Position numbers and translations under genes: made by a program. A stretch of DNA of 61,954 nucleotides, the filler included, from Choristocarpus tenellus KU-1152 (Eukaryota; Protista; Phaeophyceae): NCBI GenBank assembly GCA_964200185.2. It is 11 parts of 11 records of this genome, joined end to end, with 100 filler letters (N's around TTAATTAATTAA, not from the genome) between each part and the next. Parts side by side here need not be neighbours in the genome. Positions count along the whole stretch, not along the records: positions 52,805 to 58,986 come from CAXNAD020008738.1; 10 more parts are not named here. The stretch is one strand, 5' to 3'. A model generated the notes under the pieces. The model did not search any database, was not told the origin of the DNA, and saw nothing but the letters and a program-made list of their open reading frames with translations. This document shows positions 1 through 61,954 of this stretch, piece by piece (the first letter of the stretch is position 1; each line of letters begins with the position of its first letter).

Positions 1-140
1 ATCCCATTCGTAACGGGGCCCTTAAAAAGTGCCGCAACATTTACAAGAAAAACATATGGGCACTTTCCGCGCACCATTTTGGGTCAAACTCATCCTTCAT
101 AGTATGTATGCTCCATCCTTAATTTTGGTGAGAGGCTGTT
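1..140. repeat. Dispersed repeat family C, copy 1
   Basis: aaaagtgccg-aacattt and gtcaaac-catcct-catagtatg-ctccatcct-aattttggtga recur at 50029-50085 and 59087-59250. Confidence 0.7.
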
Positions 141-700
141 CTATATGAGAGTCTGGTGGAAAAAATGCAACAGTATTTTGGTGGAGCAGTGCTGGCTAAG
201 TATTGGTCCGCTGAAGGTGGGTAATCCCCATTGACTGACTGACCAACCATGCTGCCCATCTTGTCTACCCAATACCTTCTTACCACCGCCACTCGTGAAG
301 GTCAAAATGGTAGTACAAGGTACTTCGATCTCTCTTTCAATATATAGCAGCTTCCCATTTTAGCGCAATGCCTACACTTGAGTACGTGATGCCCCAGTGT
401 CCTACACTCTCCCCCCCAGCATCTGATCCGCACTTGCTCATGAGTACTATTTGATGTTGCACTGTAGTGCTGCTATTTCCTCGACCCCTGGTTCAAGGTT
501 CGTCACCCCTCACCCTAAATATCATGCTACCTGGAAAAATAATATGGGAAATGAACAGATTGAACAGGTGTTTCAAGGGTTGATTCCTCTGCATGCTTGT
601 ATTGCCGCGGTGCCCACCTGGCTTGCCACTCATTCTCTCCTCCTAATGTTCTTCTCACTGCCCCTCTCACTGCCCTTCTCCACCACACTCTGACTGCCAG

Positions 701-1483
701 ATCCCGCGGTGGCAGCCTACCGATAAGTTGGAGGTTGACACCCCATTTCAAGTTGCAACATACCGATCACCATGTGGGATTTGCAAGAACCAACACCTCT
801 GCCGAGCAATGCTTTATCCCAAAGATTGGGTCTTTGTGCCTGGCGAGTTCCTCATGGCCAATGAGGGACAAAACGATTCATCTCACAACAAAGTAACAGC
901 AGGAGCAGGGGAAAAGGAGGGTACAATGGACACTGGTTCCCCCTCAGGGGGTACCATACTATGGGTAATTGAGGGTGGGGGACTCATGTCCTGCCAAGGC
1001 TGTGACCCTACAGTCCCAGGATCTGGGGACGCAACCTTCCTTGTGCCTCCGCCACCCCCTGTCATGGAGGAGCACCCAAACCGACGTTTCAAGGTGCAGA
1101 GTCAATTTCCCTGGAATTGAAGGGGCTCGAGGTCACCCTCATTGGGTAAACATGACCAAAGGAGGGAGGCCGAGATTGTGAATAAGGATGAGACTGTCAG
1201 GGCTGAGGTAACACCGTTTGTATCGGTGAAGGGGGGTCGCCTCTTCGTTGGTGCCAGAGGCACTGTATACTATATGAGTCCACGCCATCGCGGTTGGTTG
1301 TGGGACAAGCTCAGGCACTCAAGTGATATCAATGCAGCCACTTTGGAAATCACACCAGACGAGACTGTTCAGGTAGTCACACCCAAAGGAAAAATCCTCT
1401 GGGAGTCGGTCAAGCCTAGAGCTACGTATATAGCAGGGCAGGAGGAGGTTTTGTGTCCTTTCTTTTGGGTTGTGCCCATTTAA
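701..1483 (+). pseudogene. Exon-like reading frame with one internal TGA; C-terminal part weakly resembles a bulb-type lectin domain
   Basis: Pyrimidine tract plus AG at 699-700. ORFs 728-1120 and 1142-1483 are in the same frame, separated only by TGA 1118-1120. ATLEITPDETVQVVTPKGKILWES resembles the B-lectin LxLxxDGxLxLxxxxGxxLWxS pattern. Confidence 0.3.
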
Positions 1484-1534
1484 TTATGATTATCATGATT
1501 ATCATGATTATTATTATTTTGTGTGTGTGTGTGT

Positions 1535-1570
<36 letters not shown>
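1484..1570. repeat. Compound microsatellite (ATT/ATC)n-(GT)n-(GA)n
   Basis: Directly visible simple repeats. Confidence 0.9.
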
Positions 1571-1574
<4 letters not shown>

Positions 1575-2436
1575 ACTGGATGGGATAGTGGCGATAGAAC
1601 ATTGCAGGCGCCTGTAGTTATGGTTGGAGTTTATTCTGCTGCCAACAAACAAGTTGCACAGGTACAACAAAAAAAGTCTATACCATTCCCTTGACAATTA
1701 TATCATGAACCTCCCCGAAGTTTTAGTTTGATCTACTGATGCCTTGGTTGAGGTGGGTAACTCACTAATCTCCACAAATAGATTTGTACATGATATAAAA
1801 TAACTTGCAGCATTCACCACTTCTATTAGGATGGATAGATCAGACCCAACAGAGTACACCCTCAAGCCTCAGAGTTCCAAATGCTCTAGCAACAAGTCAC
1901 TACGAAGAAAACCAGGGCAGCTCAGAGCTCTTGTTAAGGGGAAATACCTTGGGCCTCGTTTTCTCGATAGTACTCATTCTCCTGAGAATTGAAAGTATGT
2001 GGCATCTTAGATGAACTATCATCTTTCCAAAACCGGTCTGTTTTCCCACCTTAGAACTTAAGATGACAGCCTTCCAGTGACCTCAATGGTGACAATTTTT
2101 GATATTTTCCTCATCAAAAATAGTGCAATTTTTTAGATAGCATTTGAGTCGTTATGGTATAAAATGCATAGATTGTTCATTATTTCAGCCAGAATAGTTT
2201 ATGGAATGAAAATCTATGAAAAGAGTTGATCGGTAATCCTGTCCTGGTTGAGTTAGAGCTTTCTAACGAGACATAGGTCAATGTGTGTGTGTGTGTAACT
2301 TACCAATCTTTCACAATAGTTCAATATGTGTTGTTTGGTTCAGTGGTTGCCTATATCATTCGACCAGACATGTATTTCAGTATCACAAACAGGATACACG
2401 ATTTATGTTGTTTGCACTACTAGTTAAGAACTAGAG

Positions 2437-2680
2437 TACCTAAGAGGCAGGCAAGGTTGCATTTTAAGGATCTCGAGAAATGTCAAAAAGACGCCAGTTT
2501 GTACAATTGCAGAAATAACCTTAGCTGAATTGTGTTGTCATTTTGTGTGTGGAAAGAGGGAATATCAATTTTGTGTCCACTACCGTGCACATAAATCAAC
2601 GAAATAGGGTATATTGCGCAGGTTAGCAAATGTGTCTTAGAATGCAAAGGGCCCAAACCTGCCTACCTCTCAATTTGGCT
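2437..2680. mobile_element. MITE family D copy
   Basis: Ends gaggcaggcaaggttgcatttt ... aaacctgcctacctctcaatt. Interior aligns by eye with 15521-15776 and 59940-60199. Confidence 0.7.
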
Positions 2681-2935
2681 CTTAAGAATGGCGTAAAAGA
2701 AATGAGACAGAAACGATTTCGCTTGGAACTGATGAACAACAAAACCATTAAATATTTTGTCATGCTATAAAATTCTCACTCACCATGTAGATCACCTTGA
2801 TGACACTACTTTAGTGCAAGTGCTGTTACCCTGCTTCTCATGAGCTCTTGGATGACAAAATCTGGTGTTTCTTGGATCGGCCAGGCTGACGTTTGATGTG
2901 TTTAAGATGTCTAATCTTGAGATATGGCTGGTGCA

Positions 2936-3113
2936 GGCTCAAAGTATCTGGGGGGTGGTGTCGCCTGTCCATTTGGGGAAAAAAATGTCCATGTCGCGGT
3001 TTTTTGGTGATTTGGTTGTATACGTCGGATGGATAATGTAAGTGCACGTTTCCTGGTATGGTCCAAATGGACACCCTGGTGTAGATTCCCCCCCCCCCCA
3101 GATACTCTGGTTC
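2936..3113. mobile_element. MITE family A copy
   Basis: TIRs ggctcaaagtatctggggg / cccccagatactctgg, with subterminal gtccatttgg / ccaaatggac. Interior similar to the 46168 and 57439 copies. Confidence 0.85.
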
Positions 3114-4317
3114 AAGGGGGTGGTCAAATTTCGCCTACAACAAATAGGCTCGGTACCAATGCAGGTGGCCCTGTCTAGACGTGTCATATATTTTAGGCTG
3201 GAGTCACCAGGGAGATGGTAAGGAGGGGTTTGTTGGATTCTTGGGATGCTTCCCTAGCTCCTCACCTGGGGTGCAGGAATAGGTAGATTTGAGACACAGG
3301 AAGGCAGTGGTGCTGCTGAGGGTACAATATTGATACGATAATTTTTTTTATTGTTATGTTGTTTAACCTTTGTGATCTACCTGCCGAAGGTACAATATTC
3401 ATACACCTTATTGTTAATTGTTTTTGCGAATTAACTATTATTTTCGTATCAGTCTTGATGAGAGTGGGGGATGTGGTGCAAGGAAGATTGTGTGATTTGC
3501 CTTAGGAATCAAATCACGCCTTTTGTTTGTTGATATAGTTCCAAGATGATGCATGGGTTAACCATACAACCTTTCCTCGTGTGTGGTAGAGGGCTCCTTA
3601 TCGGGGAAATTTGTTCTTCTTCATTAGGTGGGATTTGTTCCGATAGCAGCAAAAGCGTTCCGAGTTTGGTTTTTGTTAAGAAAATAACATGATGTACATT
3701 CTACAGGCTGAGAGCGTAAGTTGTGTTAAGGGTGATCGTGTGTATCTAAGTAGAGGACTCTAGAGTGTCGCATATTCTTTTCTCAGAGGCGTATGTATTA
3801 AGCACAGAGTATTGATGGTTGTGAAGTGACTGAGTACTTAATTGTTCTGTGTTGGTGAAATGTAAAATATATTTTGTTGATGAAATGAATGGATTTGCAC
3901 TCTTTTTGGGGGGGGGGGGGGGAGGGGTTAGTTGTTTAGTAGTTTTGTGTTGTGTCTAGAGAAATAAAAAATATAGATGTATTTTTTTGCTTTCAAGGAT
4001 TCTTAATGAGCCCCCTAGTCTATTTTATTTGATCCCCTAGAACATGCCATCATCCTTCACATGTACTTAGGGTTCTGTCTTTATTGTGGTATATTTAAAT
4101 TCGTCTTTTTGAAAATGTTTGTTAGGATCAGAGGGGGTTAGGGTAAGGGTTAGAGGTATCCTGTATATTGCTGTTAATTACTGGATATGTGGATTATTTT
4201 TGTGGGGATTGTGTTCGTGTCAGGGTCAATTTAGTTGCTATGGCTCTTGATGGTGTGTGAACTCTTTTTTATTGTTTTTTGGGTCTGTTGGGGTACGTTA
4301 GATGTTAATGGATACAA

Positions 4318-4493
4318 TCAAAGTATCTGGGGGGGGCGAGGGGTGGCCGTCCATTTGAGATTCATTTTGCCATGTCTCAATTTTGGATGATTTTGATTGC
4401 ATGCGTCAGATGGGTTATGTAAGTGTACTTTTCCTGGTCAGGGCCCAAATGGACACCGTGGTATAGGTCCCCCCCCCTCAGATACTTTGAGCC
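4318..4493. mobile_element. MITE family A copy
   Basis: tcaaagtatctggggggg...gtccatttg ... ccaaatggacacc...cagatactttgagcc. Confidence 0.85.
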
Positions 4494-4616
4494 GTTACCA
4501 TGAAAGTATGCATTTGTGTGTGTGTATGTGTGTGCATGTCCAATTGTGTACCTTTTAATTATTTTTTTGATATCTGAATGGAATGGCACATATTCCATAC
4601 AAATGATCCTATGCAG

Positions 4617-4783
4617 GTAAGCTCGGGCAAGTCCTGGAGGCACAGGGTGCTCTTCACTAGGCAGAGAGGGCGTATCAGTCGTGGGTGGACAGACTGCAGG
4701 GGAACAAGGGGAACAAGAGTGCAGGGACAGAGCAGGACCTGGCTGTTGCACTGGACAGACTTATCTCTATGTGATGTGGTCAG
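4617..4783 (+). pseudogene. TPR-like exon with two in-frame stops
   Basis: AG/GT-bounded. Translates KLGQVLEAQGALH*AERAYQSWVDRL...DLAVALDRLISM*CGQ, with TAG 4658-4660 and TGA 4772-4774. Confidence 0.5.
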
Positions 4784-5418
4784 GTGAGGATAGGGTTAGG
4801 GTTAGGGTTGGGATTGTTTTTCCAGGGTGGGGGATTAATGATAGCCTTTATTGTTGTCTGTCAAGGTAGGTATGGGGAATGTCGGTGTGGTCATGGGGGG
4901 GGGGGGGGTTGGTAGTATGTATTATATATATGAAGCATTACCCATGTCATTGTAAAAGCGTTGCTGTACCTTTTTCTTGTTTTTTTTCTTGAACATATTT
5001 CAAGTTCATTGGTTTACGGTTTGAAGTTTGTGTGATAATTCAGTAGTGTACTAACACATAGATAAGAGTGTTGGCATTATGTAGTATGTCATTGTAAGCA
5101 TTGCTGTGTCTTTTCATTGTCGAGTACAACAGTAGTAGTAGTGTACAGCGGGCTTTTGTATGGTGATTCAGTGGCGTACTTTCAAGTTCTGTATTCTTTT
5201 TTCTAGTATAGATGTATACTTCATTGAGATTAGGGTTAGGGTTAGGGCTAGTTGTAGCTATGTGCTATCAAATAGTGTCAAGTGTACATTTAGTCTAGTA
5301 TCACCAGTATACCACGAGGAGGATAGACTAGTGTGCAATCGTGACAATATCAGTGATGCGTTGGGTCTTTATTTGAGGTGGTGATCATGCTGGGTCTAAA
5401 CTGTCTGTCCTCTGACAG

Positions 5419-6719
5419 GCGGAGCCGATGCTGAGGAAGGTGCTCTCTTTGAGGGAGAAGGTTTTGGGTAAGGAGCACGTGGATGTTGCAGAGTCACTTA
5501 CCAACTTGGCAGTGCTTTACAACCAAAAGGTACAGTACAGTACACTTGTACCTTCATAAGTCTCTCTTAAGCTTTTGAATTTTCGTTGTTTGAGCGTAGC
5601 AGGATTTGCAGGATGGGGGAGGGGCAGGGGGGTTTGTATTGTGGAGATTGAAGATCTGGTGAATATCACCTAGAAATAGATCGTTGAGGAACGCTTCTCC
5701 AGCTTCAGATGTAGAACCATTATTCTTTGGAGTTAAAAAAATTCTTTTGTTTTTAAAAAATAAATTAATAGGATTCTGCGCCTTAGGCTCTAAAAAACCT
5801 TATCTACAGTTTGTAGTACCTTGATAGTAATTCCTCTTGGGGATCACATTTTTATGGGGTATGTCCCCTGCAACCTGGCCCTGTCGTTTGATGTGATGTG
5901 ATGTAGCTGTACCTTTTCTTTCCACACTACCCTCTTTGTGCAAATGTGGTGCGTTTGTCTCACCTGCTGCATATTATTATTTTTTGGCTTAGTCAGATCA
6001 TCGTGAAGAGAGAAAGAGTGTGTTGATGGGCGAGGGGGGGGGGTATTGGTGTTAGGCTAGGGTGAGTGTGTATGTTCTATGAATACATTGTANNNNNNNN
6101 NNGCTTAGTCAGATCATCGTGAAGAGAGAAAGAGTGTGTTGATGGGCGAGGGGGGGGGTATTGGTGTTAGGCTAGGGTGAGTGTGTATGTTCTATGAATA
6201 CATTGTAGCATACACAGGATTGAAATGGTGTAGTATGAGGATGTCGCAGGGGGGATGGGGTTAATGCGTTCAACCCTTACCACTTGCATCACCCGCCTAT
6301 ATCTTCTTTGATCTGGGAAATATATTTTTCTATTTTCTATTTTCTACAGTGAAGAATGCATCTATCGATGTGTACATCAAAAGTGTCTTTTGTATTTTTT
6401 AAGAAAAATATTTGGTTCTTTAAATGTTCTATTTTTTATTGTACTTACACTCGCAGTAAAGAATCGCTACAAATATAAAAAATCGCATTAAATTTTTTTC
6501 ATATTTTCAATTTTTGTTTTTGTCGCCTACCTTCCGCCCCCCATCCCCGTTTTTCAGGGCAAGTACGAGGATGCATTGCCCATGCTGGAGCGTAGTCTGG
6601 ACATACTGAACAAGAAGCATGGGGAGGAGCACTTTAAAACAGTTGCTTGCCTGACACAGATTGTAGGAACACGTCAAAAGCAGGAGCATTATGTGGAGGC
6701 CCAGGAGATACTGACCAAG
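5419..6719 (+). CDS. Kinesin-light-chain-type tetratricopeptide repeat protein (partial; exons 5419-5529 and 6558-6719)
   Basis: GT-AG phase-0 exons join to AEPMLRKVLSLREKVLGKEHVDVAESLTNLAVLYNQK|GKYEDALPMLERSLDILNKKHGEEHFKTVACL..., matching the 42-aa TPR_10/TPR_12 consensus. Confidence 0.85.
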
Positions 6720-6736
6720 GTATGCTGTGGAGGGGG

Positions 6737-6836
6737 NNNNNNNNNNNNNNNNNNNNNNNNNNNNNNNNNNNNNNNNNNNNTTAATTAATTAANNNNNNNN
6801 NNNNNNNNNNNNNNNNNNNNNNNNNNNNNNNNNNNN
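6737..6836. other. Artificial contig linker N44-TTAATTAATTAA-N44 (also at 9903, 12512, 18297, 36251, 43316, 47284, 49929, 52705, 58987)
   Basis: Identical 100-nt spacer with stops in all six frames, present ten times. Confidence 0.97.
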
Positions 6837-7767
6837 GGCCTCCTCTCTCCCTAGGGATCTGCTGGTGGTGAGTCTAAGCTCTATGGGGGGAATCTGGCAT
6901 GCTGGCTCCAGGGATAGTGTTGAGGCCCATGCATTTGCCCCTTGTCCACACCGACTCTGGTGGCGTGCCAGGGCTAGCGAGGAACTTTCCTTCCCTTGTT
7001 CCACTTCACCCCGTAACGCAGACGGGTCAATTTCATCCGGAAAGAGTGAAAGCAGGTCCTGTTTATCCATCTATTAGATTCCATTTTTTTTGTTTTGGTA
7101 AAAAAAAGGACAATTCGTAACGTCTGTAAAAAAAATAAAATGTTCCCTTCCTTACCGTTTTGCAATAAAATATTGCCAAAGAGTATTAAGTATATACATA
7201 CAAGCAATTATTTCATATTGGAAATTAGATTCTCGACCTTTCACACTACTCTCTGATTTAAAATATATATATATATCACAATCGGTTTTCTAGAGCTCTT
7301 TAAAAAAAAAAAAAACTAAAAGAGCACGGATGATATGTGAAGACCCCTTCACTGCACTGCATAATGTATTTGTTTCCCTCCACCTCCCGATATCATCTCT
7401 ATGTCCATCCAACAGCCTGCCAGCATCAAGTAGCAAGTAAATCACTAGTAGTACACATACACACGTAAACATATATTATTTTAATGGCTGCGTGTATATG
7501 GGGCAACCATCAGAGTCACAGCCTATACGTTAGTCCCAAAAATGTACAGGGACATGCCAAAGTTGTCCTTTGTTCCAACAACAGTTGTAAGGGGTGAGAA
7601 ATACTCAATGCAGTTTCAGTGACCTTGGACGAACATGCTACTATATATATAGTGTTCAAAATGCAGCAATAGGAAGTGTCTAGAGTCCCAAACCCTGAAA
7701 TGGTTTCCACCAAGGTTATATCAATGCCAACCAACATTGATGACGTATGCAATAACAACAGATGTAC

Positions 7768-9606
7768 CTGGCTGTAGCCTCCTCCAGCGGCTCCTCCCTT
7801 GATCCCAAACGTGGGCCCCTGTGATGGCTGCCTGATGTTGGCAAACACCTTCTTCCCTAGATGCGCCCCCAAAGCCTATGTGGAGAGAGCGAGGAAGGTC
7901 AGGATTGTCCAGGGAATGCAGTGGGGGGGGGGGGATAGGAACAGAGTTACTTGTCGTCATCAACAAGCAAGATGTTTTTCCTAGTGATCATAGATTGAAG
8001 GTATCTGCAAATATGTATGTGTACTTCCAATATATGATGAAGCACATGCATGCACGCTTTCTAGTAAGCAATCCAGACGATATAGTTGTGTGGAATTTAT
8101 TGGGGGTTTTCAACATCGCTAACCCTATGAGTTCACAGTGTCACTGTTATACTAGCAACGATTATGCCAAAATTTCTTTCATCGCCTGGTGCACGGTGAT
8201 TCACACATTGCAATGCAAGTACTACAAAACCCATGACACACCTTACTCGTGTATGAATCATATATTTGGAAAATTAATGAGCGTCAATTCTTTCTTGCAA
8301 CGATGCGCCCACTGAAAGTTATATTGCTTTAACTGTTTCCTCAATCGTATCCATTCTAACTCAAATGGCCTACCAGTCTACAATATCATACAGTAGTACT
8401 TGTGTAGAGAACCACCCACACATATTTTCATTGCATTCAGTTCGGCAATGTAGTAACCCTTTTTTATGTCCTTCTCTCTAGTAACTCATCTTACGAACAA
8501 TCACTTCCCCACCAGTCGTTTCAGTACTATCGAAAGGCTTATCTCAGGAAGGGGCAGGCAGTTCTATGGGTACGCATGTTGCGGTCTTCGGTGCATCATT
8601 GCAGAGCCGGCGAGTGACCACCCTAGCCTGTTTTTATACCTCCTCGGATGTTATAGATGCATTGACTATAGGGCTCAGGTATGGAGAGAGACCTGGTTCC
8701 TTCAGTCCCATTTCTCCCTCGCCTCACACTCATTCCCCATCCGTCTCTACTAATAAAGAAACCTACGTTCACCTGTGTGAGGCCGATAGTTGTGGTGCTC
8801 TTGCCCTCCCCAAGGGGAGTTGGGTTAATGCCAGTGACTACCACATAAAAGCCATTTGTAGAATCCTTTAGGCGCTTGCAGACATTCAACGACACCTTGA
8901 TGGAATCAAACATGTCACGATGACCAAGAGTGGGAACAGGGGACGTGGTAAATGCGACAACTTGTGGGGCCTAGCTGAAAATCGCCTATAGCTACTAGTT
9001 GTCAGGGGGATTATATACAAAAAAGAGGAAAGTGTTAAAGGCTGGCCGTTGGCAAAGTAAAGAATAAGGGCTTGCTTGACCTTAGAGCGTATTGCACGTT
9101 TTTAGTTAACATGCCAACTCAAGGGATTTGCATGCGAGTGCTCAGTATGATCTATTAAATGGATACACGAGCTGCGACATTGCTTTGTGAACAATAGCAC
9201 AAGCGATAATTCAAGGGTGCCTTGTGTGTCGTAGCTTTGCAGCCAAGAGGAGAACAAGCAAGTGATGCCACCTGAGTCTCACAGAACATGCATACCTCTA
9301 ACGAAGTATACTTGTCCACACAGAGAGAGCTTGGTTCGAGACATAGGTATGCCTGCAGAGTGCTTCACTCCCTTCTTCAATCTATACAACTCGTGCATGA
9401 CAACACATATATGGAGACCTACCGCAGTCTCTCATACAGCTGTGTACCTTAGCCTTGAGGCGTCCATAGGGCTCCAGCTCGCTTTCCAGAATACCGCAGC
9501 CCTCCGCGAGATCAGAGATGTGCTGCAAGGATCCATCAAGCGACTGCGAGACGGCTATGTCGCTGGGGACGGGATGTATGAGCTGCTCCCTAGTAAGTCG
9601 CGACAT
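7768..9606 (-). CDS. fhs: Formate--tetrahydrofolate ligase, first three exons (9448-9606, 8773-8895, 7768-7875); 3' part absent
   Basis: Phase-0 GT-AG exons encode [21 protein letters not shown]|[23 protein letters not shown] and [22 protein letters not shown], which are FTHFS signature motifs. Confidence 0.95.
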
Positions 9607-11077
9607 GGTCGTGTGAACAACGATGTTGTCAAGTTGATGTTTTTGGTATTGGGTTGTTGACGGGTTGTCCTTTTTGAAATAGTCCACTTCGAAGTACGTT
9701 CGAACACGTATGCACAAACATTCCAATCCAACTCAAAAATACGACTATTTTCAACTACGGAGTCGTAAGGTTATTGAAGAAAAAAAAAAAGCACACAGAA
9801 TATATTCCACATTCCTAAACTCTATTATAATACCCATTTAATGTAGGTGACAACTCAAGCAGTGGGTGGTAGAGAAACTTGGGGATGGGGGGGCGTAAGT
9901 AGNNNNNNNNNNNNNNNNNNNNNNNNNNNNNNNNNNNNNNNNNNNNTTAATTAATTAANNNNNNNNNNNNNNNNNNNNNNNNNNNNNNNNNNNNNNNNNN
10001 NNGGGAAAGTGGCCATGAAGTTCAATGTATGACTTTGGGGGGGGGGGAGGTTCATTAAGTTTGGTGACATGAATGTTTGTTGATGGTGGGGTGTAGGTTG
10101 ATTGGTAATGATAGTGTTTGTTTTGTGTCATGAGAAGTTGTTGTTGGGGGAAGGGGGAGGTGTGCGTTTGTGTGTGTTGTGAAGTGACGCTCCCCCTTTG
10201 AGCTCCTTTTGTCAGAAATTGATCCAAATTTTTTGCTGTTCTCATGTAGGCGATAGCTACTATGGTTGACTGATTGTGGTGGTTTGTTGTTGTGGGGATT
10301 GTGGTCTTTGTTCTTTTGTGTTTGAAAAAGGACCTTTTTTAGTGATAGGGAGGGTTACTATAGAAGGGGTGAAGCTGGTGAAATGGTGCTACTTCAAAAA
10401 AATGTATGGCAGAATCAAGTATTGAGACTATACCGCCATTGGTATGCATGTATATAGATAGTTTAGTTACACATATCTTGTATTATAGTGATCCGCTAAC
10501 CCACCCCTCCATCCCCCCCCCCCTACCTGTCTGTTGTTGATGGGAATATCTGCTTTGTCCTCAAGAACAGTGTATCAACATTAAACTGACTCTATTTACG
10601 TCCCTGGTGATGAATTACGATAAGGTTGATGAATGGAAAGGATGCGCATTCATACTGATAATAAAAATAGTAATACATGTTTATGTTTCATGGGAGTTTT
10701 GTGTTTTTTATTTTTTTAAGTGGCAATATTGGATAGTTTTCAGGTCAGGTTTTTTACTTTGTCCTCTGAAGTGTAGCCATTCAGGTTTGCGTTTACCGGT
10801 AGTGACCGCCTCTCTTTCATCTACAACACCCCCTTCTACGTCAGGTGTTGCATCCAAACATACACTTTCCAATTGTATGGAATACAACACTGCAACGGTA
10901 GTCCAGAAGACATCTCAAATCAAAGCATCTCTCTCTCTCTCTCTCTCCTGGTATTGGAACATTTCAGCATAATGATGACATCATAATTGGTCACCAACAC
11001 TCACGGTTCAACCAATGAAACAGTGTCTTTTCTGTTTTATCTTGATGTATAACTTTTCTCCACTCCACTCCACACAG

Positions 11078-11824
11078 AGGTGGCAAAGAGGCTGCAGTTG
11101 GTCTTTCCAGCTGTTTTACGTTCTGGGTATGTGCTCCTTGCAGTTGTGTATGCTTTCTCCATCCTGGCATACTCATTCTACTGCAACACACCTCTTGGGG
11201 TGGGAGACCTGAGTGATGTTGAGGGAGAGCCGATGATGAGGAGGTGTGTTGTTGCTGTTGTTGTTGTTGTTGTTAAGAACAGGAAACAAAAACGAGTTGT
11301 GGTACTTTGCAAGGCGTTTTAGTTGTCTCGACCACATTTTTTTTCCTTAGTTTTTTTTTAATATATATATGGCGATGACCTCAATTTGATTCCGATGCAG
11401 TCTTTTATATTTCGTTGTAGGAAGTTGTTGAATTGTGGAGCAAAAAAAAAAGAGACCGTACCCGTATGAGGAAGCGAAATGTTCAGTCCAGGACTGCATA
11501 CATACAGTGTGTAATATGTATGTAGTCTAAAGGGACTTTTGGCATTGTAAACACATACACTGATGCCCCCCCCCTTCCCCCCTGTTCCCTCTCCCACCAT
11601 GAACTGAGCTGAGCTGAACCCCAGTGCTCCACGACCACCTTGCTGTATTTTTTGTGTGTTGTAGGTGGATATCCAACCAAGATGCATACTCTTTTGCAAC
11701 ATTGCCGTTGACTTTTCTGACCATGACTGACATGGCAATCATGGCGAGCTGGCCAAACGTTATGGATGCAGCTGGTGCTGTGACAGATGTTGAATCTGCA
11801 AGCGCATTTTTCTACTTCTATAGG
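11078..11824 (+). CDS. Cation channel S5-pore-S6 fragment (two-pore or voltage-gated Ca2+/Na+ channel-like); exons 11078-11243 and 11665-11824
   Basis: Exon phases are compatible. Hydrophobic S5 YVLLAVVYAFSILAYSFY, pore helix SFATLPLTFLTMTDMAIMASWPNVMDA, start of S6 ASAFFYFY. Confidence 0.7.
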
Positions 11825-12611
11825 GTGAGTTGAGGGTTGAGAGGTGTCTAAGGTGGGTATCAACTATGGCATGATTGAAGGGTATTTGAAGTGGATACCA
11901 ATTCGTTGACAGGATGGAGGTGTCACTGTTACCCCATCCTAGACTAGGTGGAGGACTTGCCTTCCCACCCACCCCCTCCGATTTCCCTCAAGGTTATCCT
12001 ACAATGCACGAGGAAATGATAATCTACGCTGTGATTACCCTAACCCTAAGTGATTCTTGATGATAAGAAGGTACAAGAGTACTGGGAGATTTATTTTTAA
12101 TATACTTGACAGGATCTTCTCTTGAGGGGAAATGCAACAAGGGTTGTAGGGAGAACATCATCCCGGCCCAGTCCCGTAATATTTAGTGTTTTTTGGGGGG
12201 GCTATTTTTTGTTGTGTGGCGTGGTCCTTCTAGTTTGGATTTTTTTTTTTTGAAGTGGAAAAAGTGAGATTTTTCTTTCCGTGAGGTGGAGGGAGGGAAA
12301 CTATCTGTGATGAAGCAAGTAGCATATAGAACAACTTCGAGAGAAAGTTTCAAGTCTCTGGTGTCAAAGCACCCCACTGAATCCCCCTTCCTACCCCCTC
12401 CCCCCTGTTTTTGGAAAATACGCTCTGATATATGCCCCTGCCCGTGGTTCCGATTTTGTGCTTCTACTTTGTTGCCCCAGTTATGTTGGGTTTTATTGTG
12501 TCTTCATACATNNNNNNNNNNNNNNNNNNNNNNNNNNNNNNNNNNNNNNNNNNNNTTAATTAATTAANNNNNNNNNNNNNNNNNNNNNNNNNNNNNNNNN
12601 NNNNNNNNNNN

Positions 12612-12658
12612 GTGAAAAACGGACGCCGACACCCCCCCCCTCCCAGATACTTTGACCC
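12612..12658. mobile_element. MITE family A terminus at contig edge
   Basis: ggacgccgacaccccccctcccagatactttgaccc. Confidence 0.7.
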
Positions 12659-14026
12659 ATTGCTTTATGTGCACAATAGTCTACGCAAAATTGATATGCT
12701 CCGTTTCCATCCACAAAGTGAGACCACAATTCAGCAAAGGTGAATTATACAAAAATGATTTTTTTTGCCCTTTCTCAGGGTCCTTGAAATGCAACCCTGA
12801 CTTACTCTCAGTTGGTTTGATTTACAACCCTTCCACTCCTACAACACATCACACATCACAACACGTTTTAAACTCTCACCCTCATCTCCGGACAACGTTG
12901 GAACGTTAAGCCTGACTGAATCATTCTCTCTTACTAGGAACCACCATTCTCCCCTGTCACAGTCCACCTTGGAAATGATGGCACCATCAAACAAGATCAA
13001 GATAACGTCAAGTGGGATGAGGGTTGAGGATGAGAATTTGGAAGGTGTGAAAAGTGTGGTGGGATGGGAGAATATATCTTTTCTTCCAGAACAATTATAA
13101 CAGGCAAAAATTGATTAAATTCGGGCTAAAACCAGGTGAAGGTAGGCCAGAGGTGTTGTACCTGTGAACAACAAGGGGGGGGAACAGGCACACGGCGATT
13201 CTAGCAGGGGTCTCCAGACCTATCCACCTTGGTTTCACCAATACTCGATTTCGGTACGAAGTGGCGCAGGTGTACCCCTTCTTGGCCACTACCCATTTTC
13301 TTTCCAGTAGTCACAGTTTTTTTCTTCCCTCATAAACCACAAACTCGCACATACCTACACTGCTTACCCTTCATGAGGTGAACCAATGATTCACCTGTTC
13401 TCATCTCCTCATATTGGACATCTGGAATCTTACGACAATCAACCTGTACATTCAACAGCTACGTATGGAAGATCAAGCTCACCAACTCTGCATCAACAAC
13501 ATATTATGCCAAGGAAGGATGGACAAAGATGATACTACATGATGACTGCAAACATACCGCAGTAAATGAATGAGGTGTGCCAGCAGATATTGTACTGTTT
13601 TGGTGGTCGAATTTACCACCCTTAGAAATAATTGCATGGGAAGTGAAGTGCCCATGCTTGTTTACTATTTGCTTCTCACGAATGTCTTCATATATGTGCA
13701 GTGCGTGGGCAGTGGAGAAGCTGAGGCAGCCAAGGAGGTGGATGAGGAAAAAGGGTGACTGAGAGCTGGTGACTTGATCTTCAAACTTCACATATTATAT
13801 GAGGTCGACACGTATCTGGACAACTGCAAAACTCCAGACCTGCTGAACCAGCGAATATACATAGATAGTGTGATGAACCAGAAACTGATGATGGAGCCAG
13901 ACAGGGACAGGATGGCATATGTGCGGCAGAAGGAGCATCGTGCTCACACATCAGAAGCTGACATATTTCATCCAGTCGTGGCAACTGCCATCATACTTCA
14001 TTGCTCTTCTTACATATAGTAGTATA

Positions 14027-14284
14027 GACTGAAAGTATCTTAGAGGGTACGAGTTCTGCCCTGTTTGTCCATTTGGGGCTTGACTTCTGACGAATTTTTT
14101 ATGACATTTTCCAACTCCGAAATGTTTTCCAGTAGGTCATACGTGTACGCTATGAAAAGGTTTGTTCGGAACATGGATATTGAAACTTCCTAACAAGCAC
14201 GATAGTCGAAATTTCATCTAAATCACAAAATTGGATTTTGGATCCCAAAAAAACACGACTCTACCGTCTAAGATACTTTGACTC
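14027..14284. mobile_element. MITE family B copy
   Basis: gactgaaagtatcttagagggtacgag...gtccatttgggg ... ctctaccgtctaagatactttgactc. Confidence 0.9.
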
Positions 14285-15520
14285 ACAGCCACCATTTAAT
14301 TTCTCAGCATATGGTTGGTGTGAGTTCCAACCTCTACAACGACTAAATGAGGGGAGTTGGTGATGTGTATGGTATTGATACGATTCTCTGGCCAGATGTG
14401 GCAGGGTCTCATGGCAACTCTCTCTGGGGTGAGGCTTGAGATGGATGGAGGTGTAGGTGGTAGTGTGGAACAGGCGCAACTACCGACGCAGAGAGTAGCA
14501 GGGAGGGAGTTGGGAATTTCAGGCAGGCAACCGTATATATAATGGGACAAGAGTCAAGTGAGAGCACAACCTGTGGAGGGAGTTTGAAGAAAGAAGTGGA
14601 GTGGGCAAAGTAGGAGGACCAGGGTTAAGGGGTATGGATGGTAGTGATTTATACTATTATACGAACTGAGAGGTATACGCATTTTAACCGTTTTGCATTA
14701 TCACACACCTTGTTTTTCCCTCGTACAATACAACAAACCATTTTCTTGTTTTACGTGTAATAGAAGCCCTCAAAACTGAAGGTGTCACTACAGAAGAAAG
14801 GCTAACCGAGAATTTACCACAATAGAAAAAGGAAAAACTTTTCGGAAAAATGATGTTTCGACAGTACATTTTGGACAATTGTTGGGATCCTTATAAAAGC
14901 AGCTGTCCTTATATACGTATCAGTTAGTACGACTCGGTGATGTGCTATAGAAATGGGACAGGTACTATTATGTCCACAAGCTAGGTAGGTGAAGGGTCGA
15001 GCAAGTCAAGGAGGTGGTGGATCTTGCCCGTGGGGACCTGCTTCTGACCCCTTGTCCCAAGGTTTACTTTGCGTGCACTGCTACCAAAAAAGCAACTGCA
15101 GCTCCCCAATCCATTGTTGACTGCACCGCCTTGGTCCCAAAAGCCTCCCAGCCACCATCATGGCGCAGGATGTGTGGCCATATTATATTTTTAGTCTAGC
15201 GCTTCAAGAAGTGGCTGGTGGGGGCATTGGTGGTTCAAGATAGACTTTCACTATTCCTGAACTGATGTTTGTCCAATATCAGGGGCCGCTGGTCCGTAGT
15301 CTCCTTGGTGAACAACATGACTGCATATCTTGGGTCCTGTTTCTTCTGAGTATGAAAATTATATTGTTGAACTATTTAATCCAGGTACAATGATGTATTT
15401 ACTTCAAAATCGGTCAACCAAATACTAGATATAAACTGGGAATTAAAAAAAACACGAGGAATATCCCTGTGAGACATGCTGCTTTGGATTTGCAGTCCTC
15501 TGGTCACATATGGCGCTCTA

Positions 15521-15776
15521 CCTCGCGTATTGAGTCAAACCAACTGAGAGGTAGGCAGAGTTGCATTTTTAGGATCCCGGTAAGGGAAAATATATGTCAT
15601 TTTGTATAATAGCAGAAAGAGCCTTTGCTGAATTGTGGTGTCACTTTGTATGTGTGGAAGGGGGAAATATCAATTTTACGTACACTATTGTAATGAAATA
15701 GAGTGTATTGGGCAGGGTAACAAAAATGCCTTAGAATTCAAGAAGGCCCAAACCTGCCTACACCTCTCAATCGGTT
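15521..15776. mobile_element. MITE family D copy
   Basis: Inverted ends aaccaactgagaggtaggcag / ctgcctacacctctcaatcggtt. The left end extends to ta|cctc, mirroring gagg|ta at the end of the 60199 copy. Confidence 0.8.
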
Positions 15777-18220
15777 AGGTTCACTACTGCATCACTGCAC
15801 CTTGTCTCTCGCATCAAGCAACTAATCATTGTTTATTTCAGCACATTAATATTATCTTAACTTTGCATCTGGTGGGACTATGATAATTTCCCCAACCCGT
15901 GGTCAGAGTCAGTGCACATGACATTACTAATGCTTCAATACTACTTCTTAGTACTTGTTTAGAACTACGTAGTATGAAGCACAAACTGTTGCAGTACAGG
16001 TAACTGCACTGCCTCGTGCGTGCCCTGATTAGGTTCAGTCATCCTGCCGTTTGTCACGGCCACTCTTCGTCAAATATTGCCCTCCATGCACCTGGCAACA
16101 CCAATTCACAATGAAGCCTTATCATCTTGTTTCAGGTTTTTCTGAGTATCTGGTATAGCGAAGGATTAGATGTAACACAGATGTCCATTGCATGGTGCTT
16201 GGCAGTGGGACCATAGACCCCAGATTTCGGTGAAGCAAAAAAGAAAAATTGTCCTTGGCCGGGTTATGATTAGTACATAACTTTGCATAAGCTGAAGGTG
16301 CTTTGCCATGCATAGCCACGCCCACACGAAATTAACTTCACTTAAGCGGCAACAGGATACACCTGTACTTTACCTTGGAGATATTTGCAGTCAGCCATTG
16401 CTAACAGTTTCCAGATATGTATTTCTAATCTTAGTGATGAGGAAAGAAAAGAACGACAATGGAGTCAGAGTAAACGAGAGCCAGTTGCATTTGAAGGGTG
16501 AGGGCAAATAAGTATAAATTTCCTTCTTTTTTACAATTGAATGTAGGATATTTTCCGATTGTGTCGAAAATTTTTAAACAATAGAGAAATCAACCCGCTG
16601 AAGTCAAACTTAAGACTTGATCGATAGAAATATGGTTGAATTGCAAAAGATTGAAACTGGCTTATAATGCAAAAGGGGCAAAAACTTGGTACCTCTCGCT
16701 TACTTTGACTCTGCGTAAGTACAATAGAAACAGCTCAGGGGGGATACCCTGCCTCTACTAGCCGATAATATCAAGCACAGTAGATTGCATTTCAGGCTCT
16801 CTCAACATTCCATAAAACAAAATATTTTCTTGCAGGTTTGTTCTTTGATTCCTTTTTCTTAGATTCACTGCAGGAACGAGGAATGAGGCACACAACTCAC
16901 CGAGGGTGTGAACAGCTGTTCTCAAGGAGGGGTATTCAAAAATGAAGTATTGAGTGGCTTGTTTTGTAAGGCAGATTAGATTGACAGCACCCTGCCACTA
17001 CTTTGCCCATGCTGGTCCTAAAAAGGGCGTGATTGAACGGAGAAAAAATGAGAGAATGCTAAATAGGTCCAGTTCGATCGAGCCACTTGCTTGTATCCGT
17101 GTTCTATTTACAGTGATCAAAGTAAGTTTTGCAGATAATGAAGAAGTGGAATTTTCCAGGGCGCAGCCAGGGAGGGAGGGAGTGCATCTCCTCGTGGGTA
17201 GTCGGTATTGGGGTACTCACTAGTTCTTAAATCCATCTGCCTGAGATATGTAGAAGGTGTATCTGTTTTGGGATATTCATCCATACACACGAGATTCCTG
17301 GAACGAGGTGCGATCGCCAATCCCTAACCTCTATTTCAACAGCAATGATGAAATCCATCTATTGTAGCACCAGAATCACAGACTAACATTTGCTTGGAGC
17401 GTTTTACTACAGGTAGCGCTAACTGGATTTCACTACACATCCCAAACAAAAGCCTTACCAATTCTAGAATGATCATGAATTGGGCCACGTATCAAGTTCA
17501 CAAAGATTTCCTCGACACAGAGGAACCTTATCAGTCCGATAATATTACAATTTATGACCCAAAATTGGTGAGCGATGGTTGATCGAGATCTTTGGCTGGG
17601 TAGTCAATAAAACACACTGAAGTTGACCGGTAGCTTTAAAACTGCTTCTCCTCTCCATGTTGAACATCCCTTGGATGGTAGGCCTGTAGCCAAATAGATG
17701 GTGCACCTCGAGCGATAGTCACCTCCCACCCCGCACAGAGTTACAATGTCTAAGGCTTGAAGTATTGTACACTTATCAGAAAGGGATGAAATGTTGAAAG
17801 TCGCTTTGTCTCTGACCACGACAAAATTTAGTGGACACTTCAGAGAAGAGCCCTCAAGACCAACTCCCCGTTCCGCAAACATGCATTGTGAAAGTATACC
17901 AGACCACTACCATACCACCTTCATTGACTCACTCACAAATAAACTAAGCAAATTACATTTGCAAGGAAGGGTGGGAAGTAAGTGCCAAATGCATCTGTAC
18001 ATTTATGCTGTACACATACTCTAATCCAGAGTGACTCAAGGAAAACAATATAGAGCTGATTGCTTGGATGGGGAGGATCATATTCATACTTTTTTTATTT
18101 AGTAGGGAGTATTGAAGGGGTCATTAGACCAGGAAGGCATATGCCATATCAGGGCCATACACACCTGGAATCGAACCATGTAACTTTCAGCAACGTGCAA
18201 TAGTGAGAAATCAAGCCCTA

Positions 18221-18425
18221 GGCTCAAAGTATCTGGGGGGGGGGGGTGACGGCTGTCCATTTGTGGCCCATTTTTATTGTCGCGATTGTTGGGTTTNNNN
18301 NNNNNNNNNNNNNNNNNNNNNNNNNNNNNNNNNNNNNNNNTTAATTAATTAANNNNNNNNNNNNNNNNNNNNNNNNNNNNNNNNNNNNNNNNNNNNCCCC
18401 CACCCCCCCCTCAGATACTTGAGCC
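18221..18425. mobile_element. MITE family A termini flanking a linker (probably two different copies)
   Basis: ggctcaaagtatctggggg before the linker and cagatacttgagcc after it. The flanks do not form a TSD. Confidence 0.7.
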
Positions 18426-18637
18426 TCATATTTGAAGATATATTATATGATCAGTATCTAAATAAACTACCATCAAACTTGAACTTGTTCTGTTGGACTG
18501 AAATTCTTATAACTTGAACCTGTTCTGTTGGAATGAAATTCTTATTCCTTGTCTATGAGGGGACTGAGAAATCTTCTGTTCTGTATCATGCATACAAAAG
18601 CAACAGAATTTGTTAACTTTTAGAGGCGACTTCTTAC

Positions 18638-21600
18638 CATGCCAGGGACAAGGTCATCGATAATGTACTCGAAAAATCCACCATCAGCAGATCCCACGTG
18701 GATGACATCCGAATCATAAGCAGATCCATTTGGCATGCTTCCAAAGTAATGATCGATTGAGACTGAGGAATTTCCACCTCCAGAGCACAAGAGACTGCTT
18801 GTGTCATATACCTGAGCAACAGTGTGGAGTATGACAAGGATAATAGAAGTTCATTAGTGGTTATATGAGGCCTAGAAGCTTAGAGCACGATAAAATGGTC
18901 AACCAAATTTCCTGTAATAGATAATATGGCCAACAAATTTCCTCATCGCTGAATAACCGCTAGCCAGCCGCATATAATCCAATTAAGAGAATCTTCTAGT
19001 CATTACTTCTGCTCCATATCTAGACACATGCAGCATTCTCTGGCGCTATCCATGGCGTATACACACAATTTCCAGTCTAATGATTTTAACATGATAGGCT
19101 CACCTCAAGAGTTGGGAATGGACCAACTTCCGAAGTGAACTCAATTTTCCAGGAAGAATTTGTATTGCTATTGTTGACGGACACAGAGACGGTTCCCACA
19201 TTGGGCATGTTCTCAAGGGCCGTTAGGATATCCCAAGCAGATGCACTAGCATCAATTTCTGTCGACAAGTACAGACCCTAAAAATTGTGGTAATTGGAAG
19301 AGGCAAACGTTTAGTGTGTAGGTGACCCACATGACGATTTGTCCTTGGGTAGGATCCAGCATGTCAAACACATGGCACACCACTGAATGCAAAGGATGTT
19401 TTAGTCTGGATGCTTTCATATTGAATAAATTCGATCAAGAGGTTGAGGAAACCAGCATCAAAGGAACACAGAAAATTGCAATCCTTGTGGCATCACTTTC
19501 CCACAAATAATAATTTTCTATTGCACCTGAATTGGGGCAAGGTTGTATTCTGTGGTATTGAGTGCCAGTCGGAAGGATCCCATAGCCGTTTGTTGCCCAG
19601 GGCAAACCACTTCCACAATGGCAGACGTCAGATTGTAGCTGGAGAAGCTCACAGCAGACCACTCCAATAAGTAGGCCTATTACAAGAGAGATTTGTTAAA
19701 CCAAAGATGCCAAGGTAGTCTTGACCGAGGAATCACAGCGTAGAAGTGGGCTTCAATCTCTTCAATTCTTCCCAGTTGACAGAGCTGAGTATGGCAAAAA
19801 TATTCCATTTCAGAACAATTTACTCACCACAATGTCACTACCTCCTGTCCCATGGAAGTCATTGTAATCTGCTTTCACTGTTGGGGCTTCCCAAGACACC
19901 AGAAGCGACCGCCCACGGACAGCGGACTCTGTGACCAGGACAGGAAAGTGGATGGATCACCAAGTACTAAAACAACAGTCGCACAGAATTCTCATCAGTA
20001 TGAGCTCTGAATACCCAAGTACATGTGAGCAATTCACATGCACTTGTCTTATCACCACTGCTAGAAAAAGTTGAGTCATTCTTGTCTCTATTGTGACAAG
20101 TGGCATTTGATATGTACTCATGACTTAGATAGCAATGATCATTTTCATATGTAGCAATGCTGGACCTCTGCTGGAGACAGAAGGATTGCTTAACCACTGA
20201 CCTGTCTCCTCTGAGGATAGTTCTTGAATGGTTGAGGGGTAGCCTGGGGGATCTGGAGATGTAACAGGGGTGGCGTCCTTGTAGTTTGCAACCGATCCAT
20301 ATCCAAGGGAATTAAAAGCTGCTACGCGAACATAGTATTGAACACCCTGCTTCAGACCAGTGATGTTGTAGCTGTAACAGGGAGGTGTGTACGTAAGGAA
20401 TACCACCAACTAAAGGGTATAGTCGTGTAATTGTATGTGGAAGACTTCATTTTGTGAAAACGCCTGACTAATCCTGATTATGCTGCTATGCTGGTGCTCA
20501 AGTACTATTGACCAGGGACTACATCTAGCTGAGTCACTCAATGTGACCTCAACAAATTTAACTAACCTTCCCTTGCTATCCAGGCCAGAGACTTCAACCT
20601 CTGGGCTGGTGCCATTGACAGTATCATAACTCATTGGTTTGTTGCCAAGACTATTGAATGTTGGGAACGTGTCCCACTCCACCTGGATTGGATGGAATCA
20701 AATTCATGTATGTCGATTGGTTAAGTCCAGAAATTGAATATATAATGCTTTTGTAAGGTGTTGCCAAAATGAAAAAATGAGACACCCTTCTGGAGAAAAA
20801 TTAGAGAAGTTTGTTCAGGCGTATAACTGTGTGTGTAGGACTTTGTTCATAGTGGGCCTTGGGACAAAAGTGCGACATAGTAAGGAGAATGTGCTAATTT
20901 TCCTTAGAGCACTTATTAATACATGTTCTATAAAAAAAATGTAGTGCTGTGAATCTACACCATTGATAAGTAAATACTATAATGGAATAGCACACAGAGC
21001 ACATGATACAAGGCAACAGGCACCCATACATATTTATAGATCCCAATTTAAAAATCACCTCTACGTTTTCAGTCTCAATATATTGCTCTTTATGTCAGTA
21101 CTGCAGTGATTTCAATCACTACAATTCACAACACGAACCAAAAGACTTGTGTGTACCATCTGTTCCTGGAAGCTATGCTATGCATATATCATGCTGTTAC
21201 AGTATCCAGCATAGTGTAGCCATTCTGGGACAACAATGCAGTTACAAATTGGAGTGGTAAGATCTGCGTCCGAAGATTGGTAAGAACAATAAGCTGCATA
21301 CCTTGAACTTTGTCACAAATGTAGCTGAGCATGTACTGCTTGAATTTAGGTCAAATGAATCCGCCATGAAGGTAACCTGCATATGCACATAGCCAATTGC
21401 AAGGGTATCTCAATACTGGGAATGATGTCACATATTTCAAGAGGTATTTACTACTTCTCCACCTACACATTTCTAAAAAGTATTCAAGAAGCTGGTCACA
21501 TATTAGAAAAATCAACAACTTGAACTGCATGGAAGTGTGCAAGATGCATCACTTTCAAAAAAAGAATACTTACAGAAGGTGAATTCTGCATTGATATCCC

Positions 21601-24600
21601 TAAGCAAAGCAGCAAGCTTGAAATGTGAGATAGAGGCTGAACGAAGAGGTGATAATATATGAGGTAGAAGGATCTAAAAATAGTATTTCTTAGCCAATAT
21701 TATCTATTTCAAGGCTCCGAAATGAAGGACAGCATGGAGATCACTTGAGAAATTGGTATCAGAAATTGACATGCTTAGAAATAGTTAATGGAAATTGGTG
21801 CTAATCTATACTTTTATATCATTTTTATTTTCCAGAATTGTTATAGATTCTGAATTTGTGTAACTTGGACGTACCAGCAAGGATTCTGATGTGAAGGAGT
21901 TGGGGGCTTTGTCGGATGTCGACCAAGGGATGTCAAATACCGGTGCATAGGGTACCCGTCGAGGTATGATGGTACTATTACTGTGTTCTGTACAGTCTTC
22001 GACACCTGGGGGGCATGTGGGTACTGCTGACACTGTGCCTGTCAAACCCTGGGAAAAACACGACAAGATATTGAATGTGGAGTTAGAATATTGACTAGGA
22101 GTGATATCCTCACTTCTGCTTGATATGAAAGAAATATGTTAGCCATCCAGTTATCTGGGTTCATTGGGATTGCACATTGTTCTGAGGGGATAAGGCAGTA
22201 CTTCAAGGCTATTGAAAGATCTCCTGTTAAGAAAGGAGTACCTGCAATCCCTTCTGTTATATCCAATTCCACTCGAACTTTGATATCTGTATCATGCTCA
22301 GATGGTCATCTACCTTGAGCATCAACATTGATTTTTTGCTTTATGACTCTCCAGTGGAGCATAATGAAACTTAATGGGTTAATTTATATGTTACAACCGA
22401 TTTTTCTTGCTGCCTCACCACTGTAGGGTACCAAGCTGGAGGTCCTTGGCCCATCTCATTCACTGCTCTCACTCGTACCACCCATGGATCCCCACAGATG
22501 ACACTTTCGTTTAATAGAGATAAATATTCTTCGAAAATGCCTGACAATGAGGCTTTTACTGGATCCACAGTTACATTGCTGTGCCCAGTTGTCCATCCAA
22601 GCCCATCATTGTAAGGTGTGTATTCGACAAGGTATGATGTGATTGCATCTCCATTGAGCTCAGACACAGCGTGCCATGTAACTCGCAGGGAGTAGCCATC
22701 AGTTGGATTTGAGTATACCTATTGTATTAAAGTGAAGTTGGGGGTTTTGATTGATTAAGTGTAATGAAAAAGGTGATGCCACAATTCCGGATCAAGCCCT
22801 GTGCTTTACAGAGACCTGCAGATTTGCCATGTTACAGGCTTGGATTTAAGTTTACAGAGTAGAAAGCACAGGCAATATGCTGCCTGAGCAAAGTTCTCTA
22901 ATTTCTAGAAAAAACATCAATGACTGAAAGCACAGTTATAGACAGACAAGTAATATCATCCTGCTGTGAGCATTCATGTCACCTTTGCTTCAAGAGGGGG
23001 CCCGGGTGGTGCCCTGGGTATGCAGGCTCCCTCCTCGTCCCCGCAATCTGGTTCAGGCATAGCTTCTTGCGCTTTTCCTGTTCCCACAGAGTTAACAGCT
23101 GCTACACTCACATAGTACGGCTTTCCAGGGCTTAGGAAGCCACCATGAACCTGAAAAAATATTGATGTGTTTGTTTCGTGAGGAAGGAAGGATATTAACA
23201 CGAACAAAAATACTTGAGAAGAGTGCTTATGGCCTTGGACTTTCAGTCTTCTTGTCTTCAGATCTATTATGCTTCTTAGAGGTCAAGATGTGCTCGAAAG
23301 ATTGACAAACTTGCCTGACTGCAAAATCTTAGTCTTTTTGGCAATTTTTTTTGCATCGTACTTAATCATTCTCACCTCAGTGGATACGACAACTTGATGC
23401 TGTGTTGTTGAAGAATTGACTGTGCCATTCCTCCTTGAAGTGAGCACACTCCAATCCGAACAGGTACTGTTTCCAACAAAATCTGTTGGAGTCAGGGAGG
23501 ACACATTGCCCCTAACCCCAGCTCCAATGAATGTGATCTGGGGGTTCAAACAATATGATGGACTTACTGGTGTGTCAGACATTACTCAAAAAAGGACAAC
23601 TGATCATTTCAAAACACTTACTTTCATTTCCTATATTCTCTACTAACAAATGAAACATACATGTTTCAAATTATCTTTGGTTTCTAGTGACTGCACACCC
23701 CAAAATCAAACAATAGTATGCCTACTGGCATATTTGTCACAATGATTGACCCTATTCAGTCAAGATATGTATCTCAAGCGAGAGTACATTCTTTAAGGCT
23801 ATTATGTCCTAAAACAAGCCCTTTTGAAGAATTTCCATACCCAATAGCGGTAGCCATAGCCAGGGTCGGAGATGCTTTCGCGGGAGACAGACACGCTGCT
23901 TTTGATAATATTCTCAACTGCTTGGCGTACGTCAGAGAAGTTTGCATTGTATGCAATGCATCTAACAATGGTGCAAGCAGAAGGATGTGGGAAGATATTA
24001 GCAGGAATTTTTATACATTGATAACATTTCGATAAGATACCTGCTGTGCAGAAAACCTACAATCATTATATGCTTTCATTGATATAAAATAAATAATGTC
24101 CACCTTGAGCTGCTGACAATGGCACCTCTTCTAATACTTACGATGATGTGGAGATATTGTTGCTCCCTTCTGCAAGGTACTGAAGACGATACTCCCCGCC
24201 TACAAGTGGATTGGTATCACCAGAGTAGACATCCAGTATTTGCACCTCCACTCCTAGCGGGAATGAGCAATTGGTGACCTACAGATAATGGGAAAATAAG
24301 GTTTGCAATGCAGTGTTAGGCAGTGAATATTTCAGAAATGAGTATAACACAACTGAACATCCTGCAGGAACCTCTGCAGTATTACCATCCCACCTCCTTA
24401 CTTTTCCATGGCTCGACTAGCAGCTCAAACTTGTATCTCAACAACATTGAGCTCAAGTACTTACGTAACAGGGAAGAGTGGAGCCATTATTGCGTATGGC
24501 CCGTATGTCATACAATCCAGCCACGGAAGGGTTGCTATCAGGAATAACAGAGGTAAAATCACTCCGCACATCCCAGGCTACACGGTAGTGGGTGATTGTG

Positions 24601-27600
24601 GAACCTGTTGTGGGAAAGGAGTCAAATAAGTAAATGTGGATGATATGAGAATTTTTCCGCAGATGGGACCACCATCCAAGTACAGAGGTACTTGTACCGG
24701 AAGTAGTTGTAAGGAAGATGGATGAGAACAGCGATATAGTGTATATGTTACACTCTGCTAGACATACCACCATCTGAAGTGCTGAACATCTGAGTGGCGG
24801 CATCCAAGGATGGCCTTGCCCAGCTCACATCCAAGCGGTCAGGCACTTCGCCTGGGGCTTCAGGGCTGACGAAAGATGACGTTGATGTCCGAACAACAAC
24901 GTTCTCAGGCTTGTATGCCACCTAGAAAAGTTTGATGATGAGTGCCAGGTGAATAATATACTGTTAACTTACAAAAGAACTTATTTTTGAGATAATTTGT
25001 GAGGATCCTCAGGGCAGCTGTTCTGCACAAATGGTCGTTTTTTCAGCAGTAGGTTCTTGAGCAACCACAAGGCCTATTGATGAGTTTGGAGACTTAACCA
25101 GAAGCTCTATCAATAGCGAGTGATGGTATACACAATGGCTGACTTCGGGCGATATTTGTGATTGTAGGGCGTCTGGACAAACCTTTCGAGCAGAAGTGTA
25201 TCAGTTCGCTTATACCCACATGTATCAAATTGACTGGAGTTAATTCTATTCCACTCTAAGGCCAGAGATGAGCAGTACTGGGAGACCATCTCCATGCATT
25301 CTAAACAGTTTTTTTGTATGACTTTCCCACCTGCTCAGTTGTCTCTATAGGAGCAGGAGTAGCAACTCGGGTAGGTCCATAGGTGGTAAATCCATCTGAT
25401 GTATTTTCAGATGAATTGTCACCTCCAGGACCATTGTAGGCGGAGACACGGACATAGTACTCTGTTGCATTCTCGAGTCCAAAGATCTGATGATGACAAA
25501 GACTTGTGTTGAGGTGTAGCTAATAGTTCAAGTTACTCGGGTTTGATGCCATTTTTTTTTCGGTGTATGGAGAAAAGAGTTGTTAGGTTGTGCACATGTG
25601 ACGATAGTATTAGAAAATAATACGTGAAAGTATCAGAGCTTATTAGAAACTTCACATTGGGATGACTTCAAGTAAAAATCAAGTATGAACAATTGGTCGA
25701 GGTCTCAACAGTGTAAGGACAGATCAAACAACCTAAGAAAAATGTTCAATGCACTTGATTGGGTCATGAATTTTCCATTTCGAAATCCTTTCAGGAAATT
25801 TTGAAGACTGAAGCAATCAAAGGGAGGAGGGTTAGTCGAAAAAGAAAAATGAAGGCTTACCTGGTATTGTGTATCTTCTGTTATGGCGCTCCATTCACTG
25901 GCTTCCGCATGGGTGAACTCCCCCCCAGCAATAGACCTGCCAAATCTGTAGTCCTTGTCCCACTGTACAAGATATTTGCTCACTATTGACCTGGGGGACA
26001 GATTTATAGGCATAGTTGCTGGTGAGAAGGCTGGGGAGGCACTCTATATTATGGTACTCTTTTCGAGAAAAATCTTGAAAAAATAGAGGTAATTTTTGTA
26101 TGAATGGCTCAAACGAGGAAATTGGGTGGGATTAATCAATTTTCCTTGAAAAGATTATCCTCACTCACCCTCCGTCAAATTCTGGTTCTGACCAGTAGAC
26201 TCCCAATGAAGTTCTTGATACAACTGTAACATAAACCTCGTTGGGAGTGGATGGTGGTCTATGGCCAAGCACCACTGAGAGGTCCGAGTCAGAGTCTGAA
26301 CGCCCTGGCAATACTTCTGAGATTGAAACGTTTCCTGTTGTCATGGCCGGTAAAAAAAATATATGAGCAGGACCAGAAAAATGAATGATAGAATGTAGCT
26401 GAATGATGGAATAAATCAAATCGTGTCCAAACACACCTGATAGAATCTCAAAGGCCCAGAGAACCATTTGTGCTCCCTTCATATGAAATGACCTATAGAT
26501 AACATAGATCCAAGTATGGAACAAAAATAGGATGGAATTATCTAAAACACCTTTCAGGAATTATAAACACCAAGAGCAAGTTCTCACCACAACTGACACT
26601 ATCAAGTTGATTGGAGGTGAGAAGAGGAAGGTCGCCTGGCCTGGCAACCCCATCGAAAGAAACAATATACTCCATTTGATACTTCAGCGTATTGATGGTT
26701 GTTGTGTCATAGCTGAATCTCTCAGAGTGGTCAAAACGTAGAACACGTACTGCACCCGCTATGTTGCTTAGGCCAGATAGAGCATCAGCCACCTGGGTAG
26801 GAAGGTTGTATTTTGTGGGATGTATATGTTACGCAGGAGTGAGGATGTTAATTGAGATTTCTGTCACTTAACCATGACTAGAGGACTCCCCTTGCAGGCC
26901 TTCTTACTTCAATATTTTGCTGGTCAGCATTACTTGGTCTGCCAACCGCAATTGGAGAGGGGGTTAGGATATCAGGATTAACAAGCAGGAATGGTCAGGA
27001 TTCTCACTTCACTAGGTTGGGCATCATAGTCCAGAGCTGCTGTAGTCTCGTTTCGACCAGTGAACAGATCCATAAATGTCAAATTAAATGAGCCCCTCCC
27101 CCCCTCCGCAGGCAGAAGGTCTCCCACACAGGAGATGTTTGTGCTGGACAGAATGATCCTTTGTACCTGGGAGAAATGTGTACATGTGTGTGAAATCTAG
27201 GTATGCAGAGCTCTACCAATGTACCACAGAGTAGTATGCAATAGAAGATGGGCAGAAGCATCTAGAGATTGGAAATTCTGAAGCAAAACTCTACTGCAGT
27301 GGATTGAGAACCTCAAACAAATATGGATTGATATCAAAAGTACTCAAGCATCTTTGATAGCGGAGGTACAAGGTGTGAAGTGGACATCAGGCATATACCA
27401 AGTAGGCATTAATAGAACAAGAAGAATTATAAAATGAAATTTATCATGCCCTGCATTTTGTACTCACTTCATTGAGTAGCCAACCAGAAGGTATGGCTTG
27501 TGCAGGTTCAGAAAACCCAAGAGCATTCGATGCCATGACCCGGACATAGATTGACTTGGAACTATCTACCCCTGCAATGGGATTTACACGAGATTATACC

Positions 27601-30600
27601 TTTAGGACTTTCATGCCTCTGGGTTGAAGGAATATTATGTGGAGTATGTCTAGGCACAGAAAACAGAGCAAACATATTAAGCATCCAAAAGGATGTAGTC
27701 TGATAACATGTGGCTGAATGAAGTTTGTACATTGGGTAGAGTTTGGTCCTAAATTTAGGATCAATAGTAGGATACTCCCTACCCTATCAGAAAAGGTTAT
27801 AAAGGCAGCCGTTTCCTCCTCTTCTCAAGTTGTCTGACCTTCAATGAGGTGTGTCATCCATGTCGTGTTTGATGGGTTAGGAGACACCCTAGCCTCCCCA
27901 GTCCCACTGCCAAAGCTTTCATCCGAGCTCCACTGAACAATGTACCTTGAATTTAGTATAATAAGAGCTGTCAACTCTTGGGGAGGCTGATGTGAATATC
28001 CTGCAAAAGTATTACTCAATTCATGACAAAGAAAAAACTACTGTTTTGTGCTTTGAAGATTGGAGTTATTCCAAATGTGAGGTAAAACTCTAGAAGCCTT
28101 GAGCTCTATAGGCTTCGAAGGAGATCTGCTATGTAGAAAAAGAAAGTGTGGCAAGTATATGGGAAACAAACCCAGTGCTCAACAAAGATGTACAATCTGA
28201 GGCAGTGTTTCTTACAAATGATATATGGGTATATAAATCAGATGGGAAAATGCTGGACATACACATACATATAGGTACTCATGTAAAAGGACCAGTATAC
28301 AAAAAAATAGCTTGCCATAATTCCCAACCAGGAAGTTCTCTGCTTGTAATAATTTTTAAAACTAAATTCCCCTAAGGGGGTTGCCAATAGCTTAAGGAGG
28401 CGTTGAAACCATTCATGAGCTTTGCTGTACGCTTGTCTCCTGTATCGATGCAACAATAACTGAAGAAAAGCAAGTGATCCAACAACAAAAAAATTGTGTT
28501 GAAGAATCGCACCATGAACGGAATACCATGTTCCATAGCTACTCTGTACCAGTGCTGCTCTTTATCGCAATGCTGCGTGCATCTTGCAAACCTGGTTACA
28601 GCTGCGCCACCATCCTGTTCAGGGGGCATCCAGGATACTCCCAGTTCTAAATCAGAGATTACAGACACGCCAACTGACATTGGGGGTCCGGGTTTTCGTG
28701 CTGTAGTGATTGCTGAGAAGGGTGCAGCATGGGCCTGGAGAAGGGATGAGAGCGATAACCATCATTAGAGGGTGATGATGGAGTAGTAAAGGAGGGTTGG
28801 AATATTGGGTATCATATTTTCAGCGAATCACAAAGATATTATTACAAAATATATGTTGGAAACAATCAACTCCTTGCTTAGCAAGGAAGAGGTGTGCACA
28901 GTAGTATTCAGCACCATTCCTATATTGAAATTCAAATATTCAGTCGCACTGGGCACATTTTTGTTAGGAACTTCTGACAGGTGCTAAAAAAGTGGGTACA
29001 AGATCAATTCTTAGTTCCAACTTCCCTATAAGTTTGTACTTTGATGTACTGTTTGTTATTCCATATCTCCTATCATCAAGACAGGTTTCTGCATGGATCT
29101 TCTCATTGACGTTGATTGAAAAAAATTAGGAAACACAGTTTGCGTTTTGTAAGCTAACCTTGCTCCACCCATTAGTATTGAAGGCAGCCACGCGTGCAAA
29201 GTAAGTAAGGCCAGGTTCCAATCCCTTATCAGGTGTCACCTGCAAAGGTGATTGGAATTGGGGGTTGCAACGTCAAAATTTGTTGTGTCAAGGAGTGGAA
29301 ATGCCTGAGTCAAAGTAAAATCAATGAAGGGAATAAACAGTGGATTTCATTTTGGCAGTGTGTCATAATTACAAAAGCTATCCTTAAGGTTCCGAAAGAA
29401 ATCTGTTCAGGATGCCAACTGAAAATTTATCATACATAATAGAGATACAACCAATGCTATATTTAGGTCTGTGTCAGAAATTACATTGTTATGTGCTCAT
29501 GATGTGCTGGAGGAAATGTTACCAGGGAATCAGTGAGGTCGTCTCATTATCTTAGAGGTGCTCATTCTAAAGATGATATCAACATCAAAAACCCTAGACC
29601 TGCTGCAAACGAAGAAACTCTTACTAGAATGGTAGGAAGACCACCCTTTAAAGCTTCTGACACCATGACCCTGGGGTCTGTGCCAGTAAGTGTCCCTGAC
29701 GTGGCAAGGGTGGTCTCCAGACCAGTTTTTGTGCTGACCACCATAGAGGGTGCATCACCAGCAGAAGTAGGGAATGTTACTGCCCAAGTCGTCCCATGGG
29801 CAGCAGGTCCAGCAGAATAAGGAAAAGACGGATGCACTTGTGTGGCACTAGAGGATGAGACCTGTGCAGTGCATATGGTAAGTCTTGGGGTCAGTTTCAG
29901 GAATATTGGTGATGATTGATTAGCAGGATGTGTGGAAGAGTACCCTCTTTCTGGGATGATGAGTTATTTTACTGAGTGAAGAATCCGCAACAGCACACTA
30001 TTATATTCTCTGTAGCGCTCAGTACATGGAGTACTGAGATGTTTCAACCTACACAAGCAAGATGTAACCATTGACAGATCCAAATGGTTGAATCACAACA
30101 AAAACAAAGATGTCAGGACATATATATTATGGGGTTAAATTGTTGTATAGCGCTCTGGTGCTTTTGCAGGAAACACTATGCTGCTGTACAGGACAATGAT
30201 CACCTCAACAGCCCCTAGAGTCGGGATTCCCATCAGAGCCGTTGTCATGGCGGACTTGTCAGCATCCCAGTCAATTTTCTCTGACCAATGACCTTCAAAA
30301 CCAACAAAATAGTACCCTCCCAAATCGTCAGCTCCTGCCACTACCGTGATGGTTTGTACCTCTGCAACAGGGGTTACCTTTAGGCAACAATTGAACAAGT
30401 ACATGGAAAGGAAATATGTTTGAATGTGACAAGGGTTGGAAGGGAAACATACAACATAGTGTAGAGGTTCAGTGATTAGATGTGCATTGGGCGTGGTAAT
30501 GGGCATTTGGTATTGAAGTAGAAGCAACGTTGAACAAAAAAAATCGTGGGTGAAGGTAATCATATTCCTACTATCATTCCAAAATGTGCTGAGAGTATCA

Positions 30601-33600
30601 TTCTGTCGCCATTATCAGGAATGTTCATGTAGGATGATCAGGATACAAGAATCAGGGTAATTGACCCAAGGCACTAACTAGGCGGGAGAATGTATACACA
30701 TTACCTCAGCAGATTCCAGAGGCTTGACATTGATTCCAACAGTTCCCTGGTCAAAGGAGGGACCTGTGCCTTTCACGGCCTCCAACACTGTAGTTCCTAT
30801 GTTTATACCTCGAAGAGAGGTGGCCTATGGAGAAGTCAGTTGCCAATCATGGTATTCATGGGTATAGATGATTTGTGGAGAATTTTTTTTAATGGCCGGC
30901 CTAGTTGGCAATAGCAACACAGGAATGGCTTATCCATTTAACAGCTCATTCATCTACCCAATCACAGGGGGTTCATGGAGAAGCAAACTATTTCTAGCAG
31001 TTTGGGTATGCAACAACCAGCACAGCCATGTAAAGTGACTCCTTCTGCCTTTGTTTCTTCAGAACCATTTGTACACCAATTTGTACACCAATTTCTTAGG
31101 TTATATATTTTCCTTGCGTTCTCTTTCCTACCTGTATGGCCATTAGAGGCTGATCCCCGACATTTGCAATAAATACAACACGCCATGTGCTTGTCACCGA
31201 TGTATCTATCCCAGCTGTAACCTCCTTGGTGACTTCAACCATGCCCACAGTAGCTAATTCTGTGAGAGCGGAGGCAATCCTGGAAGCAGGAGCATTATGA
31301 GGTATAGCCACGGTGAAATAACCCCTGAATGATAGCTTGAATGTCCCTGATACAGCGTTTGAGATTGTCACCACCTGTTGCTCACGGACTCCCTTAGTAC
31401 CATCCCAGTCCTAGCATGGAGCAGCAATACCAATACATTCAAGATAGAGTGAAACAGTGATCCTGAAAGTATTTTTCTGTAGTGAGTCCGACTGTTGCTG
31501 AAGGACAGGATTTTTTTCGTACCATACACCACAAACATAAAGAAAGTGGTACATAGTTCATACTTCAAACAAGGGTACTTTTGGAGGGTGGCTGCCAACT
31601 AATCGAGGAGTCCTTCATTCCGTGAACTAGCCATATGAACGTCAGCTGAGGTATATGATGTAATACGCATTTTAGCGTATGTAATCAACACAAAATACCA
31701 ACTAGACTGTAACCCCGTATAAGATCCTGGGAGGAATACTATGCACAGGGTAATAAATGGAGCATTCTTTCAGTTAAAAATAAAATAAAATTTGAACTGA
31801 ATTTGACATACTAGGGCCATGTGCGCTCTTGTTTGCACTTACCTACTATCTCGATCAAATTTGCTAAATTGAAGTTCAATAGGCTACTATATTGAAGAGT
31901 GAAGGTTTAATTTATTTTCAGATACCAATTTTTCAACATCCTTTCCTTCCCTTCTTTAGCAACTCCCCCCCATCATGTCACAAACGGTCTTATACAAACA
32001 GAGCATTACCAGCGAATACCACTTCCTGCTCTGAAGTGTAGGATGACATCAAAAACTCAAATTTGTCCAAGATAAAGCAATCACTTTGGAACGTACATAA
32101 TCATCACTGCATCAGAAACTTGATATCAGAAAGAAGAATCTCCCATGAAAATATTACCATCAATTATTAAACAACGAAATAACAGAGTCCCACACTCACC
32201 ACACGGTATTTGAGCACTTCCCCCCCAGACAAGTCTGCAGGTGGCGCCCATGATATAGATAGGGTGCTAGGTGAGGCACCCTCTACCTCAACTCTTGATG
32301 GTTCATCCAGCACTCCACTGGGGTGCACCAATGGTGGTGTGGATGCACGAGTCTTACCATAGGAGAGAGAGACTCCATTGTATGCACTGATTCTCACATG
32401 GTATGGAGCTCCCTCTACTAAATCAGTGATCTGTTGTCATGGGTATGTGCAACAAATGTGATATGGAGTAGAGAATATGTTAATGCAGTGCTATCGCATC
32501 TTCTGATTATGGCAAAATGGAATGTAGTGTCACAGTTCAATTGTGATGGCTGCTAAGTTAGGTATCCAGACCAGCTTCTGTTGCTCAAGTGAAGTATATA
32601 TCTGCAAGGTATCTGTATATCCTTGTGACTTCTCTTGTTTTTGAGGTACAAAGTGATGCCTGATGTGATGTACCTTCAAAGTGTCCCCCTGAGTTGTTGC
32701 TTAGGTGCTTCTTTGTTGCTGGAGAAAAACATGATAATCAATTCTTGTGTACGCATATAGTCATGCAATATACTGAAGAGTCAAAGTATCTTACAGGGTA
32801 GAGCCGCGTCCATTTGGGGGTCAAAATCCAATGTTNNNNNNNNNNGGTAGATGCTCTCCCATCTGGTTTTCATAATCTAATGTTGCGATTTTGATGTATT
32901 CTTGGCTATCGTGTTTGTTAGGAAGTGTCAATATCCTTGTTCCGTACATACCTTTTCATAACTTATACATTTTACCAACTCCAAAATATTTCGGAGTAGG
33001 AAAATGTCACCAAAAATCCGTGGGAAGTCAAGCCCTCAACAGACAAACAAGGACAAACTCGTACCCTCTGAGATACTTTCACTTTGAATCATTATTTTTC
33101 TCGCCTTATGTTCCATTTTGGAGGAGTTATCTGAAGCACTGAGGGTAGCTTGCCCCCGTAATGAGGAATCCATGAGCGGGGCCCAACCTGTTACTAATTT
33201 TGTCACATTTGCTGACAGTGACGCACTGAAGTCATTACGAGTTATGCCTGATGTATCGGCTGATAACATGTCCAAGTTTCCAATCTGAGCATATCCAACA
33301 AGCACAGGAGTTTGGATTTCAAGGTATAGGGGTTTGTTAGGGTCCTCATGGTTTTGTGTATAAGAGATACATTAAAACATACACCACAATCCTGTTGTTC
33401 AAAGAAATAATTGATGTAGAAATTCAATATATTAAGATCTCAAATCTATCATGTTCTCATTTTGCAGGTTTTATCTTGAGGGTGATGGCCATATCAAGGA
33501 TCTTGTTGATGAGGTGTAGATATTGTAAAATCTTCTCACCTTGGACAGAAAGACCACAGTCCATTCCATTGTATCTGCCTGGGCCACTGCATATGACTCC

Positions 33601-35867
33601 ACTACATGCCTCCTGACATCCACATCACCCAGGATGCCAGAATCAAGTCTCTCGAGTGCCACCTTGTTTGCAGCATAGAATGAGCTTCACTTAGGCTTGA
33701 AAAATATCTTCGGGGAGAACTGATAACAGTACTTTCCATGTGTAACAATTATTGTACCAGAGTTTGCTGTAATTGGGTTAAATACTAAATTGAAATATAC
33801 AACACTAAAATTGTCATTGAATGCCTTTGATTGTTGAATATGAATCTATACTCTTCTATCCTGAACATCCTACTTCGAATTACTCTAGACTACATTGAAT
33901 TAGTATCCCCACATGTTTCTATATCACACTTAGACTTACTTGCTGCACATTCAAAGAGTTTCTTGTAATCTTGACAGAAAAATATTAACCAGAAATGTCT
34001 ATATTTTTCACTTAGGTTTCGTGTATGATGGTAATACTAGCATAGCTCAGGAAAGAATAAAGAGCATCAGGCGAGATGTCAACAGAGGGAGACAAATGAT
34101 GAAATTATGCAAGACATTTTAGATGCGAGAAAAAGAAAGGTGCAAAATTGATTGAAGAAGAGTGGAAACCTGTGTACGTTTTCCTTTATCCTCAGAAGAG
34201 ATACTGTACAACCATAGCACACAATTTAGTGAGTGTTGGAAAAAATAACACATATCTCCACGACTACAATCTCACTTCCACAGCACTAGCTGAAGCATTC
34301 CATGGAAGGGGCATTGTAGCTTGGTCCATATAGCGCAAGTGGAAGCTCCCAGAAATGGAGCCATTGCTCACCCCCAATGATACTGTCTGTAAGTGGACAA
34401 TACAAGAAGCTCTTGGTTGAGAGACTATGGCAGGAATCGTCAATGTATATTGTTGCCAGCTTTGGGTTCAAACCTAGGAGTTATCAAGGCCATATCCTTG
34501 TACCATTGAATATGAATGACTGCATATCACACGTGTTGACACCTTGCGCCAAGATCCGAGCCTTAAGAAAAGTTGTTGTTTGAACTAGACAATACTAAAA
34601 TAGACATGAGGTCTATGCCAGTATTGAGGAAGGTACTCAATCCAAATGTTTACACTGCCTGATATAATAGGAGCTGTAGCAATTACATAAAAACCTGTGT
34701 CCAAATAGATGCTGCATGGTAGAAGCATTTTCAAGGTCTCTTAAGCAATGTTAAAGCCAACTGAGGAAATTGTCCTTCCACAATTGTACCCTATTCTAAC
34801 TCCTCTTTTTTAGTATTTTTAGATTAGCAAGTACATAAAAAGTCATAATAGATGCTGCATGCCAGAAGCATTTCAAGGACTCTTGAGCAATGTTAAAGTA
34901 GATTGAGGAACTTGTCCTTCCAAAATTGTACCCTAATCTAAGTTGCAGGTGACCTGTCTTGAGTGTCATCAACACCACTACCATTTCAGCTATTGTCAAC
35001 AACAACAAATCACCAGACACTTTTGTAAGATCTACAACCCCTAACCCAAGTTAATGTTTCCTCAGATTAAAAAGTATGCAATGCCATTTACGAAATTTCC
35101 TTATAATCACGAAGCATCTATGATGGTGCACCTGTTGATCGTATCCTGCCCAGCCTTCAATCCACCTCTCTGCCATGACAATTGCATTTGTTCCAGTCAA
35201 AGCTGCACCAACTGATTCCACCTTGCCTGCAAAGTCTGACTTGTTTGATGGAGCTTGGAACTCCGAAGCATATAGGGTGTTATCAGCAGACACGAGTACA
35301 CGGGGACAAAGACCAACCCTGCCCTCCTGACAAGTTCTAGCAGGAATGCTTATGATCCAGCGGTGACCATATCGTCCTACATCTCCTCCCACCTCTTCCC
35401 GTGAGACCATGAGACCGCCTGGGACGGAAGGCAATTTCTTTAGAGCATTCTCAAACTCTCTATTTGAAGCACCAGCTGGGATGGGTTCTGACACCATGCC
35501 CCTGGATTTGGTAGGTATGAGGTCGGATCAGTAGAACATGGGGAGTTGATAGTGTTTGAGAAAGGTCAGTGCATTTGAGCTGCCAAGTTATGGTCAAGCT
35601 TCAAGGAGTTCGGTCAAAATTCTCTGGAGTGGTGTTTGCAAATTGATGTTCTCTCCCATATATATTAAGGCTGTAGTTAAGCTCTGCAATGTTACTACAT
35701 TCAACCCAGCCCACCTGTAGGCAAGGAAGAAGTAGCCTCCAACATCATTTGCCGAGCCTGATACCTCTATTGCCTGTACATCCACTGAAGAGTAAAGGAG
35801 TGAGTCTGATGGAGTAGCTCCAGCTCTGTATCCCTCTACTCCCATTGCATCCCATTCCACCTTGTAC
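18638..35867 (-). CDS. Giant fibronectin type III repeat (titin-like) extracellular protein, internal 34 exons, ~1,848 aa, both ends missing
   Basis: Manually spliced exons: 35715-35867, 35132-35501, 34276-34386, 33540-33662, 33105-33284, 32200-32430, 31132-31410, 30705-30824, 30204-30377, 29625-29861, 29159-29239, 28592-28734, 27839-27945, 27468-27571, 27008-27166, 26588-26792, 26169-26334, 25861-25990, 25331-25486, 24768-24921, 24465-24604, 24142-24278, 23841-23961, 23376-23537, 22983-23150, 22419-22718, 21875-22048, 21302-21376, 20567-20682, 20202-20371, 19828-19928, 19527-19676, 19104-19277, 18638-18811. Phases are consistent throughout. FN3 motifs include LxVSWxPPxxDGG, YxVEW and ITGLxxGxxYYVRVAAxN; there are many NxS/T sequons. 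Confidence 0.92.
32778..33084. mobile_element. MITE family B copy in an intron of the FN3 gene, TSD TGAA
   Basis: tgaa|gagtcaaagtatctt ... gatactttcactt|tgaa; contains a 10-N gap. Confidence 0.9.
34703..34941. repeat. Diverged local duplication (~95-bp similar blocks) in an intron
   Basis: aatagatgctgcatg...agaagcattt...aagcaatgttaaag...ttgtccttcc...ttgtacccta-tctaa occurs twice. Confidence 0.75.
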
Positions 35868-36429
35868 CTGGGGCAATGTGGAGTCGAGGTGGTAGTAGTG
35901 GAGAAGAATATTTTGCATTTGTGTAATACCAAGTATTACTCTCGAGTGAGAGAGAGATTGTAGTGAGAAGGAAAGAAATACATATATATGCGTGGATGTA
36001 TACACAACCTCTATCACTTCAAAAAAAGGTCTGCTTATCAAACAGGTCTGGCCACCCATGTTAACCCACAAGGTTCTAAAACCGGCTTTATATTCTACAT
36101 TCATCGTCCTCATATCTTCTCTCTACAGTGCACTTTCCATACGCAACTTGAGTGATTGGTCTTTGTCTCTCTGGATCTGAACCGAAGACAGCGGGAAAGA
36201 GGATAAGGAAACACAACATTTGTGACCTAATTATTTGATCCTCCCTCCCCNNNNNNNNNNNNNNNNNNNNNNNNNNNNNNNNNNNNNNNNNNNNTTAATT
36301 AATTAANNNNNNNNNNNNNNNNNNNNNNNNNNNNNNNNNNNNNNNNNNNNACCAAAAAAGTGAAAATCGAAAAAAGGGTGAAAAAAGGACGCCGACATCC
36401 CCCTCCAGTTACTTTGACCTTGATGCAGA

Positions 36430-37385
36430 TCAAACCAATTAACGTACACATCCATGGGATCGTATCGTACCTGCTCGCACTCTCAGTACTTCTCCAGCAA
36501 GTAATAGATCGGTATTGGTTCAGATGGCAAACCCAACTGCACGTAAGGTTCGTGTCAAGAAGCATCTTGTAATTGGTCACTTAACCCCAATTTCTGATCA
36601 GATACCACTTACTTTTAGTGCTCTAAATACCGATTCTGCATTGTTTAGTAAAACTCTAGAGGAATTACACCAAGCCTTCAGTAAGACAAATGCGTTCAAA
36701 GATATCACGTTCAATCAGTCACAAGTGTCTCAACTTTTTGACCTCTGTGATTGTTGTAGATCGCTATTTTCGTTGAATGTAGCAGAACTAGGCAGATGTA
36801 CTAAAGCTGAAGCAGAAATTCCTATAGAGCCTGGTACCAAGCCTGTTGATAGGAACCACTACAGAGCAAACCCCCGTACTCAACAAGTGATTGGCTCGTG
36901 TGTTTGCATTATGGAAGAGTAAAGCCTCATTAAAAAACGTGCCAGCCCTTGCGGTAGTCCTGTTACTGTTGTGATGAATCTGATGGCTCCCCACGTTTCT
37001 GTGTATACTATAGGCCGAATGTTAACAAACACCTTGTTCGACAGACTTGGTCTTTGCCTGATATGGAGTCTTATATTGATACCGTGGGTGGTGGTGCCAA
37101 ATTCATTATTGTTTGTGATATTCAGAGGGCGTATTGCCAAATTCCTGTTGCTGAGAGGATGATATTGATAAAACTGCTATTGTCGTTTCCAGAGTCAAAC
37201 CTGTTCTTAAGAGGATGCCCTTTGGGATATCAAATGCTCTCTGACAATTTCAAAGAATCATGTCGTTAGCCTTTGCAAATTTTGGATTAGTTAGTGGTTT
37301 GGTAGTTTACATGGATGATCTAATTGCTTGTTCTCCTACATGGGAAGGGCATCTACACTTACTGGAGCAGCAATTCAAAGCTTTA
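36430..37385 (+). mobile_element. Degenerate Ty3/Gypsy pol fragment (reverse transcriptase)
   Basis: Frameshifted motifs PGTKPVDRNHYR, SPCGSPVTVV, DGSPRFCV, LPDMESYID, DIQRAYCQIPV, RMPFGISNA and YMDD (37308-37319). Confidence 0.9.
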
Positions 37386-37686
37386 CAAGCTTGCTAAGTT
37401 TGTGTGCTTTGCATGCGTGAGTTTGAATCTCACCAGAATCATCAATATGGATCTGTGATTCTGTGGTGGTATGGTTCACTCAGGTAAGGGTGGCGAAGAG
37501 AATCACCAGGGAAGACGGACCAGAAGGACCAAGACGAACGGTAACCGAGAGGATGAGGTTAAGGTTGGAGAAAAGTGCAAGACTGCGTGGACATGCAGGA
37601 AACTGTGGAGCGATGAGAACCTTACGAGAGGGGGATCATTACAAAAGTCAAGACGTGATAGAAAAGAGAATCTTTGATGTGTGACA
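37386..37686 (-). mobile_element. LTR-like sequence plus extended tRNA-Ser(GCT)-complementary tract (diverged copy)
   Basis: 37386-37552 aligns with 58780-58950. The tRNA-like part is 37386-37444. On the minus strand the putative LTR starts TGTCACA at 37686 and ends near 37446. Confidence 0.6.
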
Positions 37687-38197
37687 TCTCTGATTGAAGA
37701 CATGTCCACTACTTGTGGGATTGATCTCTTGGAAAATTCCATACCTCAATTGTTCGTAAGACCCTCCGCTGGAAACGTGGATTCCTGTCAAGGGAACCTC
37801 AATCAGTAATAACATCGTATATGACGTACGGCAATAACTGTATAACAATAGACAAACTCGCTTTCCACATTTAGTTGTCGTAAATGTGAAAGATATATTT
37901 CCAAACCTTTACAAATTGAATAGGAGCTATACTACACTACTTCCATAAAATGTCGAAATTACTATGCGAGATATACGCTGCTGGTATGCGTCCAACCTAG
38001 CTCAGTCCTACACTACAGGGTGAGGAGCTAAGGAAACATCGTCCAATTCATTCATCTGCAATCTTTGCAATACCGTACCATGGAAAATTACAAAACTACT
38101 GTGGAAAATCGAAGGGCAACATATAATCGGAAAACACAATATACCGTCAAAATACAATCCGTATTGTGGAATCAAATCCGTACAAATGACATGACTT

Positions 38198-38530
38198 TTA
38201 GATTATAGAAATATCTTTCACAGTTACGACAACTGTAACTTTTTCAGGGGGTGTTCTGATATTTGATTGACTTTTGTTCAATTTTCCCCCTGTCACATCT
38301 ACAAAATGTCAGAGGGCATAATAGTATATAAGAAATGTCTTTTATGTTAACTGTCGTTATATAGTTATGAAATATATATGGATATATGAACCAATTTTAC
38401 TATTTGTATTATTATGCCCTATGACATTTTGTAGATGCGTCAGGGGAAAAACCAATGAAAACTATTCACATATTAGAATAACCCCTAAAACGAAGAAACA
38501 ATTGTCATAAATATGAAAGACATGAATCTA
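38198..38530. mobile_element. Foldback / long inverted-repeat element (family E)
   Basis: ttttccccctgtcacatctacaaaatgtcagagggcataata (38282-38323) pairs with tattatgccctatgacattttgtagatgcgtcaggggaaaa (38408-38450), and the arms extend outward. A fragment recurs at ~40437-40477. Confidence 0.8.
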
Positions 38531-38687
38531 TTTACAATTTGACTACCAGCTCTGCTGTATCGTTCCCTTCCTGTGCTTCTAACCTGGCTTAGTCCTGCAC
38601 CCCAGAGTGAGGGGCTCAACAGAATCAACAAGAGAGACATAAAGACTATATTGGAATACGAAAATCTCGAAGTTTTGACGAGACATC

Positions 38688-38772
38688 ATGGGTGCGAAAA
38701 AGAAAGGTGGAAAGGGAAAGAAGGGGAAGGGCAAGAAGGGCAAGAAGGAGGAGGTGAAGCAAGAGGAGACAG
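38688..38772 (+). CDS. First coding exon of an unidentified gene with a Lys/Gly-rich N-terminus
   Basis: MGAKKKGGKGKKGKGKKGKKEEVKQEET followed by donor G|GTGAG. Downstream exons not identified. Confidence 0.55.
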
Positions 38773-39922
38773 GTGAGCAAGGGAAGCATCCCACGAATCT
38801 AACAAACCCCTCCTTGCTCATCTTTACTATCAATTATTCTTCATATCATTATCAGAGGTGGGCTTTAAGACTGCGGACGAACGTGCTCTGTGCAGATGAT
38901 GGCACCACAAAAGGTAGTATATAATATGTTATTGATATATCTAGGTATCCAGAAAGGGAAGTGTCAAGGGCTGGGCAAAGGAGGAGACCAAAAGTAGAGG
39001 TTTCCTCTTCGTTGGAGTACGGTACCTCAGCTCTGGGTGCTCATGTGGACATTAGGGTGGCCGAATATTCTTCTCCAATTGACAACACGGCAGCAGGGTC
39101 AGAGAAGTCTACGTTGACTTCTCCTTAATTTGGGTTGAGGGACAGTGTGGTGGTGGTGATTTTTAATGAGGCCACGAAGTCAAAGAAATATTCCTGGGGA
39201 TCATTTGTATGGGTGGTCTTTAACGATTCATCTCCCTTGAGCGAAACAACAAGGAAGGCAGGGTATGCCATCTTGGTCGTCAAGATTGGCAAATAAACGG
39301 AATGCAGGCATCCCCTCAGTCACACCTCCAAGGATGACACATTCGGACCAATTTTCCACCCGACATGTTCCACTAACAGGAACACAATGAGTCGATTAAG
39401 TGATAGGATATTGGCGACAAAAGGCAAGACGATCAGGGCATCAATTATCGGTAGGAGGCAGGATCATGAGGGTGTCATAGTATCGATTAGGTCACGCCCC
39501 TCTTTGTGACAAGTTTATTTTCCTGGATAAATGCTGGTGCCCACAGTTTGGGACTTGTCCCAGCCAACAACTTTCACAATCAACCACCCTGTTGCCCCAT
39601 TTCCACTCAACAGCAGCGAGTGCAGGGACACTAGCATTCACTTGTTTCCTGGAAGATAAAGTGCCCGTTGCACATCACCAGTGATCGCATTGCCTATTTG
39701 TAATCTCGTGTTCAATTTACTCGAGAGAAATGACATCAGAGAACTATACTTCTGCTCCACCAGAATGAACAACAGGGGCTTCTCACCACCCATGCGAACA
39801 AACATAAATACGTAAGTGTTTGAGACTTGAGGGCAGTCTACCACCATGTCAGGAGGGGAGACTCCAAGGGTATCTAGGAGGTTGATTCGTTATATATATT
39901 TAACCACCTTGGAAAACCATGG

Positions 39923-40058
39923 AATTACTGGATCGTATGCAAAAGAGAACTTCCAATAGTCTTTTCATTATGCTGTATGGATGTGTTTATAATTACTGGA
40001 TCGTATGTAAAAGAGAACTTCCAATAGTCTTTTCATTATGCTGTATGGATGTGTTTAT
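39923..40058. repeat. 68-bp tandem duplication
   Basis: Near-identical units 39923-39990 and 39991-40058. Confidence 0.9.
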
Positions 40059-40728
40059 TAGCGGAGTGAGCACAGCCCTCGGTGGTGGGGGTTCTCTCTC
40101 TTATTATCTTATTGTTAATTACATATATCAGCTGACACATCAAAACGTATCCTGCCGTTACGTCGTACAGTGTCACTTATCCTGTAGCTAGTACTGTGTC
40201 AGAACTCCTCCACCAATCCATTTGTATCAGGTAATAAGAAATCAATCATCTGAGATTCGAGCTCATTACCTTAAGCACAAGATCACAAATTAATGACACT
40301 TGTTCCACTTAGTCAACATTGCTATTGTCTAGCGTTGGTCACTAAACACGTATAACCCATATAGACTATCAGCCTATATTGCACAGATCCAACCCCGTTT
40401 TTCTGTCCGTTACCGGTCCTTATGATATTGAATTGGCTTTTTCCCTGATACATCTACAAAATGTCAGAGGGTGTAATGGTTCTCATATAGATTGGGAGGA
40501 GTGCGAATTTTGAGATGGTGGACTGTCATGACTGGAGAATCACTAGTGCAAAGTTGACCTAGTCGCATTGACTAGGCTCAAAAACCTCATGAAACTGTCA
40601 AAGCTGGTGTTTATTGGGGTGCATAGGATGAAGGTCTCCCGTCGTTCAAGCGGCTTGCTCATCCCGTTGTTGCCCATCAGTCCGTATTCTTCAGCCCAGA
40701 AGTCTCTCTGTATTCCAGAGTCAAAAAC

Positions 40729-42160
40729 CATGACAAAGAAAAGTGTGGTGGCGTGATATTTGGAGGTGAAAGGGCGCGAGACTCGGATGCCTCAGGGGAC
40801 GGCGGTGGCCATCACTGAGGACTTTGGAGTCTCCTGAATCCCCGTGTTCTGTCATCTAAACGAGTATGGCAGGCAGATCGCACGGGGTGAACGCATGGAT
40901 CTTGTACAACGTTGCAAGGGGTGGTGTGTCTGCCATACAAGTATCCTCGACGGTTGGGATGTCACATCGGTGCACTGCACATCATTCCGCAAATGGGCGG
41001 GCAAAGCTGGGGTCTCCCTTACCTCGTTATGGGATCTGTGCAAGCATGAGAAGGTGAAGAATCTCAAGCGGTGGATTAGGCCAGTCCTCCCAGACCAGCA
41101 GAAGGTCAACAGGGTGGTTTTTGTCGTCAGCCACGCGCACAGAAGGGGGGAAAGTGGGACATTAGTGGACGATCTATATGAATAGATGTATGTGGACGAG
41201 AAGTGGTTTTACATCCTCAAATATGTTCAAGGTGTATACTGGGCACGGAAGAAGCGTAACATTTTGAAGGTGATATTCTTCACATCTGTAGCCTGCCCTA
41301 GAAAGGTCTCCAACGGGGTGTGGTTGGATGGGAAAATCGGGATCTGGCCAATCGTGGACACTAAAGTTGCTCAGTGGTCCAGTAAAGAGTAAAATAATCT
41401 TAGAGGGTACGAGTTTTGCTTTGTTTGTCCTTTTGGGACTTGGCTTTCCACCATTTTTTCAAGACTTTTTTCCTATTCCGAAATGTTTCGGAATTGGTAA
41501 AATGCATACGTTTTGGAGTAGGTTTCATGTGTTAAAACTATGATAAGGTGTGTTTGGAACAAGGATATTGACTCTTCCTCACAACCACGATAGCCAACAT
41601 TGCATCAAGATCGCAACATTTGATTTTTTGCCCCCAAATGGACCCGGCCATACCCTCTACGATACATTCTCTCAAACACTCCCTAACGTCACGAAGGTGC
41701 CTGTGCCAGGCACGGTGGACGGGGAGGGTCATAAGAAGCACATGATCGAGGATATCATCCCAGGAATCTAGGCCCGCATGCCTAGACTGGAAGGACGCAT
41801 CATCTTCATGCACAGGATGGGTCAAAGCCACACATGGATAATGGAGCCATCAGTGTGGGGGGCAACATTGTCATAGATACCCAGCCAGTCAACTCACCTG
41901 ACCTCAACGTCAATGGTCTGGGACTCTTTCACTCCACCCAGCAACCGAAGGAAGACGTGGGGGTGACCAACACAGAGGAGGTGGTGGAGTCCACAATGGA
42001 GAGGTTCAATATTTACCCTCAGGAGACACCAGAGTACATCTGGTAGAGGCTCTTGCAGTCTGCAGTGAAGTGGTGGGGTCAAAGGGTGGCAACGTCTTCA
42101 ATATTCCCCATCTTAGCAAGGAAAAGGCTGAGAAGGGGGGCAAGCTCCTTCCAAATCCCC
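40729..42160 (+). mobile_element. Decayed Tc1/mariner (plant-type DD39D-like) transposase, interrupted by a MITE
   Basis: Motifs VDEKWFY, KVIFFTSVACPR, DGKIGIWP, QPVNSPDLNV and GGNVFNIPHLSK; multiple stops and frameshifts. Confidence 0.88.
41387..41673. mobile_element. MITE family B copy nested in the mariner transposase
   Basis: gagtaaaataatcttagagggtacgag ... ccccaaatggac...taccctctacgatacattctctc. Transposase motifs continue on both sides. Confidence 0.85.
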
Positions 42161-42424
42161 TGGTTGATGCAGTGGAAAGCAGTTTTAGAATGGAGTTTAG
42201 GAGGGCTTCGGGAACGGAATTTTAGATAGAGGTGTAGGCTGCCCCATTTTGTTTGAGATTTCGGTGGGCAACCTTTTAGTCTTTATACAAATACATCCAT
42301 AAAATATAAACATGTGGAATAATCTTGCCTTTTCATTGTGGCTACAATAGGTATATACATTTAGTTCCGAATGGAGGAAGTGGTTAATTTACTTACGTTA
42401 TCAGTTGAAAGCATCCATCATTTG

Positions 42425-42496
42425 GCATGGATCGTATAGTGGCTAGTACACCACATTGTGGCTGTGGCAACCCGGGTTCGATTCCCGGTCCGTGCA
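42425..42496 (+). tRNA. trnH-GTG: tRNA-His (GTG)
   Basis: Acceptor stem GCATGGA/TCCGTGC plus A73; D-arm gtatagtggctagtac; anticodon arm ccaca-ttGTGgc-tgtgg; T-arm ccggg-ttcgatt-cccgg; 72 nt. Confidence 0.93.
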
Positions 42497-45400
42497 CTTG
42501 ATGGTCTTACGTTGGTTCAGTGATCTGAGGTCCGATTCCCAACTGACAACTATTTGTGATGGAATTATCTCTTCAACCATCGTGTTTTACCTAGTGACCG
42601 CAATAAACGGACTAAGATCGAGGTGGCAACGTCAACGTGTCTGTACCTACGGGAAGATTTTTAGGCAGCGGAGAGTCTGTCGTGGGAGTACACTGAACCA
42701 AACACACCAGAAACAAACCATGAGTGGAGGCAGCACACGTAGTTGCATAGTGTTGGCAGTCGCCTCTTGCATCAACTTTTTCGTGCCGTAACTTTTTTTG
42801 ATTAACAATTTTTTTTCATGAAAATTCATTTTTCGTAATCGCATCAGCATGCTTAACCTTATTTGATGGGTCTCGGTTGGCCAACTTGCAGTAATCGTGA
42901 GAAATACAGGACCATACTTAAATCAAGTAGTCCCTGCGCATGTTTCGCACTTGGGGGGGCCACGCGGCGCGCACGAACCTCGCATTTAAGAATGATTTTG
43001 ACGCCTGAAGAGGTCATTTTCACCCGGAGAACATGGGCGTTGTTGTCGCTCCATTTTCTTTCTATTATTTCCCGTTTATGCGATGTTGTTACCTGCTCAC
43101 TCATGGGGGCCCAGGCCTCTGAACCCGACAATCCATACCAGGTCAAATAATGAGGTATTCTGAAGGTGCAGGCCTCCTGTGAGACTTAAATGTCTTCCGC
43201 ACCCTGTCCAATTTGGTGTACTCCGTGCCTTTCTCGTTGGAATGTATCAGATGGTAAGCAATACTCAACCTGAAGAACCTCTCCACAATTACTCTGGACA
43301 GCAGACCATCTCTATNNNNNNNNNNNNNNNNNNNNNNNNNNNNNNNNNNNNNNNNNNNNTTAATTAATTAANNNNNNNNNNNNNNNNNNNNNNNNNNNNN
43401 NNNNNNNNNNNNNNNGGGGGGGGGGGGGGGGGGGCTCTGGCAAGGATTTGGACCATCCACACATATCATCACTTCCACCCTGACCTAGAGCTATCCTCTT
43501 GCTGATCCTACGAGAAGTTTCTACAAGAGTCATGAATGAGATCGATGATGAGATTTGGGGGTGGTGGGGGTGGGGGCGGGTGCTCCTTTGTTTGTGAAAA
43601 CCATGTACCTACAGCATCACTTCCACCCCAACTAAACATTGTTGTCACTCTACAGCCTACAATGAATGACAACAAAGATTTGAACCCTGACCCTAATCCA
43701 TTGTTAGCATGTGGAACTCCCACAACATTTACAACCATCCTCCTATTTCAGTTTTCCTGCCGAGGCTCTCAGTGAGGATGTGTTTTGTGAGTTGTGTGTT
43801 AAAACATAGGCTACTCGTTTGTTTTTCTTGATATGATACAGTAACACCAGTCAGCACTGACTGAGTGAAAGAACAACAAAATACAAGGGCATCATGTAGC
43901 TTTTTGGTAGGACGGGACAGTGTGTGATCAATGCATTCTCTCCATCTGCAAAATCCTATGCAGGAGAGTATTGTAGGAGACCTTTGTGGTGATTGGAGCA
44001 GAGCTTCGTGCATGGTGGACCTGGCAGGAGGAGAGCATCCATCTCATCATTCCTCGTACACATATTTGACAGTGTTTTTCTTCACCATATTTTTTCGAGA
44101 GGTTTCAGGTCAGGCTGCAGTTCCAACCCATGCAGTTCCAGTCACTGGATGAGTCCTACAAGCAGAACGATAAGTTTGTTTACCTGTTTACCTTGGGGGA
44201 ACCATGAGTGATGGTATTGCTACTATTACTGCTGAGATCAGCTGGAAGACGTGGAAAGGTTGGAGTTGTTTTTTCCAATATACAGCCAAAGTGCTTTAAA
44301 ATGCTGCTTTCTGATCTTCTCTTTTTGAGTTGGTGTCCTTCCATGCATGATCCATTGTTCATCACTTCCTTTTTCCTATCTTGTTATTTTATCAATATTT
44401 TGAGGTACTAGTAGTTTCCTTCTGCAGACTCTCTATATTCCTCCTCTTCTAATCCTTTCTTTTCCATCCCTTCTATCATTTTGTTCACGATTTTTTCACT
44501 GCTTCTTGTTTTTCTTCTTTTTGTGATCCTTGTTGCCTTTTCTCAAGCAGTCTTGATTATGTATTGCCTTCTTCGGACTACCGTTTGGACCACACGTTTT
44601 GGATCCCTCATCAAGCTAATGTGATGACAATGACAATAGGCTCAAGGTTGAACTGGTTGGCGAAGAAGCCAATACAAACTACTTGAGAGATGCAGGGTAT
44701 ATGATACTAGGTTAGAAGACGAGAAGGTTCCTACATGTTAACCGTTGTTTAGAGCAAAGAAAATGAAAGGTACCCAGGTTTTGGTCGTTTCTCATTGTAT
44801 GCGGCATAGGTAGAATGTTTTGCATTTCATCCTCGTTATTTCTAAGGGCGAAGTGATAAGTTGAGTTGAGAGCATCGATTTCTCTATTGTTCGAAAAATT
44901 TCATCAGAATTCAGAAAAATCTCACTAGGTTCTAGAAAAAAAATCCGCATTATTCACAACTGTCACTATCCTTAAAATGGAACCCTGAGGTGACTGCAAG
45001 GGTGCACTTGCTTCACGCTAGCATCCTCCCATCCCCATGCCTATAGTAACAAATTCACTTGAAAACGAAGTGCTCTCTGCTCGTACATTGCGTGGACTGG
45101 TGCTTTGTGTGTGCGATGCTTGGCTTCCCTTTCATGTTCGTTGCAATCAATCGACATGTTTATATTGAGAGGTTGATTGGTGACAACTTCGCTTCAACAA
45201 CACTTGCAAGAACGGTAGCCAAAGTCAGTTTCGCAACAACATGCACACACCATCTGATAACATTGCACTACTTAATATCAATTTGAGTGAACTGGACTGA
45301 ACATTGAATATAGTAAACCGTCACCCCAACCCTTCATTTCACAACACTGTTCCTGCATTGAGGTATGTTAAAAACACACTGTAGGATTTGCTGTTGGTAT

Positions 45401-46167
45401 CTCATGCCACTGTGACGATCACAGAGTTCAACTTATCTCACGTTCTCACTTAAACTATAAACATTGCTTGGGTATCAACAAGGGAGTGTTAATTCACCTA
45501 CCATGAAGTACGAAGTAGTATCTAGCATCGTCTGATTCAAGTAATATACCCAAGGATCAAAGCAATCTTGTACTACCCCATCTGTAGGTTACATCAAAGT
45601 AAGGAGAAGCTGACTACTCAAGGTTGCAAGGCTTCGTTGCAGAACAATGTTGAGGCGACTACTGCCCAAGAATTGAGCAAGGAGATGTTTCGGCAAGGGG
45701 TGGAATGGCTGAAACCAATATGTTAGAAGCAAGGCATGAATGGAGTCAGTGCAATTTGTTGAAGTGCAAAAGTAGTTCAGTAACCATATGGGGTAGTGTA
45801 AGAAGTAGTGCAGTGTGTAGTACCTGTGACCATAGGTCAGAATGATCCCCTGACTAGAATGGAGAATGCTCAGTTATAGTAAGAATGAATAAAACTCTTT
45901 ACATTCCACACAACTTTGTCTGGTGTGTGTGATGCATGAAATATATTGCATCACAAGATTTTTTCATCTGGTAGCAATGTGAAGAAATACACGCCTTGCT
46001 CCATACATACCCAGTTGTTGGTGTCCCACCAATGGGCAGACTGTACAGGTCGTAGATGATAGTCTGTTCTACATTGTGATCAAACACAGGCCAACCCAAG
46101 CATCAGCCCATTTCATGGGCGAAAAACGTGGACTAGCAAGTATCTTGGACCTCATTCTGGGCCACAA

Positions 46168-46343
46168 GGCTCAAAGTATCTGGGGGGGCGGCAGCTGTCC
46201 ATTTGGGGGTCAATTTTTTCATGTCTCAATTTTTGGTTGATTTGGTTGCATATGTCGGATGGATGCTGTAAATGCACCTTTCCTGATTTTGGTCCAAATG
46301 GACACCCTGGTGTTGCCCCCCCCCCCTACAGATACTTTGGGTC
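46168..46343. mobile_element. MITE family A copy, TSD ACAA
   Basis: acaa|ggctcaaagtatctggg ... cagatactttgggtc|acaa. Confidence 0.92.
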
Positions 46344-46492
46344 ACAAGGTATTTGAACAGACCAGCAGTTATTCATTCAACAGTCAAGTTGGTTCGCTTC
46401 TCAGGAAAGCACAGCATCTTATCTGTGTGAAATGCTGCATACAACAGTAGTGAAATGATTGTATGGTTGCAAGGGATGATATTTTGAGTGGT

Positions 46493-46651
46493 ATAGGGTG
46501 GAATATGAACAAAATATCCATTCAACTTGACTATGAAATTTGGCATAAATGCCTCAGTCACACTCTCCTACGAAATAGGGTGAAATATGAACAAATATTC
46601 CTTCAACTTGACTACAAAGTTTGGCACAAATGCCTCAGTCACACTCTCCTA
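46493..46651. repeat. ~80-bp diverged tandem duplication
   Basis: atagggtg-aatatgaacaaa...ttcaacttgacta...tttggca-aaatgcctcagtcacactctccta occurs twice. Confidence 0.85.
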
Positions 46652-47186
46652 CTAACAATCCTCAAGCTGTAGCGACTCTTGCCTGAGCTTTTTTTCAGTC
46701 TTACTATCAGTATCCTCCAAAATCACCTCCACACCAGAAAAGTGATATTTTCGGTTGGAAGGATGTTTTAAGTTGGACGAGAATCCGCTGACATTGTCAA
46801 AGGACCATCACTGAGGCTCCAGACACTCTTCTTCTCCAACTTGAAGTTTTGGCGATCTCTGTAATGTTTCCATCTTACTGCTTCCATACAGATCAATACT
46901 CCATTACACATTTCATGCAGGCAGTAGTCAGACACGCATTGATCCCTGGTAGATCATGGTCGTTCAGTTGAAATTATGGGACTCAGACAGTATCTTTTCC
47001 TGTGCATTGCCAAAGCACACAGGGAGGTCTGCAGGGGACAGTGACTGCAATCAAAGTTCAGAGCATCTTGGCAAGGCACGCCTGTTCACTGCGAGACAGA
47101 CTTAGTCATTTGAAACTCTACCACTAGTGCAGCCCTTCTTGCTTCTAGATTGTTCTCTTCAACTACTTCAACGAAGTATATTATTG

Positions 47187-47199
47187 GGGTCAAAGTATC

Positions 47200-47230
<31 letters not shown>
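47187..47230. mobile_element. MITE family A terminus at contig edge
   Basis: gggtcaaagtatctgggg running into low-quality homopolymers. Confidence 0.6.
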
Positions 47231-50200
47231 GGTTTTTTTTTTTTTTTTTTTTGTGTTTTGTGGGGGAGGGGGTGGGGGGGGGGNNNNNNNNNNNNNNNNN
47301 NNNNNNNNNNNNNNNNNNNNNNNNNNNTTAATTAATTAANNNNNNNNNNNNNNNNNNNNNNNNNNNNNNNNNNNNNNNNNNNNGTCGTGTGAGGCTTCAC
47401 ACCTTCTTATCTTCACTACTAACAAATAGCATTACCTCCCAAGGTAATTTGCACAGTTGCCAGTGAGGTGTAGGCACACTAATGGAAGAGCATATTCGCC
47501 ATATCTTTGTCGAAGGACTAGAAACAAACAGCAACAAAAATGGAACGTACACTACACTCCCCCCTCTGTCCCTTTAGTTTAATTGATAAGAGTGTGGATC
47601 TCGCAGCTCCCATTGCCAACATTTTCCACACATTGAAAGGCTGCTAAAGGGAAGTTACCCCATGTGCTCACATCGACCTTGACTGAAACCCTCATGTTGT
47701 CCATTTGAGTGGCAGGAGGTAGATTGGAATAGTTTTCATTGGGACGATTGACACCAAATCACACTTTCAGGCTCCTTGAGAGGGGCTCATCACACTACTG
47801 ATAATAGTGGTATATTGTGGACCATGAGTGGACTCTCATGGGAAGCATGGGGGGAATGTGAACCGTAGTAGGCATAAGAATGGATACTTGGGACCTTGAT
47901 TGGGGTGAATTTTTGTGCAAGAATCAGCGTCTTGCTGAGTAAATGATGCTACAGTATCTCGGTGAGGGCAGGCACAAAAACGTTCAGGTTGTGGACAAGT
48001 CAGGGTAACTTGAGTTTATAGCCCGTTACTCGAGCTGTAGAATGACTTGAGGAAGGGAAGGCAATCTCTCTGAAGACCAGAGGAGTGCAAATAGGTCTAG
48101 TCCACGCAACCTTGCACTGAGAAAAAGGATGATGACTCAAGGAAAGAGAGGGATGGTATTGGGCAGTGAATAGGAACAGGTGTAATTCCAAACAATAGGC
48201 AACACTGCAAACTGCTCGCTCCAGACCAAATTATCTTGTGTCCACAGTTCACCCAGGTGTACCCCCTGGCAATTACTTACATCGTCCTTCACTCTTTCTT
48301 GTTCACTTTATAGTTATGCTCGCACTCACAGTATAGCAGACTACGATTGGCAGAAACCTTCATGCCACCTGCGCCACATCCTCAGTGCCATTCCAGCCTC
48401 CCCCACACATTCCTGACTCTTCTCACTTCCTAGGTACAAGAATAATTGGGTTGAAAATCACCTGCGCTCTATCCTTCCTCTTCAAAGAATGAAAACACAA
48501 GAAGCAATACACTTGCTCTTGTTCCTGGGAATTGAGAAGAGCCAGGGACATGTCGGAGTGATGCTGGTGACGTTGGAATGACCACCAGAATGTATCGGGA
48601 TGAAGCAATCATGATAAAAAAAAAGGGTTCTGCGAATCACAGTCTGCAATACTGTGAGTCTTTTGTGTATAATGAGAAAGCTGACAAGAAAGGGCGAACA
48701 ACAATCCAAGCAGTGGTAGGTGGAGTGCACACCTTGGTGAAATATGAACTCGACAAGTAATCTTTCAATGGGGAGGAAGCAGTTTGTGGTGTCCATTGCC
48801 TACTGTTTTGAGTCAATATATGTGGAAGGTGTGAACCTGCTCCTATCCACTACCCTTACCTTCATTTGAAAGACGTAAAAGTGCTTATGAAACTTGATTA
48901 TTAATGACACTCCATACACAAATTAGTAAGAGAAATACCTACCAACAACACTCGATACTTCATATCCCAAGGGCAAACACAAAGTACACACTCAGAACAC
49001 AAAATACTTTCGGGGGAGGAAAAGAAGAGGCAATAGTCAGTGTTGCTCTAGACTAACAACTAACCATGGGACTACATTCCACCTAACACTGCACCAGAAC
49101 ATTACGATACTCATACAAAATAAGACCCACACTATCAAACCTTCACTACAACAGTACCGCACACTTATAGCAATAATTTGATGCAACTTCACCTTGGTTG
49201 CATAAATTATCATGACCGTTATATTATTAATGTGCACATAATACATTGGGGTGATAGAGGGCCTGCACAAACAGAATTTTTTTTATTAGACCTTCAGAGG
49301 GACATCAATTGAGACAAGAATAAAAGGCAAGTCAGAATCCAACCTCTACAAACGTGTCCAAGACGAAAACGAAAAAGGAATTTCTGGTGTGCTGTGTCAC
49401 TGCACACCGTTCACACAACATTCGAACAATCACCCACTATTCACAAGTCCTTTTCGCCAATTGACCGGCCAAAATACACAAGAACTCATTGCCTACAGCT
49501 TGCCTACAACGTTTGAGGTGCTTTCACACGCCCATCCATGTTGAAGACACCCCTACAGGTGTATGACCCCTAACCTTTTCTACATTATCACTGGAATCAA
49601 CTTCTCAAGGGTAACAGATAACAAATCGAGTGCACACCAATAAAGACTATAAATTAATATCAGGGACTTTGAAATAGTCAAGAATGCACACTGCAGAATA
49701 TAGATCAATACCTCATACCATACACAACTCCCATGTCATCACCACAAAACCTCTACGTACTGCTTTGTGTAACATACTCCAAAACACAGAAGGTCAAAAC
49801 AAGGGGTAGGGATACCATCTCACACCTTTCCTCTAGGTGCAGGGTGTGGGAGCATAGAACCGCTCCTTCAGAGGCCGTCAAGCCATGCCCAAGTTGCTTC
49901 TGTCCATGCTGCCAATACTATTCACAATNNNNNNNNNNNNNNNNNNNNNNNNNNNNNNNNNNNNNNNNNNNNTTAATTAATTAANNNNNNNNNNNNNNNN
50001 NNNNNNNNNNNNNNNNNNNNNNNNNNNNTGAGTCAAACCCATCCTCCATAGTATGCTCCATCCTCAATTTTGGTGATCGGCTGTTAAGTGGGGGGTAGGG
50101 AGACCAACCAATAGCAGCACTCTTCGGTCTTGGAAGAAGTCCAAGACTGATAAAATCCTTCACCTAGTCTGCTCCATGCTTGTCGACCAACATGGGTAGA

Positions 50201-50301
50201 ACGAGGGAGAAGGAGACAGATACACTTGGAAGGGTCTCGCCGCTTGGTTTTTGGACGAGGATAAGATGTTTGCGCCATAGGCAAGGGCGCTGTGAGAGTT
50301 A

Positions 50302-52663
50302 ATGTCCGAGGAGATAAGTGAATCTGCAACCGACATGCAGGTCAGGACCTTCCTCGAATCGTTGAAGAAGGATCTTAACACAGAACATAATCGCCTGGTA
50401 TACCACTCAATCCTCACAGCCATTGCTCCCGATGTTAAAGTACTCGACGACTGGGTGACATCCACGTACCAACTCAGTCTGTCCAACACACCCAAGAAAT
50501 ACAACATCAAGATCGACACCCTCAGATCCTCGGCAATTAAGCGCACAGAATTCATCCGCGATAAGGAGCGTTTCAGTGCTATGCCTGTACATGGTATTGG
50601 AGAGCAGTGACCCACTTCTGACACACACGGCCTATAGACCTCTGCACCACCTCCCACCAGGCAAGTAAGGGTGTCCACCTCAATGGAATAAGTTTTTTTC
50701 GGTTAGGGTTCGAACCCAGAGACCCAACACCCCCGTAAAAACAATACCTTCCACCAGGGTTCGAACATGGAACACCGTATCCTGTACACTCCTAAAAAAC
50801 TTTCATCACCAAAAAACAACAAACAACATCCACCCCTTCACCCAACATTCCCTCGTTATTCTTCGCCGTGATTGTTAGAATGAAGAAGGACAGGGCAAGG
50901 ATATCCGACGAAATAGGAGACAGTTCCTCGTGACGGTTCGATGTGCAGCAACATGAAACAGACGTCCTTGGCCTAACCGTGTGGGAGAGCAACAGCACGG
51001 TCATGCCCCATGACCCGATCACTTCTCACGATTCCGCTGAGGGAATGCACTCCTTGGACCCTAACACCAATAAAATGGTGTGCCACCCAAATGCACTTTG
51101 TCAGTAACACAGTCAGGAGGTACTGTATTCAAACCACATATATATAAAGATGTATATATAAATAAATATAAATAGAAAGCGAAGTGCTTATATTCTTCCT
51201 GCCCACAACCTGCTCCTTCACCCTCACACATTGTGTACAATCTTCTCCTGGAAATCCAAGAACATACATACAACGAAAAAAACTTTAACCCCCTCGTACG
51301 CGTTCAACAGGGTACAGATTGGGACCAGTGACGATGTTTACGCAAACTTCAAAGAGAGGTTTGAGATGGAGGCAACATCTGGACTGATACCATGCCTGTC
51401 CACGTTCGTGAAGTGGAGACCCTTCTACATCACCAAGGCAACTAAAAAGTGTGTAGAGAAACACAACCGTTTCACTTAATTGTTCCAGCAGACGTAAAAC
51501 ATAGGACCGCACCAATTCTCAACACTTTCCATGTAGTCCACCAACTCATCTGCGATATACATATCGATCTTTACCCCTTGCCCAGTCATGACAAAACAAT
51601 CGGGACCCCCCAAACTTATCTCTTGCGTATCATGCAGGACATGAATTTGCGTTCACCACTTGACCAACGACCTATTGGTCCAATGCCTGAGGGAAAACTG
51701 TAACAAAGTACACTTGAGAACAACGGCGGTTGGTGACAATGGCCAACGCACTTGCGCCTGTACCTGTGACTTCAGTGACAAGAGCAAAGGATGCGGTTCT
51801 CAAGATGTGAAGACTGCACTCGAGAGTGCTTTCAATATGATGGACTTCCTCCTGTAAGTAATTTTATGCTGGTCTGAAGCTACAACAACGTTCAACCAAC
51901 GCTAAACCATGACAACATCTATACCATGTATACCATGTGCACATACCATCCTCTCCCATGCACCAAAATGCAAACAAAATGGCTTCTCTCAATCCACGTT
52001 TTAACATGTTCATGTTAACGTCTGCAACTTGCCCCTGCTCTTCGCACACACAATGTCATATAATGTGTCCAAGTCGGGACGTAAATGAGCCCCCCCACCA
52101 CGATTCCGATCTGACTACCCAGGTGTGAGAGGACCATCCTGGAGTCCGTTGGTGAGCAGTACAAGGGTGGTTCAGAAGGTGGTTATAAAACTTCTTGCAT
52201 GGATGGTACATGCAACATTTGCGACTGGACTAAGCGCCCCATATGGAAGTGCCCTTGTATGATCAACGCCCACAGTACCACGGTAACATGGAAATAGTTT
52301 GTCCACGCATACACCCCGATTGTGGAGGGGGACCTAGAAGGAAAGACTCCAAACGAGATCAAGATACGTGTGAGGCGTGACTATCTAACCCTAACCCAAT
52401 AGCACCATGTGTCGATTAACATTCACAATCTCCCCACTGTTGTAATACCGGACAGGTTACTCTGGCCCCCATGTTTTTTGGAAAAAAACCCTTTCATTTC
52501 AATAACACGCCCACCGCCAACACTGCACACAATCCCTGTCTTCAACTTGCCATGCCTAAGCACTGTCCTTTGGTTTTGGGTTCGCCACCCCCAACGGTAC
52601 AACGAAGGATGAAATCATCGAGAGGATCAAGGCGAAGTACACGGTATTCAGGGCCAAGAATCT
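50302..52663 (+). mobile_element. Decayed, apparently intron-containing DNA transposase, Sola2-like
   Basis: Ordered peptides HSILTAIAP, DDVYANFKERF...CLSTFVKWRPFYITK, TCACTC, SCMDGTCNIC...VTWK and TKDEIIERIKAKYTVF resemble the N-terminal Cys-rich half of Sola2 transposases as I recall them. Stops are present and the catalytic triad is not seen. Confidence 0.5.
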
Positions 52664-52704
52664 GGCTCAAAGTATCTGTGAGGGGGTGGCGGCTGTCCAT
52701 TTGG
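52664..52704. mobile_element. MITE family A left terminus interrupting the transposase remnant
   Basis: ggctcaaagtatctgtgagggggtggcggctgtccatttgg, then the linker. Confidence 0.8.
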
Positions 52705-52805
52705 NNNNNNNNNNNNNNNNNNNNNNNNNNNNNNNNNNNNNNNNNNNNTTAATTAATTAANNNNNNNNNNNNNNNNNNNNNNNNNNNNNNNNNNNNNNNN
52801 NNNNA

Positions 52806-53324
52806 TGTATCTACTCTGTGCATTACGAGGGTCAATATGATGACACCTCCTTGCCACCTGAGCTGAGGTCATTCATGACAGAGGACGAGATCGAGGAGGG
52901 GGTCGAACAACTAAAGGAGAAGGAGAAAAGGGACCGTGATCAGACTGCAGCCCAGCGTGCCAACAAACGCAAGGCGCGGATGACTCTACAGGCAAATCGT
53001 AGGGAGGAGGAGAAGGATACCGGGACATACATCCTCCTCAAACCATCATTGAAGATTGTACCAGTTTTGGACGGGGAAGGGACACTTCATTCTAGAGCCA
53101 AGGGCAGGCGAATGTACTTTCGGATGGACGAGCAGTGGATACAAGGGACCGTCACCAAATACCAGCCTCGCCAAACTGAGCCAGTGGGAGAGGAGCGACT
53201 CAGCTACCCCTATGAGGTCAAATGGGAGAATGGCGAGATGCGAAATATCAATCTTTTTCAACAACTATACAGCACGGAGCCCAACGCGGAGCCGAGATCC
53301 TGGTTCTGGACCAGTCCCATATGA
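52806..53324 (+). CDS. C-terminal fragment of a protein with a charged helix and a Tudor/SH3-like barrel; probably transposon-encoded
   Basis: Frame open from the contig edge for 172 codons. Contains GRRMYFRMDEQWIQGTVTKY...YEVKWENGEMRNINL. A family-A-type TIR lies 1.1 kb downstream. Confidence 0.6.
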   Translation, partial: CIYSVHYEGQYDDTSLPPELRSFMTEDEIEEGVEQLKEKEKRDRDQTAAQRANKRKARMTLQANRREEEKDTGTYILLKPSLKIVPVLDGEGTLHSRAKGRRMYFRMDEQWIQGTVTKYQPRQTEPVGEERLSYPYEVKWENGEMRNINLFQQLYSTEPNAEPRSWFWTSPI

Positions 53325-54407
53325 CCGCGATATGGAACGGAGGATTGCAGCGAGTCCGACGCGCTACCATCTTTTCGAAATTCGTGGTCGTCTGTCACTC
53401 CCTCCCCTCATCTAAGGGGAGACATCATGCCTCCCGTTGGGCATCCTGTCCTACATCATAGTTGAGGTCGGACGTGTGCTGTCGAGGCAGGGGTCATTTC
53501 TTCCATTTAAATTACACAAGAGTGTAATGTCTATATCTCCTTCCTTTTTTAGGCGTACGTGTGCAGCCCCACCTTTTCATTTTGTGTTGATTTTTACATA
53601 TAGACGGTTCCAAACCTGTTTCTTGGTCAATTACATTCATTACGACTACTGGTATATATTACATGGTGTGTTGAAGTTAGAAATGTATATGTATAGAGTT
53701 TTTACATCGAAAAAATTAATTTAGTTCTCTGTGTGTTTGCTAGAAAAAGCATATATTCTCACATCGCAAATAATAATACACATCACTGCAGAAAATAATT
53801 CGTTGCACACCCCCCTTCTAAAGTGTGGTCTTCTATATGCGGCGTTCCTCCTTCCACCCTTAACAGACGGAGACAACAATCAACATCGCACATTCCCCTC
53901 TCCCATAAAACACTCTTGTTAGACTTTGGTATCACATGCCCCCCCTCCACAAAGGACATAATTTACATACCTCCAAAATACACAAACGTCACGCAATTAC
54001 CCCCGTCGAAAAAACTCATCCCCTCGCACACCCTCAACTTACATGGAATCCAAACAAATTCCTTATCCCTTCTTACCCCTCACCATTTCACGAGGCCCTC
54101 TCCATCAATTGACAATCGCATATCGCTTTATGCTGGAAATGACAATCCCTAAACACCCACCTCAATTAGCACTCATCCCACTCCAGTAAGGCGATGCGAG
54201 ATGATCCAACCCGATCCACACTCCACGATATACTAACCACCCAAACACCCCACCAGATAAATCGACCTCCAAAAAGGCCACTTTTCGAACATCCGAAGCT
54301 CCAAGTACGTACAATAGATGCAGACTATGCAATATTCCACCCCAACCTGGCACTCCATTTATGCGTTTTTCACAACATATTCATACCATTTCCAGCACAT
54401 ATAGGAG

Positions 54408-54461
54408 GGCCCATTTGGATGCCCCAGTGCAACCCCCCCCCCTCCACAGATACTTTGGCCC
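54408..54461. mobile_element. Family-A-related terminal inverted repeat of a longer element
   Basis: cccatttggatgccccagtgcaacccccccccctccacagatactttggccc. The upstream sequence differs from the MITE A interior. Confidence 0.65.
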
Positions 54462-55369
54462 TTTTAGTTTGGGGACTATCCTGACCCGTGTTCAGAGACA
54501 CTACACATTGTACCACTTCTCATACTACTAGCTACTGATGAACTATTGTACGCTACCTCAAACTGTACTGGCTTCGTTCTTGCCCTGCGTATCTTGAGTT
54601 GAGTTCTGCAATCCAACTGCTCGTTCTCTCTCGTCCCTCGATTCTTGCGCTAAACTCGGCTCAACACTAACACCTCGTTTTGGTTCGTTTTTTTTCTGAC
54701 GTAGGAGCAGACGGGATAGCTGATCGATTGGTTGACTATCATACATTAGGTCAAACTATGATACAGTGATACTGGAGAGAAGAAAACAATTGTCAGAAAC
54801 CGTTAAAGAGAAGGGAGCAGCATACAGCGTCTTCAAACCCACTGCCAGACTGGCAATGCAAAAAGAGAGCAAGAATGAATAGGTTTGCCGAAAAAGGAAG
54901 ATGCATCAGACAAGTCCACAGAGAGGACAAAATAAACTGAGATAAAAGCACAATCCAGGGATTAGCTCCAGCCTCAAGGATCATGATTTGTTCAAGGGGC
55001 ACGTATCCACATGCACTTCAGGGCATATAGGTCAAGCTGTTATATTCGCTAGGTGCAACCTACTACCATTAACACTAAGAAGGGTCTCCAATTAATTGGC
55101 TAAGTAAAGAAACCAGTCCCCCTCCTCTCCAAACAAAAAAAGGAAAAAAGCGAACATATAAATAAAAGAAGCTCAGCAGACATTTAGCACATGTTGGTGA
55201 CCAAGACCACTTTCACATGACAGACTGTGGCTACTTCGGACCCAACCAGATGTACATGGATTATTTTGCTCCATCCTCCACATATCTGTGCCACTGGTTT
55301 GAGTCTTCTACAAATGAACCCACTGATGATTAGCAGTTATGTTGAAAGCCTTAAGGCCATCTTGGAATT

Positions 55370-55628
55370 GAGTGAAATTATCTTAGAGGGTACGATTTTT
55401 CCCTGTTTTTGTCCATTTTGGGCTTGGCTTCCCACGGGTTTTTAATGACACTTTACCTATTCCAAAATGTCTTGGAGAAGGTAAAATGTATATGCTATGA
55501 AAAGGTGTGCCCAGAACAAGGATATTGACATCTCCTAACAAACATTATAGCCAAAATTAATTAATATCGCAACGTTGTATTCTGGCCCCCAAATGGACGC
55601 GACTCTACCCTCTAAGATACCTTGACTC
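55370..55628. mobile_element. MITE family B copy
   Basis: gagtgaaattatcttagagggtacg ... ccccaaatggacgcgactctaccctctaagataccttgactc. Confidence 0.9.
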
Positions 55629-55709
55629 ATCACCACCGCCAGTTTTTCTCCGAACTTTCCTTCTCACACTTTTCTTCTCAGCGATACGTTTTCCGAGGAT
55701 AAAGTTCTT

Positions 55710-55983
55710 GAGCCAAAGTATATTTGAGGGTAGAGTCGTGTCCATTTGGGGGTCAAAATCCAATGTTGCGATTTTGATGTAATTTTGGCTTATTTTAATT
55801 TTGGCTTTCTTGTTTGTTAGGAAGTGTCAATATCCATGTTCTCGACACACCTTTTCATAGCGTATACATTTATCTACTCCGAAACATTCTGGAGTAGGAA
55901 AATGTCATTAAAAAAAACATGGGAAGCCAAGCCCCAAATGGACAAACAGGGCAAAACTCGTACCCTCTAAGATACTTTCACTC
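55710..55983. mobile_element. MITE family B copy, opposite orientation, TSD TCTT
   Basis: tctt|gagccaaagtata ... gtaccctctaagatactttcactc|tctt. Confidence 0.92.
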
Positions 55984-57438
55984 TCTTGGGCAAGCGATCA
56001 TCATCTATTTGCAACATGAACCTGGAAATAGGAGCAGATATTGCAGATAATTGGCTTCAATGAACTCTTATCCAGATCTCTGAAGGGCTCTTCTGAAAGA
56101 CATGGGGTGATCTGTACGTTTCCTTTTGTCAAACCCAATAGAGTGATGCAGGGGTTAGTAGTATTGAGCACGGATCTGGGTGTAGTGATCCTTGCTACTG
56201 TTTTCATTGTTTGCGTCACATTAATCGGCAATGATCCCGACCCGTGGTCAGAACCACTACTCGATACACGACTTTCCACACTATTACTACTAAGTGTTGC
56301 ATCGTGTTTCTATTATTTTTGTTGTTCGTTTTTGATGTTGTTGATATTACTATTGTTAGAAACTATTATGATTCGCTCACGTTTTGTGGGGGAACTTCTC
56401 CACGACCTCCACCCTACCGAATCGTCCACCCCTGGTCAGAGAACAGCGCACACTGTACTAACTACCCTACGAACTAAAAGCTGCACTACAACTAATTGCA
56501 CTGCTATATGTGGGTTGACGTTTCTCGCGGTCGGGGTTCAGCGTTCTAACCGGTCGTCGCTCCTCTCCTCCCTTGAATCTGGGGTGTGTATGTTAGTAAT
56601 ATGACATGGCAGATGACTTCTCCAAGCTAATCTGTTTCCTGCAGTTGATCTTGGATAGATTCGATTGAAAAACACATAAGAAACAAGCAAGTAGTCATAG
56701 TGGAAGAAGAGAATGAGAAAACTTCCGACTTAGATATACTCTTTGTAGGAGGTGGGAGAATAGGGGAAGAGAACATGGCCAGGGAAGTGAAGGTCGCAGA
56801 TTTCGCTGAGGTAGCGACCTCGTAGAGATACTCACAGACAAGGTTGTGGAAGAGATGCCAGGGAAGTTCAAGAATAAGTGGCAGATATTCAGAACGGCTG
56901 AAAACGGAGTACCAACAACTATAGGACAGATGCCCAAACACTGCAGCCCAACTTGTTACAGCGGTCTTGCATTGGGGCAACTCACTTTGCCTGAGAGGCT
57001 CTCAGGCACCTTAGGGGAAGACCGTGTGGCTCTTTGGTGGGATGGAATATGAATATTGAGACCTTAGGAGGGGGTTGAAGGAACTAATCGAATCACGTGC
57101 CTACTAGAGGTAGACCCAAGGTTACAAGTGTTAGTGTGAGCATGGTGGAGTTTAGTGGAGAGGATACCGGAGGATTTTTTTTAGCTTTGCAGAGTCAAAG
57201 GTGGTGTGGTTACTATTAAACCGTGGCAATCTTAAAGTTTGTGCCAGTGGAGGTACGAATGTGTGTGATTTCAGGATTGATTGACACGGGGTTGCCGCGT
57301 ACTTCCCCTTCTAATCATTTTTGGGAACTTTGGTGTAGTTCAGGCTTTTTTAACCCTGCTGCCCTCGTTGAGGTTCCTCCTCGTCTCTATAAGAGGAAGA
57401 ACGTGTTTTTTTTTCCCCTGAGGTTTTGTTTGTTTGTG

Positions 57439-57627
57439 GACCCAAAGTATCTTGGTGTGTGTGTGTGGGGGGGGGGTCTACACCAGAGTGCCCATTTGGA
57501 CCAAAACCAGGAAAAGTGCACTTTCATTATCCATCCAATGTATGGAACCAAATCACCCAAAAGTTGCGATATGAAAAAATTGGTCCCAAATGGACTGCCG
57601 GCACCCCCCCCCCAGATACTTTGAGCC
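57439..57627. mobile_element. MITE family A copy (reverse orientation), TSD TGTG
   Basis: tgtg|gacccaaagtatct ... cagatactttgagcc|tgtg. Confidence 0.92.
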
Positions 57628-58779
57628 TGTGGAGGACGAGGTAGACAGAGGAACTATATGTGCACTAATGTCTACTGTCGTCCTTGGAAGGTAGTCGAGC
57701 CTGATCCTAGAGTGTGGGCAGACACTATAGCGTAGAGGGTAGGACAACCTGAGAACGAGCCCCTGGAGGAGGGTTCAATGTTTGAGTTTAAGGTGTATCC
57801 ACATAGGTCCAAAGGGAGTGAATGCGTTGACTAGGATGACGATGAATGAGGATGTGTTTGCCCTGCCCGAAATGAATCTTGTCCACCACGATGCAGATCA
57901 TTCCGTCCTTTTTGTGGTTTAGCGTAAGATAGTAGGGTGCACATTGGGTTCAGCACTTCTACAAATCGTCGCTCTGTCTCCTCCCTCGAATCTTCTCCTG
58001 GGTCCGCGTTGATGTTTCCACCTTGATCTTGGTGTGATGTTTCTGTGCTATTCAACAAACAAGACAATAGTAAGTACACATGTACAATTCGTTGTGTTTG
58101 CTATGTGGATGGTGGCTGGAAATTAGTGGCGAAGAGGTCGCACTGGTTGGTCACAAGGGTTGCTAGAATGTGGGGAGATAAGGGAATAGGGAGGAATACA
58201 AATGTAGAATAAAATAATAATAATAAATATCCAGAATTCGTGAGCAAAACAAAGTAGCCTTAAACCCTAACTCTAAACGAATTCCTTAGTGATGTGGTTA
58301 ATCCAAGTCAAATGTCCTTCCAACAAAATTTGGTCTCTTCTAAGTTCTAATCTTGGGATTACTGTAACAGAATATTAAGAGACAACTACCAAACCTACGT
58401 GGAAAACGTAAAGAAAGATCCTGTTTACAAAACGCCTCGTTTTCTTTCTGTGTATAACGGAATGTGGTGTTGGTAATTATTTTTCAAAGTTCATATTACA
58501 TGTTTCGTCATACCTCAATAAGAAAAAGTATGGTACTTTCATTCTCACCACCACCCCCCTCCTCGCTCTTCTTGCAGAAAAAGATATGACTAACGTGGAA
58601 TTGAATCTAACTTTGTATTATGTTTTTGCTAGATTTTGGTACCACTATTACCAAATGATATTATCGGACATTATGTTCCTATATTGAACGATTTAAGAAC
58701 AATATATTTTTGTATGAGTTCATATATATCTAAAGTAGTTCACCTATAATTATCATATAACTTAGGGTTATCCCTAACC

Positions 58780-58986
58780 CAAGCTTGCTAAGTTCGTGTG
58801 CATTGCACGCGTGAGTTCGAATCTCACCGGTGTCGCCAATGTGAATCGTGTGATTCTGTGTGTGGCGGCGTGGTTCACTCAGGCAAGGGTGGCGAAGAGA
58901 ATCGCCGGGCAAGACCGATCACACGAACAAGGACGAACCGTGACCGAGGGTTGTCCCAAGTCTATGGGATTGGTCACATGAAGAAC
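58780..58986 (-). mobile_element. LTR-like end plus 59-nt tract complementary to mature tRNA-Ser(GCT) positions 27-76
   Basis: Plus strand 58780-58838 reads caagc-ttGCTaa-gttcg, long variable arm tgtgcattgcac, T-arm gtgag-ttcgaat-ctcac, acceptor strand cggtgtcg, then CCA. One spacer base follows, then TGTGAATC, i.e. an LTR-type ...CA end on the minus strand. Confidence 0.75.
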
Positions 58987-59086
58987 NNNNNNNNNNNNNN
59001 NNNNNNNNNNNNNNNNNNNNNNNNNNNNNNTTAATTAATTAANNNNNNNNNNNNNNNNNNNNNNNNNNNNNNNNNNNNNNNNNNNN

Positions 59087-59314
59087 CTTCAAAAGTGCCG
59101 AAACATTTCCAAAAAAAGAAATATCCCGGGCCCTTACAAGTGCAAAAACATTTGCAAAAAAAAAGTTTTCGGTACTTTTTCAAGACCGTTTTCGATCGTC
59201 AACCATCCTCATAGCCCCGCTCCTTCCTCAATTCTCCAAATCCACTGTTCTGGGAAGCCAAGCCCCAAATGGACAAACAGGGACAAACTCTTACCCTCTA
59301 AGATACTTTCACTC
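59087..59314. mobile_element. Repeat family C fused to a MITE-B terminus
   Basis: 59087-59250 is similar to 1-140. 59251-59314 matches the last ~63 bp of family B (…taagatactttcactc). Confidence 0.7.
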
Positions 59315-59939
59315 CTATTTTGAACTCGAAGGACCACTGATAGTAATAGTAGCAACATTGTTTATGACACAAGGGTGGAGAGGGGGGGGTTGTTACAGTA
59401 CGTTTGTACTGGAGGGACTGTCCTGATCTCTGAAGTAGAACAAGTGGATTATAAATATGAGAGGAGAAAGACAACAAGAATAAGAAGCAGGCATGATGAT
59501 CAAGTGGTTGTCTGTACAGTGGTGCCCGAGTCTGTGCTCTCTTCAACAAATTCGGAAGGAATGATGGACCTTCAATAAATGAAGGCACAAAGAGGTAGAC
59601 AAAATAGAAAATAGTAATTACAAAAAAAAATACTATAAAAAAAGGAGGGAAAAAATTGTAAAGTGGAATAGAGCGACCATATTAGCAGTAGCACGTATGA
59701 TGTGAGCAAACACGCCCCGTGCACAAATAAACACAGGAAGAGGACAACATTTGGTAAATTTGTCCAGAACAAACAAAGCACGGATGTGTGAAAGAAAATA
59801 TCAAGAAAAAGCCAAGGAAATAAGTATGAACGTGTACAGGATGCCAACCCAAGCGCCTCATTCATTCAACATTTACCTACAAATCACAGTCTTTGTCTTT
59901 GCAGTAGTGGTTGTAGTATTGCTAGTAGTAGTGGCTCAA

Positions 59940-60199
59940 GGAGTAGTAGGTACAGAGCACAACGTATTTGAGATGTAGACAATGTGGCATTTCATATTGT
60001 ACATTTGTAGGAAGAGCCCTAGCTGGATTGTGGGGTCACTTTGTGGGTGGAAAGGGGTAATATCAATGTTGTGCACACTATTATTATGCACATAAAGCAA
60101 TGAAATGGGGGGTGTACTGCACAAGGTGCCAGAGATTACTTAGAATGCAAAACATTCCGAACCTGCCTACCTCTCAATTGGTTTGGCTCACAATAGAGG
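59940..60199. mobile_element. MITE family D copy
   Basis: Interior matches the 2437 and 15521 copies; ends aacctgcctacctctcaattggtttggctcacaatagagg|ta. Confidence 0.7.
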
Positions 60200-60944
60200 T
60201 AATTTGAGGTTGCCGAGCATGCTCCTCCCCCTCCTTGGCTTCCCGTGCCTTGTTGAGAAGCTGCAGAGTTTTGGACAGTGTTAGCCATTATTTGAGGAGT
60301 ATGGACTGGAGGATAGTTGATCTTGAGACATACCTGAAGGTGGAAGTCCTGGGAGTTGCGGCAAGCATGATGTATCATCATGTTGAGCAATTTGGTGGGA
60401 GGAAAATGCATGCACTACCAGAGGAAGCACCATGTATCTGTTACATGTACTGATCAAGAATGAGCTCAGGTCACTTTGACTTGCTCGGACCGAACTTAGT
60501 AGGCTGTTGAGGCACAATGGCTTACTCAGACTCATATGGTATACCAACTGTTAAAATGATCATGCTAGGTTCTTTCGCACTCTTGGGAGTTCCAGAGTAG
60601 TTGTGCATAGTGTGTGTGTGTGTGTGTCTATGTCGTGTGTGTTCAAAATTTTATGCCTGAATGAGTATAGCATACAGCACTACCACCAAGAAGATGCTTT
60701 CTGTGCAACATGTATTGTTCTTCATGTTTTATTTTGGAGGAGGTAAGTTTAATTTTTCCTTGAATACGCACGTATTAATACATTAAATATACATACTACC
60801 ACCAGCACTACTACTACTACTATTGTACTTACACTACTACTGCTACCTACCTCTGTGTCATAAGTTTGTGCTGCGAAACATATATGGGCTCGCCGAGCGA
60901 GAACGACGCTGAATCAGACGATAATCCCACAGAATAAAATCGGG

Positions 60945-61954
60945 TTGATAATCTCAGCAGAAACGGTAGGGGTCGAGGATCATCAGGACAAACTCGAGGT
61001 GCTTCTAGCCGTCAGAGTAGGGGTCTTTTGGGGTGATTTTGAGACCAGAACTGGGCAAGTCGAGAGTCGGAACGTCGGCATGGCAACCCCTCTGTTGACC
61101 CCCCCGCGTAGAAAGGGTGCCCAAGTGTCCCTGAATACCAGGGTTCCGCTTGCAGTGCGGCACGTCCTCGCGATGGTCCCTGGTGAGCATAAACTGCCAC
61201 GATACGTTGGGCCGACCCTCGCAGCAGAGTTTGGAGAGTCCAAGCGTTACATGCGAGGGCTCTAGGAGGACGTCGCTGATCAACTCGCCCGTGGCACACG
61301 ATTGACCTAGGGGTGGCGGCACGTACTGGGCGGCCTTCGGAGCTCACACCGACCGAGATGGCCGTCAAGGGGCTGATTTATAGCACGAGCACCATAAACA
61401 GATGGTTGGATGATATGGGGACCAGGCCGCTGGGTCAAACCCAAGCTTTAATCGTGGCAAACGGTATGGAGAATGGACTTTGTTTGCGATCAAGAGGAAC
61501 GGAAACGTGGTGTGTACGCCTCCAAGGCAAACACGATCCATCTGGGTGAAACCTGGTCCTACATGATGATGACTGATGGGGGAAAGGGTTAGGGTATTTC
61601 CGCATGAGGATGATAGCGACCTTCCAGGGTCCCCTACTGTGCAGCACAAGAGTCATACCGCCAAAACCACGATCATTGCAGCCAACGCCCGCCCAGATTC
61701 AGCTCACAGCTTTGATGGAAAGCTTGGTGTTTGGCGCCAAGAATTGCAGACAGGACAAGCAAGAACCATAAAAAGGGGGATGTGTACGAGCAGGACTGCA
61801 CTTTAGATCATTTGTGGTACAGGAAGTGGTACACGGAGGAGTTACTGCCTGCAATCAAGACCAAGATGCCTTGGTTGCAGGGGAAGCACGTTGTCGTTCA
61901 GCAACACGGTGCCCCCCCCCACACAGGCAAGGGCAACTCAGAAATCTTGTCAGG
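60945..61954 (+). mobile_element. Decayed Tc1/mariner (DD39D-like) transposase, running off the window
   Basis: QHKSHTAKTTIIAANARP...FDGKLGVW and LLPAIKTKMPWLQGKHVVVQQHGAPPH (degenerate QQDNAxPH); frameshifts. Confidence 0.8.

Follow-up and report, generated by a model that had tools for sequence, protein, structure and literature searches.

The closest described counterparts of the locus analyzed here are the primer-binding site of LTR retrotransposons and retroviruses and plus-strand strong-stop DNA, both of which combine an LTR end in ...CA, a spacer of one nucleotide, and a stretch complementary to the 3' terminus of a tRNA with its CCA. TRIM and Cassandra-type elements unite a very high copy number with short terminal repeats and a primer-binding site, while template switching by LINE reverse transcriptase (RT) makes chimeric retrocopies of the U6-L1 type. 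A strong-stop-DNA model for the origin of tRNA-derived SINEs was reportedly proposed by Ohshima, Koishi, Matsuo, and Okada in PNAS in 1993; it is said to require the whole tRNA, whose A and B boxes drive transcription by RNA polymerase III. Synthesis of plus-strand strong-stop DNA normally halts at m1A58, after 18 nt of the primer, and without this stop at position 58 the RT copies more of the tRNA, giving a product that cannot complete synthesis or integrate (PMC8599865). Another modification, m2,2G26, blocks RT and occurs in tRNA-Ser, as shown in human cells (PMC11831618). Breaks in chromosomes capture LTR cDNA intermediates of Ty1 that carry nucleotides present only in the cDNA (PMC11372161).

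The window is the whole stretch of DNA analyzed (61,954 nt, filler included), in whose coordinates all positions are given; the piece under study occupies positions 52,805-58,986 (CAXNAD020008738.1). Contigs of organism A match the piece exactly, and these matches, the identity of an open reading frame, and a common 1.7-kb repeat (both described below) indicate that it is a short contig of Choristocarpus tenellus or of a very close relative. Raw reads of organism B (set X21) gave no match to the piece. Near its right-hand end, the piece carries a 59-nt sense-oriented copy of the 3' part of tRNA-Ser(GCU), including CCA, and after a single intervening base follows the terminus of a very abundant repeat, designated R1.

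The locus shares with the 1993 model a tRNA part with CCA placed directly before a U5-like sequence, but the 5' third of the tRNA is missing and the unit shows no sign of transcription or amplification. As in U6-L1 chimeras, a small RNA is joined through its 3' end to the precise end of a repeat, which in such chimeras is the 5' end and sometimes comes with an extra base; these chimeras, however, depend on a LINE as partner and on the presence of a poly(A) tail and target duplications, and predict no conserved short junction resembling a primer-binding site. In the R1 family such a junction, with 13-14 nt of tRNA complementarity, falls within the usual range of primer-binding sites, whereas the locus itself differs from them in having 59 nt of tRNA instead of 18 or fewer and no interior after it. 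Read-through products of plus-strand strong-stop DNA are non-integrating dead ends in experiments (PMC8599865), while here a sequence of this form lies in the genome. Capture of Ty1 at double-strand breaks in yeast likewise joins LTR-end cDNA to unrelated DNA without integrase (PMC11372161), but it is experimental and involves few extra nucleotides, whereas the sequence found here would be a germline fossil with a 59-nt tRNA part, for which break repair is only the suggested route.

The tRNA copy

The features of the locus are as follows, with the strand where one applies and the basis of each assignment in brackets.

58254-58779, no strand: AT-rich single-copy left flank (33.5% GC), not in any repeat (flat depth)
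58762-58777, no strand: inverted repeat TTAGGG-TTAT-CCCTAA, perfect over 6 bp (direct reading)
58780-58838, plus strand: DNA copy of mature tRNA-Ser(GCU), positions ~27-76, CCA included; read on the minus strand, an over-long tRNA complement resembling a primer-binding site (standard tRNA numbering, fold, shuffles)
58780-58796, plus strand: anticodon arm CAAGC / TTGCTAA / GTTCG (anticodon GCT in the loop)
58797-58810, plus strand: variable arm, a 14-nt hairpin (folding)
58811-58827, plus strand: T arm GTGAG / TTCGAAT / CTCAC, perfect over 5 bp (folding, Rfam)
58828-58834, plus strand: acceptor 3' strand CGGTGTC (tRNA numbering)
58835, plus strand: discriminator G (tRNA numbering)
58836-58838, plus strand: CCA (read from the sequence)
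58826-58838, minus strand: 13-14 nt tRNA complement, the putative normal primer-binding site (conserved family junction)
58839, no strand: one-base spacer A between the R1 end and the tRNA CCA (sequence; the same A precedes R1 in contig L010)
58840-58950, minus strand: terminal 111 nt of R1, the putative U5 end of an LTR (contig depth, L010)
58951-58986, no strand: repeat R2, high-copy and palindrome-rich (depth 84,658 in contig set X1)

The serine anticodon and the long variable arm agree with a class II tRNA, so the assignment is internally consistent. Four of the five pairs of the anticodon stem form, A28/C42 being a mismatch. The piece has a single T-arm motif with a correctly spaced CCA (58811), and 4 of 2000 shuffles produced one. 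In Rfam, the T arm alone was recognized (13 bits). A plastid family, which we take to overlap a trnS gene, matched the T and variable arms in antisense, below threshold, and a scan of the whole piece gave chance matches only. No whole tRNA was found in the piece by ARAGORN, the 5' third being missing. Contigs of a seawater small-RNA library matched 58797-58838 with one mismatch, an RNA contig of set X20 ended at the CCA, and among weak blastn matches in phage records the best and most fell under annotated tRNA-Ser features.

Positions 58780-58838 do not have the properties of a tRNA gene, since the upstream sequence is unlike a D arm, the cloverleaf is incomplete, and CCA is present. In eukaryotic nuclear tRNA genes CCA is not encoded. 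The presence of CCA together with the missing 5' third points to mature tRNA, not a gene, as the template, and the 59-nt copy must therefore have been reverse transcribed from mature tRNA. The combination of T arm, acceptor strand, and CCA was not found in a scan of bacterial and archaeal genomes, which argues against a bacterial tRNA with encoded CCA, although not against CCA-less genes. A58 appears in the copy as a plain A, without misincorporation. The B box (58811-58827) is intact, whereas neither an A box nor a D arm is present, and hence there is no complete RNA polymerase III promoter.

The fold and numbering thus confirm the original prediction of a 3' part of tRNA-Ser(GCT) comprising the anticodon arm, long variable arm, T arm, acceptor strand, and CCA. 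Its claim that the copy starts exactly at position 27 holds approximately: a start at ~27 fits, but the 5' limit is good only to positions ~27-31 because it rests on four of five stem pairs (chance ~0.07 by our arithmetic). Base 58779 is C, whereas G is expected at tRNA position 26. The proposed RT stop at G26 is consistent with the known block by m2,2G26.

Another locus of C. tenellus, L008:500-565, contains a degenerate tRNA-like stretch with an A-box-like sequence, GGCTAAGTGG, and a B box that shares 15 identical nt with the T arm in the window; it could represent either a SINE head or a pseudogene of a tRNA. It was considered as kin of the tRNA copy and rejected, being unrelated to it beyond the 15-nt T-arm box.

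Repeat R1 and its junctions

The evidence on the R1 family comes almost entirely from one summary of short Logan contigs, possibly of the source sample, and the family junctions were judged from consensus strings rather than from individual contigs viewed one by one. The comparison DNA comprised ~64 kb of C. tenellus contigs (12 contig look-ups, yielding the loci numbered with L).

The depth of R1 over 58840-58919 was 340,826-405,145 in X1, compared to a single-copy level of 24.5, and 121,641-137,684 in the second set, X2, compared to ~6. This corresponds to roughly 14,000-20,000 single-copy equivalents of summed contig depth, which in both sets is not a copy number. A likeness to TRIM or Cassandra-type elements could explain such values. 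As one of the most abundant repeats of the genome, and one that breaks assemblies, R1 merits a proper library entry.

On the minus strand R1 ends in ...GATTCACA, both here and in L010. In most R1 copies the match breaks off at 58840, and the adjoining DNA is AT-rich and unrelated. In X1, 33 plus 77 contigs start at this end with unrelated upstream sequences, the match start of the 77 being clipped to 58861 by a common 4-nt deletion. The NCBI assembly contig L010 holds an independent copy (positions 1-74) that is 93.5% identical to R1, carries the same 4-nt deletion, and continues beyond the R1 end into unrelated AT-rich DNA. Since the end is sharp in more than 100 contigs and in L010, position 58840 is a true element terminus. 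The copy in the window differs from the family by 4 extra nt (tgtg) at 58857 and by three minority bases (58904, 58916, and 58919); judging by the consensus before 58861, many copies may start with TA rather than the TG found here. At 58951 the window copy departs from the R1 consensus, which 16 X1 contigs continue otherwise. The spacer A at 58839 could belong to either the R1 side or the tRNA side.

A conserved group of copies carries a short junction with tRNA sequence. Five X1 contigs match the locus only from 58826 rightward and nine X2 contigs only from 58825 (agreement 0.94), and the sequence upstream of this point, hereafter the leader, is conserved and unlike tRNA; ~30 nt of its consensus are known. 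On the minus strand the family junction therefore reads as the R1 end ...CA, then T, 13-14 nt complementary to the 3' end of tRNA-Ser, and the leader. An abrupt switch from perfect tRNA complement to conserved non-tRNA sequence is what a selected, functional primer-binding site would give, and the consensus strings fit such a function. The terminus in CA with its sharp common boundary, and the primer-binding site placed 1 nt from R1 and followed in the consensus strings by a conserved interior, are properties of LTRs and suggest that R1 is one; in the original prediction the LTR-like character was an assumption. The X1 depth drops from ~340,000 over R1 to 39,589 over 58800-58839 and to 2,298 over 58760-58799. 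Rough arithmetic on these depths fits about a quarter of R1 copies carrying the short primer-binding site, while the long tRNA copy accounts for roughly 1-2% of the depth, or ~200-250 single-copy equivalents, a value inflated by genuine tRNA genes or tRNA-like repeats.

The contigs contain four other extended copies, each at about single-copy depth. Their tRNA parts start at 58783, ~58783-58785, 58786, and 58790-58792, which places the end points at tRNA positions ~30, 31, 33, and 37-39. In all four, R1's own first 19-48 nt precede the tRNA part and no flank is shared; one joint shows an overlap of 3 nt (AAG), and a second may overlap by 2 nt (GC). Read on the sense strand of the element, these copies consist of the LTR, the tRNA complement to ~30-39, and the last 19-48 nt of U5 again, presumably followed by the normal primer-binding site. 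The order R1-tRNA-R1 is as expected if microhomology within U5 allowed a read-through plus strand to prime again there.

At the locus itself, the insert comprises 111 nt from R1 and 59 nt from the tRNA with a single base between them, and its right-hand end lies outside the contig. To the left of the tRNA copy, the depth over 58280-58759 is flat at the single-copy level of 24.5 in X1, and one 619-nt X1 contig spans 58197-58815 with zero mismatches. No trace of a conserved leader was found left of 58780. The left flank being single copy, no element interior follows the tRNA part. The telomere-unit palindrome at 58762-58777 stops 2 nt short of the tRNA copy and may be either a fragile, hairpin-prone break site or a coincidence (rough chance ~0.06). 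In one X1 contig (depth 33), positions 58776 and 58861 are joined on opposite strands, so that the tRNA complement runs 4 nt beyond 58780 and R1 follows in the other orientation; this may be an inverted arrangement at another locus, and the bases aacc (58776-58779) could belong to a shared unit. Apparent skips from 58230-58257 to 58840 were rejected as alignment noise, their sides being only 21-29 nt long and AT-rich.

The piece contains no second R1 copy, and in the ~64 kb of C. tenellus contigs R1 is represented by one end only (L010), at a contig edge. Neither a polypurine tract, a target-site duplication, nor gag-pol was seen in the piece and these ~64 kb; paired R1 was not seen there either, because the assemblies break inside R1. 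A primer-binding site for tRNA-Ser was absent from the ~64 kb, including the copia fragments, and the consensus strings of the leader, the R1 continuation, and R2 had no match in the fetched loci or the piece. The R1 core was not found in a scan of bacterial and archaeal genomes and viral contigs, the tRNA-R1 joint had one match in a metagenome scan, unrelated and within a coding sequence, and a search for proteins sharing words with the open frame that spans the tRNA part and R1 gave zero candidates. The string of the primer-binding site retrieved only an unrelated primer in a full-text literature search.

Origin of the tRNA-R1 joint

The reading that we favor, and to which we assign an even chance, is that an LTR-type element primed by tRNA-Ser produced a read-through cDNA that was a dead end and that repair attached to the chromosome; most likely the event belongs to accidents of a known type and does not define a new kind of element. 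R1 would be the U5 end of the LTR of a very abundant retroelement family primed by cytosolic tRNA-Ser. Plus-strand synthesis would have copied the tRNA while it was still attached to the minus-strand DNA, the RT passing the normal stop in the T loop, continuing through the T arm, variable arm, and anticodon arm, and ending just before position 26, where m2,2G could have blocked it. The read-through product would have been unable to make the second strand transfer, and the LTR-tRNA cDNA or a fragment of it may then have been joined to the chromosome, likeliest by end joining at a break and not by integrase. Against this reading stand the lack of paired R1 copies, a polypurine tract, a target-site duplication, and gag-pol in the DNA covered, the change to an unrelated repeat after only 111 nt of R1, the plain A at position 58 of the copy, and the possible TA start of many R1 copies.

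The original prediction of a retroelement end with a read-through copy of its primer tRNA is thus supported by the sharp R1 end, the short junctions, and the long copies. The predicted spacing also proved correct, with A at 58839 and TG beginning at 58840, one base after CCA, and the minus-strand geometry of a primer-binding site finds its counterpart in the sharp R1 end and the 13-14 nt junction with leader of the conserved group. If the favored reading is true, the locus is a germline record of RT missing the stop at position 58, an event normally seen only in test tubes or infected cells. The anticodon GCT present in the copy would then name the priming isoacceptor directly, which a normal primer-binding site of 13-18 nt cannot do. 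The locus would also provide a cheap genomic read-out of RT-stopping tRNA modifications in a lineage unstudied for them, and it would bear on the old idea that tRNA SINEs started as strong-stop DNAs.

An unlikely alternative takes R1, read in the plus orientation of the window, as the 5' terminus of a non-LTR retroposon, either a SINE or the 5' region of a LINE: target-primed reverse transcription would have switched template at the 5' end of the R1 RNA to the CCA of tRNA-Ser and copied it until blocked, giving a chimera resembling U6-L1. The very high copy number, the sharp 5' end, and the A- or AT-rich upstream flanks, including that in L010, agree with insertion of the LINE type, as does the one extra base at the joint, and repeated template switching could also yield the R1-tRNA-R1 order. 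However, such a mechanism leaves unexplained both the conserved subfamily with exactly 13-14 nt of tRNA end followed by conserved unrelated sequence and the ...CA / 1 nt / TGG geometry of the joint, and the AT-rich flanks are also the local background (33.5% GC). Moreover, Rfam detected no tRNA-like head or RNA family in R1. The region 58864-58950 of R1 was considered as a decayed tRNA-like SINE head on account of an A-box-like motif and was rejected, a 247-nt search giving no Rfam tRNA signal at E 10; ~0.14 occurrences of this motif are expected by chance according to our estimate.

It is improbable that the read-through arose within a complete, normally integrated element whose interior was lost later by deletion or recombination, with the break at the end of the tRNA copy. 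Long tRNA copies do sit within larger family structures elsewhere, and rearrangement is plausible at a locus crowded with repeats (R2 at 58951 and others at 58100-58260). On the other hand, the end point of the deletion would have to coincide with the end of the tRNA copy, and the DNA to the left of 58780 is single copy, with no trace of the leader.

Still less probable is a self-amplifying mobile unit composed of the tRNA part and R1, either a strong-stop-derived retroposon as in the model of Ohshima and Okada or a TRIM-like element. The layout of tRNA part, CCA, and U5-like sequence is what that model predicts, the B box in the T arm is intact, and ~200-250 single-copy equivalents of depth carry the long tRNA part. 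Against this, the A box and D arm are missing, leaving the RNA polymerase III promoter incomplete, and the left flank at 58780 is unique. A head with A and B boxes, as in tRNA-derived SINEs, is lacking, and most R1 copies have no tRNA part at all. The visible extended copies, each at single-copy depth, differ in their tRNA end points and left partners. The variation of the end points among copies argues against a single unit ending at position 27; accordingly, the earlier suggestion of one LTR-tRNA unit that always ends there and spreads like a SINE or TRIM was not supported, since the tRNA end is not constant in the four other copies and these share no flank.

A chance adjacency of a decayed tRNA pseudogene or tRNA-like repeat fragment and an R1 insertion, already disfavored, is very improbable: tRNA-like fragments do occur elsewhere in the genome (the identical 15-nt T-arm box of L008:500-565), but the presence of CCA, the orientation and 1-nt spacing to an independently defined repeat end that fit a primer-binding site, the recurrence of the 13-14 nt at conserved family junctions together with several other R1-tRNA joints, and the rarity of the T arm with CCA among shuffles all stand against it.

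The read-through reading could be extended from this locus to the family, although we consider the extension doubtful. The family would habitually read through its tRNA-Ser(GCU) primer, leaving about a hundred or more LTR-tRNA fossils; the end points (27, ~30, 31, 33, and 37-39) would be a footprint of RT-blocking tRNA modifications, weak or absent m1A58 would be implied, and the fossils would represent living intermediates of the strong-stop route to tRNA retroposons.

Other repeats in the contig

R2, which follows R1 at 58951, amounts to ~3,500 single-copy equivalents, and the contig ends inside it at 58986. Five X2 contigs carry R2 with a different conserved upstream sequence. With a further 24 nt, supplied by an X1 contig that extends past 58985, R2 forms a near-palindrome (CATGAAGA / TCTTCCATG), which is probably the reason why the assembly stops at 58986.

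Positions 52805-54461 belong to a dispersed repeat of ~1.7 kb that is 90% identical to L002:37-1710 and 85% identical to L003:1712-2906. Its open reading frame (52806-53324), at the left edge of the piece, encodes a product that shares 90% and 84% identity with two unnamed C. tenellus proteins, whose contigs also carry the repeat; a match to a BRWD/PHIP ancillary-like domain was weak (E 1.6e-4, below the cut-off). In L002 the repeat adjoins a copia RNase H fragment and could thus belong to a copia LTR or 3' region. Positions 55368-55987 (~620 nt) form a foldback MITE-like element whose nested inverted repeats have arms that are 77-91% complementary. Its copies (78-90% identity) occur in six of the first seven C. 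tenellus contigs, twice in L002 and in L005 and not in L003, and the element is therefore very abundant. A repeat bearing G/C homopolymers (57467-57629) is common to L005:7623-7783 (80%) and L006:4458-4521 (86%). Finally, positions 58100-58260 represent a very high-copy repeat with a summed depth of up to 78,750, compared to 24.5 for single-copy sequence, and its part 58103-58153 recurs as tandem units of ~50 nt in L005:5160-5264 and also in L005:5328-5357 and 6046-6091.
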